Assembly: GCA_963677485.1 (NCBI GenBank)
Contig: OY781964.1
Span: 1,408,001 to 1,472,000, forward strand
From: Armatimonadota bacterium
Lineage (GTDB): Bacteria; Armatimonadota; HRBIN16
Length of the DNA stretch: 64,000 nucleotides
Reading direction: 5' to 3'
Below, in pieces: positions 1-64,000 of this stretch (its first letter is position 1; every line of letters starts with the position of its first letter). Position numbers and translations under genes: made by a program. Below the pieces are notes generated by a model. That model saw only the letters and a list, made by a program, of their open reading frames with translations, was not told the DNA's origin and made no database searches.

Positions 1-3000
1 TATACCGCACGCCAATTGGCTATGCAGCCGGGGATGGCGGGGTATATCTATAACGGGCATGGAACAATTGAGATTTCCGACGATGGTCAGGCTTTTCGAA
101 CTGTGACGGCGTTCAGTTTGTCGCTGGGGCAGGAAAAACAGACCATCAATTTCGCACCAGTTTCCGCCCGATTCTATCGAGTGATGTTCACAGATTTTTC
201 GACATGGCCGAACGGACTGGTACTCGACTCTGTGGATATGACAACGAACTTGGGTATCAACAATCTTACGGACAAAGTGTTTACGAACATTGCCGATCAG
301 GCGTTATATGATCAGGCTGGCGTTGGCAACCCGGCGGATGCGGCGACCTTTTCGCCGGATCAGGTTGTGGGACGGACGGATGTCGTCGAGCTGACCAGCC
401 GTCTTGGGGCGGATGGCAAGCTGCGCTGGGATGTGCCGGTGGGTGACTGGATTATTTTACGCGTTGGCTATACGCCTACCGGGGTAGTCAATCACCCGGC
501 GGGTAAAGAAGGAACGGGGCTGGAGTGTGACAAGTTAAGCCGTGAAGCGGTGGAAGCCCACTGGACAGGACTGATGGACAAGGTGATCAGGGAGATGGGG
601 CCGCTGGTGGGCAAGAGCCTCAACGCGGTTCACATTGACAGTTGGGAAGTCGGCTCACAGAACTGGACACCAAAATTCCGAGAAGAATTTCAAAAGCGGC
701 GAGGATATGACCTGCTGCCCTTCCTGACGGTATTACGGGGGCGGGTGGTGGATAGCCCGGAAGTGAGCGAGCGTTTCTTGTGGGATTTCCGGCGCACGAT
801 TGGTGATATGTTTGCGGAGAATTATTCCGGCGTCATCGCAGAACTGGCCCATAGGAACGGCCTGCTATTTTCGATCGAGCCTTATCCCGCTTGTCCGACG
901 GATGAACTGAAATACGGCAGTTACGCCGACATTCCCATGAGCGAGTTTTGGGCCGGCTCCAGCGGCGGCGGCAACGAACTGGCGGCCTCCATCGCGCATG
1001 TGTATGGTCGAAAAATTGTTGGTGCGGAAGCTTTCACGGCCACTCCGGAAGAAGGAAAATGGTTAACCGATCCTTTCTCACTCAAGGCGACAGGCGACCA
1101 GGCCTGGTGCTCCGGCGTCAATCGCCTCATTATTCATCGCTATGCTCACCAACCGTGGACACAGCCAGCGCATTATCCCGGCATGACGATGGACTGGTGG
1201 GGTACACATTTTGAGCGCACCATTACCTGGTGGGAACAAAGCCGGGCATGGCTGCATTATCTCGCCCGCAGCCAGTATTTGCTGCAACAGGGCCTATTTG
1301 TCGCCGATGTCTGCGTCTTCGTCGGTGATGGCGTGCCGAACAGCTTTAAGCGCATTGAGCTGCCAGTCGGCTACGCGTATGATGGCTGTAACGCCGATGC
1401 GCTCAAGCTCATGTCTGTGAAGAATGGGAGGCTGGTGCTGCCGTCCGGCATGAGTTACAGGATGCTGGTCTTACCGTCTGCTGCTACCATGACCGTGCCA
1501 ACGCTCCGAAAGATCAAGCAGCTGGCGGACGCCGGCGCGTTGATAGTCGGTCCAAGACCCACGCGCGCGCCAGGTCTCACGGACTATCCGAAGTGTGACA
1601 ACGAGGTTAAGCAACTGGCGGACGCCACGAAAATAACCTCAGACCGATCCCCGAGCGAAGCGCTGACCACCATTGGGCTCAAACCCGATTTTGAGTATTC
1701 GGTCAAAGCTGGATCGAAGCTGGCTTTTATCCATCGTCAGACAGACGAGGCAGACATTTACTTCGTCTCCAACCAGAGGGAGCAGTTTGATTCCGTGGAA
1801 TGCACTTTCCGGGTGGCAGGCAAAGTACCGGAACTCTGGTATCCAGACACCGGACGCATCGAGTCATCGCCATCGCTCTGGCGTGAGACCGGTGGGCGTA
1901 TCGTCATGCCGTTACAGTTCGATCCGGCGGGTTCGGTATTTGTTGTGTTCCGCAAGCGTGCGGTGAAGGTCGATCCTATTGTGTCTATATCTCGCGATGG
2001 CGCAACACTGTATCCCATGTCGAAAAAGACGCCGAAGGTCATCGTGCGGAAAGCCACCTACGGAGTGACCGGCCGGATTCGGGATGTGCGGGTCAAGGTG
2101 CAGGTTATGGTGGATTCGGGGCGACCGACTTTTGGGGTTGCCGAAATGGCTGTGGGTGACGATCCTGCGCCGCAGGTGGTGAAGACGCTGGTGGTGGAAT
2201 ACTCCGTTAATGGGAAAGTCTATGTTGCCCAAGGCGCAGATGGAGCAACTGTCAGTCTGGACGACAAAACGATGGTTGATCCTGCCCGTTTCGTGGACGT
2301 GCACACTGCGCCGGACGGCAACTGGTGGCTTGAGGCACGGCAGGCAGGGCGATACGACCTGAAGACGGCGTCAGGTCGCACACTGCATGGCAAAATCGCC
2401 ACTCCGCAGCCAATGTTGATCGCCGGCCCCTGGCAAATCAGCTTCGATCCGAAATGGGGTGGGCCGGCCAGGCCGGTGGTTTTTGAGCGGCTTGAAGACT
2501 GGAGCCAACGACCGGAAAAAGGCATTCGCTATTACTCCGGCACCGCAACCTATGTCAAGGAAGTGGAGTTGCCAGCGGTGCTGTTCGAAAAAGGATGTTC
2601 GCTCTCGCTGGATTTGGGATTGGTGAAAAACATCGCCGAGGTCTTTTTGAACGGTAAACCGCTGGGCATTTTGTGGAAGCCGCCGTTCCGGGCAGAGCTC
2701 GCCGGCGCGGCCCGGCCTGGCAAAAACAGACTCGAGATCAAAATCACCAATCTTTGGCCGAACCGGCTGATTGGCGACGAACAACTGCCTCCAGACTGCG
2801 AATGGAGGGCCTCTCACTGGACGGGTAGCACTTCGTCAACGGGTCTGAAGGCGTGGCCGAAATGGCTGCTGGAAAACAAACCCAGCCCTTCAGGCCGGTT
2901 GACCTTCTCCACCTGGCATCACTGGAAAAAGGATGATGCCCTTCTGCCCTCCGGCCTGCTTGGACCGGTGACCGTGCAAGCGGCAGTGCAAGTTCAAGTG

Positions 3001-3009
3001 AAGCCTTGA
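1..3009 (+). CDS. Alpha-L-rhamnosidase-like glycoside hydrolase (GH106), 5'-truncated by the window edge
   Basis: Frame is open from base 1. Motifs GLECDKLS, HIDSWEVG, PMSEFW, GAEAFT and C-terminal VTNLWPNRLIGD...PSGLLGPV are typical of GH106. Confidence 0.85.
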   Translation, partial: YTARQLAMQPGMAGYIYNGHGTIEISDDGQAFRTVTAFSLSLGQEKQTINFAPVSARFYRVMFTDFSTWPNGLVLDSVDMTTNLGINNLTDKVFTNIADQALYDQAGVGNPADAATFSPDQVVGRTDVVELTSRLGADGKLRWDVPVGDWIILRVGYTPTGVVNHPAGKEGTGLECDKLSREAVEAHWTGLMDKVIREMGPLVGKSLNAVHIDSWEVGSQNWTPKFREEFQKRRGYDLLPFLTVLRGRVVDSPEVSERFLWDFRRTIGDMFAENYSGVIAELAHRNGLLFSIEPYPACPTDELKYGSYADIPMSEFWAGSSGGGNELAASIAHVYGRKIVGAEAFTATPEEGKWLTDPFSLKATGDQAWCSGVNRLIIHRYAHQPWTQPAHYPGMTMDWWGTHFERTITWWEQSRAWLHYLARSQYLLQQGLFVADVCVFVGDGVPNSFKRIELPVGYAYDGCNADALKLMSVKNGRLVLPSGMSYRMLVLPSAATMTVPTLRKIKQLADAGALIVGPRPTRAPGLTDYPKCDNEVKQLADATKITSDRSPSEALTTIGLKPDFEYSVKAGSKLAFIHRQTDEADIYFVSNQREQFDSVECTFRVAGKVPELWYPDTGRIESSPSLWRETGGRIVMPLQFDPAGSVFVVFRKRAVKVDPIVSISRDGATLYPMSKKTPKVIVRKATYGVTGRIRDVRVKVQVMVDSGRPTFGVAEMAVGDDPAPQVVKTLVVEYSVNGKVYVAQGADGATVSLDDKTMVDPARFVDVHTAPDGNWWLEARQAGRYDLKTASGRTLHGKIATPQPMLIAGPWQISFDPKWGGPARPVVFERLEDWSQRPEKGIRYYSGTATYVKEVELPAVLFEKGCSLSLDLGLVKNIAEVFLNGKPLGILWKPPFRAELAGAARPGKNRLEIKITNLWPNRLIGDEQLPPDCEWRASHWTGSTSSTGLKAWPKWLLENKPSPSGRLTFSTWHHWKKDDALLPSGLLGPVTVQAAVQVQVKP

Positions 3010-3348
3010 GCAACATAACTGCTGACAGCGCCTGCATAGAACGCTCATGCGGCTGCATCTGCGCTGCCCGTTCAGATTCGGGCTAACGAGCAGCAGAATC
3101 GCATCGGCACCCCGCCGCCTTCGGCGGGGTGCTCGCATCGGAATGACTCTCATCGCATCGGGGGTCTTCCCCCGGTGTGGCATAGTCCTTGCGGAAATCA
3201 TCCCATCAGCACCGAAATCCACTTAGTAATTGATGATGTGACCAGATACACTAATATTAACGTGTCGCAGTGCCTGCTCTGAAGACGTCTAGCACAGAAA
3301 CACGAATCACTTTTTCGAACTCTAAATTCACTATTTTGGGGGTCACAC

Positions 3349-4299
3349 ATGACACCACGAGAGCGTTTCATCAAGGCCTTAACACGCCAGCCGCTGACCG
3401 GCCGAGTGCCGCATTTTGAACTTGTCTTCTACCTGACCATGGAGGCCCTGGGCAAGGTGCATCCCACCCACCGATCCTTCAGCCAGTGGACACAGATGTC
3501 GGAACACGAGCGGCAGCTCCAGCGCGAGGATATCGCCCGCACCTACATCATGAGTGCCGAAAAGTATGAGCACTCCGCGATCTTCGTGCAGGCGGACCCA
3601 GGTGCCCCAGAGACCTTCCACATTATCGACGAAATCCGAAAGCAGAGCGGAGACACCTACTTCATCATGCTGCATGGCGACACCACCTTCGCCATCCCTG
3701 ACGGCAACAGCATGGTGGATTTCAGTATCCGCATGTCGGATGACCCCGAAGGGTTGCTCGATGATGCGCAGAGGAATGTTGACCACATGGTGGCAGTGGC
3801 GGAAAAATGGCAGGCGCACGGCGGTCTAGACGGCTTCGCTCTGTGCAGCGATTACTGCCTGAATACCGGCCCGTTCATGAGCCCGCGCCTGTTCAGCAAG
3901 TTCGTCACCCCCTATCTGAAGCAGACCATCGATGCCTTCCGTTCGCTGGGCTTCTATTCGATCAAGCATACCGATGGTAATATCATGCCCATCCTGGACC
4001 AGATGGTCTCCTGCAAACCGGATGCGCTGCACTCCATCGACCCACAGGCTGGTGTAGACATCGCCGAGGTGAAGCGGCTGTATGGCGATCAGCTCTGCCT
4101 GATCGGTAATGTGAACTGCGGCCTGCTGCAAAATGGTACCGATGAGCAGGTGGTGGAAAACACACGCTACGCGCTGCAAAGCGGTATGCCCGGCGGAGGG
4201 TATATCTTCAGCACCAGCAACTGCGTCTACACCGGCATGGACCTTAGCCGGTATGAGCTGATGCTGGACGTCTGGCGCCGCGAGGGCAACTACGCCTGA
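3349..4299 (+). CDS. Uroporphyrinogen decarboxylase-family (URO-D/MtaA-like) protein
   Basis: MTPRERF start, SDY...GPFMSP, KHTDGNIMPILD, LIGNV, GGGYIFSTSN motifs. Confidence 0.8.
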   Translation: MTPRERFIKALTRQPLTGRVPHFELVFYLTMEALGKVHPTHRSFSQWTQMSEHERQLQREDIARTYIMSAEKYEHSAIFVQADPGAPETFHIIDEIRKQSGDTYFIMLHGDTTFAIPDGNSMVDFSIRMSDDPEGLLDDAQRNVDHMVAVAEKWQAHGGLDGFALCSDYCLNTGPFMSPRLFSKFVTPYLKQTIDAFRSLGFYSIKHTDGNIMPILDQMVSCKPDALHSIDPQAGVDIAEVKRLYGDQLCLIGNVNCGLLQNGTDEQVVENTRYALQSGMPGGGYIFSTSNCVYTGMDLSRYELMLDVWRREGNYA

Positions 4300-4378
4300 A
4301 CCCGTTAGCAGAGTTATGATGAGGCGACAATGTGATGTACGAATAGCTGTTCGCCTCTATTGCCGACAAGTTTTGCCT

Positions 4379-4540
4379 ATGTCCGGGGCGGTCTGTGCGC
4401 AGGCTAGCGGATGCAGAAGGCTCAAGACCGCGCCGGTCTGGCGGATAGCCCTGAAAGATTTGTGTCACGAACCAGACCGGCGCGGTCTATAGACAGTGGC
4501 CTCCGCAGGCGTACTGACAGACCGCCCCGGACATAGCCAA
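4379..4540. repeat. REP-like repeat family A, inverted pair
   Basis: tgtccggggcggtctg...agaccgcgccggtctggcgg followed by an inverted copy. The same motifs occur at 6860-7330, 23225-23300 and 32657-32770. Confidence 0.75.
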
Positions 4541-4687
4541 CCAAGTGACGCACAACCGCCAGCGCTACCCCTGGCTATAAGAATCATACCCACTCCGTGG
4601 ATGCACGCATGGATGCCAATTGGCAACAGATAATATGCGGTACAGGTATTTGTCGGAACCATCTAATGTCCGAGAATTTTCGATGAG

Positions 4688-6847
4688 GTGAACAGAATCG
4701 CTATGAAGAGGCTCTATCCCGTGCAGCAGCTGCTGATCCGCACCCACGGACTGGTGAGTGACCATCGTCTAGCCGATTATCTGAAGGTATCGGAGGCGGA
4801 GCTGGATTCGTTACGCGAACCACTGGCTCTGCCGGATATGGAGATGGAACAGCCGGATCGGGCCTTTCCCATCGTCATGCGGCGTCTGCATGACCTCATT
4901 CCCGAACAGCAGATCGCCCTTCTTCTGGGCTTGAGCCTGGATGATTGCCGACAGATGGCGCTCGATATGGACTTTCTGGACGTCAAACTGGGTGCCCGGC
5001 CCGATGCTTACCCTCACATCCGGCTCAATGAGCCTGGGTTGGAGGAGGCCGCCCTCGACTTTGTCAGCGGATGCCGCGGGCAAATGCGACTGGTCCAGAA
5101 CGGGGAACGGCCCTTCGCTTTCCTGAAAGAGCTCAGCATCGAAGAGCCATGCCCGACGCCCGCCCCTGAGGGCGAATCGTGCTTGGGAATCCGCATGATG
5201 CACAGTTATACCGGCTCCCACGGGGACTTCCTGTTGCATGGCGAGGAGTTCTACAACGCGGGCATACTCAGCCGGATGCGGAACCGCGGTGTCAACGCAG
5301 GATGGATGCCGGCACTGCTTCGCGATATGGCGCCGACGAAGATCTTCCCTGAGTTTGGCCACGGTCACGAAACCCGCATCGCAAACCTGCGCCTTCAGGT
5401 GGCGAAAGCGGCCCAGTATGGCATCAAGCTGTTCCTCTATTTCAATGAGCCGCGCTTCATGCCGGAAGCCTTTTTCGAAGCACACCCTGAAGCGCGAGGT
5501 ATGCCCGCCGCTCAGCCTGGCTATTATGGCCTGTGTACATCCAACACGCTGGTTCGCGAGTGAATGCAGCAGTCCGTCGCCTATCTGTTCGAGGCGGTGC
5601 CTGATCTTGGCGGAGTGGTGTTGATCACCGCTTCGGAGAATTCCACCAACTGTTACAGCCATCGGGTAGCCGCCGACCCCAACGCTTGCCCGCGATGTGC
5701 GGCCCGCGGGGCCGACGCCGCGTTGTCCGACTGTGCGAACCTGATGGACGCAGGTATTGAGCAGTCCGGATCCAAAGCCGAAGTGATCCAATGGCTGTGG
5801 GGATGGGATGGGATGCTTGGGGAGGAGGGCACGCTGAAGGCAGTTGACCTGCTGCGGCCTGAGGTGCGGGTGATGGTGGACTGGGCGAAGAACACCCCCT
5901 TTGAGCTGTTCGGCGAGAAAGCCAGCATCGGCGAGTATACACTGGCGTACGTGAAACCCTCCGAGTTTTCGCAACGGCTAATCGCGAAGCTGCGCTCGCA
6001 GGGTCGAAAGGTGCTGTCGAAGTGCGCACTGGTCTCCACCGTCGAGATGAACGCGCTGCCGTATCTTCCCGTGATGATGAACGCTCAGAAGCTGCTCACC
6101 GAGCACGTGCAGCGGCAGATGGACGGTCTGCTGTGCTGCTGGATTTTCGGTGCCTACCCGGGCCGCAGCATGGAGTTGCTGGCGCACCTCTCAGATGCTC
6201 AACCGGCACAGGCGTTAGCATCCAAGTATTACGGGGCCGCAGCGGATCATGCACTGAAAGCGTGGCAGTGCTTCTCAGACGGCATGGCCAACTATCCCAC
6301 GGTGGTGCCGGTGCTCTATTTCAGCGCGGTCAACCCGGGGCCCGGACTGGAGTTCCCACTCACACCTGAGCCCTGGCGGTGGGGCATGGTCGCCATGGCC
6401 ACCGAACGCCTGGCTGAGGCCTCGCACCCCTTCAGCCCGGAGGTGGTGATCAAGGGATTCCGTAAATTTGCGGAGAGTTTTGCGGAAGGTCTACGGCACA
6501 TGGCCGACGCGGTGCGTCTAGCAGACCGCCCCGAGTGGGCAGAGGAGAACCAGCGTGACCTGGGCATCTGCCAGGCCTGCTGGCACCATTTCAACACCGC
6601 CGCGAATTACTCGCAGTTTATCCTCACGCGTAACCGCTGGCTGGCGAACCCGGAAGATGCTGGCTTACAGGCGGAGGTGCGTGGTCTTCTGCAGGCTGAG
6701 CTTGAAAACGCCGAGGGCATGCTACCGCTCGCTGCGGCCGACTCGCGCATGGGCTACGAGGGCTCCATCGGCTACTTCTACACGCCGATGGAGATTGTGG
6801 AGAAAATCCACGACCTTCGCTGCAGCATCGCGGAGCTGGGTGGATAG
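4688..6847 (+). pseudogene. Putative glycoside hydrolase-like protein split by an in-frame TGA at 5561-5563
   Basis: ORFs 4688-5563 and 5564-6847 are in one frame and read LCTSNTLVRE*MQQSVAYLFEAVPDLGG. A Trp is expected at the stop. Confidence 0.65.
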
Positions 6848-6859
6848 CCTGGCCGAGTA

Positions 6860-7330
6860 CGCCGGTCTTGATTGCCACTGTCCGGGGCGGTTTTCCCTAA
6901 CCGCGCCGGTCTTGTTCTCGGAACCAAACCGGACGGGCTAACCGCCAGACCGGCGCGGTCTTGAGCCATCTGCAACCGCTAGACTGCGCACAGACCGCCC
7001 CGGACTTAGGCAACGCTTGCCATAGATCAGCGCCCGCGTCGGTCTTGATTGCCTGTGTCCGGGGCGGTTTTCTCCTAACCGCGCCGGTCTTGTTCTCGAA
7101 ACCAAACCGGGGGGCTAACCGCCAGACCGCCCCGGACTTAGGCAACGCTTGCCATAGACTAGGGCGGTTTTCCCCTAACCGCGCCGGGCTTGATTGCCTA
7201 TGTCCGGGGCGGGTTTTCCCTAACCGCGCCGGTCTTGTTCTCGAAGTCTAGCTGAAAGGCTATCCGCCAGACCGGCGCGGTCTTGAGACTTCTGCAGCCG
7301 CTAACGCCCAGCCAGACCGCCCCGGACATT
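6860..7330. repeat. BIME-like cluster of family A REP palindromes between convergent genes
   Basis: Many copies of taaccgcgccggtcttg, gtccggggcgg and agaccgccccggac in both orientations. Confidence 0.8.
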
Positions 7331-7354
7331 TGCCCCGATTGAGGATAACAACCA

Positions 7355-8989
7355 TCACTCCGCGTGATCATATATCCGCACATCGGCGATGGCTCCAGAG
7401 AAGTGCTGCTGAGGGCCGAAGCCGATGGTCAGTGGGCTGCTGTTGTCGAGATCATAGGCGGACGGGTCAAACCGGTCGGAGCCGGCACGCAGCACACCGT
7501 TGATGTAGAGCCGTATCTCTCCCCCTTGCTTCACCACCTTGACGTGGCTCCAACCGTCGCCTATATGCTGATCCAGCGTCACACATTCGCCCGCCTTCAT
7601 GGCGAACACCCGCCCCACATCATGATGCGCGGTCGTGCTGGCCCGGCCATGCAGCGTGGAGGTGCCCGCAAACAGTCTGCCGGTAAACACCGTCAGGCAG
7701 GGCACGCGGTTCCACGTCACCGGATCATCGAGCGACCACTCCAACTGGTTGTTCACCAACCGCCGGATGGTGCACCACTCAAAGTCGCGCTCATAGCGAT
7801 AGAGCTCACCAAACGGGATCACACCGGCGTAGAGCTTGCCGTTATACACGGTCAAGTCGTTCACCTCGTTGATCTGCGTACTATCTGTCTCCATGCCCAG
7901 GCAGCCGCAGTCTGACCACTCGCTATCACCCTCGTAGCGCAGCACATGGCCGTATATCCATGTGCCGGCGTGCAGCTTCCCGCGGTAGACTTGCAGGCTG
8001 TGGTTCTGCGTTACACCGAAAGGCTTGTCGCCGATTGACTGCCACTGCCCCACCTGCTCGTCATACACAAAAAAGCCGCCGAAGTTCGAGCCGGCATACC
8101 GGCGGTCGTTGTAGACCATCATGCAGTTGATCTGATCGGTGGCGTTGAGGTTCACCCAGCCGCACATCTCCCAGGCGCGCCCTCCGCAATAGCGGTAGAA
8201 GCGGGCGTGGTCGTCACCGGCATAGAGGTTCTCCTTGAAGGAAGCCAGGCACATCACGCGCAGACCATCACCAAAGCTGCCGCAATCCTCCCACTCGGTG
8301 CCGCCCAGATAGCGGAACACGCGGTTCGCTCCGCCGATGCCCAGGAAGGTCTTATCCCAGTCCCAGGTACCCGTGCCGGCATACAGCGCCTCCTGATGCA
8401 CCACCATCGAATGCACGCTGTGGTTGCGGTCATCGTGGCCCAGTTTGCCGCAGTCCACCCAGTTCTGCCCGCCGGCGTAGCGATACACACGGCAGTAGTC
8501 CTCAAGCCGTTCCGCATCGGCGATACCGGTGTAAAGCCCGCCGTTGTAGACGGTGAGGGTGCTGATCAGCGTGTTGCTGTCCAGCGGCTTCCCGCAGTCT
8601 TCCCAGACCGGCTCGGTGCCTGAGTCAATGCCGAAGCCCACGCTTTTCAGTGCGCCGATAAAGTTGTATCCCGGTGAGCTGGAGTGCAGGAACAGATTGA
8701 AGCCTCGCCGATGCTGGTCATCGAACTTGCTGATGATAGCACCCGGCGCGTTGCTCACCCCAGGAGCGGGTGACACCCAGCACGAGATGGTGAAATCCCC
8801 TTTGCCCAGACTAAATCTTGCGTCGTGTGGCACGGTGATCACCGATCCGCTGCTGCCATCGAACCGCGCGGCACCATTCGCGCGTCCATCCACGCCAGCA
8901 GTGAACTCTACGTGGTGGCTGACCGCTTCCTCACCACTGACCACATCACGGAAGTGCCCATCCAACGGATAGTGTGCAATAAGTGCCAT
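7355..8989 (-). CDS. LamG-like jellyroll protein with an inserted beta-propeller
   Basis: Likely start MALIAHYPLDG at 8989. LamG halves (DFTISCWV; WSHV...LYING...GAIADVRIY) flank seven xLxVYxGxLYAG-type repeats. Confidence 0.7.
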   Translation of the reverse strand: MALIAHYPLDGHFRDVVSGEEAVSHHVEFTAGVDGRANGAARFDGSSGSVITVPHDARFSLGKGDFTISCWVSPAPGVSNAPGAIISKFDDQHRRGFNLFLHSSSPGYNFIGALKSVGFGIDSGTEPVWEDCGKPLDSNTLISTLTVYNGGLYTGIADAERLEDYCRVYRYAGGQNWVDCGKLGHDDRNHSVHSMVVHQEALYAGTGTWDWDKTFLGIGGANRVFRYLGGTEWEDCGSFGDGLRVMCLASFKENLYAGDDHARFYRYCGGRAWEMCGWVNLNATDQINCMMVYNDRRYAGSNFGGFFVYDEQVGQWQSIGDKPFGVTQNHSLQVYRGKLHAGTWIYGHVLRYEGDSEWSDCGCLGMETDSTQINEVNDLTVYNGKLYAGVIPFGELYRYERDFEWCTIRRLVNNQLEWSLDDPVTWNRVPCLTVFTGRLFAGTSTLHGRASTTAHHDVGRVFAMKAGECVTLDQHIGDGWSHVKVVKQGGEIRLYINGVLRAGSDRFDPSAYDLDNSSPLTIGFGPQQHFSGAIADVRIYDHAE

Positions 8990-8990
8990 A

Positions 8991-9950
8991 CTAACCCTGC
9001 TTTCCCGACAACTCGAGATATAGTTTCGAGACGCTCTGCCACACCAGCAGCGGGTTGGTACTCTGCTCATTGGTGCCCAGTGCCCCCATGTAGCTCCATG
9101 TGTAGAAGCTGTCATGACCGGTTCTCGCCAGGCGAAGGCCGCCTTCGTATAGCTCCTGCTCCTTGCCGTCAGGGATGAACCAGCCCTGAAGCCAGATGTG
9201 CGAGTTCTTGTTGTGTTGCACCGCCAAACTGCGGCAGCGAGTGCATATCTCCACGCTTTGATCGATCGTCAAGTGTGCCTCTTTGAGGAACCAGTAGGTG
9301 TCGGTGCCGAAGTTGTCCAGCTCGCCGATCTCCACGATCTGCTGCCACATCGCCTCATCGTGGGGCATCAGGCAAGCCATCGTCTCCATGTCGGGATGAG
9401 TCCGCTTGACCCCCTTACACAACGCGGCCACATAGTCGATGCAGTTATGACGCAGGAACCGCTGCATCTCCGGGCTGCGGGCATCGGCACCAAGCTCTGC
9501 GTGGTAGAGCTCTCGATACTTCGTCCGGCAGTGGTGACACCAGCACGGCTGCGTGGTGGGCTCATCTATGAAGATGCTCTCGAAACCGGCTTGATAGAGC
9601 TTGTCGGCGATCTCCAGAAAGCGCGTGATGATTTTAGGGTTGTTGTAGCAGGCCAGAGGAACCAGATTACCGCTGTGGTCGCGCACCCACATCTCGGTGT
9701 CATCCAGCATCAGCCGCGAGATGCGTCCCCCACCGAAGGTGTTGGCGTAGCCCCACACCGCTGCCATGGGCTTGAGGCCATGAGCCTTGGCAAGGTCCGG
9801 GCCATACTTCCACGCACCCTCTAGTATAAAGATGTTGTTTTCAGACATGGCATACAGCACCTGGTTACAGCCGATGCGGCTCATCTCTTTCATGTCGGTC
9901 TCGAGGTGCTGCGGCAGATGCGCAGGGATGTAGCTGACTCCAAGGTTCAC
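8991..9950 (-). CDS. Putative TIM-barrel glycoside hydrolase-like protein
   Basis: GTG at 9950 follows a GGAGG RBS. Contains IFIDEP, CWCHHC and FGTDTYW. Operonic with the LamG gene. Confidence 0.55.
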   Translation of the reverse strand: MNLGVSYIPAHLPQHLETDMKEMSRIGCNQVLYAMSENNIFILEGAWKYGPDLAKAHGLKPMAAVWGYANTFGGGRISRLMLDDTEMWVRDHSGNLVPLACYNNPKIITRFLEIADKLYQAGFESIFIDEPTTQPCWCHHCRTKYRELYHAELGADARSPEMQRFLRHNCIDYVAALCKGVKRTHPDMETMACLMPHDEAMWQQIVEIGELDNFGTDTYWFLKEAHLTIDQSVEICTRCRSLAVQHNKNSHIWLQGWFIPDGKEQELYEGGLRLARTGHDSFYTWSYMGALGTNEQSTNPLLVWQSVSKLYLELSGKQG

Positions 9951-10050
9951 GGCGATGCCTCCAGATATGGTGTGCGTGTCGCCCCCGATGCCAGCGTCCG
10001 CCAGTTGTATGATGCTCCAGTGCGTGCGTTGGTTCAAGAGCAGGGAGATG

Positions 10051-10271
10051 ACCCACAAATCCAGATAGGGATCGTATCGACCATGTGCCGCGACATCAAT
10101 GTCTCGGCTATTGATCAACAAGCCCGCTAAACCGGGCTGAGGAGCTACTTGCGGACAAAGATAACGTTAATGAAGACTGCTTCAGCAGGCTTGGTGTCCA
10201 ATAGCCGAGACATTTATGTCGCGGTATCGGTGACCTACTGCCCATGAGCTATCCGTGGGTAATAGACTGGG
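10051..10271. repeat. MITE/REPIN-like element family B, copy 1
   Basis: Internal inverted repeat ccgcgacat-aatgtctcggcta...tagccgagacatttatgtcgcgg. A near-identical inverted copy lies at 32418-32654. Confidence 0.75.
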
Positions 10272-10447
10272 TTCAAGACCATAGCGAATACTGAAGCAGT
10301 ATATGTAATATATGATACTTTCTTCTCTTTTGTGGGTATAATTATTTACACATCATCACTGAGCACTCAAGCAGAAAACGCGCTGGTTTGATCAGGCGTG
10401 ACACCTGCGGTCTGTTCTGGATAAGTTCCTACAGAGGAGGCTCCATC

Positions 10448-11350
10448 ATGGGCACCAATCGAATCGCCCTTCTGATCTCCGGCGGATTACTCGCGTTGTT
10501 CAGCTTCACCCTCCCGATAGCTCCAGCTCAGGCTCAGAATGACCTGCGCAGTATCGCTACGCAGATCGTCAGCGAGATGACCAAAGACCCACAACTGGCG
10601 GCTTTGAAAGGCAAAAAGCTGCTCATCGCCGAGTTTGACAACCTCGGCGGGCAGCCCGATTCCACTCCACATATGTTTGAAGGGATGCTGACCACCGCGA
10701 TGGTAAAGTCACTACATTTCAAGGTGGTGGATAGGGCTCTGCTTGAGAAGTGCCTCAAGAAGAATGGCCTGAGTATGCGCACCCTGTCTGACCCAGAAAA
10801 CGCCAAGAAGGTCGGCAAATTGCTTGGAGCACCTTACCTCATAGTCGGGGACATCTCGGCGATTGGTAGCAGCATCTCCGTAGATGCACGGGTTGTCAGC
10901 ATCGAGACCTTCGACTGCATCGCAGCCTGTTTCGCGGGGAATGCACTTGTGCCGGGTCAGCCTTCAGCCAACTCCAGCGATACGAATGGGGCAGACAAGC
11001 CCACGGCAGCTTATACCTCCCTCATCATCAACGCCGGAGAATTCACGCTCAAACGGGTGATGGCACCGAAAATCCGCCTGGCCGATGGCTCCGAAATCTG
11101 GGGCTTCGTGGAGGGCGATCTAGACTGGATATCCGAAAACGGGATGGTCTCCTACGCCGCCAGCCTCGATCAAGCCATGGCAGACAAGCGCGCTGGCAAC
11201 AATCCGCTGATCATCAACGCCACTGGGGTATACGATAGCCCAGGTAAGAGCGATCCGGTGGTAGACGAGGCCGACGCAAAGATCATCGAAGAGGCCAACA
11301 AAGTTTCGAAATTCCTGACCAAGTATAAGGTGGTCTTTGTCTCCAAATAG
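10448..11350 (+). CDS. Secreted CsgG/FlgO-family domain protein
   Basis: AGAGGAGG RBS, signal peptide, FKVVDR...KVGKLLGA.YLIVG...DARVV motif. Confidence 0.7.
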   Translation: MGTNRIALLISGGLLALFSFTLPIAPAQAQNDLRSIATQIVSEMTKDPQLAALKGKKLLIAEFDNLGGQPDSTPHMFEGMLTTAMVKSLHFKVVDRALLEKCLKKNGLSMRTLSDPENAKKVGKLLGAPYLIVGDISAIGSSISVDARVVSIETFDCIAACFAGNALVPGQPSANSSDTNGADKPTAAYTSLIINAGEFTLKRVMAPKIRLADGSEIWGFVEGDLDWISENGMVSYAASLDQAMADKRAGNNPLIINATGVYDSPGKSDPVVDEADAKIIEEANKVSKFLTKYKVVFVSK

Positions 11351-11442
11351 ACAACTTCATTCGACATAACTCGGAAACACCTTCACTGGGCTGCCCTTGA
11401 TGCGGTTCGTGGTGTATAATTTCACCAGAACACATCCAACCG

Positions 11443-12840
11443 ATGAAGGTGAGAGTCATGGCATCTGCATCAAAGCAACGCCCTAACGTAATCTGTATAC
11501 TGGCCGACGACATGGGTTGGATGGACACCAGCCTGTATGGCAGCCAGTTCCATCGCACACCTCACATCGATGCCCTGATGCGCCGCGGGATGCGCTTCAC
11601 AAACGCCTACGCTGCCAACCCGCTCTGCTCGCCCACACGGGCCAGCATTGCCACCGGTTTATGGCCCTCACGTATTGGCCTCACCACCCCGGCAGGGCAC
11701 CTTCCGCAGGTGGTGCTGGAGCAGACGGTGCCAGAAAAAGGCGGACCGAATGCCCGAATGTGCGAGCCTAACAGCCTGACCCGACTTAAGCAAGAGTATT
11801 TCACGCTGGCGGAGGCCTTCAAGCAGGCCGGTTACAACACGGCCCACATCGGCAAGTGGCACCTGGGCAGTGAGCCCTACGATCCGCTGCATCAGGGTTA
11901 TGATGTTGACATCCCGCACACACCCGGCCCAGGACCCACCAGCTACTTCGGCCCGTGGAAATACCCCACCTACAAGGGTAAGAAGGGCGAACACCTGGAA
12001 GACGCCATGTCGAGTTGTGCCTGCGAGTACATCCGTACTCATCGCGATGAGCCGTTCTTCATGGCGTACTGGGCATTTTCTGTTCATGCGCCGTTCCAGG
12101 CGAAAGAAGATTTGATGGAGATCTACAGACTGCGGGCAGATGCCAAAAATCCCCAGCGTAACCCGATTATGGGGGCCATGCTGGCCTCATTTGATCAGGC
12201 GATCGGCAAGCTGATGAGCTCCCTGCGCGAGAACGGACTGGAAGAGAACACCATCATCCTGTTCCTGAGTGACAACGGCGGGATGATGTATGAGACACCT
12301 GGCGGGGTGGTCACCACCAGCAACGCCCCTCTGCGCGGCGGTAAAGCCACCATCTACGAGGGCGGTACTCGGGTTCCCTGGGCGGTGATCTGGCCCGGGC
12401 ATATCAAGCCGAACAGCGTGAACAACACGGACATCATTCAGAGCATTGATGTGTTCCCCACGCTGGCCGATATCTGTCATCTGCCCGAGCCGGACTATCC
12501 CATGGACGGCATCAGCATCGCCCCGGCGTTGATGGGCCAGCGTCTGAAGCGCGACACCATCTTCTGCCACTTCCCGCATACCGTCGCCGCGACCTTTTCC
12601 CCGGCCGCCAGTTACGTTCGCGAAGGCGACTGGAAGCTGGTGCGGGTGTATTGCATCAACGACGACGGCAGCGACCGGCTGGAGCTCTACAACTTGAAGC
12701 ATGACCTCAGCGAGGTTCGCGATGTCGCCGCAAAATACCCGGATGTTGTCAAGCGGCTGTACAAGAAGATGGATGGCTTCATCAAGCAAAGCGGCTCCAA
12801 GCTGCCGCACATGAACCCCAACTGGAAGCCGAAGGGATAG
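11443..12840 (+). CDS. Sulfatase (Cys-type, formylglycine-dependent)
   Basis: RPNVICILADDMG, CSPTRAS, GKWHLG, SDNGG motifs. Confidence 0.92.
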   Translation: MKVRVMASASKQRPNVICILADDMGWMDTSLYGSQFHRTPHIDALMRRGMRFTNAYAANPLCSPTRASIATGLWPSRIGLTTPAGHLPQVVLEQTVPEKGGPNARMCEPNSLTRLKQEYFTLAEAFKQAGYNTAHIGKWHLGSEPYDPLHQGYDVDIPHTPGPGPTSYFGPWKYPTYKGKKGEHLEDAMSSCACEYIRTHRDEPFFMAYWAFSVHAPFQAKEDLMEIYRLRADAKNPQRNPIMGAMLASFDQAIGKLMSSLRENGLEENTIILFLSDNGGMMYETPGGVVTTSNAPLRGGKATIYEGGTRVPWAVIWPGHIKPNSVNNTDIIQSIDVFPTLADICHLPEPDYPMDGISIAPALMGQRLKRDTIFCHFPHTVAATFSPAASYVREGDWKLVRVYCINDDGSDRLELYNLKHDLSEVRDVAAKYPDVVKRLYKKMDGFIKQSGSKLPHMNPNWKPKG

Positions 12841-13222
12841 CAGTTGAGCGAAGGAGTCCGGAGGGTAATTGACGCTCTGCGGTCGTTGCTCTCAGGCCTG
12901 CAAAACTCCTCCTGGGTGTTTAGTATCGCCAGGCGATACTATTTGCTGGGTTGTTACGCGAATTTGATGGGTCTTGTAAATATAAACTACCTGCTTTTCT
13001 GCACTGGTGACTGTCCTTTTTAATTTGCGTTGTTAAAACCGCCACTTCGGTCACTTCATGGTCTTGACAACGTAAATGAAAAAGGGTACATATACTTCAT
13101 AGCTGAACATGAAATATCGATGTTCGCTTACCTCCAACAACCAAATAGCAAGTAAATAACCAAGGAATATGGTGAAATGTCCATATCCTCAATCTAGCTA
13201 ATAAGGAAGTAAGTGCAACACA

Positions 13223-13951
13223 ATGAACAATGCTGTTTTTCTAACTGGCCTGGTGGCTACAGGCACGCTTTTCGCGGTGGCGTCTCACGCGGTCGAATCC
13301 TACGACATGTGGTTTGGCGATGCCGCCGGTGCTCCCATCACATCCGTTAATGTTGATACTGGCGGCAGTGTCGAACTATCTATGTGGGCTAGTTCCGATG
13401 AGGCCGTCAACATGGTCGAAGCGCGATGGGCGCTGAAAGACGGTCTGGATTTCCCTCTTGACAGAGCGTCCATTGTGTTTTGCCAATCCGCTGGCGGATC
13501 CTCTGGTGACCTCAAATCCAAAGACTTTTCAGCGGTGACAGCGGAAGAGGCAACTGCAGGATATGTGCATGCGGCAGGGCTGAGTTGGTACTCATCAGTT
13601 TCTGCCCGTGATGATCCTTCTGATAATCCCATCTACAATCCTGGTGGTACACCAGGGGCGAAATTCAAGGTCTTCACATTTACCGTAACTAACAGCTCCC
13701 TGACAGCAGGCCAAAGCAGTATGATTTCGTTATTGGCCGCCGGAGGTACGCAAGACACATCGATGTTTCAACACATTGCTTACAATGGCGGCACTACTGA
13801 CAATACTTACACTCTATTCCAACCGAGCAAACAGTACGATGTCCGAATTAACGCTATACCAGAGCCAGGCAGCCTGGCAGGCATGGCTGCGGCAGGGGTG
13901 GGAGTGCTGGTGCCCAGGTTGAAGCGACGTATAAAACACCGCTCCGGTTGA
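13223..13951 (+). CDS. PEP-CTERM sorting domain protein
   Basis: Signal peptide; C-terminal IPEPGSL, hydrophobic stretch and basic tail RLKRR. Confidence 0.85.
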   Translation: MNNAVFLTGLVATGTLFAVASHAVESYDMWFGDAAGAPITSVNVDTGGSVELSMWASSDEAVNMVEARWALKDGLDFPLDRASIVFCQSAGGSSGDLKSKDFSAVTAEEATAGYVHAAGLSWYSSVSARDDPSDNPIYNPGGTPGAKFKVFTFTVTNSSLTAGQSSMISLLAAGGTQDTSMFQHIAYNGGTTDNTYTLFQPSKQYDVRINAIPEPGSLAGMAAAGVGVLVPRLKRRIKHRSG

Positions 13952-14056
13952 GGCAGCTATCCGCCTCCAAACCTCAGGCCATAAACGGCATATTCAGTGA
14001 GAAGTTTGGTGAGTTTTTGACTTACCTGCTATCTAGCGATCGAAGGAGACCTAACC

Positions 14057-15964
14057 ATGAGCCGAGTATCTGCATTTGTCTTTTCAACGTGTTTTACCGC
14101 ACTTACTCTTCATGCCTTGACACTGCCTGCGCATGCCGCTGCACCAACTATTACATCTTTCACACCAACCAGCGGTCCGGTTGGGACGAATCCTGTTACC
14201 ATAACCGGCACCGGCTTCACTTCAGGCTCGCTGTCAGTAAAATTCAACGGCACCTCAGCATTAACAAAAACGTTCGTAAATAGTACAACAGTCACCGCTA
14301 AAGTGCCCTCTGACGCGACCACCGGTCCGATATCCGTCACAGCGACAGGCGGCACGGCGACGAGTGTGGCTTACTTCTACTTGCCTCCGACTGTAGGCAC
14401 CGTTACCAGCGGAGCAGTCGGTGCTGTCGTCACTATTCCCGGCACCAACTTTACAGGTGCGACTGTTGTGACATTCAATGGAACAAGTGCGTCCAACTTC
14501 ACAGTGGTAAGCAACACATCAATCACAGCCACCGTACCCGAATACGCGACAACTGGTAAAATATCCGTCACCACACCAGGCGGTACGGCAACGAGCTCGG
14601 GTAACTTTACTGTCAATTACGATGCTCCCACTATCACCTCATTCACACCAGTAGGCGGAGTGGCAGGTACCACACCAGTCACCATTACCGGCACCGGGTT
14701 TGTATCTGTGTTATCGCTGGCATTTAACGGCACGAATGCGCCCACCTTTACAGTGGACAGTAACACATCCATCACCGTCACAGTGCCCATAAGTGCGACT
14801 TCCGGTATAATATCTGTCACCACACCAGGCGGCACTGCAACGAGCGTAAGCTTCGGAGTGTACGTTGCGACCTCACTGCAGGTCAACGTCACCGCCGGTG
14901 ATCTATATGCACACCCACGCAGTGGTATCACGCTCAATTACATCCTCAGCGGGCCCCAATACTACACCGGCACGTTGCCAGTTGGCGGTGGTGAAATAAC
15001 GGATATTATGCCCGGTAGTTACCACTTAACTATTACCGGAGGCCACTGGCTCAAACGCACTATTACAGGTATCACAGTGGATGGTGTGAACGTCATCAAC
15101 ACATCGCTCGCTAACGGCGATGCTGATGGCGGAAACAGCGTCAACCTGTTTGATTTCACCGTCCTAGATAGCAAGTTTCGCAGTGTTGTTGACACTATGG
15201 CTGACCTGGATGGTGACGGCCACGTAAATCTGATGGACTACGTGATTATTGATAAAAACTTCGGAGCTCTTGGTGATACAAATAACCCTGTCGATGGTGC
15301 TGAGATGGTTTGGGTACCCGCGGGTGATTTTACCATGGGGGATGACGCATATCAAACTTCACAATACGCGCATACCGTGACTCTGGATGGCTTCTGGATG
15401 TATAAATACGAGGTGACCGTGGCTCAATACCGTCAGTTCTGCACAGCGACTGCCAGAGCAATGCCCACAGCACCGACTGGAGGCTGGCTAGAAGACCATC
15501 CCATAGTTAATGTAAATTGGGCAGACGCTACAGCCTACTGCACTTGGGCAGGCATGAGCTTGCCCACAGAAGCGCAATGGGAAAAGGCTGCGCGCAGTGC
15601 CGATACACGACTATATCCCTGGGGTGACACGTGGGATGAGACCAAGTGTACCAATGGCACCGTATCTGTTACGTCCTCAAGGCCCGTGGGCAGTTTTCCA
15701 GCGGGTGTCAGTCCGTATGGTTGTATGGATATGGCCGGCAACGTGGAAGAATGGTGTAGTGATTGGTGGAAATCAGGCTATACCGACGAACCCACCATCA
15801 ATCCGACAGGTCCCACTACTGGCACCAATTCATACAAAGTGGTGCGCGGGGGTGGGTGGAATTCGATAGCTATGGACTCCTTCCAATGCGCCCGCCGGGC
15901 TATCGGTTACTCCAAAGCGGCAATTCAACCATACCGCGGGTTTCGCTGTGCCAAGACTCCTTAG
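14057..15964 (+). CDS. Secreted protein: three IPT/TIG repeats, dockerin-like EF-hand pair and FGE-sulfatase (SUMF1-like) domain
   Basis: PTITSFTP repeats; GDADGGNSVNLFD and DLDGDGHVNLMD; EVTVAQY, LPTEAQWEKAAR, DMAGNVEEW, RGGGW, GFRC. Confidence 0.85.
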   Translation: MSRVSAFVFSTCFTALTLHALTLPAHAAAPTITSFTPTSGPVGTNPVTITGTGFTSGSLSVKFNGTSALTKTFVNSTTVTAKVPSDATTGPISVTATGGTATSVAYFYLPPTVGTVTSGAVGAVVTIPGTNFTGATVVTFNGTSASNFTVVSNTSITATVPEYATTGKISVTTPGGTATSSGNFTVNYDAPTITSFTPVGGVAGTTPVTITGTGFVSVLSLAFNGTNAPTFTVDSNTSITVTVPISATSGIISVTTPGGTATSVSFGVYVATSLQVNVTAGDLYAHPRSGITLNYILSGPQYYTGTLPVGGGEITDIMPGSYHLTITGGHWLKRTITGITVDGVNVINTSLANGDADGGNSVNLFDFTVLDSKFRSVVDTMADLDGDGHVNLMDYVIIDKNFGALGDTNNPVDGAEMVWVPAGDFTMGDDAYQTSQYAHTVTLDGFWMYKYEVTVAQYRQFCTATARAMPTAPTGGWLEDHPIVNVNWADATAYCTWAGMSLPTEAQWEKAARSADTRLYPWGDTWDETKCTNGTVSVTSSRPVGSFPAGVSPYGCMDMAGNVEEWCSDWWKSGYTDEPTINPTGPTTGTNSYKVVRGGGWNSIAMDSFQCARRAIGYSKAAIQPYRGFRCAKTP

Positions 15965-15973
15965 TAGTTAAAC

Positions 15974-16006
15974 GCCCGCCTGGCCGCATACTGCGGTCAG
16001 GCGGGC
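15974..16006 (+). terminator. GC-rich hairpin after the FGE-domain gene
   Basis: gcccgcctggccgca-tac-tgcggtcaggcgggc. No long U-tract. Confidence 0.45.
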
Positions 16007-16213
16007 TACGGGCCTGAGGATTCGCAACTCATCCCATCCTCGGTAAAACTGAGTTCCGCAGTTCGCATGGTGAATGAACCGGTTTTGTGATCAGGACGGC
16101 ATTTCAAATGCCTGTATTTTGCCTGGCGATCAACAACAATAACTCATCGTAAAGTCGTTAGATATCCGTGAATAACCTATCAACTGAGGAACTCGGGCTA
16201 ATCACCACAGCCG

Positions 16214-16470
16214 TCATCCCAAGCGCCTGGCCGCCCGCACACGAAAAACATGGGTGCGGATATCCGCCATCTCGAAAGCGATCACCGACACTCCGTGCCA
16301 CTCCAAAGGACGGTCGACAAACAGCTCCTCCACATCACAAGGCTGACCCAGCTTGATGCTCTTTTGGCCAGGATGGTTGCTGTGGATGGTGATGGTTCCG
16401 TTGCCGGCGTAACACGCCGTTTCGACGTTTGATCTCGCATCGGGGAAATCTGTTCGGGAGTGCGGGTCTG
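16214..16470 (-). pseudogene. Start-less C-terminal gene fragment resembling the tail of beta-galactosidase-like proteins
   Basis: Manual translation gives ...CYAGNGTITIHSNHPGQKSIKLGQPCDVEELF...THVFRVRAARRLG*. There is an upstream in-frame stop and no start codon. Confidence 0.4.
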
Positions 16471-16729
16471 TTCATTTGTTAAGCCTCATACCGGTGGATT
16501 TATCATGTGATGACCGTTCAACAATCAATCTACCACGCTTTACCGGTAGATTCGTGAATATGGATAGAACATCCCACTGCATGGATTTCCGTGCTAAACT
16601 AGAAATCAGGCCATGCTGTGCCACCGAATCAGCCCGCAGATAGGCCAAAGTAAATAAGGATGCGGTACGCTGGCCGCACCACCAACATTTTCTCTATGAG
16701 CTTCGAGCGAACCCCCTGGAGGAGTAACC

Positions 16730-18148
16730 ATGAAGATTGCCATCATTGGCGCGGGAAGCATTGTCTTCGCCAAAACGCTCATCAACGACATTCTGTCAAC
16801 GCCGGCACTGCAAGGATGCGAGCTGGCTCTGATGGCCCCCACCGAGCCCAAACTGCGGCGTATGGAAGCCTTCGTGAATCGCATGATCACGGAGAACGGA
16901 CTACCCGCCTCAGTGTATGCCACCACCGACCGGCGTGACGCCATCACGGACGCCGATTTCGTGATCTGCATGGTGCAGGTGGGCGGTGTGGACGCCTTCA
17001 AGATCGACTATGAAATCCCCATGAAATACGGCGTCGATCAATGCATCGGCGACAGCCTGGGCCCAGGCGGCGTGTTCCGGTTGCTGCGCAGTATGCCCGT
17101 AATGCAGGGGATGATGAAGGACATCGAAGAGGTCGCCAAACCGGGCGCCATTCTGCTGAACTACACCAACCCGATGGGCGCGGTGTGTACCGGTCTTGGC
17201 CGCATTTCGAATGTGCCCTCCATAGGACTCTGCCATGGTGTGCAGACCACGCTGGACCTGATCAGCGGATATGTGGATGTTCCAAAACCGCAGATCGACT
17301 ACCTCTGCGCGGGCATCAACCATATGACCTGGTTCCTGAAGCTGGAGCATGAGGGCAAAGACCTCTACCCGCTGTTCAAAGAGCGTTGCGAACTGCCGGA
17401 ATACTACATCAACGAAAAGGTCCGTATCGAAGTGATGCGCCATTTCGGATATTTCATGACCGAATCCACCGGCCACCTCAGCGAGTATGTGCCCTGGTTC
17501 CGCAGTAGTCAGCGCGGTCTGGACACCTACTGCGATGAGCCCGATTTCGGCGGTGCCACCGGTGCGTATTACAAATATTGCGATTTCATCGCCGACAAAT
17601 ACTCCAAGGTCGACCCGCTGCAGTTCGAGAGTCCAGTGCTGCTGCCGCGCTCCGCGGAGTATTGCAGTTACATCCTTGAAGCCCACGTCACCGGCCGACC
17701 GTTCCGGCTGCAAGGCAACGTGCGCAACGACGGCTACATCACCAACCTGCCTCAAGGCTGCTGCGTAGAGGTGCCCGTCTACGTCGACCGAGAGGGTCTG
17801 CACCCGCTGCACATCGGCGATCTGCCGATGCAGTGCGCCGCACTGAACCAGAGCAACGTGACCGTGCAGGCACTGGCTGTGGAGGCCGCTCTGACTGGCA
17901 ACCCCGAATATGTGATGCAGGCTGTGGCGATGGATCCGCTGACCAGCGCCTGCTGCACCCTGAACGAGGCACGCGAGATGACCGCGGAGATGCTGGCCAA
18001 AGAGGCGAAATGGCTGCCGCAGTTTGAGGGCAAATCGCTGAAGGCGACTCCCGCCGTGATCATCCCTGCGGATGTGAAACGCGCTGAGGTGCCCACCGAC
18101 CCCGCGCTGGCCATCGGCAAGCGATTCGGCACCCTGGCTACGCAGTAA
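16730..18148 (+). CDS. melA: NAD-dependent alpha-galactosidase/alpha-glucosidase, GH4
   Basis: IIGAGS, DSLGPGG, LNYTNPM, GLCHG, GINH, TESTGHLSEYVPWF. Confidence 0.88.
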   Translation: MKIAIIGAGSIVFAKTLINDILSTPALQGCELALMAPTEPKLRRMEAFVNRMITENGLPASVYATTDRRDAITDADFVICMVQVGGVDAFKIDYEIPMKYGVDQCIGDSLGPGGVFRLLRSMPVMQGMMKDIEEVAKPGAILLNYTNPMGAVCTGLGRISNVPSIGLCHGVQTTLDLISGYVDVPKPQIDYLCAGINHMTWFLKLEHEGKDLYPLFKERCELPEYYINEKVRIEVMRHFGYFMTESTGHLSEYVPWFRSSQRGLDTYCDEPDFGGATGAYYKYCDFIADKYSKVDPLQFESPVLLPRSAEYCSYILEAHVTGRPFRLQGNVRNDGYITNLPQGCCVEVPVYVDREGLHPLHIGDLPMQCAALNQSNVTVQALAVEAALTGNPEYVMQAVAMDPLTSACCTLNEAREMTAEMLAKEAKWLPQFEGKSLKATPAVIIPADVKRAEVPTDPALAIGKRFGTLATQ

Positions 18149-18159
18149 GGCGCGAAGGC

Positions 18160-18186
18160 GTAGGGGCGAGGTGACCTCGCCCCTAC
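18160..18186. repeat. GTAG-type REP palindrome
   Basis: gtaggggcgagg-tga-cctcgcccctac. Confidence 0.7.
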
Positions 18187-18219
18187 GGCCGCATGGCTCC
18201 GCCCTATCGACACGTAATG

Positions 18220-18320
18220 TCCCAATTCGCGACGCGCTGCGTCGCGAATTGAGTTAGACACATTTCGACACACTGCTACCCAATTTGGAACGCACTGCGT
18301 TCCAAATTGGGTAGGCCACA
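18220..18320. repeat. Two perfect palindromes homologous to an internal segment of the downstream yhcG gene
   Basis: 13-bp IR at 18223-18251 and 18-bp IR at 18277-18313. Both match the in-gene palindrome at 18634-18662. Confidence 0.8.
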
Positions 18321-18344
18321 CGACCTTCACGAGGAGGTTGTTCG

Positions 18345-19394
18345 ATGACCGATGAGATAATATCCACCACCACGATGGATGGTCTGCTAACTCAATTACG
18401 CGGACTGATCCAGGATGCGCGTCAGCAAGCGTTACGCGCCGTGGATGTAGTTCAAGTACGAACCTGCTGGGAGGTCGGACGCCATATTGTGGAGTATGAA
18501 CAGGGTGGTGCGGATCGCGCGCAGTATGGCCAGAAGCTTCTATTACGTCTGGCAGAGCGGCTGACAGACGAGTTCGGCAGTGGGTTCGACCAACGCAACC
18601 TCAGACATATGCGGTCATTCTACCAAGAATTCCCAATTTGGTACGCAGTGCGTACCGAATTGAGTTGGACACACTACCGCACCATATTGCGAGTTGATGA
18701 TCCAAACGCCCGCGAGTGGTACATGGATGAAGCTGCGACACAAAACTGGAGCACTCGGACATTGGAACGCCAGATCGGCACCCTCTATTACGAGCGGTTG
18801 CTGGCATCACAAGACCGTAAAGCCGTGGTCGATGAGGCGGTGTCCAACATCGCACCGCTGCAAAAAAGCCCTCGGGAGTTCGTCCATGATCCGGTGATGC
18901 TGGAGTTCCTGGGTCTGCCCGACAGCGGGCGTCTACTGGAAGCCGATCTGGAGAAAGGGATCATTGATAACCTCCAGCAGTTCCTTATGGAGCTGGGTAA
19001 GGGCTTTGCATTCGTCGCGCGTCAGCAGCGGATCAGCACGGAGAGCACAGACTTCTATATCGATCTCGTGTTCTACAACTACATCCTAAAGTGCTTCGTG
19101 CTGTTTGACATCAAGACTGGCAAACTATCGCACCAAGACATCGGTCAGATGGATATGTATATCCGCATGTATGATGACTTGAAGTGTGCCCCCGACGACA
19201 ATCCCACGGTGGGCATCGTGTTGTGTGCTCAAAAAGATGCGTCGGTGGCACGATATTCGGTTCTGCATGAGCACGAGTACCTGTTCGCCTCACGGTATAG
19301 ACTGGTGCTGCCATCAGAGGAAGCACTTCAGGCCGAACTCGATCGTGAACATAACCGGTTGATGGAACAGTATACCGAATACCGCATGAACTAA
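18345..19394 (+). CDS. yhcG: YhcG/DUF1016 PD-(D/E)XK nuclease family protein
   Basis: WEVGRHIVEYEQ.G..RA.YG, LSWTHYR, ELGKGFAFVARQ, IDLVFYN, DIGQMDMY, DNPTVGIVLC. Confidence 0.9.
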   Translation: MTDEIISTTTMDGLLTQLRGLIQDARQQALRAVDVVQVRTCWEVGRHIVEYEQGGADRAQYGQKLLLRLAERLTDEFGSGFDQRNLRHMRSFYQEFPIWYAVRTELSWTHYRTILRVDDPNAREWYMDEAATQNWSTRTLERQIGTLYYERLLASQDRKAVVDEAVSNIAPLQKSPREFVHDPVMLEFLGLPDSGRLLEADLEKGIIDNLQQFLMELGKGFAFVARQQRISTESTDFYIDLVFYNYILKCFVLFDIKTGKLSHQDIGQMDMYIRMYDDLKCAPDDNPTVGIVLCAQKDASVARYSVLHEHEYLFASRYRLVLPSEEALQAELDREHNRLMEQYTEYRMN

Positions 19395-19471
19395 GCCTTG
19401 GCTGATACCCCCCTGCATCATCGGCTCCGGTTTCGCTGTACAATACAACAAATAACCACTCGGAGGACGAC

Positions 19472-21025
19472 ATGAGCAGCGAACTCAGCCTGGACATCTG
19501 GGACTGGACCGCACCAGCAAAAGATCTGACGCTCTGGAAGACATGGTGCCAGGATTTTAAGCAGTTGGGCGGTACCCGCATCGAGTTGAGCGTGCCGTGG
19601 AGCACAATCGAACCCCAACCCGGACAGATCGAGCTAAGCTGGCTGAATGACCATCTGAGCATCTGCGAACAGCTTGGACTGGGTATGAGGCTGCGCATCA
19701 ACAGCTATTATGCGGGATGCGTGCCAGCCTGGTATGACGGCGACCTCTGGGTTGCGGCTCCTGGTCTGCCAGCTTGTCAGTTCAAGATGCCCTCCATCGC
19801 CGATGACCGCTTCTGGGCGCACTTTGGGCCGATCTGCACCGCCATCGCCAGTGCCGTGAAAGGCAAGGACGTGCTGTTGAATAGCTTCACCGGCGTCCAT
19901 GCCGAACTGAAGTTCGCGGACTGGTGGAGCTGGGACCCAAGTTGCCTGCGCATGTGGCAACAGGCCCTCAAGAAGCGGCCGATGTGGCTGAAGCGGATCT
20001 GCGGTAACGCCTCGCTGCCTCAAGTTCCGGTGCTCCCACCTCAGACCAATGGTCTGCCCGATATCTCAGCCGAAAGCCGGGCGACCATCGCCTGGCGCCA
20101 GCAACTCTGGAGGGATGCCACTCAGAGGTTCATCGCGGCCTGCCGCAAAGGCGACCCCAATGCCAAAATCAGTTGCCCGCTGGGAGAAAGCTTCCGCCGG
20201 CAGAGTGCATCGATGAGCAACCAGGACTACTGGGGCTGCACCCGCGACGCCAACCAGGTGGTGCATTCCTACGATTTTTTCTGGCACCCGGGCTCTACAC
20301 CCGTCTGGCATGTGCGCGCCGTCGTGCAGGCATTCCAGGGGATCACCCGACTGCCGGTCTGCTTCGAGTTCGACTCGCCGTTATCCATAGAAAACAACGG
20401 CTACACTGTACCGATCCAGAAGCGAGTGGCGGAAGAAGTGGTATCCACGGGTGGAGGTCTGAAAATGGCCAACTTCAGTTACTACAAAACACTGCCCAGC
20501 GAATATCCGCTGATTACACACAGCGGCCGGCTCGTGCGGAACCAGCAGCTCGAAGCACCAAAATGGAATGAGCCCAACACCATTCTGCTGCTGATGAGCA
20601 ACTGGGTGACCTATTGCTACCGTGAAGAATCCGAGTGGCTGCACGACGCCATGTTCGGCTGGTGGAAACTACTGACCGACGCCGGCTTCAACATCCGCAT
20701 CATCTGCGAGGAGAACCTGAGCGAGGAGCTGAGCAGATACCGCGGACTAGTGGTGCCCTATCTGCCCGATGGAGTGCTTCCCACCGACAGCATTAAGGCC
20801 CTGGGGGCGTTGACCATTCCACTTTTTGTGGAGCGCGCAACCGGTGCTTTCCAGCCCGAACAGCACGCCAAGGTAGGCTGGGTCACACCCGCATGGCAGC
20901 GCAGTGCGTTTGGTGCCGAGTGCCAAACCACGCTGCCCATCGGCTGGAGCTACTTGCACCATGAGGACGCCTCCCTTGCTCAGCAGATCGCCCGCGAATT
21001 CGAGCGTTTTGGCATGAAGCGATAG
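19472..21025 (+). CDS. GH42/beta-galactosidase-like hypothetical protein
   Basis: VPWSTIEPQPG N-terminal barrel motif and a C-terminal trimerisation-like (GATase-fold) segment. Confidence 0.5.
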   Translation: MSSELSLDIWDWTAPAKDLTLWKTWCQDFKQLGGTRIELSVPWSTIEPQPGQIELSWLNDHLSICEQLGLGMRLRINSYYAGCVPAWYDGDLWVAAPGLPACQFKMPSIADDRFWAHFGPICTAIASAVKGKDVLLNSFTGVHAELKFADWWSWDPSCLRMWQQALKKRPMWLKRICGNASLPQVPVLPPQTNGLPDISAESRATIAWRQQLWRDATQRFIAACRKGDPNAKISCPLGESFRRQSASMSNQDYWGCTRDANQVVHSYDFFWHPGSTPVWHVRAVVQAFQGITRLPVCFEFDSPLSIENNGYTVPIQKRVAEEVVSTGGGLKMANFSYYKTLPSEYPLITHSGRLVRNQQLEAPKWNEPNTILLLMSNWVTYCYREESEWLHDAMFGWWKLLTDAGFNIRIICEENLSEELSRYRGLVVPYLPDGVLPTDSIKALGALTIPLFVERATGAFQPEQHAKVGWVTPAWQRSAFGAECQTTLPIGWSYLHHEDASLAQQIAREFERFGMKR

Positions 21026-21081
21026 CCGAGGTGTTATTGGACGGATCGGCCTGATCCGTCCAACTTACCCACACAAAACCC

Positions 21082-23163
21082 CTACTCCCCGATGAAGAAC
21101 ACCACCTGAGCCTCGTTGGCAGCCATCTCCAAGGTCAGCTTCACACGGCCGTCAGGCAGCAGCTCCCAGCGGTCAGCCCCCTTCAGCTCACGCAGCTTCG
21201 TGGTGTCGATGGGCTGCGTGACATACACCACCTCGCCCCGGTTGGCGGTGAACAGCACCACCATGCCGGAAGCGCACTCCGGGTCGATCTTTTCGTATAC
21301 TTCCGGGCTGGTGCCGATCTGGCCGGTCAGCCGTGGATAGGAGCGGTTCACGGCATCCGCCACCTGCTTGTAGTCGTTGATGCCCGTTGACCACAACTCA
21401 ATATCCTCTGGCGTCAAGCTCAGCAAGTCGCCCCAGATGCCGTTTCCGCCCAGCAGCATCGAAGCAAGGCTGTTGCGCTGCGACAAAGCCGGTGCGTCCG
21501 GCAAATAGTGCGTGAGGAACAGGATCGACGGAATGAGCTCGTCATACTTCAAACCCTGACGGCAGATGCGCGGACGGGCCGCCCCCGGATGGAAAAACAC
21601 ATTGATGGTATTCGGCTCGATTTTGATGCGCGCGGGGATGTCGAAGTCGTGGTAGTATGGCCCGTTGTTCACCAGGAAATACTTGCCGACGGATAGGAAG
21701 CCCAATCCCATGAAACGCTGGCCCTCGGTGATATCAAAATCCACGATCACATCAGGGCGTTGGGCGGTGACCTCCTCCACGATCTGGATCATCCGCCGCC
21801 CCATCTCGTAGGCGTAGCAGTCCTGACGCTCTTCCGAGGTGTGGCTTTCATTGCCATGGTCGTGCAGAGGCGAGTCGCAGCCGTACTGCGAGATTCCGTC
21901 CCACTTGAAGTAACTCACGCCCAACTCATCGCGCAGCCGGATCATGGTCTGCACATAGTGCGGCACGTATCCCGAAGCCAGGCAGATCGCGCAACTTTGT
22001 TCTGTCTCCCACACCTCGCCGAAATCCCATGGCTTGCCGTTTTGGGTGATGACATATTCGGGGTGGCTCTGCATGATCCCGGAGCTGCGGGCGGCCACAA
22101 TCGGGTTGAACCACAGCCCAAGCTTCATGCCATACCCTTCCAGTCTGGCGCGCACCTCCTGCAGACCATCCGGGAAGCGTTGAAGGTTCACCAGCCAGTC
22201 ACCCGTCTTGGTGTACCAGCCGGTGTCGATCACATATACATCGATGCCCAGCTTGTGTGCGACGTCAATTTCCGCCAGGATGTGCTCAAGATGCATCGTC
22301 TCAAGGTACGGGCGGCCGTTGTAATAGCGGTTCCGCTCCTGGAAATTCCAGGTGTTGTAGAAGATATACGGCTTGCGCGACTCGCAGTTCTCGCTGATCT
22401 CCTCCAGCATGAACTGCCGGTAGCGGCGCAGCAAAGCCTCGCTGTCACCATCGACCAGGCCTAGCTCAAACCAGACCGTCTCAAAGCCACGACCCTCGTC
22501 TAGCCGAAGACCATCGTAGAAGTTGCCCTTCACGGCCTGTAGGCTGAGATTCTTCTCCTCCAGGCCTAGCTCAAACTGAAGGAAGCTGTTGGGCTGATCG
22601 GCACCATGCTCATACGCCAGCAGCAGGCTCTGTTTGGAGTCATTCAACACCACGATCGGCCCGGTGAGGTTCTGACCGTCATACAGCTCAGACCATTGGT
22701 ATCGGTGCTGCTGCGGCACATAGCAATGCACGGTGGGATCGAAATGCCCAAGCTGAATCTGCGTCAACTGCTCGCTAGGCGGCCACTCACTCAGCGCGAA
22801 GTAGCGCAGGTAGTCACTGCCGTCGTTCTTGGTCATACGGGCTGGAACGTCAGAATGGATGCGGTACCGGAAGCGCAGGAACGGCGAATCCTCAAACCCG
22901 CGAAGCTGAACATCCAGCCGGATGGGCACAGGCACGTCCACCGTAAAGTGCGCCACCCACTCCAGACCGCCATGCCGCAGTGCCCGAGGCTCCGAGCAGC
23001 CCTCGTATTTGAAGTCAAACACCACATGACCCTCCACCTCCAGGACCGGCGGCAGGATGTGGTATTGCTGTTTTGGTGCGCTCTCGGTCGCTGCGCAGAG
23101 CAACACACCCGGTTTCCCGAGCGTGATTTGCAGTTTTCCAACGGACAGCTTATGTGTGGTCAT
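21082..23163 (-). CDS. Alpha-galactosidase, GH36-like
   Basis: YNTW, VIDTGW, RFPDGL, GLWFNP, YFKWD motifs. Confidence 0.8.
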   Translation of the reverse strand: MTTHKLSVGKLQITLGKPGVLLCAATESAPKQQYHILPPVLEVEGHVVFDFKYEGCSEPRALRHGGLEWVAHFTVDVPVPIRLDVQLRGFEDSPFLRFRYRIHSDVPARMTKNDGSDYLRYFALSEWPPSEQLTQIQLGHFDPTVHCYVPQQHRYQWSELYDGQNLTGPIVVLNDSKQSLLLAYEHGADQPNSFLQFELGLEEKNLSLQAVKGNFYDGLRLDEGRGFETVWFELGLVDGDSEALLRRYRQFMLEEISENCESRKPYIFYNTWNFQERNRYYNGRPYLETMHLEHILAEIDVAHKLGIDVYVIDTGWYTKTGDWLVNLQRFPDGLQEVRARLEGYGMKLGLWFNPIVAARSSGIMQSHPEYVITQNGKPWDFGEVWETEQSCAICLASGYVPHYVQTMIRLRDELGVSYFKWDGISQYGCDSPLHDHGNESHTSEERQDCYAYEMGRRMIQIVEEVTAQRPDVIVDFDITEGQRFMGLGFLSVGKYFLVNNGPYYHDFDIPARIKIEPNTINVFFHPGAARPRICRQGLKYDELIPSILFLTHYLPDAPALSQRNSLASMLLGGNGIWGDLLSLTPEDIELWSTGINDYKQVADAVNRSYPRLTGQIGTSPEVYEKIDPECASGMVVLFTANRGEVVYVTQPIDTTKLRELKGADRWELLPDGRVKLTLEMAANEAQVVFFIGE

Positions 23164-23224
23164 TGTTAGTCCTTGATGCGTGTATTGATGGTATCGCTAT
23201 TGGGTTACAGCGGAGCAAATCCGG

Positions 23225-23510
23225 GAGGCTAACCGCCAGACCGGCGCGGTCTCAAGCCTTCGGTAACCGCTAGCCTACGCACAGACCGCCCCGGACTTAG
23301 CCAACCATATCCCGGATGTAACTACTCGGCCACGATCCCACGGGTTTAGTCACCCGCTGAACCGGGTTCCCTCACCGCGTGGCTGATTATTCGCGACCCG
23401 TAAGCGGGTGCGGGGGGCGTCCGGAACGCGTCCGCTTCAGCGGACAGCCAACTTATTAGCGATGGGTGACGAGGCCTGCTTTAGCAGGTTGATGGAACCC
23501 GTCGCTGATA
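23225..23510. repeat. Family A REP plus family C repeat
   Basis: Family A at 23225-23300. The 23340-23506 segment (cgcgtccgcttcagcggacagcc...gaggcctgctttagc...ggaacccgtcgc) recurs at 32843-33031. Confidence 0.75.
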
Positions 23511-23555
23511 GCTGGGAAGATACTTACTGACAAGATAAACGCGGTGGTCTTTCAT
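23481..23555 (-). pseudogene. Remnant 5' end of a HEPN (HepT/DUF86) toxin gene
   Basis: ATGA overlap with the MNT stop. Reads MKDHRVYLV, then runs into repeat DNA and stops after 24 codons. Confidence 0.55.
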
Positions 23556-23842
23556 ATCGGCTGTGCTTCTCGTAATATCCGGCGACGCAAAAGCCAGTAG
23601 ATCCCATCTTCTGTCACCACGTCTACTTTTCGGCCCAGCAGATCCTGGAGGTCAGCTAGCAGGCCTGCCTGATCGAGAAGACTGCGTCCTTTCTCCAGGC
23701 ACACCAGAAAGTCGATATCGCTCTCGTCGGTGTCCTCTCCACGCGCGACAGATCCAAACACCCGCATATTATACGCTCCATATAGAGAGCATAGCTTGAG
23801 GATGTCGTCACGTTTATGTTTGATGAGTTCTTGACCGCTCAT
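23552..23842 (-). CDS. Minimal nucleotidyltransferase (MNT/MntA antitoxin)
   Basis: VFGSVARGE...SDIDFLV, LLGRKVDVV. Confidence 0.9.
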   Translation of the reverse strand: MSGQELIKHKRDDILKLCSLYGAYNMRVFGSVARGEDTDESDIDFLVCLEKGRSLLDQAGLLADLQDLLGRKVDVVTEDGIYWLLRRRILREAQPI

Positions 23843-24555
23843 AAGATACTTCGCTTCCCATGCACTTGTTATACGACCATCTTAAGTGTACCGAAAATCC
23901 GGGTATGTAAAATAAAGCAGCAGTAAGGTTTCCTTCAATGCTCCTCTCCTGACTCCTCTACTCCTGCCTCCAGTCTCCTCCCCCGCCTAGTTGCTCTCGC
24001 GGCCCTCGACGGCAGCGATTAAAACCGCAGCGGCGATACCAAGCCTGCGGTCGAGTTTGCCGGACATATCTGCGGAGAAGTCTAGCTGGAGCTTCAGGGT
24101 GAAGGGGTTGAAGTTCTGCTGGAAAGTCAGCACAGGTATACCGTTCATATCACCCTGGAAACTCTGTGGTACGATATTGGTGAGGAACCTTCTGAGTAGG
24201 GCCAGCAACATGCTGTCTTCTATGATCGTGCCAATTTCGTTACCAGCTGGATCCAGTATCGTCCACTCATCCCTAAGCATGGACCTTAAGCCTCGTCTGC
24301 GCAGCGCGCCGATCGCCTGCCCTGAAATGGGATCCACTACGTCATAGGTAGCTGAGATGTCCAGCATCTGCCGTGCTTGAATCACGAGCACCTCATTCAG
24401 CTTATCTTCCCCGGTATACAGCTTGATATCTTCCTTCAACCTGAATGCTTTCAAACTGGCAAATAGCACCAAAGCACCGCTAGGGTCATAGATCCTGTAA
24501 GAACCTGAGCGGCACCCGAATTTTTACAGACAGAATATTAAGGTAAACTGAGTTC

Positions 24556-24984
24556 ATGAAGACACATCATTTGAATGATCCGGATCCGATGTCTGTTCCG
24601 ACGTCCGGGGTGGAAAGAGCCCCGGAAGGAGCGCGGAGCGCGACTGAAGGGGCGAGTTCCACCCCGGACGTAAATTTTTTACCGGAGAGCCGACGGTGGT
24701 CCTGCCGACGCAAACTTGAGGTGGTTCAACGCTTGATTGGCGGCGAATCCTTGGAGATCGTATCAAGGCAAATAGGTGTACCGATATATCAGATTGAGGA
24801 GTGGCGTGATAGAGCCCTGGCTGGCATGGAATCCGCTCTGAAGATACGTGTTCAAGATCCCTTAGAGCATCAGCTCAAAGAGGCCCAGCGACGTATCGGT
24901 GAGCAATCTATGGAGATTGAACTCCTATACGAGCGATGTCACCGGAGAGAAGCCCCTTTTACGCGGGGGAAATTACGGAAATGA
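24556..24984 (+). CDS. IS3 orfA (HTH)
   Basis: RWSCRRKLEVV...GESLEIVSRQIGV...WR helix-turn-helix plus leucine-zipper-like tail. Confidence 0.8.
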   Translation: MKTHHLNDPDPMSVPTSGVERAPEGARSATEGASSTPDVNFLPESRRWSCRRKLEVVQRLIGGESLEIVSRQIGVPIYQIEEWRDRALAGMESALKIRVQDPLEHQLKEAQRRIGEQSMEIELLYERCHRREAPFTRGKLRK

Positions 24985-25895
24985 GCACTGCCATTTCCCC
25001 CGCCACATGCGCTCACTATGGTGTAGAAAGGGTATGCCGAGTTTGGGAACAACCTCGCTCTACCTACTATATGCAAATCACAGAGGTTGTTCATCCTGCT
25101 TTAAGCACACCCAGGCTAAAGCGTGGACCCAAGACCTCCGTTTCCGATGATGAACTATTGGAAGCGATCAAGCTTGTAATCAATGGCTCTCCATTTCAAG
25201 GTGAAGGCTATAAGAAAATCCACGCGTCACTGCACTTTGGAGCACAGAAGTTGCGAGTGGGCAGGAACCGTGTGCTTCGGCTAATGCGTAACAATGAGCT
25301 TCTATCGCCTTATCGCAGACCTAAGGCAGATACTAATCAACACAATGGAACGATCATTACTGATGCTCCCAATATCATGTGGGGTACTGACGGCACACAG
25401 GTGCGGACGGTTGATGATGGAAATATCTGGATATTCAGTGCGGTAGAACACTGGAACGGTGAGTGCGTAGGCATATATGTCTGCAAACTCGGTACCCGGT
25501 TCAACGCCGTTCAACCTGTGCTTGAAGGGGTTCAGGCTATATATGGCAGCGTAGAGCGTGCTGTCGCCAACGGGCTTACTCTGAGACTCGACAACGGATC
25601 CGCAAATTGCTCCGATCACTTCCAGTATGAAATCAAGCGGCTAGGGATCACACCCAGCTTCAGCTATGTGCAACAGCCCCAGACAAATGGTGTGGTTGAG
25701 CGATTCAACCGGACACTAAAGGAACAGGTCATTTACGCACATGTATTTCAGAATGTCGACGAAGTGAGGGAAGCAGTGCTACAATTCAAACAGGAGTACA
25801 ATCGTTCGTGGCGATTGGAGAAGATGGGATTCAAAACGCCGCTTGAAACCCGCCAGTGCTTTGTAGAAGAGCACTCCATTACAACTGCGGCTTAA
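24981..25895 (+). CDS. IS3 orfB DDE transposase (rve)
   Basis: WGTDGT, LDNGS, QTNGVVERFNRTLKE. Confidence 0.88.
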   Translation: MSTAISPATCAHYGVERVCRVWEQPRSTYYMQITEVVHPALSTPRLKRGPKTSVSDDELLEAIKLVINGSPFQGEGYKKIHASLHFGAQKLRVGRNRVLRLMRNNELLSPYRRPKADTNQHNGTIITDAPNIMWGTDGTQVRTVDDGNIWIFSAVEHWNGECVGIYVCKLGTRFNAVQPVLEGVQAIYGSVERAVANGLTLRLDNGSANCSDHFQYEIKRLGITPSFSYVQQPQTNGVVERFNRTLKEQVIYAHVFQNVDEVREAVLQFKQEYNRSWRLEKMGFKTPLETRQCFVEEHSITTAA

Positions 25896-26246
25896 CACTA
25901 ACCCGTGTCTGTGTAACCGGGTGCGATACACTTCAGCATCTGCTTGCTCAACAGATAACTGGTGTGCCGGAATGGATTGGTGACACCCATGCTGCTGCCC
26001 ATACCGGAATAGTCGGTCATATTGATCTCCATCTTAATGCAGAATGTTATTTAGCTCATAGTCCGTAATGCTAAGGTGTTCCCCGGGCAGGCCCAGTCAA
26101 TGGAGCAACTTACAAAACAGGCTGCCTTGAACTCAGGAGCGGGTCTGACCCGTATGACATGTAAGACGAGTAGGACGAGTAAGACAAACGGGATACCTCC
26201 CGTCTCCTACTCTCCTCTCCTCCTCACTCCTGTCTCCTCGACGAGG

Positions 26247-27173
26247 CTACTTCAGCTCATTACCAGTAATTCGGCGGTAGGCCTCGTGGTATTTCGCGCT
26301 GGTCTCAGCCACCACATTGTCTGGCAGAGTGGGGGCTGGCGGGGTCTTATTCCAGCCGCAAGCTTCCAGCCAGTCGCGTAGGTACTGCTTGTCATAGCTG
26401 GGCTGGTTTTGGCCCGGTTTGTAGGTAGAGGCATCCCAGAAGCGGCTGCTGTCAGGCGTCAACGCTTCGTCAATCAACATCAACTCGCCCTCGGCGTCCA
26501 GACCGAACTCAAATTTCGTGTCTGCGATGATGATGCCACGCTCCGCGGCCAGCTCACGAGCGGTGCCGTAGATTCGCAGCGCACTATAGGCCAGCTCACG
26601 CGCCCGGTCACCGATGATCTCTTCGGCCTGCTCAAGGCTGATGTTGATATCGTGTCCCTCGTCGGCTTTAGTGCTGGGCGTAAAGAAGGGCTGTGCCAGG
26701 ATCTCGCTGTTCTTCATGCCAGCGGGAAGCTCTACGCCATGGATCGTCACCTTCTGAGTCTCGCCACCGGCGGCCAGATACTCTTTATACAGCGACCCAG
26801 CCAGGTAGCCGCGTACGATGCACTCCACGGGGAAGGGCTTGGCCTTAAAGACCAGCATGCTGCGACCTTCGAGCATCGCGGCGGTCTGAGCATCCACATG
26901 ACCACCGGCCTTTTCGATTTGCGGGGTCATGGTGGCCACGTCGCAGGTGATATAGTGGTTTCGAATCACGTGTTCGGTCTTCTCAAACCAGAATTTGCTG
27001 AACTGGGTCAGCACAGCCCCCTTGCCAGGGATGCCGTTGGGCATTACCACGTCGAAAGCACTGATCCGGTCGCTCACAACAATCAGCACGGTGTCGCCGA
27101 GGTCATACATATCGCGGACCTTGCCGCGGACATAAGGCGTAAGCCCGGGGATTTCAGACTGAAGCACGATCAT
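26247..27173 (-). CDS. purC: SAICAR synthase
   Basis: RGKVRDMY, SDRISAFD, PVECIVRGY, IADTKFEFG, LTPDSSRFW, SYDKQ. Confidence 0.96.
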   Translation of the reverse strand: MIVLQSEIPGLTPYVRGKVRDMYDLGDTVLIVVSDRISAFDVVMPNGIPGKGAVLTQFSKFWFEKTEHVIRNHYITCDVATMTPQIEKAGGHVDAQTAAMLEGRSMLVFKAKPFPVECIVRGYLAGSLYKEYLAAGGETQKVTIHGVELPAGMKNSEILAQPFFTPSTKADEGHDINISLEQAEEIIGDRARELAYSALRIYGTARELAAERGIIIADTKFEFGLDAEGELMLIDEALTPDSSRFWDASTYKPGQNQPSYDKQYLRDWLEACGWNKTPPAPTLPDNVVAETSAKYHEAYRRITGNELK

Positions 27174-27216
27174 GCTGGGTCTCCTTATCGGTTATATATA
27201 GTGTTTACTGACTTCT

Positions 27217-28587
27217 TTAGTTATTCAAGCTATGGATCGGCGCGGGGATATGCCCTCCCATGCGCACGAACTCTTCGCTGCCCGTGGGGGCCATCGCCAT
27301 AATCGGGCTTTCGCCAAACAGACCGCCGAACACCGCTCGGTCGCCCGCCTTCTTACCCGGCACAGGAATAAGCCGCACCGAGGTAGTTTTGCGGTTGATC
27401 ACACCGATGGACAGCTCATCCAGCGTCAGACCCGCCAGCGCCTCCGCCGGTGTATCGCCAGGCACGGCGACCATATCCAGGCCCACCGAGCAGACGCTGG
27501 TCATCGCTTCCAGTTTTCCCAGCTCCAGATAGCCCAGTTGGGCAGCCTCAGCAAGGGCGGCATCCTCGGCGACCGGAATGAAGGCACCTGAAAGTCCGCC
27601 CACTCGCGAGGAGGCAAACGCGCCGCCTTTTTTCACCGCATCATTCAACATCGCCAGAGCCGCGGTAGTGCCTGGGCAGCCGATTCGGCTGATGCCCATC
27701 GCCTGGAATATCTCACCCACACTGTCACCCACCTCAGGGGTCGGCGCCAGGCTGAGGTCCACGATGCCGAACTCCACACCGGACAGCCGTGCCACCTCGC
27801 GCCCAATGAGCTCACCGCAACGTGTCACTCGGAAGGCGGTGCTCTTGATCTCCTCAGCCAAAGCGCCAAGGTCACATCGGCTGCTGCGCTGGCGGAGGCG
27901 CTCAATGGCCCGCTTCACCACGCCAGGGCCGCTGACGCCGATGTTGACAACCACTTCCGGTTCACCGATGCCCTTATAAGCACCCGCCATGAAGGGGTTA
28001 TCCTCGGGCATGTTCGCAAACACGCTCAGCTTGCAGCACGCAAAGCCATCTGTGTCGGCGGTGAGTTCGGCAGCCTGTTTCAGCACATGACCCAGCAGCA
28101 GAACCGCATCCACATTAATACCCGCCTTCGTGCTGGCGGCATTCACAGACGCGCAGATTCGGCTGGTCTGGCTGAGCACCGCGGGCAGGCTTTCGATCAG
28201 CATACGGTCGCCCTTGCTCATGCCCTTTTGCACCATGGCGCTGTATCCGCCGATGATGTCAATACCCGCCTGCTCCGCCGCTTCCTGTAACGCGAAGGCG
28301 GCCTGCAGCAGCTCATCCGGACCGTGACCGGCCAGTATGTCCGCCATCGGACTGACCGCCACACGCTTGTTCACGATGGGGATGCCGTAGGTGCTGCTCA
28401 CTTTTCGGCAGATGTCAGGCAGGGGTGATGCCAGTCTGATGATCTTCTCTTTCATCAGCCGGCAGCAAGTGTCGATGTTGCGGTCGGTGCAGTCGAACAG
28501 GTCGATTCCCATATTCACCGCGCGCACATCCAGGTGTTCATCCTGCAGCATGGCGATCATGCGCAGCACATCGTCTTGCGCTCTCAT
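27217..28587 (-). CDS. PFL-like DUF711 (UPF0210) family protein
   Basis: LDVRAVNMGI, IPIVNKR, EDNPFMAGA, VDLSLAPTP, EAMTSVCSVGLDM. Confidence 0.9.
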   Translation of the reverse strand: MRAQDDVLRMIAMLQDEHLDVRAVNMGIDLFDCTDRNIDTCCRLMKEKIIRLASPLPDICRKVSSTYGIPIVNKRVAVSPMADILAGHGPDELLQAAFALQEAAEQAGIDIIGGYSAMVQKGMSKGDRMLIESLPAVLSQTSRICASVNAASTKAGINVDAVLLLGHVLKQAAELTADTDGFACCKLSVFANMPEDNPFMAGAYKGIGEPEVVVNIGVSGPGVVKRAIERLRQRSSRCDLGALAEEIKSTAFRVTRCGELIGREVARLSGVEFGIVDLSLAPTPEVGDSVGEIFQAMGISRIGCPGTTAALAMLNDAVKKGGAFASSRVGGLSGAFIPVAEDAALAEAAQLGYLELGKLEAMTSVCSVGLDMVAVPGDTPAEALAGLTLDELSIGVINRKTTSVRLIPVPGKKAGDRAVFGGLFGESPIMAMAPTGSEEFVRMGGHIPAPIHSLNN

Positions 28588-29153
28588 ACGGCCCCCTCCA
28601 TCAACTCGGTGACGGGCATCACCTGGCTGGTGACGGTGAACACATTCTGGTGCATCAACTGCACGCTGAAGGCATATTCACGCCCCAGGGCTTCGAGGTC
28701 GTTTTTCACGCTCTCCACATCCACATCTGCGGGGATGGTCACCAGTCCGGTGACCAGGAACTCCGCGTCGGTGGCGTAGGCGTTGAAGTCCTCGATGTTG
28801 ACGCCCCTCTGCGCGAGGTAGCTGCTGGCTTTCAACAGCATGCCGGGCACTTGATGGGTGCGTAGCGTTAGCGTGAAAGGCTCCCCCTGGCAGACTACGG
28901 GTACTCCCTCCACAAACGGTCGCACATTTACTTCAAATTCACCCACCTGTCCATTGCGTTCAATGCTCTGGCGGACCATCAAAGGGGTGCAGGAATCCGG
29001 TAACTGCGCGGACAGGATGAGGGTGAAATACCCCCTGAGCACCGTCTGGCTGGCATGGGTGATGTTGCCCTGAAGCTCCGCAAGGCCCGCGCTGACATCG
29101 CGAACGATGCCCGCGCGGTCAGACGCCATCACGGTGACTATATATTCGGTCAT
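28584..29153 (-). CDS. Tandem ACT-domain (GcvR-like) protein
   Basis: TVMASDRAGIV and a second ACT repeat. This is the usual partner of DUF711. Confidence 0.85.
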   Translation of the reverse strand: MTEYIVTVMASDRAGIVRDVSAGLAELQGNITHASQTVLRGYFTLILSAQLPDSCTPLMVRQSIERNGQVGEFEVNVRPFVEGVPVVCQGEPFTLTLRTHQVPGMLLKASSYLAQRGVNIEDFNAYATDAEFLVTGLVTIPADVDVESVKNDLEALGREYAFSVQLMHQNVFTVTSQVMPVTELMEGAV

Positions 29154-29379
29154 TATGTTCTCTTTTCAATTGCATACTTACAGATACATTTTACAGACAA
29201 ACCGCTTCAAGCGCAGAGACGGGCATTACTGATGCATAGTCCGCTAGATTGGTGTGCTGTACTTAATAAGCCGTAATGCAAACCGACCACCATTGTATAG
29301 ATAAATAACGTGAAGGTATAATCACATTGAGCAGTGAAGCTAAACGTAACCAATATTTTCATATTAGAGGTGATATTTC

Positions 29380-30162
29380 ATGCGCAGCACTTTGATTACG
29401 ATACTCATCGGGACAACGCTCTGCAGTATTTGTATGGCACAACCTGTAGTCACTACCGATAAAGTTGGCTCAGACAGGACCAATATGGAGCTGTATCGGG
29501 CCACCAACAAGGAATTAGGAAGCAAACAGAAGGCCGTTAAGAATTTCATAAAAGCGATGGCAAGCGGCGAATCAACAAAAGTGAAAGAATGTATCTGGCC
29601 GGTAAAGAAAGCTCCGCAGATAATAGATAAGCATTATTTAGCTTCAGATACGGGCCTTCGCTATATATCCGAGCTGCTGGTTACCGATGTAGATAGTGAT
29701 GCCCTTTTGATCAAGCCCTGGGTTCAGTGGAAGGGAGCTATGATGCTCATCTTGCCTGTTCATGGTGCGCTTATGCTTGTAGCCCCAACGGATAACGAGA
29801 CACGCGAAGACGGGTATAAATCAACCTTTGTACCGATTGAGATGGGTGAATACGCGTATATGTTGGTTCAACCTAAAGTAAAGCTGGCTGGATCATGGAG
29901 CAAACTGCCGGAGCAGTTTTCATCCTATGGTATTGCTGTCGCTTTAGAGAAGCGGAACAACGTCTGGAAGGTCGATGCCTTTCAAACTGACCTCAACCTT
30001 CGGTTCTATTCGACAAAGGTCGCAAATATGATGCAGTATGCAGATGGCCCAGCCTACGGACTTATCGATCCAGATCCGAAGAACCCGGATATGGACAAAT
30101 GGTTTCCGGTCATTCACGGAATGGAATCAGAACATATAGTTGATGACAAGCCATCAAAGTAG
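29380..30162 (+). CDS. Hypothetical secreted protein
   Basis: GAGGTG RBS and signal peptide. No family recognised. Confidence 0.65.
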   Translation: MRSTLITILIGTTLCSICMAQPVVTTDKVGSDRTNMELYRATNKELGSKQKAVKNFIKAMASGESTKVKECIWPVKKAPQIIDKHYLASDTGLRYISELLVTDVDSDALLIKPWVQWKGAMMLILPVHGALMLVAPTDNETREDGYKSTFVPIEMGEYAYMLVQPKVKLAGSWSKLPEQFSSYGIAVALEKRNNVWKVDAFQTDLNLRFYSTKVANMMQYADGPAYGLIDPDPKNPDMDKWFPVIHGMESEHIVDDKPSK

Positions 30163-30185
30163 GATCGGCTTGATACCAGTTTGCT

Positions 30186-30221
30186 ACAAAACGGGCACCC
30201 ATGGGAAGGTGCCCGTTTTGT
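30186..30221 (+). terminator. Intrinsic terminator
   Basis: acaaaacgggcacc...ggtgcccgttttgt hairpin with a T-run. Confidence 0.7.
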
Positions 30222-30480
30222 GATTATTCCCGATTCACTCCGGCACTTTAGTTCTACCGCAACGCCATTATTCGTCAACTTCAGTTATTAACTGGTTCAT
30301 ATTCTGTCCTGCCTTGCACTCCATTAATGCGGGAAAGCCACAAGAATGCGGGTATGCAATTTGCCATCCCGCCACTCACCTGCCACCGCGCAGACAATGG
30401 CTTGAGTTACTACCACCATCCTTGTAGTATGAAAAGTAATGCTCAGTCACCTCCAACCGTGTAAGGAGACCATTTCACCT

Positions 30481-32313
30481 ATGAATTATCGTTTGTTACC
30501 TGCTATCCTACTGTTCAGCAGCCTGACCGCGTCGGCCGTACAGGCCCAGGGGCCTGAAGTTATACCCATCACCAACGCCAACTGCGTGGCCGTAGACGGC
30601 CTTGGCCGGGCCCTACCCAGTTACCAGCAGACGGGGCCTACCATCAAAGACCGCTGGGTGGGCATCTTCTACTGGCAATGGCACGGTGACCTTCGGGCCT
30701 GGAGCAGCTATAACATCACCGAATGGCTGAAAACACACCCAGGATTCAAGGACTGGGTTTCGCACCCGGAAGGTGGACCCGATTTCCCCACATGGTATTG
30801 GGCGGAGCCGTTGTTTGGATATTATCGATCGACCGACCCATGGGTCATGCGCAAACACATGGCCATGCTGGCCGATGCCGGTGTGGATTTTCTATACCTG
30901 GACTATACCAATGACTCTGTATACGACCAAGAGCTGCAGCAGCTCATTGACGTGCTGCATGAGCTCAAAGCCAATGGGATGAAAGTGCCAAAACTGGTTT
31001 TCTTCTTGAATCATGACCCAGAGTGGAAGGTAGAGCATCTCTACACAAACTGGTATACCACCGGCAAGGCGGACGATCTGTGGTTCAAGTGGAATGGCAA
31101 ACCGCTGATCATGGCACCCATCCCTACCGACCCGGCTGCATTGAAAAACCCTCACCAGATTCCACCCGACACAACCCCGGTCAAAGACGCCTCCGTGATC
31201 AAGCGGCTGCAAGATTACTTCACTTATCGACCCACCTGGGCATTTCAAGACGCGAAAACTGACCCCACCAAATGGCGGTTTATGGACAACAACCCGCAGC
31301 GTCCCGCACTGGATGCGAACGGAAAAGTGGAACAGATGGTGGTGGCGAAGTCGTTGGGAGGTCCGTTATGGGAAAACATGCACACTTCTGGTGTGAGCTG
31401 CGTTCCGGGTTTTGAGCCTAAATACGATGACCAGTGGACCAGCAAAGAAAACGCGCAAGGGCTGTTCCATCAGTACCAATGGGATCAGGCCATGAAGGTC
31501 AAGGCACCCATGCTTCTGGTGACCGGCTGGAACGAGTGGACCGCCTCGGTCTGGGAAACAGAGACAGTGAAGTTCCTCGGACGGGTCACCGGCAAAGGTC
31601 AGGGGCACATCGTCGATGAGTTCAACCAGGATTTCAACCGCGATCTGGAGCCAATGAAGGGCGGCTACGGCGACGTCTACTACTGGCAGTTCGTGGCCAA
31701 CATGCGCAAATACAAGGGTATGGATGCCCCTCAGCCCGTCTCCGCTCCGCGCAAGGTGACCCTTGGCCAGTCGGCAAGTTGGGCAGGAGTGACCCCAGTC
31801 TACAATGATACCGTAAAGGACACGGCCAACCGCAGTTGGGCTGGCACTCCCAAAGGCGTGTTCTACACCAACAATACCTCACGCAACGGCATCATCGCAG
31901 CCCAGGTGGCCAGAGATACGAAGAACATCAGCTTCTGTGTGCGCACCAGCCAGATGCTTACGGCGCCGGCAGGCAGCAACTGGATGGTGCTGTTGATAGA
32001 CAAGGACAACAACCCCAAAACCGGCTGGAACGGCTATGACTTGATGATCAACCGCAGCCGCAAGAACGGCAAGGCCAGCATTGAGAAATGTGTGGGCAAT
32101 AAATGGGCCTGGACCACGATCGGCTCCGCCGCCATGAGCATCGGAAAAACGCAGCTTGAGCTGCAGTTTCCGCGAAGCCTGATCTGCGCGGGTAAGCTGG
32201 CGTTTGGCTTCAAGTGGATGGACAACCAACCCACCCAGCCCAGCATCGAGAGCTTCTACACCGATGGCGATGTCGCCCCCAACAGCCGGTATAACTACCT
32301 GTTCAAGGAGTAA
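30481..32313 (+). CDS. Secreted GH71/99-like glycoside hydrolase
   Basis: Signal peptide; WAEPLFGYY, AGVDFLYLDYTN, VTGWNEW, DEFNQDFNRDLEPM. Confidence 0.7.
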   Translation: MNYRLLPAILLFSSLTASAVQAQGPEVIPITNANCVAVDGLGRALPSYQQTGPTIKDRWVGIFYWQWHGDLRAWSSYNITEWLKTHPGFKDWVSHPEGGPDFPTWYWAEPLFGYYRSTDPWVMRKHMAMLADAGVDFLYLDYTNDSVYDQELQQLIDVLHELKANGMKVPKLVFFLNHDPEWKVEHLYTNWYTTGKADDLWFKWNGKPLIMAPIPTDPAALKNPHQIPPDTTPVKDASVIKRLQDYFTYRPTWAFQDAKTDPTKWRFMDNNPQRPALDANGKVEQMVVAKSLGGPLWENMHTSGVSCVPGFEPKYDDQWTSKENAQGLFHQYQWDQAMKVKAPMLLVTGWNEWTASVWETETVKFLGRVTGKGQGHIVDEFNQDFNRDLEPMKGGYGDVYYWQFVANMRKYKGMDAPQPVSAPRKVTLGQSASWAGVTPVYNDTVKDTANRSWAGTPKGVFYTNNTSRNGIIAAQVARDTKNISFCVRTSQMLTAPAGSNWMVLLIDKDNNPKTGWNGYDLMINRSRKNGKASIEKCVGNKWAWTTIGSAAMSIGKTQLELQFPRSLICAGKLAFGFKWMDNQPTQPSIESFYTDGDVAPNSRYNYLFKE

Positions 32314-32374
32314 GGCAAAGCCCATGATTTCAAGGCAGCTCGTATCGTAATCGATACGGTCGCTTTAGTCGCTA

Positions 32375-33203
32375 AGTCCGGGCGGTCTTGCGGTACGCTG
32401 CTAATCGCCACTGTATATAGACCAGTCTATTACCCATAATTATTGCATGGCCAGTAGGTCACCGATTCCGCGACATAAATGTCTCGGCTATTGAACACCA
32501 AGACTGCTGAAGCAGTCTTCATTAACGTTATCTTTGTCGGCAATGAGCTCCGCAGCCCGGTTTACCGGGCTTGTTGATCAACAGCCGAGACATTTATGTC
32601 GCGGCACATGGTCGATACGATCCCAATTGGATTTGTGGGTAATAGACTGGTTTATAGACCGCGCCGGTCTTGTTCCCGACACATATCATTCATGGCTATC
32701 CGCCAGACCGGCGGTCTCGAGCCTTCTGCATCCGCTAGCCTACGCACAGACCGCCCCGGACTTAGGCAAATAAGTGATATACATGCACCCGCCCGTGCAT
32801 GCACGGCAGCCCATGCTGCAACTAATGATGTCGGCAAATGGCCACGGGTTCAGTCACCTCACGGGACTGGCGTCCCTAAGGGGTTTCCTCACCGCGTGGC
32901 TGATCATTAGCGGCCGGCGTCGCTACGCTCCTGCAGGCGCAGGGATTATCCCCGCGTCCGCTTCAGCGGACAGCCAGATGATAAGCGACGGGTGACGAGG
33001 CCTGCTTTAGCGTGCTGATGGAACCCGTCGCAGTGTGGCAACATAACCTTTATAAAGCCGAGTAGTATTCAAGCACCCGCCCATGCTGGCACGGCAACCT
33101 ATACTGTAACGGATACGGTCGTAGGGGCGCCCCTTGTGGGGCCTTAATCGTTGTTCATTCTATAATTCTTGTTTAGGTCGCCCACAAGGGGTGCCCCTAC
33201 GAC
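32375..33203. repeat. Composite stack of repeat families B (32418-32654), A (32657-32770), C (32843-33031) and a GTAG REP doublet (33118-33203)
   Basis: Each part has a homologue elsewhere in the window. Confidence 0.75.
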
Positions 33204-33339
33204 AAGTTATTCGGTAGTTAGTCATTCACCGTCGTAGTCTCATATGATTCCGTTGCGGTGGACGCGGCGAATGCATGTACGCAGAAATGCCCTGGAGTGT
33301 GCGATCTCCAGGGCAATGAGGAGGCGAAAGACTACTAGC

Positions 33340-34149
33340 CTAGTTGATTGGGCTGCCTGCAGGTGCACCAGCAGCGGGCCATCCGCATGCCGGTGTGGTT
33401 GTCCACTTCTTGCCAAACTGCACGAGTTTAGCATGGCCATCAAAGTAGGCGGCGTTGAAGCCTTGAGCGTGGTTGCAGTTGCCGTAACGCTCTTTCCAAG
33501 GCTGGTTAGCATCGTTGCGAGCGTCCTGGCCATCCCAGCCATAGTTCCCGTATTCGACGAAGAAGAATCGGTCAGCAACCCAGTTGCTACCTTCGCCTAC
33601 GGGGTCATTACTTAGGTTGCGGAACTCTGGAGTGGTCGTGTCACCGTAGTTCACCATTGGCCAACCGACTGATCCGTTGTAAACCCAGTTGGGGAACCAT
33701 TCGTAGGTTTGATTGCCCAAGTCCATATTGGCGGTTGAACCCTTGACATTACTGCTTGGGCAGTAGAAGATGGTTCGGGTTTTGATGTAAGGCTTGAGTT
33801 GGATGTTCATTAGGAAGCGGTAGAATCGGTAGCCATAGCAGCCCCAGTCAAGATCAAGAGCGGCGTAGGTATGGTCAACTCCCCAGTTCCTCGGGAATGA
33901 CAATGGACCGTCGATTTGGCCGTCGCCATCAAGGTCGCCACCGGTATAACAGCCGTTGGGGAAATCACCTTCATAGTCGTCAGCATACAGCTTCATAGCC
34001 AGACCAACCTGTTTCGTGTTGCTCAGGCAGCTTGACTGCTTGGCCTTTTCGCGAGCTTGTGCAAATACGGGGAATAGAATAGCTGCCAGAATCGCAATGA
34101 TTGCGATAACTACAAGCAGCTCGATGAGGGTAAATCCGTTACGTTTCAT
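33340..34149 (-). CDS. Prepilin N-methylation/DUF1559 protein with H-X9-DG C-terminus, copy 1
   Basis: [39 protein letters not shown]...FN..YFDGH. Confidence 0.9.
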
Positions 34150-34480
34150 CGTGCATCTCCCATGGAATCATGTAATCGTGAAGACACCACATCAACATGA
34201 GTGTATAGATGATGTTTCACAGTTGCCTGATATATATATACATCCAATCTACGTAAAAGCTTGCATGAATATACCAGGTATAATTACCAGATTTTACCTT
34301 CCGTGGGGATTCTTTGAATTTTCCGACAGCGGGTGTGATGATTCGGGAGCGATTCAGTTCACCTTTAGCGTGTGAGTGATCGGGCTACGTCAGCCATGGG
34401 AACCAACTCGTTGTCTGTATTTTTTATGTTATATCTGGTGGCTCCTCTCTGTAATGGTTGCTGGTCACATGTTTGTCTAG

Positions 34481-34515
34481 TGCAGCTCTGAAGTCTGATG
34501 GACTTCAGAGCTGCA
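34481..34515 (-). terminator. Hairpin downstream of DUF1559 copy 2 (second copy at about 35682-35716)
   Basis: tgcagctctgaagtc-tgatg-gacttcagagctgca. Confidence 0.55.
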
Positions 34516-34532
34516 TTTCTACCCAACTAGAA

Positions 34533-35342
34533 CTAGTTGATTGGGCTGCCCGCAGGTGCGCCAGCGGCTGGCCAACCTGATGCAGGGGTGCATCTCCACT
34601 TCATGCCGAACTTCACGAGTTTAGCATGGCCGTCAAAGTAGGCGGCGTTGAAGCCCTGTGAGTGGTTCGAGTTTCCGTAACGCTCTTTCCAAGGCTGGTT
34701 AGCATCGTTGCGAGCATCCTGACCATCCCAGCCAAACACACCGTATTCGACGAAGAAGAAGCGGTCAGCTACCCAGTTGCTACCCTCGCCTACGGGGTCA
34801 TTACTCAGGTTGCGGAACTCAGGGGTAGTGGTGTCACCGTAGTTGACCATTGGCCAACCTGCGGAGCCGTTATATACCCAGTTAGGGAACCAAGAGTAGG
34901 TCTGGTTGCCCAGGTCCATATTTTTGGTGTTCCCCTTGATGTTACTGCTTGGGCAGTAGAAGATGCTGCGAGTTTTGATGTAAGGTTTGAGCTGGATGTT
35001 CATAAGGAAGCGATAGAAGCGGTAGCCGTAGCAACCCCAGTCGAGGTCTAGAGCTGCGTAATCTTTGTTGACTTCCCAGTTGCGTGGGAAAGACAATGGG
35101 CCATCAATCTGGCCATCGCCATCAAGGTCTCCACCGGTATAGCAACCGTTGGGGAAATCGCCTTCATAGTCGTCAGCATACAGTTTCATTGCAAGGCCGA
35201 CCTGCTTGCAGTTACTGAGACAACTGGACTGTTTTGCTTTTTCGCGGGCTTGAGCAAAAACGGGGAATAGAATAGCTGCCAGAATCGCAATGATAGCGAT
35301 TACTACGAGCAGCTCGATGAGGGTAAATCCGTTACGTTTCAT
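34533..35342 (-). CDS. Prepilin/DUF1559 protein, copy 2
   Basis: 269 aa, about 20 substitutions versus copy 1 by manual count. Confidence 0.9.
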
Positions 35343-35733
35343 CTTGCATCTCCCATGGGATCATGTAATCGTGAAGACACCTCATAAACATGAGTGTATA
35401 GATGATGTTTCACAGGTGCCTGATATATATATACCTCTAAATGACGTAAAAGCTTGTATGAATATACCAGGTAAAATTACTAGTTTTTACCTTCCGGGGG
35501 ATACTATTTTATTTTCGGACAACGGGGGGGGATGCTGCGGGAGCGGTTCAGTTCACAGCTAGTGTGTGAGTGATCGGGCTTCGTCATGCATGAAAGACCA
35601 ACTCGTTATCTGTATTTAGTAAGGATATGTTATATCTGATGGCTCCTATCTGTAATGGTTGCATATCACATTCTTGTCGAGTGCAGCCCTGAAATCCGAT
35701 GGACTTCAGAGCTGCATTTTTACTCAACTAGAA

Positions 35734-36543
35734 CTAGTTGATTGGGCTGCCTGCTGGTGCGCCAGCGGCTGGCCAACCGGTTGCAGGTGTGGTTGTCCAC
35801 TTCTTGCCAAACTGCACGAGTTTAGCATGGCCGTCAAAGTAGGTGGCATTGAAGCCTTGAGCGTGGTTGGTGTTGCCGTATCGCTCTTTCCAAGGCTGGT
35901 TAGCATCATTGCGAGCATCCTGGCCGTCATAGCCCTTTGAGCCATATTCGACAAAGAAGTAGCGGTCAGCAACCCAGTTACTGGCTTCGCCTACGGGGTC
36001 ATTACTCAGGTTGCGGTACTCTGGGGTAGTCGTGTCGCCGTAGTTGACCATTGGCCAGCCGACGGAACCGTTGTAAACCCAGTTAGGGAACCAGTCATAG
36101 GTTTGATTACCTGTATTCTGATTGTTTACAGAAGCCTTGACGTTACTGCTTGGGCAGTAGAAGATGGTTCGGGTTTTGATGTAAGGCTTGAGTTGGATAT
36201 TCATAAGAAAACGATAGAATCGGTAGCCGTAGCATCCCCAGTCAAGATCCTGAGCGGCGTAGGTATGGTCAACTTCCCAGTTGCGTGGGAAGGACAGGGG
36301 ACCGTCGATTTGGCCGTCGCCATCAAGGTCGCCACCGGTATAACAACCGTTGGGGAAATCACCTTCATAGTCGTCAGCGTACAACTTCATAGCCAGACCA
36401 ATCTGTTTCATGTTACTCAGACAGCTTGACTGCTTGGCCTTCTCGCGAGCCTGCGCGAAAACGGGGAATAGAATAGCTGCCAGAATCGCAATGATTGCGA
36501 TGACCACGAGCAGCTCGATGAGGGTAAATCCGTTACGTTTCAT
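35734..36543 (-). CDS. Prepilin/DUF1559 protein, copy 3
   Basis: Start placed by homology of the GGGAG RBS. About 20 substitutions versus copy 1. Confidence 0.9.
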
Positions 36544-36813
36544 CATGCATCTCCCATAAGATCGTGTGTTGGTGCGTTCAGATCGGTGTTTCATATTTAT
36601 GACTACCGTTCGTGCTGCGCTTCACTGTTACAAGTGTATTGACGTTCAGTGATATCTACATGCACCTAGTAATTATACCAGAATCAATAATTCGTTGCCA
36701 AATATGACGAAAATGACCCCGGAAGATATAACAATTCATCAATATACATAACACCATAGAATAATGTTTTTTCTGAGAATAGGATGACATGGAAATGGAC
36801 CGAGCCAACGGGC

Positions 36814-38922
36814 CTATTCTTGGCGTTCGAACACCATGCAGGTGATGCTCAGTTTGGGGAATGAGATGCCCGCGGTCAGTTGCTTCGATGACCAGCTCAG
36901 CTTGACCGGCTTGATGTTGTCAGCGAAGCCTGTGTCGATCTGCGAGCTGCGCGGATCGCTCGCTTGCTTGCCCCAGGTGAAGCCCGGGATATCCAGCAGG
37001 TCTTTGCCGTTATTGGAATCCAGCGTGTTTCCTTTTAGCTGCCATACCTGAATAGGTGCCTTGGCGGTAAATCCCTGAATGGCCATCTTCGTGCTGATGG
37101 CACTGATGGGGTGCTTGTTGATCACCATCACCGACAGCCTCTTGCCGTCTGCACTCAAGCTGCTGATCGCCTCCAGATACGGGACGCCCTCAACTGCCTC
37201 TATCTGCATCACCGGCCTGCTATTATATGTAGGTGAGGTCACCTGCGAGCTCACTAAATGATTACCAAACTGTTGGCGTAATAGCTGAAGTGTATAGTAG
37301 CTGGGTTTGGGGCCGCCGTCGCCGCCGATGCATCCCATGAAGCTGTATTCGGTCAGTTTGAAGAAGTTTGCCAGCTCCATTTTGGGTGTTTCCATATAGG
37401 CCTTCATCAAGCTGGCCACATAGAGCGCGGAACCCATTGTTTTGCAGTGGTCTATGAAGGGGTCTTTCGGCTCCACTGCGAAGAGTGGGCCATACTCCGT
37501 CACGGCCAGCTTGATGCGCTTGCTGTCTGCCGGCGCATAGCGGTCGATCTGAGCCGATACCTCAGCCAGATTGCGCTTCACCAGTATGGGATACGCCAGC
37601 AGGGCCTGGTATATCTCGTCAAAGCTGGCGTTGCTTGCGCTGGCCCCCGCCACGGCATAGGAGTTATGAACCGCAAGGTAATCAATCATGCTGCCGCACT
37701 GGGTCAGCAGTTTTTCGTTCCAGCGTTCGTCAGACACCATGCTGGCGGTCGGCATATTAGCGCCACCCACCGCAATCAACTGAACGCCCGGCTGCGCCTG
37801 CTTCATCATGGGCGCGAACTGCTTCACCTTGGCAATGTAGTCATCGATGCTAAGGCAGCTTTGCAATCCAACCGCGTCATCGCTCTTCAAGTATTGCTCG
37901 TTACCCAGCTCCCAGAGCTTCACCCGCATCTTTGGCTGATTGCAATACTGGAGCCACTCCACGGCCTCTTGTGGGCTTCCTGTGATGATGTTAGCTTGAA
38001 GCATCGGTTCGGCCCCGGTGAGCTGACAGAACTGTAGATACTCATCTGTGCCGAAGCCATTGGAGCTTGAATCCATACCTGGTCCGTGCGGACGGCTGGA
38101 CCTGGAGGCTCGGTCACTTATCCCGTCGCGCCAGTGGTAGAAGTCCGCAAAGAACCCGCCAGGAAAGCGCAGCGGACCAACACCCAGAGCTTTGGTCAAT
38201 AAAACCATCTCATTCCTGATCTGGTTGGTCTGCGTGCCCCATACACCGTTTGCGTCGTTGATCCACTCCAGGTTGTTGCCAAACAGCCGGGCTGGAATGA
38301 TCCGCCCCTTCACAGACGCGTTGACGGTCAGTTTTGCGGTTAGCTTTTGAGGGGTGGGTGAGAGCACGACCGGTTCTTCGCGCTTCAGGCTGATGTCGTC
38401 TATCCAGGCAGATCCGCTGGTGCCTTCGACGATGCAGGCGATCAGCAGTTTGTTGACACCCGGAGCGATGTTCACATAGCAATTCTGCTGTGTGTAGTTG
38501 CTGCGGGGGAAGTCCTGCACGGTCAACCCTGTGCTGCCCATAGTTCCGTCAGGCTTAAAGCCGATGGTCAGAACACGCGCCTTGCTGCCAGAGGAGACCT
38601 TCAGCCAGCACGATAGCCGGAACCGCTTGCCCTGCCACTTTTCGACATCTATAATCTGGGTGACGCCGAGTAGATGCTGTTTATCGGTGTTATTGGCGTT
38701 GGGGCTAAGCTGCAGCGCATATTGGCCAAGGTGCGCTTCGCCAGTATGACGGCTCACCTCTCCACAGCTCATATTGCCCGCATCGCGCATCCAAATAAGC
38801 GGAAGATCGATGCTCTGCTCAAAGCTCCCATTCTTCACATCCGGGGCGTCCGCCTCAGGTGCGGCGAATACCACCACCGCCAGTAAGGCGAGTAGTGGAT
38901 ACAGAGCAATTCTAAAACGCAT
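36814..38922 (-). CDS. Secreted alpha-L-arabinofuranosidase-like GH51 with N-terminal CBM-like domain
   Basis: Signal peptide; LRFPGG, FGTDEY, WELGNE, AVTEY. Confidence 0.8.
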   Translation of the reverse strand: MRFRIALYPLLALLAVVVFAAPEADAPDVKNGSFEQSIDLPLIWMRDAGNMSCGEVSRHTGEAHLGQYALQLSPNANNTDKQHLLGVTQIIDVEKWQGKRFRLSCWLKVSSGSKARVLTIGFKPDGTMGSTGLTVQDFPRSNYTQQNCYVNIAPGVNKLLIACIVEGTSGSAWIDDISLKREEPVVLSPTPQKLTAKLTVNASVKGRIIPARLFGNNLEWINDANGVWGTQTNQIRNEMVLLTKALGVGPLRFPGGFFADFYHWRDGISDRASRSSRPHGPGMDSSSNGFGTDEYLQFCQLTGAEPMLQANIITGSPQEAVEWLQYCNQPKMRVKLWELGNEQYLKSDDAVGLQSCLSIDDYIAKVKQFAPMMKQAQPGVQLIAVGGANMPTASMVSDERWNEKLLTQCGSMIDYLAVHNSYAVAGASASNASFDEIYQALLAYPILVKRNLAEVSAQIDRYAPADSKRIKLAVTEYGPLFAVEPKDPFIDHCKTMGSALYVASLMKAYMETPKMELANFFKLTEYSFMGCIGGDGGPKPSYYTLQLLRQQFGNHLVSSQVTSPTYNSRPVMQIEAVEGVPYLEAISSLSADGKRLSVMVINKHPISAISTKMAIQGFTAKAPIQVWQLKGNTLDSNNGKDLLDIPGFTWGKQASDPRSSQIDTGFADNIKPVKLSWSSKQLTAGISFPKLSITCMVFERQE

Positions 38923-39089
38923 CGAACACTTCCTGCGGGTAATGTGGTAGCTACCTTAATAAATAGACGCCAGAAACGGCTCAATGGGTCAAAACCACGG
39001 AAAAATCGGAATTCATCCACGGATTATGTAGATAGGACTGTATTTTCTCACGCGGAGACGCGGAGAACACAGAGGAACCTAATGGGATC

Positions 39090-40937
39090 ATAGGGGTAGG
39101 GAGAGCTTTCGCTCCCCCTCCCTCCGAACCGTGCGTGCGGTTCTCCCGCACACGGCTCTCCAGTTGGTAGTATTACCTTTCTAAGGATTGGCGATACTTC
39201 TCACAAGCTGTATGTAGTGAAAACAGCCCGTGATGCTCAAAGAAGGCGTTCGGCCATATGTTGTGGTCAATTCCACGACCTACACCGCGGCGTCCGTCAC
39301 GACCACGTAATATACTACGTAACCGCATACGTATCCATCCATCCAAGTCCCTAAATATACGACCATCGCAGTATTTGAAGTATCCAAACCAGCCTCTGGT
39401 GCTCATGTTTAAGTCATGGATGATGGCCTGCAGGCTGCGGCCATTTGCGCGTGGGGTCTTTTCGCGGATCGTATCCTTTAGCTTCTTGAGGCTCTTGTCA
39501 CGAACATTCAGGTATTTACCTTTTTCGAAACGAAAGCCCAAGAACTCAAAGGGCTCGATCAGAGCGTCTACGATCCGAGTCTTTACCGGGTGAAGGGTAA
39601 GACCAGCTCTTGTCGTCCAGTCTCCCAACTTCTGCAAGGCTGCCTCAGCATCTTCCTGGCTTTTGCACAATATCACCAGATCATCGGCGTACCGAACCAT
39701 CTCTATACCCAGCTCTTCCATCATATGGTCAAGTGGGTCTAGATAGATATTCGCCAGCAGTGGACTTATCACTGCCCCCTGCGGCGTCCCTTCATCAGGA
39801 CGCCATTCTGCCACGGTGTCGATAACCCCCTGGCCTAAGTATGACTTCAGTAAAGACAACACCTTACCATCAGACACCTTGCTCTCCACGAGTGAGAGCA
39901 GAGCTGCATGGGGTATCGTGTCAAAGTAGCTCCTAATGTCAGCATCTACAACGTAGGTGTAACCCTGTTCTAGTAGTGCTGACACACGGCCGATGGCGTG
40001 ATGGCAACCTAACCCCGGACGGAAACCATAACTCCTGTCGGAGAAGTCCCGCTCGAAGATCGGCTCAAGCACGTTCCTCAGTGCCGTTTGAACTACCCTG
40101 TCTCTGACTGTAGGTATCCCAAGTGGTCGCTTTTCTTTGCTTCCGGGCTTGGGTATCCATACTCGCAGTATCGATTGGGGGTAATAGATACCCTCAATCA
40201 GCCATGTGTGTATCTCTTGAAGATTGGCCTCAAGATGTTTCCCGAAATGAGCCACACTCTGGTGGTCTACACCGGCACTACCCTTATTTGCTTTCACTCG
40301 CGTGAAGGCATCCATCAGGTTTTGCATGGAGCAGACCTTGTCCATCAGGCTATACCATTTACCTCCATTGACCCCCTCGTCGAGGGCAGCCAACATTCGC
40401 CTCGTCCAGACAGCCGGTAGCATAACAGGGTCAGTGCTTGCTGCTCCCGCGTGGTTAGTCCCTCTAGACACTAGCGCGGGTAACTGTTCCTTTATCTTCA
40501 CTTGGCGAATCTACCTTCCTGCGCTCCCTTGGCTCCACATCCATTACAGACGCTTCAACGCTACTATGGGCGCTCTGACTTCTGCCTGCAACGAACTTAT
40601 TATCGCCACTACTGCAGGCAGATCTCCCTGCTTCACTTACGCGACCTCTTGTGACCATTCCATCCCCAAGCACCTCGCAACCCCCATCACTGCTCTATAC
40701 GCTCACTCTCAAGCATGACAGGCACTGTTTTCACAGCACAAACTTCGCCATTCCTACGCAGGCTCGTTGGTTCTACGCGGCCGAAACGGGTTTGTTATTC
40801 TACGGACTGGTCACTCGCCAACAGTTGCTCTCCACCCCACCTCGCGGTGACGCAGTTACTGCCGACTACAAGGCCAGAGTTGGCGTGGCCTCGAAGAGGA
40901 ATTGCACCTCTTTGTTCGCGTACGCTTGCAGGCGCAC
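39090..40937 (-). mobile_element. Group II intron, class IIC-like (1848 nt)
   Basis: 5' GTGCGCC at 40937. Domain V/VI gagagccgtgtgcgggagaaccgcacgcacggttcggagggagg...cctacccctAT ends at 39090. The 5' exon ends in a stem-loop. Confidence 0.92.
39173..40501 (-). CDS. ltrA: Group II intron reverse transcriptase/maturase lacking an endonuclease domain
   Basis: RPLGIPTVRDRVVQ, SYGFRPG, GTPQGAVISPLLANIYL, RYADD, domain X RGWFGYF. Confidence 0.93.
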   Translation of the reverse strand: MKIKEQLPALVSRGTNHAGAASTDPVMLPAVWTRRMLAALDEGVNGGKWYSLMDKVCSMQNLMDAFTRVKANKGSAGVDHQSVAHFGKHLEANLQEIHTWLIEGIYYPQSILRVWIPKPGSKEKRPLGIPTVRDRVVQTALRNVLEPIFERDFSDRSYGFRPGLGCHHAIGRVSALLEQGYTYVVDADIRSYFDTIPHAALLSLVESKVSDGKVLSLLKSYLGQGVIDTVAEWRPDEGTPQGAVISPLLANIYLDPLDHMMEELGIEMVRYADDLVILCKSQEDAEAALQKLGDWTTRAGLTLHPVKTRIVDALIEPFEFLGFRFEKGKYLNVRDKSLKKLKDTIREKTPRANGRSLQAIIHDLNMSTRGWFGYFKYCDGRIFRDLDGWIRMRLRSILRGRDGRRGVGRGIDHNIWPNAFFEHHGLFSLHTACEKYRQSLER

Positions 40938-41300
40938 GTAGGGGCTGGGTTTCCCAGCCCGGGGCCTAAACCATTCGTGATCGGTCCGATCCGCCTTATT
41001 CGTCGGATTCCGAGAATGCCTGAACCGCGGATTACACGGATTGACAGGATGACGCGGATAGGACGGGAAATGCCAATCGGGAGATTGGCGTTCCCAGGGG
41101 GGGGCGTGAAGGAGAATAACTGCGCCGGTTTGTGATGGAATCGTAGGGGCTAGGTCTCCCAGCCCGGGGCCTGAACCATTCGTGACCGGTCCGATCCGTC
41201 TTATCCGTCGGATTCTGAGAATGTCTGAACCGCGGACTTTACGGATAACGCAGATAGGAACAGGAAATGCCAATCGGGAGATTGGCGTTCCCAGGGGGGC
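40938..41300. repeat. Two direct repeats about 205 bp apart, each starting with a GTAG REP hairpin
   Basis: gtaggggctgggtttcccagccc (40938) and gtaggggctaggtctcccagccc (41143), each followed by matching sequence to gccaatcgggagattggcgttcccagggggg. Confidence 0.8.
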
Positions 41301-41452
41301 GCAGAGAGGGAGCATACAACCACAGATGGCACAGATGGCGCAGATTAGGTCATGACCGCGCCGGTCGATGGCTATGCAGATAACATCCGGCGCGGTGAAC
41401 TGATAATCTGCGTAATCGGTGAAATCTGTGGACTGTGATCTCCCGTTCGTCC

Positions 41453-41902
41453 CTAAGCCTTTTCGGCCATGACCTTCACGCCGTCCAGAATCATCTGCAC
41501 GTTCTGCTCCAGCTTTTTGTGAATCAGCTTCTTCACCAACGCACCTAAAAGCGGTACCTCATACTCGTAGTTCAGCGTGCTGTTGAACCGCGTGGCACCG
41601 GCCTCCTCGGTCAGTTGCCAAACACCGTCCATGCTGGTCATATCGCCCTCAATCTGGCGGAACTCCAGTTTGTGGGCGGCGTCATCCCAGGTGTCGTCCT
41701 CGGTCCAGCCCACCTTCATGTTGAACTCGCGCACCAGTCCCACCCACTTGGTGATGGTGTGGCTGGTATCGGCACTACGCTCCAGCACCACTAGCGACTC
41801 CAGGTCGGCCATGATATTGGGGAACTGCTCTACGTCCTTCATGATCTTATACACGGTTTCGATGGGGGCTGCGATCAGCACGTTCTGTATAATGGTGGGC
41901 AT
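41453..41902 (-). CDS. SRPBCC/polyketide cyclase-like (START) protein
   Basis: IAAPIETVY...DVEQFP, FRQIEGD...GVW. Confidence 0.85.
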   Translation of the reverse strand: MPTIIQNVLIAAPIETVYKIMKDVEQFPNIMADLESLVVLERSADTSHTITKWVGLVREFNMKVGWTEDDTWDDAAHKLEFRQIEGDMTSMDGVWQLTEEAGATRFNSTLNYEYEVPLLGALVKKLIHKKLEQNVQMILDGVKVMAEKA

Positions 41903-42081
41903 ATGTCAAACTCCTTAAAGTGGCAAAGTGATCTATTATCAGTTCATTATGCCTTTCTGTCTGTCTAGATGCCCAACAGATCCCCGTCATTATCTCAAAT
42001 CATTGCTTTCTACCGGTCGTTTCAGGGTACAAATAAGAAGCAACGAGTCCAATCGCCTATTTCAAGGAGTGATAACCACAA

Positions 42082-42681
42082 ATGGCTCACGAATTACCTC
42101 CCCTTCCCTACGCATATAACGCGCTAGAACCCTACTACGATGCTGAGACAGTAAAACTACACCACGATATTCACCACAACGGCTACGTCACGGGATTAAA
42201 CGCCGCAGAAACCAAAGTGGCAGGTATGTTGGATAGCGGAGATTTCGCAGCAGCGAAAGCACTAGCCAAAGAGCAGGCTTTCCACGGCAGCGGGAACATC
42301 CTGCACTCCATCTTCTGGACCAATATGGCACCCAAGGGTGGCGGTGCGCCCGGCGGTGAACTAGGTAAAAAGATAGCAGCCGATTTCGGCAGCTACGACA
42401 AATTCAAAGCGCTCTTCCTGGCCACTACCAATGCGGTAGAGGGCAGCGGATGGGGCGTTCTGGCCTATCGGCAGGCTGATGACAAACTGGTGGTCCTACA
42501 GGCTGAGAAGCACGAGAACCTCTCGCAGTGGGGCGTCACGCCCATCCTGGTACTGGATGTGTGGGAACACGCATATTATCTGAAATATCAGAACCGCCGT
42601 CCAGAGTGGACCAAGGCGTTCATGGAGCACCTGGTGAACTGGGCCGATGTAGCGAAACGTTACGCAGAGGCCAAGGGGTAG
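42082..42681 (+). CDS. sod: Fe/Mn superoxide dismutase
   Basis: LPPLPYAYNALEP, HHDIHH, GSGW, DVWEHAYY. Confidence 0.96.
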   Translation: MAHELPPLPYAYNALEPYYDAETVKLHHDIHHNGYVTGLNAAETKVAGMLDSGDFAAAKALAKEQAFHGSGNILHSIFWTNMAPKGGGAPGGELGKKIAADFGSYDKFKALFLATTNAVEGSGWGVLAYRQADDKLVVLQAEKHENLSQWGVTPILVLDVWEHAYYLKYQNRRPEWTKAFMEHLVNWADVAKRYAEAKG

Positions 42682-42939
42682 ATCCCATGGGGCGGCTCAC
42701 CAGCCGCCCCAGTCCCTCCAGCCAAGGTATCAACCCGCATTACTGTGACTAATCACCTCAATCTCCCTCTTTTTACTCTTATTCACCCAATACAAGCACC
42801 ATATTCGTCTCGTCATTACGCTTAATCTGCACCTTCAACCCCATCTGCTGATATAATCAAAAATGTAAACCCTTATCTCGTTACACCTTAATTTGATATA
42901 CCCCCTCCCCCTGTTTTAGTGGTGGAGATGGAGACTGAT

Positions 42940-44535
42940 ATGATATATGCCCTTTCCGCTGCGGTGGGTATCATCGCGGCGTTACTGGTCGCGGCTGTGG
43001 TCTGGAAAACACGAATCACACCCGCGAACCTTAGTAATATTAAGCAGGCCGCCAGCCTGGAAGCACAAAATCTGCTGCTCACTCAAAAAGAAGCGGACCT
43101 GAACAAACAAGCCGCCGATTTGCACACAATAGCCAAGGATAACGCCGAAAAGCTGAAAAAAGAGGCCATCATGGAGGCGAAAGACGAAGCCTACCGCATG
43201 AGGGCCGAAGTGGAACGCGAAATCCGCGACAAACGCGCCGAGCAGCTCCGCCTGGAGCGTCGTCTGACCCATAAGGAAGAGACGCTGGACCACAGGCTGG
43301 AGCAGGTTGAGAAGAAGGAAACCACCCTCGCCGCTCAGCTTGCCGCTGCTGAGGCGTTGATCGTACAACACCAGCAGACCCTGGAAGCGCAGCAGCAAGA
43401 GCTTCAGCGTGTGAGTGGTCTGACCCCCGATGAAGCCAAACAGATATTCCTGAAGAGCGTGGAAGAAGAAGCCAGGCACGAAGCGGCACAGCTCTACCGC
43501 GACATCGAGGAACAGGCCAGGCAGGACGCCGATCGCCGGGCGAGTGAGATCGTGGTAGACGCCATCCAGCGCTGCGCCGTGGAGCAGGTCACAGAGACCA
43601 CCGTCAGTGTAGTTCCGCTGCCTACAGATGAGATGAAGGGCCGTATCATCGGCCGTGAGGGTCGCAACATCCGCGCCTTTGAGCTGGAGACCGGCGTCGA
43701 CTTGGTGATTGATGACACCCCCGAAGCGGTCGTTTTGAGCTGCTTCGACCCCATCCGCCGCGAAATCGCCCGTGTGGCTCTCACCAACCTGATCGCCGAC
43801 GGACGCATCCACCCAGCGCGCATCGAGGAAGCTGTGCAGAAAGCTGCCCAGGAAGTCGATCGTGCGATCTGGGAAGCGGGCGAAAGCGCCGTTCTGGACA
43901 CTGGTATCACAGGGTTATCACCCGACCTCGTGCGACTGATGGGCAAACTCAAATACCGCACCAGTTACGGCCAAAATATGCTGTCCCACAGCGTGGAAGT
44001 GGCCCACCTTTGCGGTGTGCTGGCCGCCGAACTGCGCGTGAATGTGCAATTGGCCAAACGGGCAGGACTGCTGCATGACATCGGCAAAGCGATGGACCAT
44101 GAAGAAGAGCAGCCGCATGCGATGCTGACCATCGAGATATTGAAGCGCCACGGCGAACCGGCCGATGTGGTCAACGCCGCTGGATCGCACCACCATGACA
44201 CCGAACCCAACTGCATTGAAGCCCACCTGGTGATCATCGCCGATGGCCTGAGTGCGGCGCGTCCAGGTGCCCGTCGCGAGATGCTGGAGACCTATGTGAA
44301 GCGGCTGGACAACCTGGAGAAGATCGCCAACAGCTTTGAGGGTGTCGAAAGCTCCTACGCAGTGCAGGCCGGCCGTGAGATGCGATTGATTGTGAAGCCT
44401 GACTTGGTAGACGATCTTGGCGCCCTTCGGATGGCGCGTGAAATTGCTCACCGCATTGAATCGGAGATGGAGTTCCCTGGACAGATAAAAGTGACCGTCA
44501 TCCGTGAAACCCGCGCGACGGAATACGCCAAGTGA
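42940..44535 (+). CDS. rny: Ribonuclease Y
   Basis: N-terminal TM helix, coiled coil, KH ([13 protein letters not shown]) and HD (LLHDIGK) domains. Confidence 0.96.
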
Positions 44536-45356
44536 GCAACTTTAAAGCTGTTTTCCTTGGTGATGTGGTGGGGCGTCCCGGCCGTGAGGCGGTGGCAACC
44601 TGCATTCCGGCTATTCGCAAGCGCTATGACACCGGTCTGGTGATCGCCAATGGCGAAAACAGCCTTCACGGCATCGGCATCAGCTCCCAGAGCGCAGGGC
44701 AGCTTTTCGATGCTGGCGTGAGCATCATCACCACCGGCAACCACTGTTATAAAGAGCGTCGGATCGGCGAGTTTTTCGATGCAGAGACCAACGTGCTGCG
44801 CCCAGCCAACTACCCGGAAGGCTCACCGGGGCGCGGCCACAACCTCTACACTTATGGCGACCACACCTTTGGCGTGATCAACCTCAGCGGACGTGTGTTC
44901 CTGCAGGCACTGGATGACCCCTTCCGCTTGGCGAAAAAGCTGGTGGCGGAGATGCGTGAACGCACCCCACTCATTTTAGTGGACTTCCATGGAGAAGCCA
45001 CGAGTGAAAAGCAGGGGATCGGCTGGTATCTTGATGGGCTGGTCACCGCGGTGATGGGCACCCATACCCACGTGCAAACGGCTGATGCGCGCATTCTGGC
45101 GGGCGGCACGGGCCTGATCTGCGATGTGGGCATGTGCGGCCCGTTTGACAGTCTGCTGGGTATGAAGCCCGAGATCGGCATCGCACGGATGGTCACGCAG
45201 ATGCCGGTGAAGTTTGAAGTTGCCGAAGGCCCGACCTATGTGTGCGGTGTGTATATAGAGGCCGACCCTGCCACGGGCAAAACCACAGTGTTTGAGAGCT
45301 TCCAATGTGCCCCCAACAACGGCGGCGTGGATTTCCGCGTAGTCATTCGGGCCTAG
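44532..45356 (+). CDS. ymdB: YmdB/TIGR00282 metallophosphoesterase
   Basis: [28 protein letters not shown]. Follows rny. Confidence 0.93.
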
Positions 45357-45453
45357 CCGCCGGCAGCAAGCTGACCCGTCGCCGCACGCCGTAGTCATAC
45401 TCGTCTTACTCATCCTACCCGTCTTATGCGTGGTGTAATATTCAAGGACCTCA

Positions 45454-47565
45454 CTACCCGGCGATGATGTATTTTAACTGACGGATGGGACTTCGATATC
45501 CACTCGCAGGGTCATATGTCAGCTTATTCCCATCCCAGGTTACCCGGATGTGGTTATACTGGCCGCTGAGGTATCTATTGCTATACCCGTCATCTTCGTA
45601 GTAATGGCCCGCGGCTTTACCCTCACTGTCGGGGAATACTACCACAGTCAATGCTTCAGAGACCTTTTCCGTCGTATGCTGCATCACGTCGCCAATCGGC
45701 AGAATAGTGCCCGCCTTGACAAATACGGGTATCCATTGGTCGGACGCAGTGAATGTATACCATTTCGAGCCCTCGTACGTACCGTGGGCCCAGCTGCCTG
45801 ACCAGTAGTTATACCACGTACCTTCAGGGAAGTAGACCTTACGTTCATTACCCTCAAGTAAAGGAGCCACCATCATGTCAGGACCTATCATATACTGGTC
45901 ATCGATTCCCCACGTCTGCTTGTCTTCCGAGTAATCCATCACCAGTGCCCGGAAGGTACTCAACCCGCGCCAGCGAGTCCACCAGAACGAATAGTAGAGA
46001 TATGGGATCAGCTTCATCCGTTCTTCGGCTAGCCCTCGAAACCTCTTCTCGCAGAGTTCATTCCGGTTCCATGGCAGTAGACTCGACTTCTCATCCCAGG
46101 CGTTGATCATCGCTAATGGGCTGAAGAACATGAGCTGGCAGCGCCGCAGGAACTCCTGATCGGTCGCGGCTTCGCGTAGTTCAGGACACCACAGGAAGCC
46201 ACTGAATCCGCTGGTCACCATCGCCCGCAGATAGCAGCGCAGGTCATAGTAGTCGCTATAAATGACTGAGGCCTCCCGATTCCCTCCGGCGAAGTTGGCC
46301 CGGCAGAGCAGGTAGCTGCGCAGCTTCTGGCGGTTGAATATATCATGCATCGCGCGGCTATACAGCATCCCGCTGAGGTTGTGCATCTGTGCACCAGTAC
46401 GGCCGTTTGGGAATTTCGTGTCATCGGGGTAATACCAGCCGCCGGTGAAGTCGCTGCCGTCGCACTCATCCAGCTTATAGCCGTCCACCCCCAGGCTGAT
46501 GTGTTCCGCCACATGGTGTTCGGCCAATATGTCGGTGGCGACGGCTTTGGTGAAGTCTGGCACACTGCCGCCCATGGCCTTCTTATCAGCAAAACACCTG
46601 GCCTTCTTCAGCGGCGCATACACCGGCGATTCGGGGTGAACCCACTGGTGTTCCCACAGGTTGATGTGGAAGCCGTTCTCCCGCATGCCCTTCACGAACT
46701 CAGCCGGGTCAGGGAAGTTTTCGGGGTTCCACACATAGCTGCAAGGATAGCTGTGGGACTGCCATCCCGGTTCAAGACCAATCACATCGCATGGGATTTG
46801 GTGCTCGCGAAACCCCTGCGCGGCCTCAGCTATCTGTTCTGCGTTCCATGTACTGGGCATACGGTACCAAAATCCCAATCCCCATTTCGGTGGCATGGCA
46901 GCGTAGCCCCGCAGTTCCACCAGCCTGTGGCAGATTTCGTTGAATGTAGGCCCCCAGATGATGTACATATCCATCCGGTCACCAGGGACGGTGCAGGTAT
47001 ACTCATCGGGTTTGGCAGCGCACATATCAAACTGGGTGTATCCGGTGTCATCGAAATAGAGGCCGTAACCCTTGGTGCTGTAGAAGAATGGGTCTGGGGC
47101 ATGCGTCATGCCGCCTGATGCCTCTTCGGCATTAGTTTTGATCGTCAGATGCTGCCCGCGCTGTTGTAACTCATGGAACTGCATACCGAACCCAAAGAAC
47201 TGTTCATCCTCCTCGCTGCTGTGCCGGCTGGTGATGCTGTTTTCATCCCAGTCGATGGTGAACTTACAGATAAGGCTTCGCCGCCGGTTTCGCCAAGTGA
47301 ACACGCAGGGCTCGCACTGCATCTCCAGCCGCACCAACTCATCATGAAACCCCGATCTGCCGAATCCTTTGTTGTATTTGACTTTGGCATAGTTGTGGCG
47401 TGGAAACACCACACGGCTGTGCAGCTTGTCCGACGGCCTTCTAGGGCCCGCCTGCACACGCATCACACCGGCTGCCACCGAGCTGAGGCGCACCCAGCCC
47501 TCTTTGTACCGAAACATGATCTCATGCCGTCCGTATCCGATATCAATCAGCTCTTTATGTTCCAT
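45454..47565 (-). CDS. Glycoside hydrolase family 31
   Basis: IPCDVIGLEPGW, GYKLDECD, DDQYMIG, VYFPEGTWY, IPVFVKAG. Confidence 0.88.
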   Translation of the reverse strand: MEHKELIDIGYGRHEIMFRYKEGWVRLSSVAAGVMRVQAGPRRPSDKLHSRVVFPRHNYAKVKYNKGFGRSGFHDELVRLEMQCEPCVFTWRNRRRSLICKFTIDWDENSITSRHSSEEDEQFFGFGMQFHELQQRGQHLTIKTNAEEASGGMTHAPDPFFYSTKGYGLYFDDTGYTQFDMCAAKPDEYTCTVPGDRMDMYIIWGPTFNEICHRLVELRGYAAMPPKWGLGFWYRMPSTWNAEQIAEAAQGFREHQIPCDVIGLEPGWQSHSYPCSYVWNPENFPDPAEFVKGMRENGFHINLWEHQWVHPESPVYAPLKKARCFADKKAMGGSVPDFTKAVATDILAEHHVAEHISLGVDGYKLDECDGSDFTGGWYYPDDTKFPNGRTGAQMHNLSGMLYSRAMHDIFNRQKLRSYLLCRANFAGGNREASVIYSDYYDLRCYLRAMVTSGFSGFLWCPELREAATDQEFLRRCQLMFFSPLAMINAWDEKSSLLPWNRNELCEKRFRGLAEERMKLIPYLYYSFWWTRWRGLSTFRALVMDYSEDKQTWGIDDQYMIGPDMMVAPLLEGNERKVYFPEGTWYNYWSGSWAHGTYEGSKWYTFTASDQWIPVFVKAGTILPIGDVMQHTTEKVSEALTVVVFPDSEGKAAGHYYEDDGYSNRYLSGQYNHIRVTWDGNKLTYDPASGYRSPIRQLKYIIAG

Positions 47566-47820
47566 TGTTCATTCCCTTGTATAACCGATTTATGGTTTTC
47601 TGCGGCCCCTGTGAGCTGCATAATTCGCCTTCAGAATGGATCCTGTGAAAGTATCAGCAAATCACCTTGGTTGCTCATCGTGGTCTTCGCTGCATATTTC
47701 CTAGGTATACGATATATGTAGTAATTTTACGCCCTGCACAGAAGGAGTATCCACACCCGCTGACTAACCTATACCAGCGGGCAGAGGCGATGCCCCAAAA
47801 TATGTGGAGTGTGAATCATC

Positions 47821-49122
47821 ATGGCGGAGATACGCGTCGACTTTTCCAAACCCATCGGGCAGATTAAACCTGTCAACGGGGTGAATAACGGGCCTGTGTG
47901 TTATGGATCGATCCTGAATGTGTCGGCTTCGTGGCGTGAGCTGGGTATCCCATTCGCGCGTTTGCACGACCCCAACTGGCCGCATCCCCGTGAGGTCGAT
48001 ATCCCGCAGATTTTCCCAGACTTTTCAAAGGACCCGCAAGATCCCGCCAGTTACGACTTCCGGCAGACCGACGACTACATCCAGTCGATCATCGATGCCG
48101 GCACGAATATCTTCTACCGGCTGGGTGTGAGTATCGAGCATACTAAGCGCAAAATCTACACCGCTCCACCCGCCGACTTCGGGAAGTGGGCGCAAATCTG
48201 TGTGGGCGTCATCCGGCACTACAACGATGGCTGGGCGGACGGCTTCCAGCACGGTATCAAATACTGGGAGATATGGAACGAACCCGATAATCCCGATGGC
48301 CACTGCATGTGGTCAGGCACCCCAGAGCAGTATTACCAGCTCTACGCCGCGGCCTCGCGTGCAATTAAGGCATACGACCCCAGTCTGATGGTGGGTGGTT
48401 TTGCGGCCACCAGCATCAACCCTGAGTTCACAAACGGATTTCTGGCCTTCTGCCGTGCCGAAGGACTGTCTCTGGATTTTTACTCATGGCATGTGTATGC
48501 GAATGAAATCGGTCAGGTGACCAAGCTTGCGTTGGAAGCCCAGGAACTGCTGAAGCAATACGGTTATGAGAACGCCGAAAGCTGGCTGAACGAATGGAAC
48601 TATGTGCCCGAAGGGCTGGGAGCGCTGTTTGATCCCAATAGTCCACGCACCGCCGTGCGCAAAGCGATCGAGGGGCTACGCAGTGCCGAGGCAGCATCTT
48701 TCGTGACATCGGTGCTGCTCAAGATGCAAGACCTGCCCATTGACCACTCCTGCTATTATGATGGTCAACCCGGGGCCTGGTATTGCGGTCTATGGGACAC
48801 CTACGGGGTGCCGATGAAGCCCTACTACGGCTTCAAGGCGTTCCGAACACTGGTAGATTGCGGCACCCGAGTCAGTGTAGAGCTGACGAGTGATTGCGAG
48901 GGCATCTATAGCTGTGCGGCGATCAGTGCGGATGGCCAGTCTGGGTGTTTGCTTGTCTGCAACCCTTCCGCGGAGGCCAGGGATTGCCAGATCACTATGG
49001 CGGGAGTGCCAAGCGGAGCCGTCGTGCAGAAATTGCTGGTGGACGACACACACGAGCTGGAGCCTGTGCAGGGTCTGGTTGGGCTGCCCGCCCATTCCAT
49101 ACAACTCCACCGCTGGGGGTAG
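47821..49122 (+). CDS. GH39-like glycoside hydrolase
   Basis: RLHD, YWEIWNEPD, FYSWH.Y, LNEWN. Confidence 0.8.
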   Translation: MAEIRVDFSKPIGQIKPVNGVNNGPVCYGSILNVSASWRELGIPFARLHDPNWPHPREVDIPQIFPDFSKDPQDPASYDFRQTDDYIQSIIDAGTNIFYRLGVSIEHTKRKIYTAPPADFGKWAQICVGVIRHYNDGWADGFQHGIKYWEIWNEPDNPDGHCMWSGTPEQYYQLYAAASRAIKAYDPSLMVGGFAATSINPEFTNGFLAFCRAEGLSLDFYSWHVYANEIGQVTKLALEAQELLKQYGYENAESWLNEWNYVPEGLGALFDPNSPRTAVRKAIEGLRSAEAASFVTSVLLKMQDLPIDHSCYYDGQPGAWYCGLWDTYGVPMKPYYGFKAFRTLVDCGTRVSVELTSDCEGIYSCAAISADGQSGCLLVCNPSAEARDCQITMAGVPSGAVVQKLLVDDTHELEPVQGLVGLPAHSIQLHRWG

Positions 49123-49241
49123 AGGCAACCATGCGGGGCTAACAGACCGTTAGCCCCAGCACAGGTGTCTTCCTTCCTGCTGGTTGATCTGGTATCTCTG
49201 GCGGCAACATGCGACGACTAACCGTGTAAAGATAGGCGACA

Positions 49242-49751
49242 ATGAACGACACTGACATCATCTGCCAACTTAATGAGCTGACAGAGAAGCTGGACCAACT
49301 GAAGTCTCAAATTCGAGTTGGTATGCGCTCTTGTCATTTAACCATAGGAAAAAAAGAGGAAGCTCGGATCAAGCTCGCACGTACCCCGTATGGACGCCGA
49401 TTCGTATCGCTGGAACTTCAAGCCTATGACAAGTTTTACTACATCGACATTACCAGTAGTTACATATCTATTAATAACTATCACGTGTCAAAAAATGAAT
49501 TTGGATATCCATCCAAGATCGAACTTGATGCTGGCCGCATCACTAGTTATGCCCATCGCTCGCCCATTTCGTGGTGTATCGGTGGGTCAGTGCATGGTGT
49601 CTACCTCATTGATAAATGGCTGCATATCATGCTGAAAAAGCCCAAATCTGAAATTGAGTTAGGGTTCAAGAAAAACGCATTTTGCATACTCAGAAATAAG
49701 GACCGTAAACCCCTCACAATGGGGAAGAAAGAGAGAGATAAACCATTTTGA
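49242..49751 (+). CDS. Hypothetical protein (N-terminal coiled coil, beta-rich, basic)
   Basis: First of three coupled ORFs. Confidence 0.55.
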   Translation: MNDTDIICQLNELTEKLDQLKSQIRVGMRSCHLTIGKKEEARIKLARTPYGRRFVSLELQAYDKFYYIDITSSYISINNYHVSKNEFGYPSKIELDAGRITSYAHRSPISWCIGGSVHGVYLIDKWLHIMLKKPKSEIELGFKKNAFCILRNKDRKPLTMGKKERDKPF

Positions 49752-50248
49752 ATACAGCCGAGATTGAACAACGAATCGCTGCCCTGTCCGCAGAGATGAG
49801 TGCTTTAGGAGAACAGCTTCAAAAAGAAGTCGTAACAGAAGACTTTAAACTGGTCGATGACAACCAGTGCGTGCGTGCTCGCATGTATATCGATGATACA
49901 GACGCATCAAGATTTGAGATGTATGATGAGACCGGACTTGTCGGAGCACAGATATTGGTAGGCCCTGAGGGTCACAGCCATATCGCGTTGGGTGACGAAA
50001 GGGGCTCGAGACTAGATGTCAATATGGAGCGCGGTAACCCAGGCTCCATTCGAATGTGGGTTCCTGGCTATGATGAATATCTGTCAAGGGAAATCATCAT
50101 CGGAACTTCCGATGACATGATGGTGGGCATCAAAATGTCTCAAGGTGGAGTGCAAAAGATATTTGTTGGTATCGATCAAGATGGTATTGCTAAGATATCC
50201 TTGCGTCAAGAAGATGGAACAGTCAAGGAATATGGCCCAAAGGAGTGA
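49748..50248 (+). CDS. Hypothetical protein (N-terminal coiled coil, beta-hairpin repeats, acidic)
   Basis: TTGA overlap with the previous ORF; F/L-x-L/M-x-D-x-x-G type repeats. Confidence 0.65.
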   Translation: MNTAEIEQRIAALSAEMSALGEQLQKEVVTEDFKLVDDNQCVRARMYIDDTDASRFEMYDETGLVGAQILVGPEGHSHIALGDERGSRLDVNMERGNPGSIRMWVPGYDEYLSREIIIGTSDDMMVGIKMSQGGVQKIFVGIDQDGIAKISLRQEDGTVKEYGPKE

Positions 50249-50784
50249 GCACTATAGAGCAATTGGATGAAAGGCTGCACGAGCTGGAACAACAGCTTGC
50301 ACGTCTAAAACAAACCCTCGCGTCTCAGATAAGCACTCGGCGGCTATGTGTTGGAAATCTACCTGTACCTGCTGATATGCCTGCACTCCTGAAGTGTCGC
50401 ATTGATCTGCGTGGGCCTGTAATCTCGGAACCGGTAGGCGGCATGAAGTTGATACCAGACTTTCTAGGTGCAAGTCTTAACATAAACCCAAAAACTATTA
50501 AGCATCAATTGATATTTCGGTATGATCCCGAACAACATGACCTTGTGATGTCGCTTTTCAATATGCTAACACGTGACAATGTCAGTTTATACCGACCATT
50601 GCTGCTGTGTTTGTATGAAAAAACCAAGGCGAAGCTGGCCATTGGTGTTAAGATGGAAGGAAACTGCGCCTTGTTAATACAAAGCGACAAGAAGCCAAAA
50701 TGCAGTATCCAGTTTATACTCACCGATGTACCTCAAGTTGTTGTGCTCTCAGGGCGAAAGCAGCACCGACTATTCAATAACTAA
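50245..50784 (+). CDS. Hypothetical protein (N-terminal coiled coil, beta-rich, basic)
   Basis: GTGA overlap with the previous ORF. Confidence 0.55.
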   Translation: MSTIEQLDERLHELEQQLARLKQTLASQISTRRLCVGNLPVPADMPALLKCRIDLRGPVISEPVGGMKLIPDFLGASLNINPKTIKHQLIFRYDPEQHDLVMSLFNMLTRDNVSLYRPLLLCLYEKTKAKLAIGVKMEGNCALLIQSDKKPKCSIQFILTDVPQVVVLSGRKQHRLFNN

Positions 50785-50852
50785 ATAGACCACCGCAGGA
50801 GCAAACACTCGCAACACAGACGGACCTTGTATATAAGTGCACAGTATTCCGG

Positions 50853-50935
50853 TCGTGGATGACCCTTGTGGTCATCCGAAAACCCAATGCACATGTCGCA
50901 ACCGGTGCGCGGATGACCACAAGGGTCATCCACGA
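50853..50935. repeat. REP doublet (26-bp perfect inverted repeat)
   Basis: tcgtggatgacccttgtggtcatccg ... cggatgaccacaagggtcatccacga. Shares the cccttgtgg core with 33118-33203. Confidence 0.8.
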
Positions 50936-51341
50936 AAACAGTACTTATTATACGGGCTGACTTGAACTCAAGAGCGGTGCTGTCTACTATCACTACACAC
51001 TAGGTTTGGCAGAAGGAGTATAAAAACCCGAATAGTTCGGATACTATTAAGTCGGAAGGTACTATATAAGCAAAGTCCTGAATACAGAGGTTTTTATGAT
51101 GTCAGACGAATCAGAAACCATCGAACACAAACTGTCACTAGCTGAACGTAAAGAGATCGTCGAATCTGTGGCTTCCCCTTTAGGCGCTGCACGGCCTTGA
51201 CAACCTTTGCGACAACTGGTATATATCATTCAGAGTAGAGAAGACAGGAAGTTGCTCTCTTCCATTACAACCAAATGCTAACCAATAGACCTAGGAAAAC
51301 AGAAATTATACCATTTTCCAGACTTTACTGAGGTAAACAGT

Positions 51342-51764
51342 ATGGATCGATCTGAACATCACAATACGCGTGAACCAAACGCTACCGAGACACAACATAA
51401 TGAAGTACATTGTGTGAGATGCGAGGATAGCAGCAATAGTGATAAAATCGAAGTAAAGCGTGAATGCAAACCAGTGCGTTGTGTGATATCGATGGTTCTT
51501 CATTTTCTTAAAGCACCGATACAGTACGTATTTATAATACTTGGCGTAGCGTATGGTGCGAAATTAACAAAAATTAGTGATAATTTATTATCAATAATGG
51601 TTGTTCGATCATCAGGATCGGTTGATAAAGCGCTAGAAAATATGAATGGGCAACAAACCATGTGGGTTAGTATAGTGTTGTTAGTAACGATTAGTCTTAA
51701 CATATGGATCACACGTTCAAATCTATGTAAGGATTATACTATGATTGGTGCCGCAAGTCGCTAG
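51342..51764 (+). CDS. Hypothetical membrane protein in the AT-rich insert
   Basis: Two hydrophobic segments and atypical AT-rich composition. Confidence 0.4.
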   Translation: MDRSEHHNTREPNATETQHNEVHCVRCEDSSNSDKIEVKRECKPVRCVISMVLHFLKAPIQYVFIILGVAYGAKLTKISDNLLSIMVVRSSGSVDKALENMNGQQTMWVSIVLLVTISLNIWITRSNLCKDYTMIGAASR

Positions 51765-52317
51765 TGTCATATTAATGGAAAGGATGCCTCTCATGATAAT
51801 CACCTCCATATTTGGTATAGCTATCGTATGTGTTGTAATTCAAACTATATATATAACTTTACGGTTCTTTCATATAAAGCTCATGAATTACTGGGTATTT
51901 GATGCTATCAAATACCGGAATCTCATGGAATATCCTTATCACGCATGCTTAAATGCAGTATTTGCAGATATCGGATTGTATGGTTCATCTACAACGTCTG
52001 CAATGAAGTATAGTGACCTAATATACCAGTCAATTCAAAATCACTTTGATTCATCTGCCATAGCCCAACTGCTAGATAATATGAATCCAGTCATGATAAG
52101 GATGTGTATGGCATGGATGATCGGGGCGCATCCTCTGAGGCTAATCACATATATCACGTTTGCGATAATCGATACATATAGGCAACTAACCATACAGCTA
52201 TGTCAGGAACTAAGGTTCGGATTAGTGAAAGCAACGTACCATTTATTTAGGAAACTATGCGCTATCAAAGTCATGAATGAGGCAAATGACTTCAGGGAGA
52301 TATCATTTTGCGTTTGA
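51745..52317 (+). CDS. Hypothetical membrane protein in the AT-rich insert
   Basis: Overlaps the previous ORF and may be its frameshifted continuation. Confidence 0.35.
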   Translation: MVPQVASVILMERMPLMIITSIFGIAIVCVVIQTIYITLRFFHIKLMNYWVFDAIKYRNLMEYPYHACLNAVFADIGLYGSSTTSAMKYSDLIYQSIQNHFDSSAIAQLLDNMNPVMIRMCMAWMIGAHPLRLITYITFAIIDTYRQLTIQLCQELRFGLVKATYHLFRKLCAIKVMNEANDFREISFCV

Positions 52318-52818
52318 TTCGGTTGTCATTACGAATGAATTGCAAGGTTAGGCCACATTTATGATGATCGTCTGGAGGTGTGGAACCCTGGTATGCTTCC
52401 GACCGGTATGTCTGTAGAGGAATTGTACCGTGAACACCCTTCTCGCCCTCGCAACCCGCGGTTGGCTTCCGCCATGCACAGAGCACGGTTGATTGAGCAC
52501 TGGGGTACAGGAACTCTGCGCATAATCAATGCCTGTGAGTCACGCGGAATGCCTAAGCCGGAGTTCGTCTCCTCCATGGGGTCATTCATCGTGCGATTCA
52601 ACAGAGCATTAAACGAGCCCACATCTGAAACAAATAACGAGCCCAGCGGATGGCAGCAAATCGCACTGAACTATATTCGCGAGAATGGATCTATCACGAC
52701 GTCTGTATTTCAGAAGTTGTTAGGTGTGAGCAATCGGCAAGCATATAACTACCTTATATTGCTGGTGAATAACAAAATCATCGAGAGGGTAGGCTCTGGC
52801 CGTTCAACACATTACGTG

Positions 52819-53037
52819 ACTAGTGCATGATTAATGCGGGATTAATGCGGGATTAATGCGGGATTAGTGCGGGATTAATGCGGGATTAGTGCGGGATTAG
52901 TGCGGGATTGGCGCGAATATGGCGGGATAATGGCGCGAATGGCGGGAAATGGCGGGAAATGGCGGGATATTGCGGGATTAGTGCACAAATAATGCACAAT
53001 TAGTGCGCGATTATTGCGCAATTATTGCGCGATTAGC
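52819..53037 (+). repeat. 11-bp tandem repeat array ATTA(A/G)TGCGGG, degenerating towards the 3' end
   Basis: Seven near-perfect units at 52830-52906, then about a dozen 9-11 bp variants. Confidence 0.9.
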
Positions 53038-53118
53038 CTCTCCTTCAGCTCTCTATCGTCCGCAGGTTGAGGTGGTAAACACTGTGATCCGTCACTCGGA
53101 AAGAGGTACCTCCAGCCG

Positions 53119-54615
53119 ATGATACTGATACCCCTGCTGTTCTATCTATCTGCCATGATCGGTGTACTCGTGTGGAACATTACGGCTTGTATCATCGTTC
53201 GACGCAGCAAAGATAGATACCCGCGCTGGGGCCGGTGGTGCTGCTATATCGCCACGGTGCTCATGCTGCCCGGACTGGTCTGCGATGTGGATGGTATGAC
53301 CCCGAATCCGCCTTCGACCACATTCGGTGCCTGGCTCTACCCCCTGTCGTTCGTCATGGCTGCCGGGGCCGCCGTCGCTTTTCGTTCTACATCCGGGCCA
53401 CGCCGCTGGTTCATACCGATACTGGCGTTCAACCTCTTGATGGCGTGGGTTTATTCAGCCCGTTTGCTGTTATACCACGGGGTTCCGCTCGGTCTGGCAT
53501 TGGAAGGTCAACAGGTCGCATACGCCATGGTGCAATCGGTCATGACGATATTCCTTTATGTGTTCTTCCCAATATTGAACTGGTGGCCTGTTCTGCCCTG
53601 GCCTGTGCCATCATCTCAATCGCGCTGGCGGGTCTTGCGCGTATTACCGTCTATTGCGGCCGCACTCATCGTGTCGGCAAACATCGTAATGACGCCGTTT
53701 GGCATACGGATTGCCAATAGCTGGCGCAACCCCCTGCCAGTGGCCAGTGCGACGATACCCTCCACTTTTCGGCCCGGTCTCGTGCTGCGTGTGTCGGCTG
53801 AGCCGGGAGCGTGGGAGAAGAGAGCACCTGTGCAGCTTGCGGCGATACGCGAGCTTCGCCCCCGCGCGGTCAACCTGTTTGTCCACGACGACTTGATGCG
53901 GAATCAGGTCAAAGCGAAGGCATTGGAGCGTTTCATTAACGAGATCAAAGCCACTGGAGCGTCTATCATATTGACGGCCGACTACCCTTCAGATTGGCCG
54001 CTCCGCCCGCCAAAAACACGCGAGCAGATACTACGGGTGATGCTGCCTTACCAGCGGTTCCTGGCACGCCGCTATGAACCGGAATACCTGGTGCCTTTCA
54101 TCGAACCGTATGGAGCGTTTGTCGCGGTGACGGGACGTACGCTGCCCGCCAGCGAATGGATGGCACTGCTGCGGGCATCGGCCACCGCGGTGCATTCAGA
54201 GAGCCCCAAGGTCCGATGTGCGGTCTACCTCGGTCAGGCCGAGACCGACCGGCTGCTTTACACGCAGGTCTGTATGAAGGGATCGCCTGTCGATGTCGTG
54301 GGTTTCAGCTTCTACGCTGTGTATCAAACGCGAGAGGAGATGGCCCCCAGACTCCGCTCCGTCGCACGCTGGATTCGCGATTACGGTCGGGGTCGAGAGC
54401 ATTGGGTGTTCGAGTATGGCCAGTCGCCAGTGACCATGGGTGGAGAGCGGTCACAGCGGAACTACCTGGAGTATGTGATGCGCTGGGCGGCTGATCAGCC
54501 CAACATGCGCGGGGCGTGCGTGTTTTCTTTAGATGACGAGGCCGAAAAGCTTGGGCTCATGACGGCCCAGGGCCGTCAACGTGAGGCGTACCGTTGGTTC
54601 CGTGGCCTGAGATGA
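53119..54615 (+). CDS. Membrane protein with about six N-terminal TM helices and a C-terminal GH-like TIM barrel
   Basis: Hydrophobic N-terminal 200 aa; FIEP, DVVGFSFY, WVFEYG resemble clan GH-A. Confidence 0.6.
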   Translation: MILIPLLFYLSAMIGVLVWNITACIIVRRSKDRYPRWGRWCCYIATVLMLPGLVCDVDGMTPNPPSTTFGAWLYPLSFVMAAGAAVAFRSTSGPRRWFIPILAFNLLMAWVYSARLLLYHGVPLGLALEGQQVAYAMVQSVMTIFLYVFFPILNWWPVLPWPVPSSQSRWRVLRVLPSIAAALIVSANIVMTPFGIRIANSWRNPLPVASATIPSTFRPGLVLRVSAEPGAWEKRAPVQLAAIRELRPRAVNLFVHDDLMRNQVKAKALERFINEIKATGASIILTADYPSDWPLRPPKTREQILRVMLPYQRFLARRYEPEYLVPFIEPYGAFVAVTGRTLPASEWMALLRASATAVHSESPKVRCAVYLGQAETDRLLYTQVCMKGSPVDVVGFSFYAVYQTREEMAPRLRSVARWIRDYGRGREHWVFEYGQSPVTMGGERSQRNYLEYVMRWAADQPNMRGACVFSLDDEAEKLGLMTAQGRQREAYRWFRGLR

Positions 54616-54643
54616 GCCGAAGGCCGGCCCAGTTTTTTCGCCT

Positions 54644-56860
54644 TTACCCCCTGCGCCGTTCGTGCTTCTCATCCTGCGGGTTCACGCGGTGTATCTCTAG
54701 CACGTCACTGAGCTTGTGCAGGTGGTCCATCACCCTGCGCAGGTGCTCCACACTCCGCACATTCAGCGTGACCTTTAGATTGGCCACAGAGTCGTCATCT
54801 AAAAATGCGTCGAGGGTATAAATACCGGCGCTGCAGTCGGTCAGTGCTTGCGACACACTGCTGATCAGTCCCGTCCGTTCCGCGGCGGTGATGCGCACAG
54901 GGGTGTGATACGTCACGTCCGGCTGTTCTTCCCACTCAAAACGACATACATTGTCCGGATCGGACATACGCTGTGTAAAGAATTTCGCACAGTCCGCCCT
55001 ATGTACTGTAATGCCACGACTTTTTGGCGGCCGCCAGCCATATACAGCATCACCTGGCAAAGGCAGGCAGCACGTGGCTCGCCGTAACAGGTTGTGCAAT
55101 ATGCAGAGTTTTGGCCCTTCGCGGTGTTCCCGCAGCAACCGCGTGATGGCTCTATCGGCACTGAACTGCCCATCCCCCAGCCCAGACAGGAAGGCATCGG
55201 CACCACCCAGTCCCAGCCGTTTTGCCATCTGCAGGATCGCCTCAGGTGTCAACATCTGCTGCGGATCGGGACCAAATCGAGAAGCGGCGGCGAGGAGCAT
55301 CTGTCGACCCTTTTCGATATTGCTTGCCAAAGCTTGCTTGCGGATGCTGGTCTTGATCGCCCTGAGAGCTAAAGGTGTGTGAGCATGGTTTAACCAGTGG
55401 ACCGAAGGCATCACATCTGGTTTCGTAATGATCTCGACCACATCACCCTTTTTCAGGATCGTATTCATGAACACGGGAGTTCGGTTGATGATGGCACCAG
55501 AATAGTGCATACCCAGTTCCGAGTGAATACGGAAAGCAAAATCGAGCGGTGTGGAACCCGCCTGTAAATCCACGACATCGCCCTTCGGTGTAAACACAGT
55601 GATCGAGGTACCGCCCAGATCTTCACGCAGCAGGCGCAGATACTCGTCGGGTTCGACATCCTTCTCCTGTGTCCACAACAAAAGCTGCTGCTGCAGTTTG
55701 GCGAAACGCTGTTCCAGCTTACAGTTGTGTGCGGGAGACTCCCCGTCGCGCCAGTAGGAGGCCAGACCGTAGTCGGCACTACGGTGCATCTCCTGGCTGC
55801 GTATCAAAATCCGCATTTCCATGCCGTTATGCCCAACCACCGTGGTATGCAGGGCCTCATACAGGTTCGAACGGCTTCTGGCTATGAAATCCTCGAATTT
55901 ACCAGGCACAGGCAGCCATAATCCATGCACAATGCCAAGTGTCTCGTAGCAACTGCTCACAGAAGGCACCACCACGACAATCGAAAACAGATCGAATATC
56001 TGCTCGGCACTCAACTCACCGCGGTGGGTTTTCATCACTACTTCGTAGAGGTGACGCTTCTGAACCATCACACTGGCATTCACACTACGGCCATAGAAGG
56101 CATTTCGGAGATCGTTGATCGCACTGCTCAGGATATATCCCTGCTTGGCGAAGGTGGCATCCATCTGAATGCGCATATTCTTGGCGAGGTGGGGCTCAAG
56201 TTCACTAAATGCGATATCCTCAAGCTCAGTTCGGATGGGCCATACTCCCAGCTTTTCGGCAAGAGGGGCGTATATCTGCAGCGTTTCGGCAGCCAGGCGT
56301 CTCCGTTTGGCGGCACTGGGAAGAGCACCCAGACTGCGCATATTATGCAGCCTGTCAGCCAGCTTCACCGCCAACACTCGAATGTCCTTCGCCACACCAT
56401 ACAGGATTTTACGCAGCGTCTGGGCTTTAGCACGCGTATCGCTCAGTTCCCTCACGCGGTCAGGATTGGTGGCCTCCACATCGATGTCTTCTGGTGTCAC
56501 CATATCACGTGGGATTTTGGTCACAGCGTCTACAATTTCCGCCACTTCATGCCCGAAGTGAGCACGCACCATCTCCAGATCGACTTGAGGGCAATCCTCC
56601 ACCGTGTCGTGCAGCAGCGCAGCCTGCACCGTCGGTGGGTCCATTTCCAGGTGCGCCACGATCTCAGCCACACTCAGGGGATGCTCTATGTAAGGCGTGA
56701 CGTGATCCGCACGCATCTGCCCTGTATGTGCCTCATAAGCGAATAGAAATGTCCGCTCAATCAACCCCTCGGGACAATTCGGATAGGCGGTCATAATGGT
56801 GTCTTGAAGTTTGGCTACGCGTTTCGCAAAGCGATCGGGTATTGCCTGTAAATTGCTCAT
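54644..56860 (-). CDS. Long RelA/SpoT homologue with intact HD hydrolase and degenerate synthetase
   Basis: LLHDTVED and KLADRLHNMR are intact, synthetase motifs are eroded, and TGS/ZFD/ACT are present. Start MSNLQ overlaps the upstream stop (ATGA). Confidence 0.88.
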   Translation of the reverse strand: MSNLQAIPDRFAKRVAKLQDTIMTAYPNCPEGLIERTFLFAYEAHTGQMRADHVTPYIEHPLSVAEIVAHLEMDPPTVQAALLHDTVEDCPQVDLEMVRAHFGHEVAEIVDAVTKIPRDMVTPEDIDVEATNPDRVRELSDTRAKAQTLRKILYGVAKDIRVLAVKLADRLHNMRSLGALPSAAKRRRLAAETLQIYAPLAEKLGVWPIRTELEDIAFSELEPHLAKNMRIQMDATFAKQGYILSSAINDLRNAFYGRSVNASVMVQKRHLYEVVMKTHRGELSAEQIFDLFSIVVVVPSVSSCYETLGIVHGLWLPVPGKFEDFIARSRSNLYEALHTTVVGHNGMEMRILIRSQEMHRSADYGLASYWRDGESPAHNCKLEQRFAKLQQQLLLWTQEKDVEPDEYLRLLREDLGGTSITVFTPKGDVVDLQAGSTPLDFAFRIHSELGMHYSGAIINRTPVFMNTILKKGDVVEIITKPDVMPSVHWLNHAHTPLALRAIKTSIRKQALASNIEKGRQMLLAAASRFGPDPQQMLTPEAILQMAKRLGLGGADAFLSGLGDGQFSADRAITRLLREHREGPKLCILHNLLRRATCCLPLPGDAVYGWRPPKSRGITVHRADCAKFFTQRMSDPDNVCRFEWEEQPDVTYHTPVRITAAERTGLISSVSQALTDCSAGIYTLDAFLDDDSVANLKVTLNVRSVEHLRRVMDHLHKLSDVLEIHRVNPQDEKHERRRG

Positions 56861-59124
56861 AATGCCTCTTCCTGCGGGCCTTCGCGGCGCACCAAAAGCA
56901 CAGACGGCACACTCCGGCAACGGTCGATCAATGTTTGCAGATGGCTTAGCCCCGTGACCTCACAGCAGATGTCTGTGACCGAACTAGCCTGTTTCGTGAC
57001 TTTGGACTTAAAGCTGGTGATGTTGGTTTTGGTGTCGCTAAAGTTGGAGATGATCTCGGGCCAAATACCATGCCTGTCCATGAACTCGATGCGTACGGTG
57101 GCACTAAAAACTTCGCCTGCCCGCTCGTTCCACTCAATCAACACCAGCCGTTCCGGCTCAGTGCGCTGATAGTTCTTCGCGTTTGGGCAGCAAGAACGGT
57201 GCATCATCAGTCCACGACCGCGGCTGGTATACCCCAGCACCACATCGCCAGGGATCGGTGAGCAGCAGCGTCCCCGCTTGATCATGACATTATCGATGCC
57301 GCCCACAACCAGTTTGGTCTCTTTTTCAACCACCTTGCTGATGGGTGTAATCAGCTCGTTAGTCACAGGGGCGTCAGGCAACAGCCGCTGACCGATGGCC
57401 TGTGCGGAGGCGCGACCATCGGCTACTGCGGCGTAGACGTCGTCGATATCGTGGAAGCTCATGCGTCGCACGATCTCATCAAGCGCGTCCGGCCTCAGCA
57501 GTTCGTGCGGTTCGAGCCCTAGCCGCTCCGCCTCCTTTTCAAGAAGCTCGCGGCCACGCTGCACATTCGCATCATGGTCTAGTTTGCGGAAAAAGTTTCG
57601 TATCTTACTGCGGGCATGGTTAGTTTTGACAAAGTTCAGCCAGTCACGGCTGGGTTCCGCGTTGGAGCGGGTGACGATCTCCACCACATCCCCGTTCTTC
57701 AGTTGCGTGTTGACGGGGGTCATACGGCCATTGACCTTGGCACCCACGCAGAGATTACCCATGTTAGTATGCACGCGGTAAGCGAAGTCGATGGGTGTAG
57801 AGCCCGCAACCAGGTCTACCACCTCACCCTTGGGTGTGAACACAAAAACCAGGTCGCTGAACAGGTTTTTTACCACGCTGCCAAGGAATGTGGTGTCTTC
57901 GCGGCCTTCTACCTGCCAGTTAAATAACTGCTGCCGCAGGTTGGTCATACGCCGCTCGAAGGTGTCATCCCCAGATCCGCCCTCTTTATACTGCCAGTGG
58001 GCGGCCAGCCCAAAGTCGGCGTTGCGGTGCATCTGCCAGGTACGTATCTGCACCTCCAGCGGCTGCTGGTTAGGCCCGAATACTTTAGTGTGGATGCTCT
58101 GGTAGAGGTTACTTTTCGGTCTGGCGATGTAATCATCAAAGCGGTTTGGAATCGGCTGCCACAGATCATGCACAATGCCCAGCGTATGGTAGCAGTCGCC
58201 AACCGTCTCGGTGATCACCCGCAAGGCTAACAGGTCAAAAATCTGATCGAGGTCCAACTGCTCTTTGATCATCTTATTGTAGATGCTATATAGGTGCTTG
58301 GGCCGGCCCTGCACCTCGGCGTTGATGCCCTCGCGTTCCAGTCGGTTCTTCAAGATGCCGATGGCCCGCTGGATATCGCGTTCGCGAACCTGCCGAGTGG
58401 AAGAGACCCTGGTGGCCAGTTGATGATAGGCTTCGGGGTTCCGCAGTTTGAAAGAAAGGTCTTCCAGCTCCCATTTCAACTGCCACACACCCAGGCGATG
58501 GCTCAACGGCGCATAGATGGCCAGAGTCTCTTCTGCGATCCGCTGCTGAGTATGTTGATCATACATATCGGCACTTCGGAGCTGGTGAAGGCGGTCGGCA
58601 AGTTTCAATACAATCACACGCAGGTCGCGCGACATCGCCAGAAGTATCTTACGGAGGTTCACCGCCGCAGCCTGTTGTATTTTCATCCGGCGGCGGCGGT
58701 CATGGTCGGTTTCGTCCTCAGCTACCTCATCCACATCGCGCAGCTCGAACACGCTGAGCGTGCTGATGCTATGCACAATGCCGGCTACTTCGTCACCGAA
58801 GCGGGCTTTTAAAGTATCAAGGGTGACCAACTGGCGGGGATAATACGTATTATGCAGGATGGCAGCGCAGATAGCCGCCGCATCCATTTCGAGGCCGATG
58901 AGTATTTGCGCGACTTGCACGGGGTGTTCGAAGAGTTCGAGGTGGGTGGTTTCGTCGATGTTGTTCAACATCACGGACTTGGCGAATTCGGCAGCCGCGA
59001 GGATAGCCGCACGCTCTTCTTCTGTATGAGTTTCAGGCAGTTCAGCTAGCAGCTTTTGAACCTGAAGATCATACCGCTTTGATACTGCGTCAAGGCTTAT
59101 GTCGATGTGCTCTGTTGTACCCAT
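56857..59124 (-). CDS. relA: Long RelA/SpoT homologue with intact synthetase and degenerate hydrolase
   Basis: GRPKHLYSI, DLLALRV, DYIARPKSNLYQSIHT and EVQIRT are intact, while the HD motif reads HNTYY. Start is 59124 (ATG) or 59199. Confidence 0.9.
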   Translation of the reverse strand: MGTTEHIDISLDAVSKRYDLQVQKLLAELPETHTEEERAAILAAAEFAKSVMLNNIDETTHLELFEHPVQVAQILIGLEMDAAAICAAILHNTYYPRQLVTLDTLKARFGDEVAGIVHSISTLSVFELRDVDEVAEDETDHDRRRRMKIQQAAAVNLRKILLAMSRDLRVIVLKLADRLHQLRSADMYDQHTQQRIAEETLAIYAPLSHRLGVWQLKWELEDLSFKLRNPEAYHQLATRVSSTRQVRERDIQRAIGILKNRLEREGINAEVQGRPKHLYSIYNKMIKEQLDLDQIFDLLALRVITETVGDCYHTLGIVHDLWQPIPNRFDDYIARPKSNLYQSIHTKVFGPNQQPLEVQIRTWQMHRNADFGLAAHWQYKEGGSGDDTFERRMTNLRQQLFNWQVEGREDTTFLGSVVKNLFSDLVFVFTPKGEVVDLVAGSTPIDFAYRVHTNMGNLCVGAKVNGRMTPVNTQLKNGDVVEIVTRSNAEPSRDWLNFVKTNHARSKIRNFFRKLDHDANVQRGRELLEKEAERLGLEPHELLRPDALDEIVRRMSFHDIDDVYAAVADGRASAQAIGQRLLPDAPVTNELITPISKVVEKETKLVVGGIDNVMIKRGRCCSPIPGDVVLGYTSRGRGLMMHRSCCPNAKNYQRTEPERLVLIEWNERAGEVFSATVRIEFMDRHGIWPEIISNFSDTKTNITSFKSKVTKQASSVTDICCEVTGLSHLQTLIDRCRSVPSVLLVRREGPQEEAL

Positions 59125-59367
59125 GCTGGGGTCAATACCACCGTTGTCTACTGTTTTTATATTATACTCAACAATCGCACCTGGATGACTTGAGCACACT
59201 ACGCCACATATTTACACCTATAAGCGCACTGTATAACATGTTAGCGCACCGTGCGTGTGTCTCATATTTAGACTCCGGCGCGGTGACATTCAAATGAGAA
59301 TGAAGCGCGCTGAGCCATTTGTTGTCATTCAACTCGACTTAATGTTAGTGATTGCGGGAGGCACACT

Positions 59368-60195
59368 ATGAAGCTCGTTAAGGCGCAGAAATTTACTCCA
59401 TTCCCCTCTTCTATTATAAGATCAGGGTTGTGGGCGCAGCTGTCAGCATCGGCGAAAGCCGTCTATGTCTGTCTGCTTGATCGGTCCGATGGAAACACCT
59501 GCAAGTGTTGGCCAAGCTATGCTACGATCGCGAAAGATGCGGGTATCTGCAGGGCATCGGCAATCGTGGCTGTGAAGGAACTTATGACCAAGGAACTGGT
59601 GATAATAGAAGCCAGGCATGACGACGAAGGCGACCAGGCAAGCAACATCTACACTATGATGGTGCCGGACGATGAGCAGGAATACCCTAGTGTAAATAAT
59701 GCACTAGGTAGTCCAGAAAATAGACCACCCCAGTCTAAAAATCAGACTACCGGTAGTCCAAATTCTAGACCCGAACGAGACCCAATTGAACCAGACCCAT
59801 TGAACGGAGATTCCCCTACGGGATCGGCTGCCGCCGATGCGCCTCACAAAGCGATCAAACCCGATGTTTATCAAGCCGTTCTCGAGGTCTACAACCTCGC
59901 GTGGATGCCGGAACCTCCGAAGAGTGAGGTTGGGCGGGTGCTGAAATACATGAAAGAGGCCCTTAGCAGCGGGTGGGACACGCAGCGCATCGCCACCGCC
60001 TGGATGAATGCCCGCAAACACGCCACAAACCCACACTTCTGGACGCTGTCGTATTGCCTGGTGCACCTGACCGAGGCGGAGGCGATGACCTCGCGGCCTG
60101 GTGGCAAGCCGCCAAAGTTGACCGATGAAGAGCTTGAGGCACGGGCAAGGGCGAACGCACAAAGCGTGCAGGGGGTGCTCCACAATGACCGATGA
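59368..60195 (+). CDS. Phage replication initiator (N-terminal wHTH)
   Basis: LSASAKAVY...CWPSYATIAKDAG...SNIY, plus internal iteron-like repeats. Confidence 0.75.
   Translation: MKLVKAQKFTPFPSSIIRSGLWAQLSASAKAVYVCLLDRSDGNTCKCWPSYATIAKDAGICRASAIVAVKELMTKELVIIEARHDDEGDQASNIYTMMVPDDEQEYPSVNNALGSPENRPPQSKNQTTGSPNSRPERDPIEPDPLNGDSPTGSAAADAPHKAIKPDVYQAVLEVYNLAWMPEPPKSEVGRVLKYMKEALSSGWDTQRIATAWMNARKHATNPHFWTLSYCLVHLTEAEAMTSRPGGKPPKLTDEELEARARANAQSVQGVLHNDR
59689..59771. promoter_or_regulatory. Iteron-like repeats, putative phage origin
   Basis: Four 17-bp imperfect palindromes (agtgtaaataatgcact, agtccagaaaatagacc, agtctaaaaatcagact, agtccaaattctagacc) spaced 21-23 bp. Confidence 0.6.
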
Positions 60196-60814
60196 GAGAT
60201 TCGCCGACGCGATGGCGTTCTTCGCCATCACCTACGGCGCGGAATACAGCGCGAAGCAGCAGACCATGTGGCGGGTGCAGATCGAACGCCACAACATCAG
60301 CGACGCGGAGTTCGACGCGGCATTGGATAAGTTTTTGATGACCAAGGAGTCGAACTTCATGCCGCGCACACCCGGCGCGGTGCTGTGCTACGTGGTGGAT
60401 GCCCGCCAGCAGGCGAAGATCGAGGGCTTGCCGACTGTCACTGAGGCCGCTATCGAAGTGCGGCGCAAGCTTGACGCCTACGGCCCGATGCCGGAGTATT
60501 CGCATCCACTGATACGCCTGGCTGTCGAGAGCATCGGATATTCAAGCCTGGTAAGGTATGACAGTGTGAAGCTGCAAGAGATATTCGGATATCGATATGG
60601 AGAGCTGCGGAAAAACTACCTCGAAGGCGGCGGTGAGGCTATTATGCAACGGATCGAGGCAGGAAAGAAGCCAAAGCAGCTAACAGGCGGCAATGTATCC
60701 TCTGGGAATTACCGCGAAGTGGCCCAGGAGCCGCCTGCACCACGCGGCGCGCCATCGAATGCGCTGCAAGCGATGCTGGCAAGGATCGGGAACCTCAGGG
60801 TGGCTACAAAGTGA
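60185..60814 (+). CDS. Phage replication accessory protein (helicase loader/inhibitor-like)
   Basis: Position after the initiator; MTDERF...F.P motif, HPLIRLAVESIG. Confidence 0.55.
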   Translation: MTDERFADAMAFFAITYGAEYSAKQQTMWRVQIERHNISDAEFDAALDKFLMTKESNFMPRTPGAVLCYVVDARQQAKIEGLPTVTEAAIEVRRKLDAYGPMPEYSHPLIRLAVESIGYSSLVRYDSVKLQEIFGYRYGELRKNYLEGGGEAIMQRIEAGKKPKQLTGGNVSSGNYREVAQEPPAPRGAPSNALQAMLARIGNLRVATK

Positions 60815-61218
60815 TCACAAAATGCGTAATCATGCCGATTCACACAAAGTGGCTGGACCTGATAATTAACGGCGAGAAAATCATCGAACTGCGGCGCCAG
60901 GACCTGAGGGAAGGCATCCACACCGTGCTCTTCTATGAATGCAAAACTGGGCAAATCACCGCGGCTGCGGAGGTGCTCAGCTTATCGATGAAGTCGATCC
61001 ACACTCTGGAAAGTCAATACTCACGCCACACATGTGTCACATCGTCGGAATTGAGCAAATACGCAGCTGGTAACCAATGGCTATTATGCATCGTGCTGAT
61101 GGACGCTATTCGCCTTACAACACCCATCACGCTTGCTGAAGTTGGTTTGACCCGCGCACCACAGTCATACGTTTACAGAGATATCGACTGTAGCCGGCTG
61201 CAAGGAGTAAGCGAATGA
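60811..61218 (+). CDS. ASCH/PUA-domain protein
   Basis: IHTKWLDLIINGEKIIELRR, RAPQSYVY. Confidence 0.8.
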   Translation: MITKCVIMPIHTKWLDLIINGEKIIELRRQDLREGIHTVLFYECKTGQITAAAEVLSLSMKSIHTLESQYSRHTCVTSSELSKYAAGNQWLLCIVLMDAIRLTTPITLAEVGLTRAPQSYVYRDIDCSRLQGVSE

Positions 61219-61502
61219 GGAAGCCATCGGAGTTCATAGGCCATCACCTGATGGCCGCAAATGGCCGCATGTGGAGCTGCAGGGCGTGCGGCGGGTCGTA
61301 TGTGGTGGTAGGCCACACGCTGGACACAAAGGGCAAGGTGGCCTATCTGCGCGGGCTATGCAGCAACTGCCTAGCTGAGAGCTACCGCAACTACAGCGAG
61401 GGCCAGCGGCCAATAGAGGCCAAGTGGCCGGTGAAGCTAGCGATGATCAGAAACGACCGATGGCCCGCATGGGCCTCTAAAGGAGTATTCGACTGTGAGT
61501 GA
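61215..61502 (+). CDS. Hypothetical zinc-ribbon protein
   Basis: CxxC...CxxC and ATGA coupling. Confidence 0.55.
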   Translation: MRKPSEFIGHHLMAANGRMWSCRACGGSYVVVGHTLDTKGKVAYLRGLCSNCLAESYRNYSEGQRPIEAKWPVKLAMIRNDRWPAWASKGVFDCE

Positions 61503-61977
61503 AAATCAAGCGCAGCACCTTACAAAGGTGCAAGGACGTGCATATCTGCCAGTGGATGCCCGCATCGTGGCATTCAGGGAGGATCACCCAGAGTGGGCAA
61601 TCGAGACCGAGGTGACCTTTACGGATGACATGAACGCGTGCATCGTGAAGTGCTCGGTGAAGGACGAAACCGGGCGTGTGCTGGCAAACGGCCACAAGAA
61701 GGAGAGCTCGGCAGCATTCGCGGACTTCGTGGAGAAGGCTGAGACGGGCGCGATCGGGCGGGCGCTGAAGTTGATGGGATATGGAACCCTTAACGCACTG
61801 AATGAGGCGGGCGCGCCATGTGGTGATAAAATACAGACAGATACACCTGCAAATATACCCACTGCTGAGGCGTGCGTATCCTGCGGGTGTGTGTTGACCG
61901 CTGGGCAGGCTGCGCTGGCCATGAAGCGGTATGAGCGGCTGATCTGTGGCGCGTGCCAGAAGGGAGCGGGGAAGTGA
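61495..61977 (+). CDS. Possible Rad52/Sak-like single-strand annealing protein with C-terminal zinc finger
   Basis: YLPVDARIVAFREDHP, EKAETGAIGRAL..MGYG, CxxC...CxxC. Confidence 0.55.
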   Translation: MSENQAQHLTKVQGRAYLPVDARIVAFREDHPEWAIETEVTFTDDMNACIVKCSVKDETGRVLANGHKKESSAAFADFVEKAETGAIGRALKLMGYGTLNALNEAGAPCGDKIQTDTPANIPTAEACVSCGCVLTAGQAALAMKRYERLICGACQKGAGK

Positions 61978-62195
61978 AAAGCGAAACAAAGATGATACCT
62001 GTGACGGTCGCGTTACAAGGCGAATGCTGCCATCAAACGTGCCCGCAGCTTAGAATGCGAGATGCTGGCCGTGGTGATGCATGGCGCTGTAAGTGGTTGG
62101 ACTGCAAACTTGAGAAGTGCTTCATGCCCAATCAGCCTGCCTTTCGAGCATTCCAATGCATTGAGGTATTTGGGGATGGAGAAGAAGCCAGTTGA
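61974..62195 (+). CDS. Small Cys-rich hypothetical protein
   Basis: Overlaps both neighbours by 4 bp. Confidence 0.45.
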   Translation: MKSETKMIPVTVALQGECCHQTCPQLRMRDAGRGDAWRCKWLDCKLEKCFMPNQPAFRAFQCIEVFGDGEEAS

Positions 62196-62512
62196 GTGAC
62201 TACGAGAACCAACTTGCCTTGCAACTGAAGCTCACCGGTCACGCTGATGTGGTGACTGAGCTGAGGTTTGCAGATGGCAGGCGGTTCCGGTTTGATGTGG
62301 CGTTGCCAGCGCATCAGTTGGCAGTGGAGATCGACGGCGGCTGCTTCAATGGTGGCCGCCATGTGTCGGCGGCGGGCATACGGTCCGAGCATGAGAAGAG
62401 TTACCTTGCGGCGTTGTATGGTTGGAGAGTGATCCACGTGTTGCCAGAAGATGTGCGCTCTGGGGTGGCGTTGGCGCGCATTGAGAAGGTGATCCGTGGA
62501 TGTGGAGGCTGA
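62192..62512 (+). CDS. PD-(D/E)XK (DUF559/Vsr-like) endonuclease
   Basis: RRFRFDVA, LAVEIDGG, GRH, GWRVI. Confidence 0.75.
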   Translation: MSDYENQLALQLKLTGHADVVTELRFADGRRFRFDVALPAHQLAVEIDGGCFNGGRHVSAAGIRSEHEKSYLAALYGWRVIHVLPEDVRSGVALARIEKVIRGCGG

Positions 62513-62869
62513 ATGACTGAGCATCCGTGGCGTGATCTGGTTCATTTCACCGACATCGATCAGTTCGCGATACGATTGGAGCAGTTGGAGTATTGGCCTG
62601 TGTGCAGCGTGTGTGGCGGGTTAGTCAAAGAGGAACTGGCGCAGGCTGTGCGTAAGGGCGTGCTCACGAACCGTGAGTGTATGGTGCTAATTGCCATCAT
62701 GCACGGCGTGCGTGCGAAGCAGATTGCGCCCATGATGGGCATCACCGAGCGCGGCGTGAACATCGCATACAAGCGCGCTTGTAAGGCCATCAACGAGTGG
62801 CGTGATTGCGGCGTAACCACCGCATTGCTTGAGGCGTTTGGGCGTGGAGCGTTGGAGATCATCGAATGA
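62513..62869 (+). CDS. Sigma region 4/LuxR-type HTH protein, putative late-gene activator
   Basis: LTNRE...GVRAKQIAPMMGITERGV. Located just before the packaging genes. Confidence 0.65.
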   Translation: MTEHPWRDLVHFTDIDQFAIRLEQLEYWPVCSVCGGLVKEELAQAVRKGVLTNRECMVLIAIMHGVRAKQIAPMMGITERGVNIAYKRACKAINEWRDCGVTTALLEAFGRGALEIIE

Positions 62870-63189
62870 GCAAGGCACCACTCAAGCCGTGCGCTAAGGT
62901 CGGCTGCCGTGAGCTGGTGCGCGGCGTCCGCTACTGCAAGGCGCACACCAGGGACGAGTCGGCGCGCGTGCAGTCGCAGGATCGCGGCTACAACGAACGC
63001 TGGAAGCTGATCAGGCGGCTCTATGTGCAGAAACATCCGCTGTGTGAGGTCTGTATGGCGCCGGTGGAGATTGTCCACCACAAAACCCCCATCGCGGAAG
63101 GCGGCGAGCGCTACAACTACGACAACCTCCAAAGTCTGTGCCGAGTCTGCCACGGCAAGGCGCACGGGGGAGGGGGGTCGATATGTTGA
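62866..63189 (+). CDS. Terminase-associated HNH endonuclease
   Basis: HPLCEVC, VHH, NLQSLCRVCH. Confidence 0.9.
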   Translation: MSKAPLKPCAKVGCRELVRGVRYCKAHTRDESARVQSQDRGYNERWKLIRRLYVQKHPLCEVCMAPVEIVHHKTPIAEGGERYNYDNLQSLCRVCHGKAHGGGGSIC

Positions 63190-63437
63190 GATGCTTTCAA
63201 ACCCCCACCGCGCATTGGGTCGTTTGTGCGAGAGATCAAATTCCAGTTTTTTGGTGCTTTGTATGTAAACGGTAATATAATAACGGTTGCGTGCGTAATG
63301 ATGGCAAAAGTTGCTATGTAATGACGGTACGGAGATATTCAATAATTGGTCGGTGGTTAATCGGGAGTAGGTCGAGAGTTAATCTGGAGTTGGTCTGTGG
63401 TCGGTCTGTAATAAGTCGATGATGGGTGGGTGATGAC

Positions 63438-63920
63438 ATGAGTGCGAACAAAGGCAGGAAGCCGGCAGCAGGTAATGATGTGTTGGGCGGAAACACTACA
63501 TCATCTGATGCAGGCGGTTACGTTTCGGATGGGCACAAGGGATCATCTACCGCAGGTGGCGATTCCATCAGCCAGAGATTATCTCCACCGAGTCACCTCG
63601 GACAGTATGGCAGAGCAGAGTGGCGAAGGATACTTCCAAAGCTCATAGGCATCGCAACTAACCTTGACTATGCTGCATTGGTTGCTTATTGCAGTGCATA
63701 TAACACCATGATCCAAGCGGATATCCTACTTAACCAGCAAGGGTTGATCATCGAGACTGAGAAGGGAATGATAGCACATCCTGCCACCAGAATTAAAGCA
63801 TCAGCTTCGGACCAGGTGCGCAGGTATCAAACAGAGTTTGGGCTTACTCCGCTGGCCAGGTTGAGGGTGCAGCCGTCGCTGCCAGAGGGCGATGAAGATG
63901 ATCTGGCGAAAATGTGCTAA
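63438..63920 (+). CDS. Phage terminase small subunit, P27 family
   Basis: GRKP, PPSHL...AEWRRI, YC.AY, HPA, EFGLTP.AR. Confidence 0.9.
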   Translation: MSANKGRKPAAGNDVLGGNTTSSDAGGYVSDGHKGSSTAGGDSISQRLSPPSHLGQYGRAEWRRILPKLIGIATNLDYAALVAYCSAYNTMIQADILLNQQGLIIETEKGMIAHPATRIKASASDQVRRYQTEFGLTPLARLRVQPSLPEGDEDDLAKMC

Positions 63921-64000
63921 GGCCATATTTAGAACTTAAGGAAACCAAACAGTGGCGGTTCGATGAAGAAAAAGCGGACCGCGCATGCAGGTGGATGGAA
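63914..64000 (+). CDS. Phage terminase large subunit, N-terminus (truncated by the window edge)
   Basis: GTG start; ...WRFDEEKADRACRWME resembles Terminase_1 N-termini. Confidence 0.65.
   Translation, partial: MLRPYLELKETKQWRFDEEKADRACRWME

Follow-up and report, generated by a model that had tools for sequence, protein, structure and literature searches.

Complete division of a duplicated bifunctional Rel into a synthetase, RelA[hS], and a hydrolase, SpoT[Hs], is known in Moraxellaceae (PMC3153485, PMC9974481). Lineage-specific Rel duplicates (RshA-D) were already published (PMC3153485), and Bacteroidetes possess a monofunctional synthetase together with a bifunctional copy (PMC6994654). The preliminary description of the present locus, which placed the RelA/SpoT split mainly in beta- and gamma-proteobacteria, was incomplete in view of the Moraxellaceae split, the RshA-D duplicates and the Bacteroidetes pairs already in print (PMC3153485, PMC9974481, PMC6994654).

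The window analyzed here, a 64,000-nucleotide stretch of an Armatimonadota contig, carries two adjacent long RSH genes whose products, P0001 (upstream) and P0002 (downstream), most resemble the Moraxellaceae pair (A. baumannii; SpoT structure 7QPR) in their apparently complete reciprocal subfunctionalization of a duplicated bifunctional Rel (PMC9974481, PMC3153485). As in that pair, a pseudo-hydrolase with an active-looking synthetase is set against an active-looking hydrolase with a conserved pseudo-synthetase, and both paralogues display the full long-RSH architecture. Their origin differs, P0001 and P0002 nesting within their own family's Rels and not in the E. coli SpoT clade; the RelA and hydrolase-only SpoT of Moraxellaceae would thus be a functional parallel that arose separately. 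Unlike E. coli relA and spoT, which lie ~0.9 Mb apart, the two genes are neighbors with an ATGA overlap. Like the published lineage-specific duplicates, the second long-RSH copy derives from Rel in one lineage and is more divergent than the resident (PMC3153485, PMC6994654), and, as in Bacteroidetes pairs, one copy lacks key hydrolase residues; in Bacteroidetes, however, the partner is reported to have retained both activities, and the locus tags (BT0700/BT3998, PGN_0465/PGN_1757) are widely separated (PMC6994654). The accessible parts of the RSH literature on lineage-specific duplicates (PMC3153485, PMC6994654) contain no statement on long-RSH genes that lie in tandem or overlap. In sequence and fold, the closest matches were bifunctional Rel[HS] proteins (B. 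subtilis 6YXA, S. aureus 7OIW, S. equisimilis 1VJ7, T. thermophilus 6S2T), which share the domain order and, in the ancestral neighborhood, the downstream dtd, but P0001 and P0002 each lack the catalytic residues of one domain. The bicistronic overlap of an alarmone synthetase gene with one for an HD-domain hydrolase recalls toxSAS/hydrolase-antitoxin operons (Jimmy et al. 2020; PMC7229694); those are single-domain accessories beside a housekeeping long RSH, whereas P0001 and P0002 are full-length and the only RSHs of their genome.

The likely explanation is an in-place rel duplication followed by opposite losses, giving an operon pair of a synthetase-only and a hydrolase-only protein. The ancestral gene for a bifunctional (p)ppGpp synthetase/hydrolase, located in a secDF-recJ-rel-dtd cluster, would have been duplicated in the ancestor shared by the sister genera g1, to which this genome belongs, and g3, and the two copies would then have shed opposite activities. 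The upstream copy, in which the synthetase, the TGS domain and the C-terminal region remain Rel-like while the HD domain became a degenerate, presumably regulatory pseudo-hydrolase, would be the RelA[hS]-like alarmone synthetase that the ribosome activates. The downstream copy, whose HD active site is complete and of the Mn type and whose conserved pseudo-synthetase would be catalytically dead, would be the sole long-RSH (p)ppGpp hydrolase of the cell, like SpoT[Hs] of Moraxellaceae. Both genes would form a two-gene operon, co-transcribed and translationally coupled, the ATGA overlap of which would let the hydrolase be translated in fixed relation to the synthetase, with the two proteins acting as separate enzymes. 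The pair would repeat, independently, the familiar RelA/SpoT split, here as overlapping neighbor genes in an uncultured bacterium.

The gene pair and its overlap

Both full-length genes are arranged head to tail on the minus strand. The upstream gene (56857..59124) encodes 755 aa from an ATG at 59124, its longest frame starting with GTG at 59199; the ortholog in G002 is likewise 755 aa long. The downstream gene (54644..56860) encodes 738 aa. As first described, they overlap at ATGA (56857..56860, minus strand), in which the downstream ATG (56860-56858) lies over the upstream TGA (56859-56857). In all five genomes of genera g1 and g3, the first RSH gene overlaps the second by this ATGA, which suggests translational coupling of the pair. 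A Shine-Dalgarno-like run, GGAAGAGG (56865..56872, minus strand), within the end of the upstream gene and 4 nt before the downstream ATG, is the putative ribosome-binding site of the downstream gene; the equivalent site reads GGAAGAGG in G001 and GGAGGACG in G002. No promoter or terminator signal exceeded shuffles. DNA contigs of related strains from two other studies spanned the junction, and RNA-library contigs, for which DNA carry-over is possible, reached both genes with none crossing it. The whole 5.22-Mb single-contig genome contained two PF04607 and two PF13328 matches, all at this locus, and no RSH gene besides these two was found in it. In G000, a phage-like replication module is located immediately upstream of the operon.

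Domains HD_4, RelA_SpoT, TGS and ACT_4 were detected by Pfam in both proteins, RelA_AH_RIS only in P0001, and the zinc-finger motifs CCxPxPGD...HRxxC in both, which agrees with the TGS, zinc-finger and ACT regions reported earlier. P0001 and P0002 share 33% identity across 750 alignment columns. P0001 scored 653.9 bits with TIGR00691 (cut-off 499.2) and 140.6 bits with PF04607 (E 3.2e-41), P0002 496.0 bits, 3 bits short of the cut-off, and only 74 bits, respectively; NCBIfam equivalog scores were far under the cut-offs (RelA 537.8 vs 728; SpoT 388.7 vs 947). The AF2 model of P0002 (pLDDT 85, pTM 0.78) matched S. aureus Rel 7OIW in its N-terminal half (TM 0.89-0.90), while its comparison with 7QPR, which gave no global superposition (TM 0.36-0.40), says little on conformation. 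The TGS domain of P0001 (aa 426-485; 57670..57849, minus strand; Pfam and alignment) retains His452, aligned with H420 of B. subtilis Rel and H432 of E. coli RelA, two residues that stack against the CCA end of tRNA (PMC7797070). That of P0002 (aa 420-479; 55424..55603, minus strand; Pfam and alignment) retains His446 and displays GAIINRTP in place of the GAKVNG[RK]xVP of Rel/RelA.

An unlikely alternative to separate enzymes, though the strongest of those considered, is a split-Rel heteromer, whose partners would bind each other or share a ribosome and keep in trans the reciprocal regulation that bifunctional Rel exerts intramolecularly on synthesis and hydrolysis, ATGA setting a 1:1 supply. 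It would fit the conservation of ATGA and the Shine-Dalgarno-like run in five out of five genomes, the retention by both g1 copies of the TGS histidine reading the tRNA CCA end and of the zinc-finger cysteines, and the strong purifying selection on both pseudo-domains. C-terminal self-association of RelA/Rel has been reported, but this oligomerization is disputed within the same literature (PMC7669825), and the closest functional analogue, A. baumannii SpoT, is a monomer not regulated by the ribosome (PMC9974481). Moreover, the hydrolase-type copy C of genus g3 has lost the TGS histidine and displays no detectable TGS or ACT domain, so that a shared ribosome/tRNA mechanism is not conserved, and operon coupling requires no physical contact.

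Catalytic sites of the two copies

The pseudo-hydrolase domain of P0001 (aa 44-214; 58483..58995, minus strand; Pfam and motif table) reads H91-N-T-Y-Y-P96 for HDxxED and DRLHQ at 177-181, Q181 standing for the Asn of DRLHN; the Arg of RxxGEPY is also lost. Its synthetase domain (aa 273-383; 57976..58308, minus strand; PF04607 E 3.2e-41) is intact, with GRPKH 273-277, DLLALR 297-302 and EVQIRT 357-362. Residues G273, R274, K276, H277, K284, D297, R302, Y341, H345, E357 and Q359 are present and all correspond to invariant columns of the 40-sequence alignment A1. P0001 is accordingly predicted from its residues to be a synthetase-only form, [hS].

P0002 displays the opposite pattern. Its intact hydrolase domain (aa 40-207; 56240..56743, minus strand; PF13328 E 1.5e-43) contains HDTVED 84-89 and DRLHN 169-173, and R50, H60, H84, D85, E88, D89, D169 and N173 all fall on invariant columns of the 42-sequence alignment A2. 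Its pseudo-synthetase domain (aa 269-371; 55748..56056, minus strand; PF04607 74 bits), a block extending N-terminally to 266, carries VQKRH 266-270 for GRPKH, DLFSIV 290-295 for DLxAxR and RILIRS 350-355 for ExQIRT, the catalytic Glu being replaced by Arg350 and the Gln by Leu352. D290 is kept and aligns with the Asp whose D264G change inactivates synthesis by B. subtilis Rel; loss of synthesis would therefore rest on Glu to Arg350, Gln to Leu352, Arg to Gln267 and Arg to Val295. In A. baumannii SpoT, by comparison, Asp and Gln are replaced (PMC9974481). P0002 is predicted to be a hydrolase-only form, [Hs].

All motifs of both copies were found where the preliminary description had put them, and the reciprocal catalytic loss that it proposed was borne out at residue level by a motif table of 54 long RSHs (P0001, P0002 and 52 others). 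The synthetase motifs ExQIRT and GRxKH were kept in the 35 tabulated single-copy Rels of the phylum and in three named Bacillota Rels, the one exception to GRxKH being ARPKH in L006. The His-Asp of HD and DRxHN were kept in all of these 38 proteins; one Rel of genus g2 (L020) has HDVLEH. HNTYYP and DRLHQ with intact synthetase motifs were shared by the three upstream copies of g1. The five downstream copies (P0003 and P0004 among them) displayed HDTVED and DRLHN together with xQKRH, DLFSIV and R[IV]LIRS. In pairwise alignments to solved Rel structures, the reciprocal changes fell on known catalytic blocks.

Identity to the single Rel of g2 was 40% (HD; an ordinary phylum Rel, 58%), 73% (synthetase) and 78% (TGS) for the upstream copy and 46%, 35% and 57% for the downstream copy, a domain-wise pattern that mirrors RelA/SpoT. 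All RSH copies are under purifying selection: between G000 and G001, dN/dS was 0.030 for the upstream and 0.065 for the downstream gene, and by domain 0.062 (pseudo-HD) and 0.017 (synthetase) in P0001, and 0.048 (HD) and 0.041 (pseudo-synthetase) in P0002. The last value indicates that the pseudo-synthetase is conserved and not decaying.

Conservation of the degenerate domains would also be expected if one or both proteins had kept two functions, the degenerate domain being weakly active as in E. coli SpoT, and the pair were redundant instead of complementary. Of the four P0001 positions that align with the Mn ligands of Rel hydrolases, three are unchanged (H67, H91, D177) and the fourth has Asn92 in place of Asp, for which reason residual hydrolysis is possible; P0002 keeps D290, K277, Y334 and H338. 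An incomplete split is nevertheless improbable, given Tyr-Pro for the ED pair of HDxxED in P0001, and Arg and Leu for the catalytic Glu and Gln of ExQIRT in P0002, fixed in seven out of seven downstream-type sequences from two genera; comparable changes abolished synthesis in the SpoT of Moraxellaceae (PMC9974481).

Copy number, phylogeny and synteny

Two RSH copies were found in all three genomes of g1, three in both genomes of the sister genus g3, where the middle copy lacks both sites, and one intact bifunctional Rel in the 13 genomes of a third genus, g2. Among 401 genomes of the phylum and 80 Rel loci from metagenomes, no other adjacent long-RSH pair was found. An RpoB tree, used as species marker, grouped ((g1,g3) 100/97*, g2), so that the multi-copy genomes form one species clade.

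All family copies formed one clade inside the Rel radiation of the phylum, separate from the E. coli SpoT clade. This clade was recovered in a careful 27-row tree (87/90), which also united the g1 upstream copies with g3 copy A (97/100*) and the g1 downstream copies with g3 copy C (99/96*); duplication and both losses would therefore predate the g1/g3 split. Four lineages, namely the single Rel of g2, the upstream and downstream clades and copy B of g3, formed a polytomy in this tree; duplication after the g2 split would be the parsimonious reading, which was not rejected (p-AU 0.156). Synteny was secDF-recJ-rel-dtd in g2, and RSH-A, RSH-B, RSH-C, then dtd in g3, the extra copies lying between rel and its ancestral neighbor dtd. 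Together with the motif table, trees and synteny support the independent tandem Rel duplication into synthetase-type and hydrolase-type copies proposed earlier; with the species marker, they point to a duplication of the ancestral rel where it stood, restricted to two sister genera within a single family that, to judge in part from the source names of distant homologues, probably belongs to Armatimonadota.

Features earlier listed as shared by the two paralogues partly occur outside the pair. The acidic insertion before LRKIL does not distinguish them: the single g2 Rel carries it at equal length and many phylum Rels have an insertion at this place. HRxADxGLA and SNLY are indeed present in both, but HRxAD also occurs in the g2 Rel (HRTADFGIA), which lacks the Leu of both SNLY and GLA. 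Over the whole protein, residues common to P0001 and P0002 but not the g2 Rel were no commoner than in control pairs.

Acquisition of the second copy by horizontal transfer and its insertion beside rel, without tandem duplication, is very improbable. In a quick 46-row tree, in which the long-branched E. coli RelA row fell within the Rel radiation, the downstream clade sat on a long branch and did not group with the family clade, and the phage-like module lies directly upstream of the operon in G000. However, a tree uniting all 18 family rows was 17.8 lnL better than this free tree in an AU test (p-AU 0.851), and the careful tree recovered the family clade. The module is missing at the corresponding place in G001 and G002, which carry the same gene pair, the HD insertion equals in length that of the family's single Rel, the g3 extra copies sit between rel and dtd, and the closest homologues that are not orthologues reach only 38% identity.

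Just as remote is a safeguard or addiction-like pair of a hyperactive or deregulated synthetase and a toxSAS-antitoxin-like hydrolase, or a downstream copy acting on another substrate such as (pp)pApp: the overlapping synthetase-then-hydrolase order does resemble toxSAS operons neutralized by an HD-domain protein (PMC7229694), but these only RSH genes of the genome derive from a housekeeping rel at its ancestral locus and encode full-length long RSHs, not single-domain SAS/SAH proteins, with the synthetase domain as their most conserved, not a diverged, part.

The RSH gene pair and its catalytic residues

The window carries two long RSH genes on its minus strand, arranged in tandem, head to tail. 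The upstream gene (56857-59124, minus strand) encodes P0001, a product of 755 aa when read from its ATG, with the longest frame starting at a GTG at 59199. The downstream gene (54644-56860, minus strand) is an ORF encoding P0002, of 738 aa. Their junction is an ATGA overlap, in which the downstream ATG (56860-56858) lies over the upstream TGA (56859-56857), and a GGAAGAGG run ends 4 nt 5' of the P0002 ATG. Both products displayed the Pfam domains HD_4, RelA_SpoT, TGS and ACT_4, shared the zinc-finger motifs CCxPxPGD and HRxxC, and were spanned over their full length by PDB matches; they are 33% identical over the whole length. ORFs, domains and junction all confirmed the two full-length overlapping RSH genes announced in the preliminary description. 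The two proteins follow the order of long RSHs (HD, SYNTH, TGS, helical/zinc-finger and ACT/RRM, ~700-800 aa). Against NCBIfam TIGR00691 (spoT_relA subfamily, cut-off 499.2 bits), P0001 scored 653.9 bits, above the cut-off, and P0002 scored 496.0, 3 bits short of it because its synthetase domain is degenerate.

Catalytic motifs were compared in an alignment of 54 long RSHs. It comprised the two window proteins, eight paralogues drawn from G001 and G002, the other genomes of the same genus, and from the protein clusters P0003 and P0004, six from a sister genus, 13 single Rels of a third genus, 19 Rels of other families in the phylum and, as outsiders, E. coli RelA and SpoT, Pelistega SpoT and three named Bacillota Rels. 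Every motif quoted beforehand was found in it. All single-copy Rels of the phylum kept the synthetase blocks ExQIRT and GRxKH (ARPKH in locus L006) as well as the hydrolase His-Asp and DRxHN; one Rel of the third genus (L020) displayed HDVLEH at the hydrolase site. P0001 and its two orthologues displayed HNTYYP and DRLHQ, and their RxxGEPY block lacked its Arg, while all their synthetase blocks were intact. P0002 and its four orthologues retained HDTVED and DRLHN and displayed xQKRH for GRPKH, DLFSIV for DLxAxR and R[IV]LIRS for ExQIRT (VQKRH, DLFSIV and RILIRS in P0002 itself).

Every invariant HD column was present in P0002 (H60, H84, D85, E88, D169 and N173; 42-sequence alignment), and every invariant synthetase column in P0001 (R274, K276, D297, R302, E357 and Q359; 40-sequence alignment). 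Of the four residues that align with metal ligands of the hydrolase site, P0001 retained three; P0002 retained the synthetase Asp. The residue set of a bifunctional Rel (HDxxED, DRLHN, GRxKH, DxxxxR and ExQIRT) was complete in neither protein. Pairwise alignments with solved Rel, RelA and SpoT chains mapped the changes to the catalytic blocks. The ED pair of HDxxED and the Glu of ExQIRT are taken here to be catalytic, following the RelSeq literature. Since the changes fall on catalytic blocks and on positions with published roles, we infer, on good grounds, that P0001 and P0002 have lost opposite activities. P0001 is hereafter denoted [hS] (degenerate hydrolase, intact synthetase) and P0002 [Hs] (the reverse). 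The reciprocal loss of motifs, initially read from the sequence, agreed with the alignment to 52 other RSHs and with the solved chains. Synthesis by B. subtilis Rel is reported to be inactivated by D264G (PMC7797070), and the hydrolase-only SpoT of A. baumannii is described as carrying substitutions at the catalytic Asp and Gln as well as at several residues that bind nucleotide (PMC9974481).

The HD insertion noted in both copies was indeed present, but it was not specific to the paralogues: it has the same length in the Rel of the third genus and was therefore inherited. A RelA-like shift of the charge motif (RFDD versus EXDD) was ruled out, the Rel of the third genus already displaying RFDD.

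Decay was seen in no copy. In a comparison of the window genome with G001, of the same genus, the upstream gene had a dN/dS of 0.030 and the downstream gene one of 0.065; the pseudo-hydrolase and pseudo-synthetase domains stood at 0.062 and 0.041, respectively. Identity of P0001 to the Rel of the third genus was 40% in HD, 73% in SYNTH and 78% in TGS; the corresponding values for P0002 were 46%, 35% and 57%, and its C-terminal half was also more diverged than that of P0001. The same asymmetry between domains was displayed by E. coli RelA versus SpoT in the same comparison. Both proteins kept the TGS His, which is reported to stack on the CCA end of tRNA (PMC7797070). The TGS of hydrolase-type copies (55424-55603 for P0002; the last copy of locus L029 in the sister genus) reads NRTP in the genus of the window and DRTP in the sister genus, where Rel and RelA read NG[RK]xVP and E. 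coli SpoT reads DRQP. This change is possibly convergent in hydrolase-biased long RSHs.

Copy number, phylogeny and synteny

The window genome (one contig, 5.22 Mb, 97% complete) contained two synthetase and two HD_4 matches, all belonging to this pair. In the family sample of 18 genomes, two adjacent RSH copies were found in all three genomes of the same genus, three adjacent copies in both genomes of the sister genus, and one long RSH in each of the 13 genomes of the third genus (that of G012 being cut by contig ends). The second copy, whose absence or decay in relatives had been named as a check, was thus present in 3/3 and 2/2 genomes, with low dN/dS. Seven of the 13 genomes of the third genus (G005, G010, G012, G013, G014, G015 and G017) also displayed a short HD-only match in frames of 187-314 aa resembling a small alarmone hydrolase; none was found in the window genome.

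A synthetase-domain match was present in 390 out of 401 sampled genomes of the phylum, and 31 displayed two or more. In the 26 multi-match genomes outside the two multi-copy genera, no two matches lay within 300 kb on one contig, and second matches were mostly short frames (213-470 aa) or contig-end fragments. One further type of element was an 823-aa protein in G022, from another family (L032:2260-4731), combining an N-terminal RelA_SpoT domain with TPR repeats, SLOG (LSDAT_prok) and RyR; it was unlinked to the Rel of that genome and appeared to be of signalling or defence type. A second RSH frame was absent from all 80 metagenomic Rel loci examined, whose median length was 8.3 kb. These loci came from a scan with the downstream-type alignment whose patterns are generic HD motifs, all were ordinary Rels (31-35% identical), and they serve as a sample of adjacency only. 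Among 5.8 billion clustered proteins, P0002 orthologues were limited to three clusters (80, 79 and 61% identical), the next match being an ordinary Rel at 38%. Two homologues, P0019 and P0027, have source names in keeping with an assignment to Armatimonadota. A search of genome contigs with P0002 returned only the sister genome and Pelistega SpoT (31% identical).

The triple array of the sister genus, followed by dtd, was located at L029:1696-8290 (G004) and L030:1514-8113 (G006). By residues, copy A was [hS], its HD still more eroded (LILSTY, ERLHA), and copy C was [Hs], with Glu changed to Arg as in P0002. The middle copy B was without either site (LLYEVS and AQKLI; LRARS and MLVLIRT) and is denoted [hs]. 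Copy C had also lost the TGS His, and neither a TGS nor an ACT domain was detected in it. The dN/dS values were 0.058 for copy A, 0.12 for B and 0.15 for C, with high dS in this genus.

In a quick tree of 46 rows, the upstream copies of the window's genus grouped with copy A (support 100) as sister to the Rel of the third genus (100), and the long-branched downstream copies fell elsewhere, still within the Rel radiation of the phylum. A tree uniting all 18 family rows was better than this free tree by 17.8 lnL (AU test, p-AU 0.851). The family clade was recovered in a careful tree of 27 rows (87/90), in which upstream copies joined copy A (97/100), downstream copies joined copy C (99/96), and the Rel of the third genus and copy B entered as a polytomy. 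The downstream clade sat on a stem of 0.67, copy C on one of 2.61 and copy B on one of 5.53 substitutions per site. Uniting all copies of the two multi-copy genera to the exclusion of the third cost 2.5 lnL and was not rejected (p-AU 0.156). RpoB placed the two multi-copy genera together (100/97), the third genus outside them and the family as a whole at 100/100. The descent of P0001 and P0002 from Rel is supported.

Gene order in the third genus was secDF, recJ, rel, dtd, with a TAATG at the rel/dtd junction. This ancestral overlap (L049:8421-8430 in G011) indicates that translational coupling of rel to a downstream gene is older than the duplication. The sister genus displayed RSH-A, RSH-B, RSH-C, dtd; in the genus of the window a convergent gene replaces the dtd neighbour.

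The simplest history comprises four steps. A single in-place duplication would have occurred in the ancestor of the two multi-copy genera; the first copy would then have lost hydrolase residues (the NTY signature common to both genera) and the last copy synthetase residues (the common Gln-x-Arg-His and Arg-x-x-Ile-Arg signatures). An extra duplication in the sister genus, or a loss in the genus of the window, would complete it. The family clade and synteny agree with the independent tandem duplication into putative synthetase- and hydrolase-type copies proposed in the preliminary description. Transfer of the second copy from outside the family is unlikely, and it would leave its placement between rel and dtd unexplained. 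Of the 123 columns in which both copies had changed, 35 (0.28) displayed a residue common to the two and unlike the Rel of the third genus. Control values were 0.16-0.28 for nine unrelated or cross-paralogue pairs and 0.32 and 0.24 for true orthologue pairs, so that, for want of an excess over control pairs, co-changed columns lend no support to late duplication or gene conversion.

Comparison with known RSH systems

Subfunctionalisation in bacterial signalling has its textbook case in the RelA/SpoT split; to our knowledge, Moraxellaceae are the only group for which a complete [hS]+[Hs] split is on record. By residues, P0001 matched the RelA [hS] type (degenerate HD, intact SYNTH, TGS His) and P0002 the Moraxellaceae SpoT[Hs] type (intact HD, retained degenerate SYNTH). 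P0001 scored 537.8 bits against the RelA equivalog NF008124 (cut-off 728 bits) and grouped with the Rel of its own family (100/100), the long-branched E. coli RelA falling elsewhere. P0002 scored 388.7 bits against the SpoT equivalog NF008303 (cut-off 947 bits), and E. coli and Pelistega SpoT formed a separate clade (100) apart from every row of the window's phylum. Checked against described RSH clades, P0001 thus lay outside RelA and P0002 outside SpoT, by score and by phylogeny. The pair is also distinct from toxSAS, in which a single-domain synthetase toxin and an adjacent antitoxin are accessory to a housekeeping RSH; unlike these, P0001 and P0002 are full-length long RSHs and the only RSH genes of the genome.

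Rel duplicates confined to particular lineages are reported as RshA-D (PMC3153485), Bacteroidetes are reported to combine a monofunctional synthetase with a bifunctional partner at a distant locus (PMC6994654), and an updated survey of 24,072 genomes puts the number of long-RSH subfamilies at 13 (PMC7229694). Neither adjacent or overlapping long-RSH genes nor RSH proteins of Armatimonadota were found described in the searched portions of the literature.

The pair thus forms a real and cleanly supported, independent repeat of the RelA/SpoT split, unusually tidy, in tandem and with one-, two- and three-copy relatives. The [hS]+[Hs] end state was reached in another phylum through different inactivating substitutions, with both genes still at the ancestral rel locus in one predicted coupled operon. 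Rel, [hS]+[Hs] and [hS]+[hs]+[Hs] make up a compact natural series. It bears on which substitutions render a long RSH single-activity, on fixed-ratio expression as a substitute for the intramolecular switch between synthesis and hydrolysis, and on the purpose of retained dead catalytic domains. It also concerns annotation, as pipelines assign 'bifunctional (p)ppGpp synthetase/hydrolase' or 'GTP pyrophosphokinase' whatever the residue state.

Predicted regulation and genomic surroundings

P0001 would act as a starvation-sensing synthetase switched on by ribosomes that carry deacylated tRNA. By analogy with published RelA, its degenerate HD would probably serve as a regulatory domain. P0002 would be the alarmone hydrolase of the cell, with a regulatory or scaffolding pseudo-synthetase by analogy with A. 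baumannii SpoT. As the genome displayed no other HD_4-type hydrolase, the cell should require P0002 each time P0001 is active. The ATGA overlap was kept in all five genomes of the two multi-copy genera, and the Shine-Dalgarno-like run in the three of the window's genus. The overlap should link translation of the hydrolase to that of the synthetase. In part, this would bring back the constant proportion of synthetase to hydrolase inherent in a bifunctional Rel, a proportion reported by Atkinson et al. to be lost once RelA and SpoT are separate genes (PMC3153485).

Co-transcription, translational coupling and the two activities are what we infer from these features. DNA contigs from two other studies spanned the gene junction in related strains. 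One metatranscriptome library contained five short related-strain contigs on both genes, none spanning the junction and all possibly due to DNA carry-over. A promoter scan gave three promoter-like sites (3.6 expected), none usefully placed, and nine terminator-like sites were found (4.4 expected), none on the minus strand where the operon ends. An Rfam scan of 50000-64000 gave no match, hence no known riboswitch or leader there.

Rather improbably, in our estimation, the two proteins might constitute one Rel split in two and acting as a single regulatory unit, with supply in fixed proportion through translational coupling, ribosome switching in trans, possible contact between the halves and, in the sister genus, a third copy acting as a purely regulatory pseudo-enzyme. 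The starved ribosome would then, in trans, activate the synthetase half and shut down the hydrolase half, as suggested by the TGS His and ribosome-binding C-terminal domains present in both. Copy B, without either site but still under purifying selection, could for example serve as a decoy or sensor that binds ribosomes or tRNA; the portions of the literature searched held no description of a catalytically empty long RSH within a stringent-response operon. Complex prediction for the C-terminal halves (residues 395-755 of the upstream-type and 390-738 of the downstream-type alignment) scored 0.10, the mark being 0.32, and speaks neither way. The AF2 model of P0002 confirmed the fold against PDB. 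Its global arrangement matched neither the SpoT tau-state (TM 0.36-0.40) nor ribosome-bound RelA (0.41/0.49) and is uninformative on conformation.

Directly upstream of the RSH operon, and divergent from it, lies a phage-like module (59368-61977, plus strand) coding for an HTH_36/replication-initiation (O-like) protein, an ASCH-domain protein and two PHROG families of unknown function. G001 and G002 displayed a URO-D-like gene at this site, and the module therefore looks like an insertion specific to the window genome. No tRNA gene was found within 50000-64000. The convergent gene downstream (53119-54615, plus strand) encodes 498 aa; its N-terminal half is hydrophobic and multi-span, and it gave a weak GH53-like match of 22.9 bits, below the cut-off. 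Upstream of it (50001-52830) a fragment-like ORF of 150 aa (202 aa in G001) displayed RecG-C-like HATPase_c_4 and a DIP2311-like wHTH, and 50001-52000 formed a low-GC stretch (0.42).
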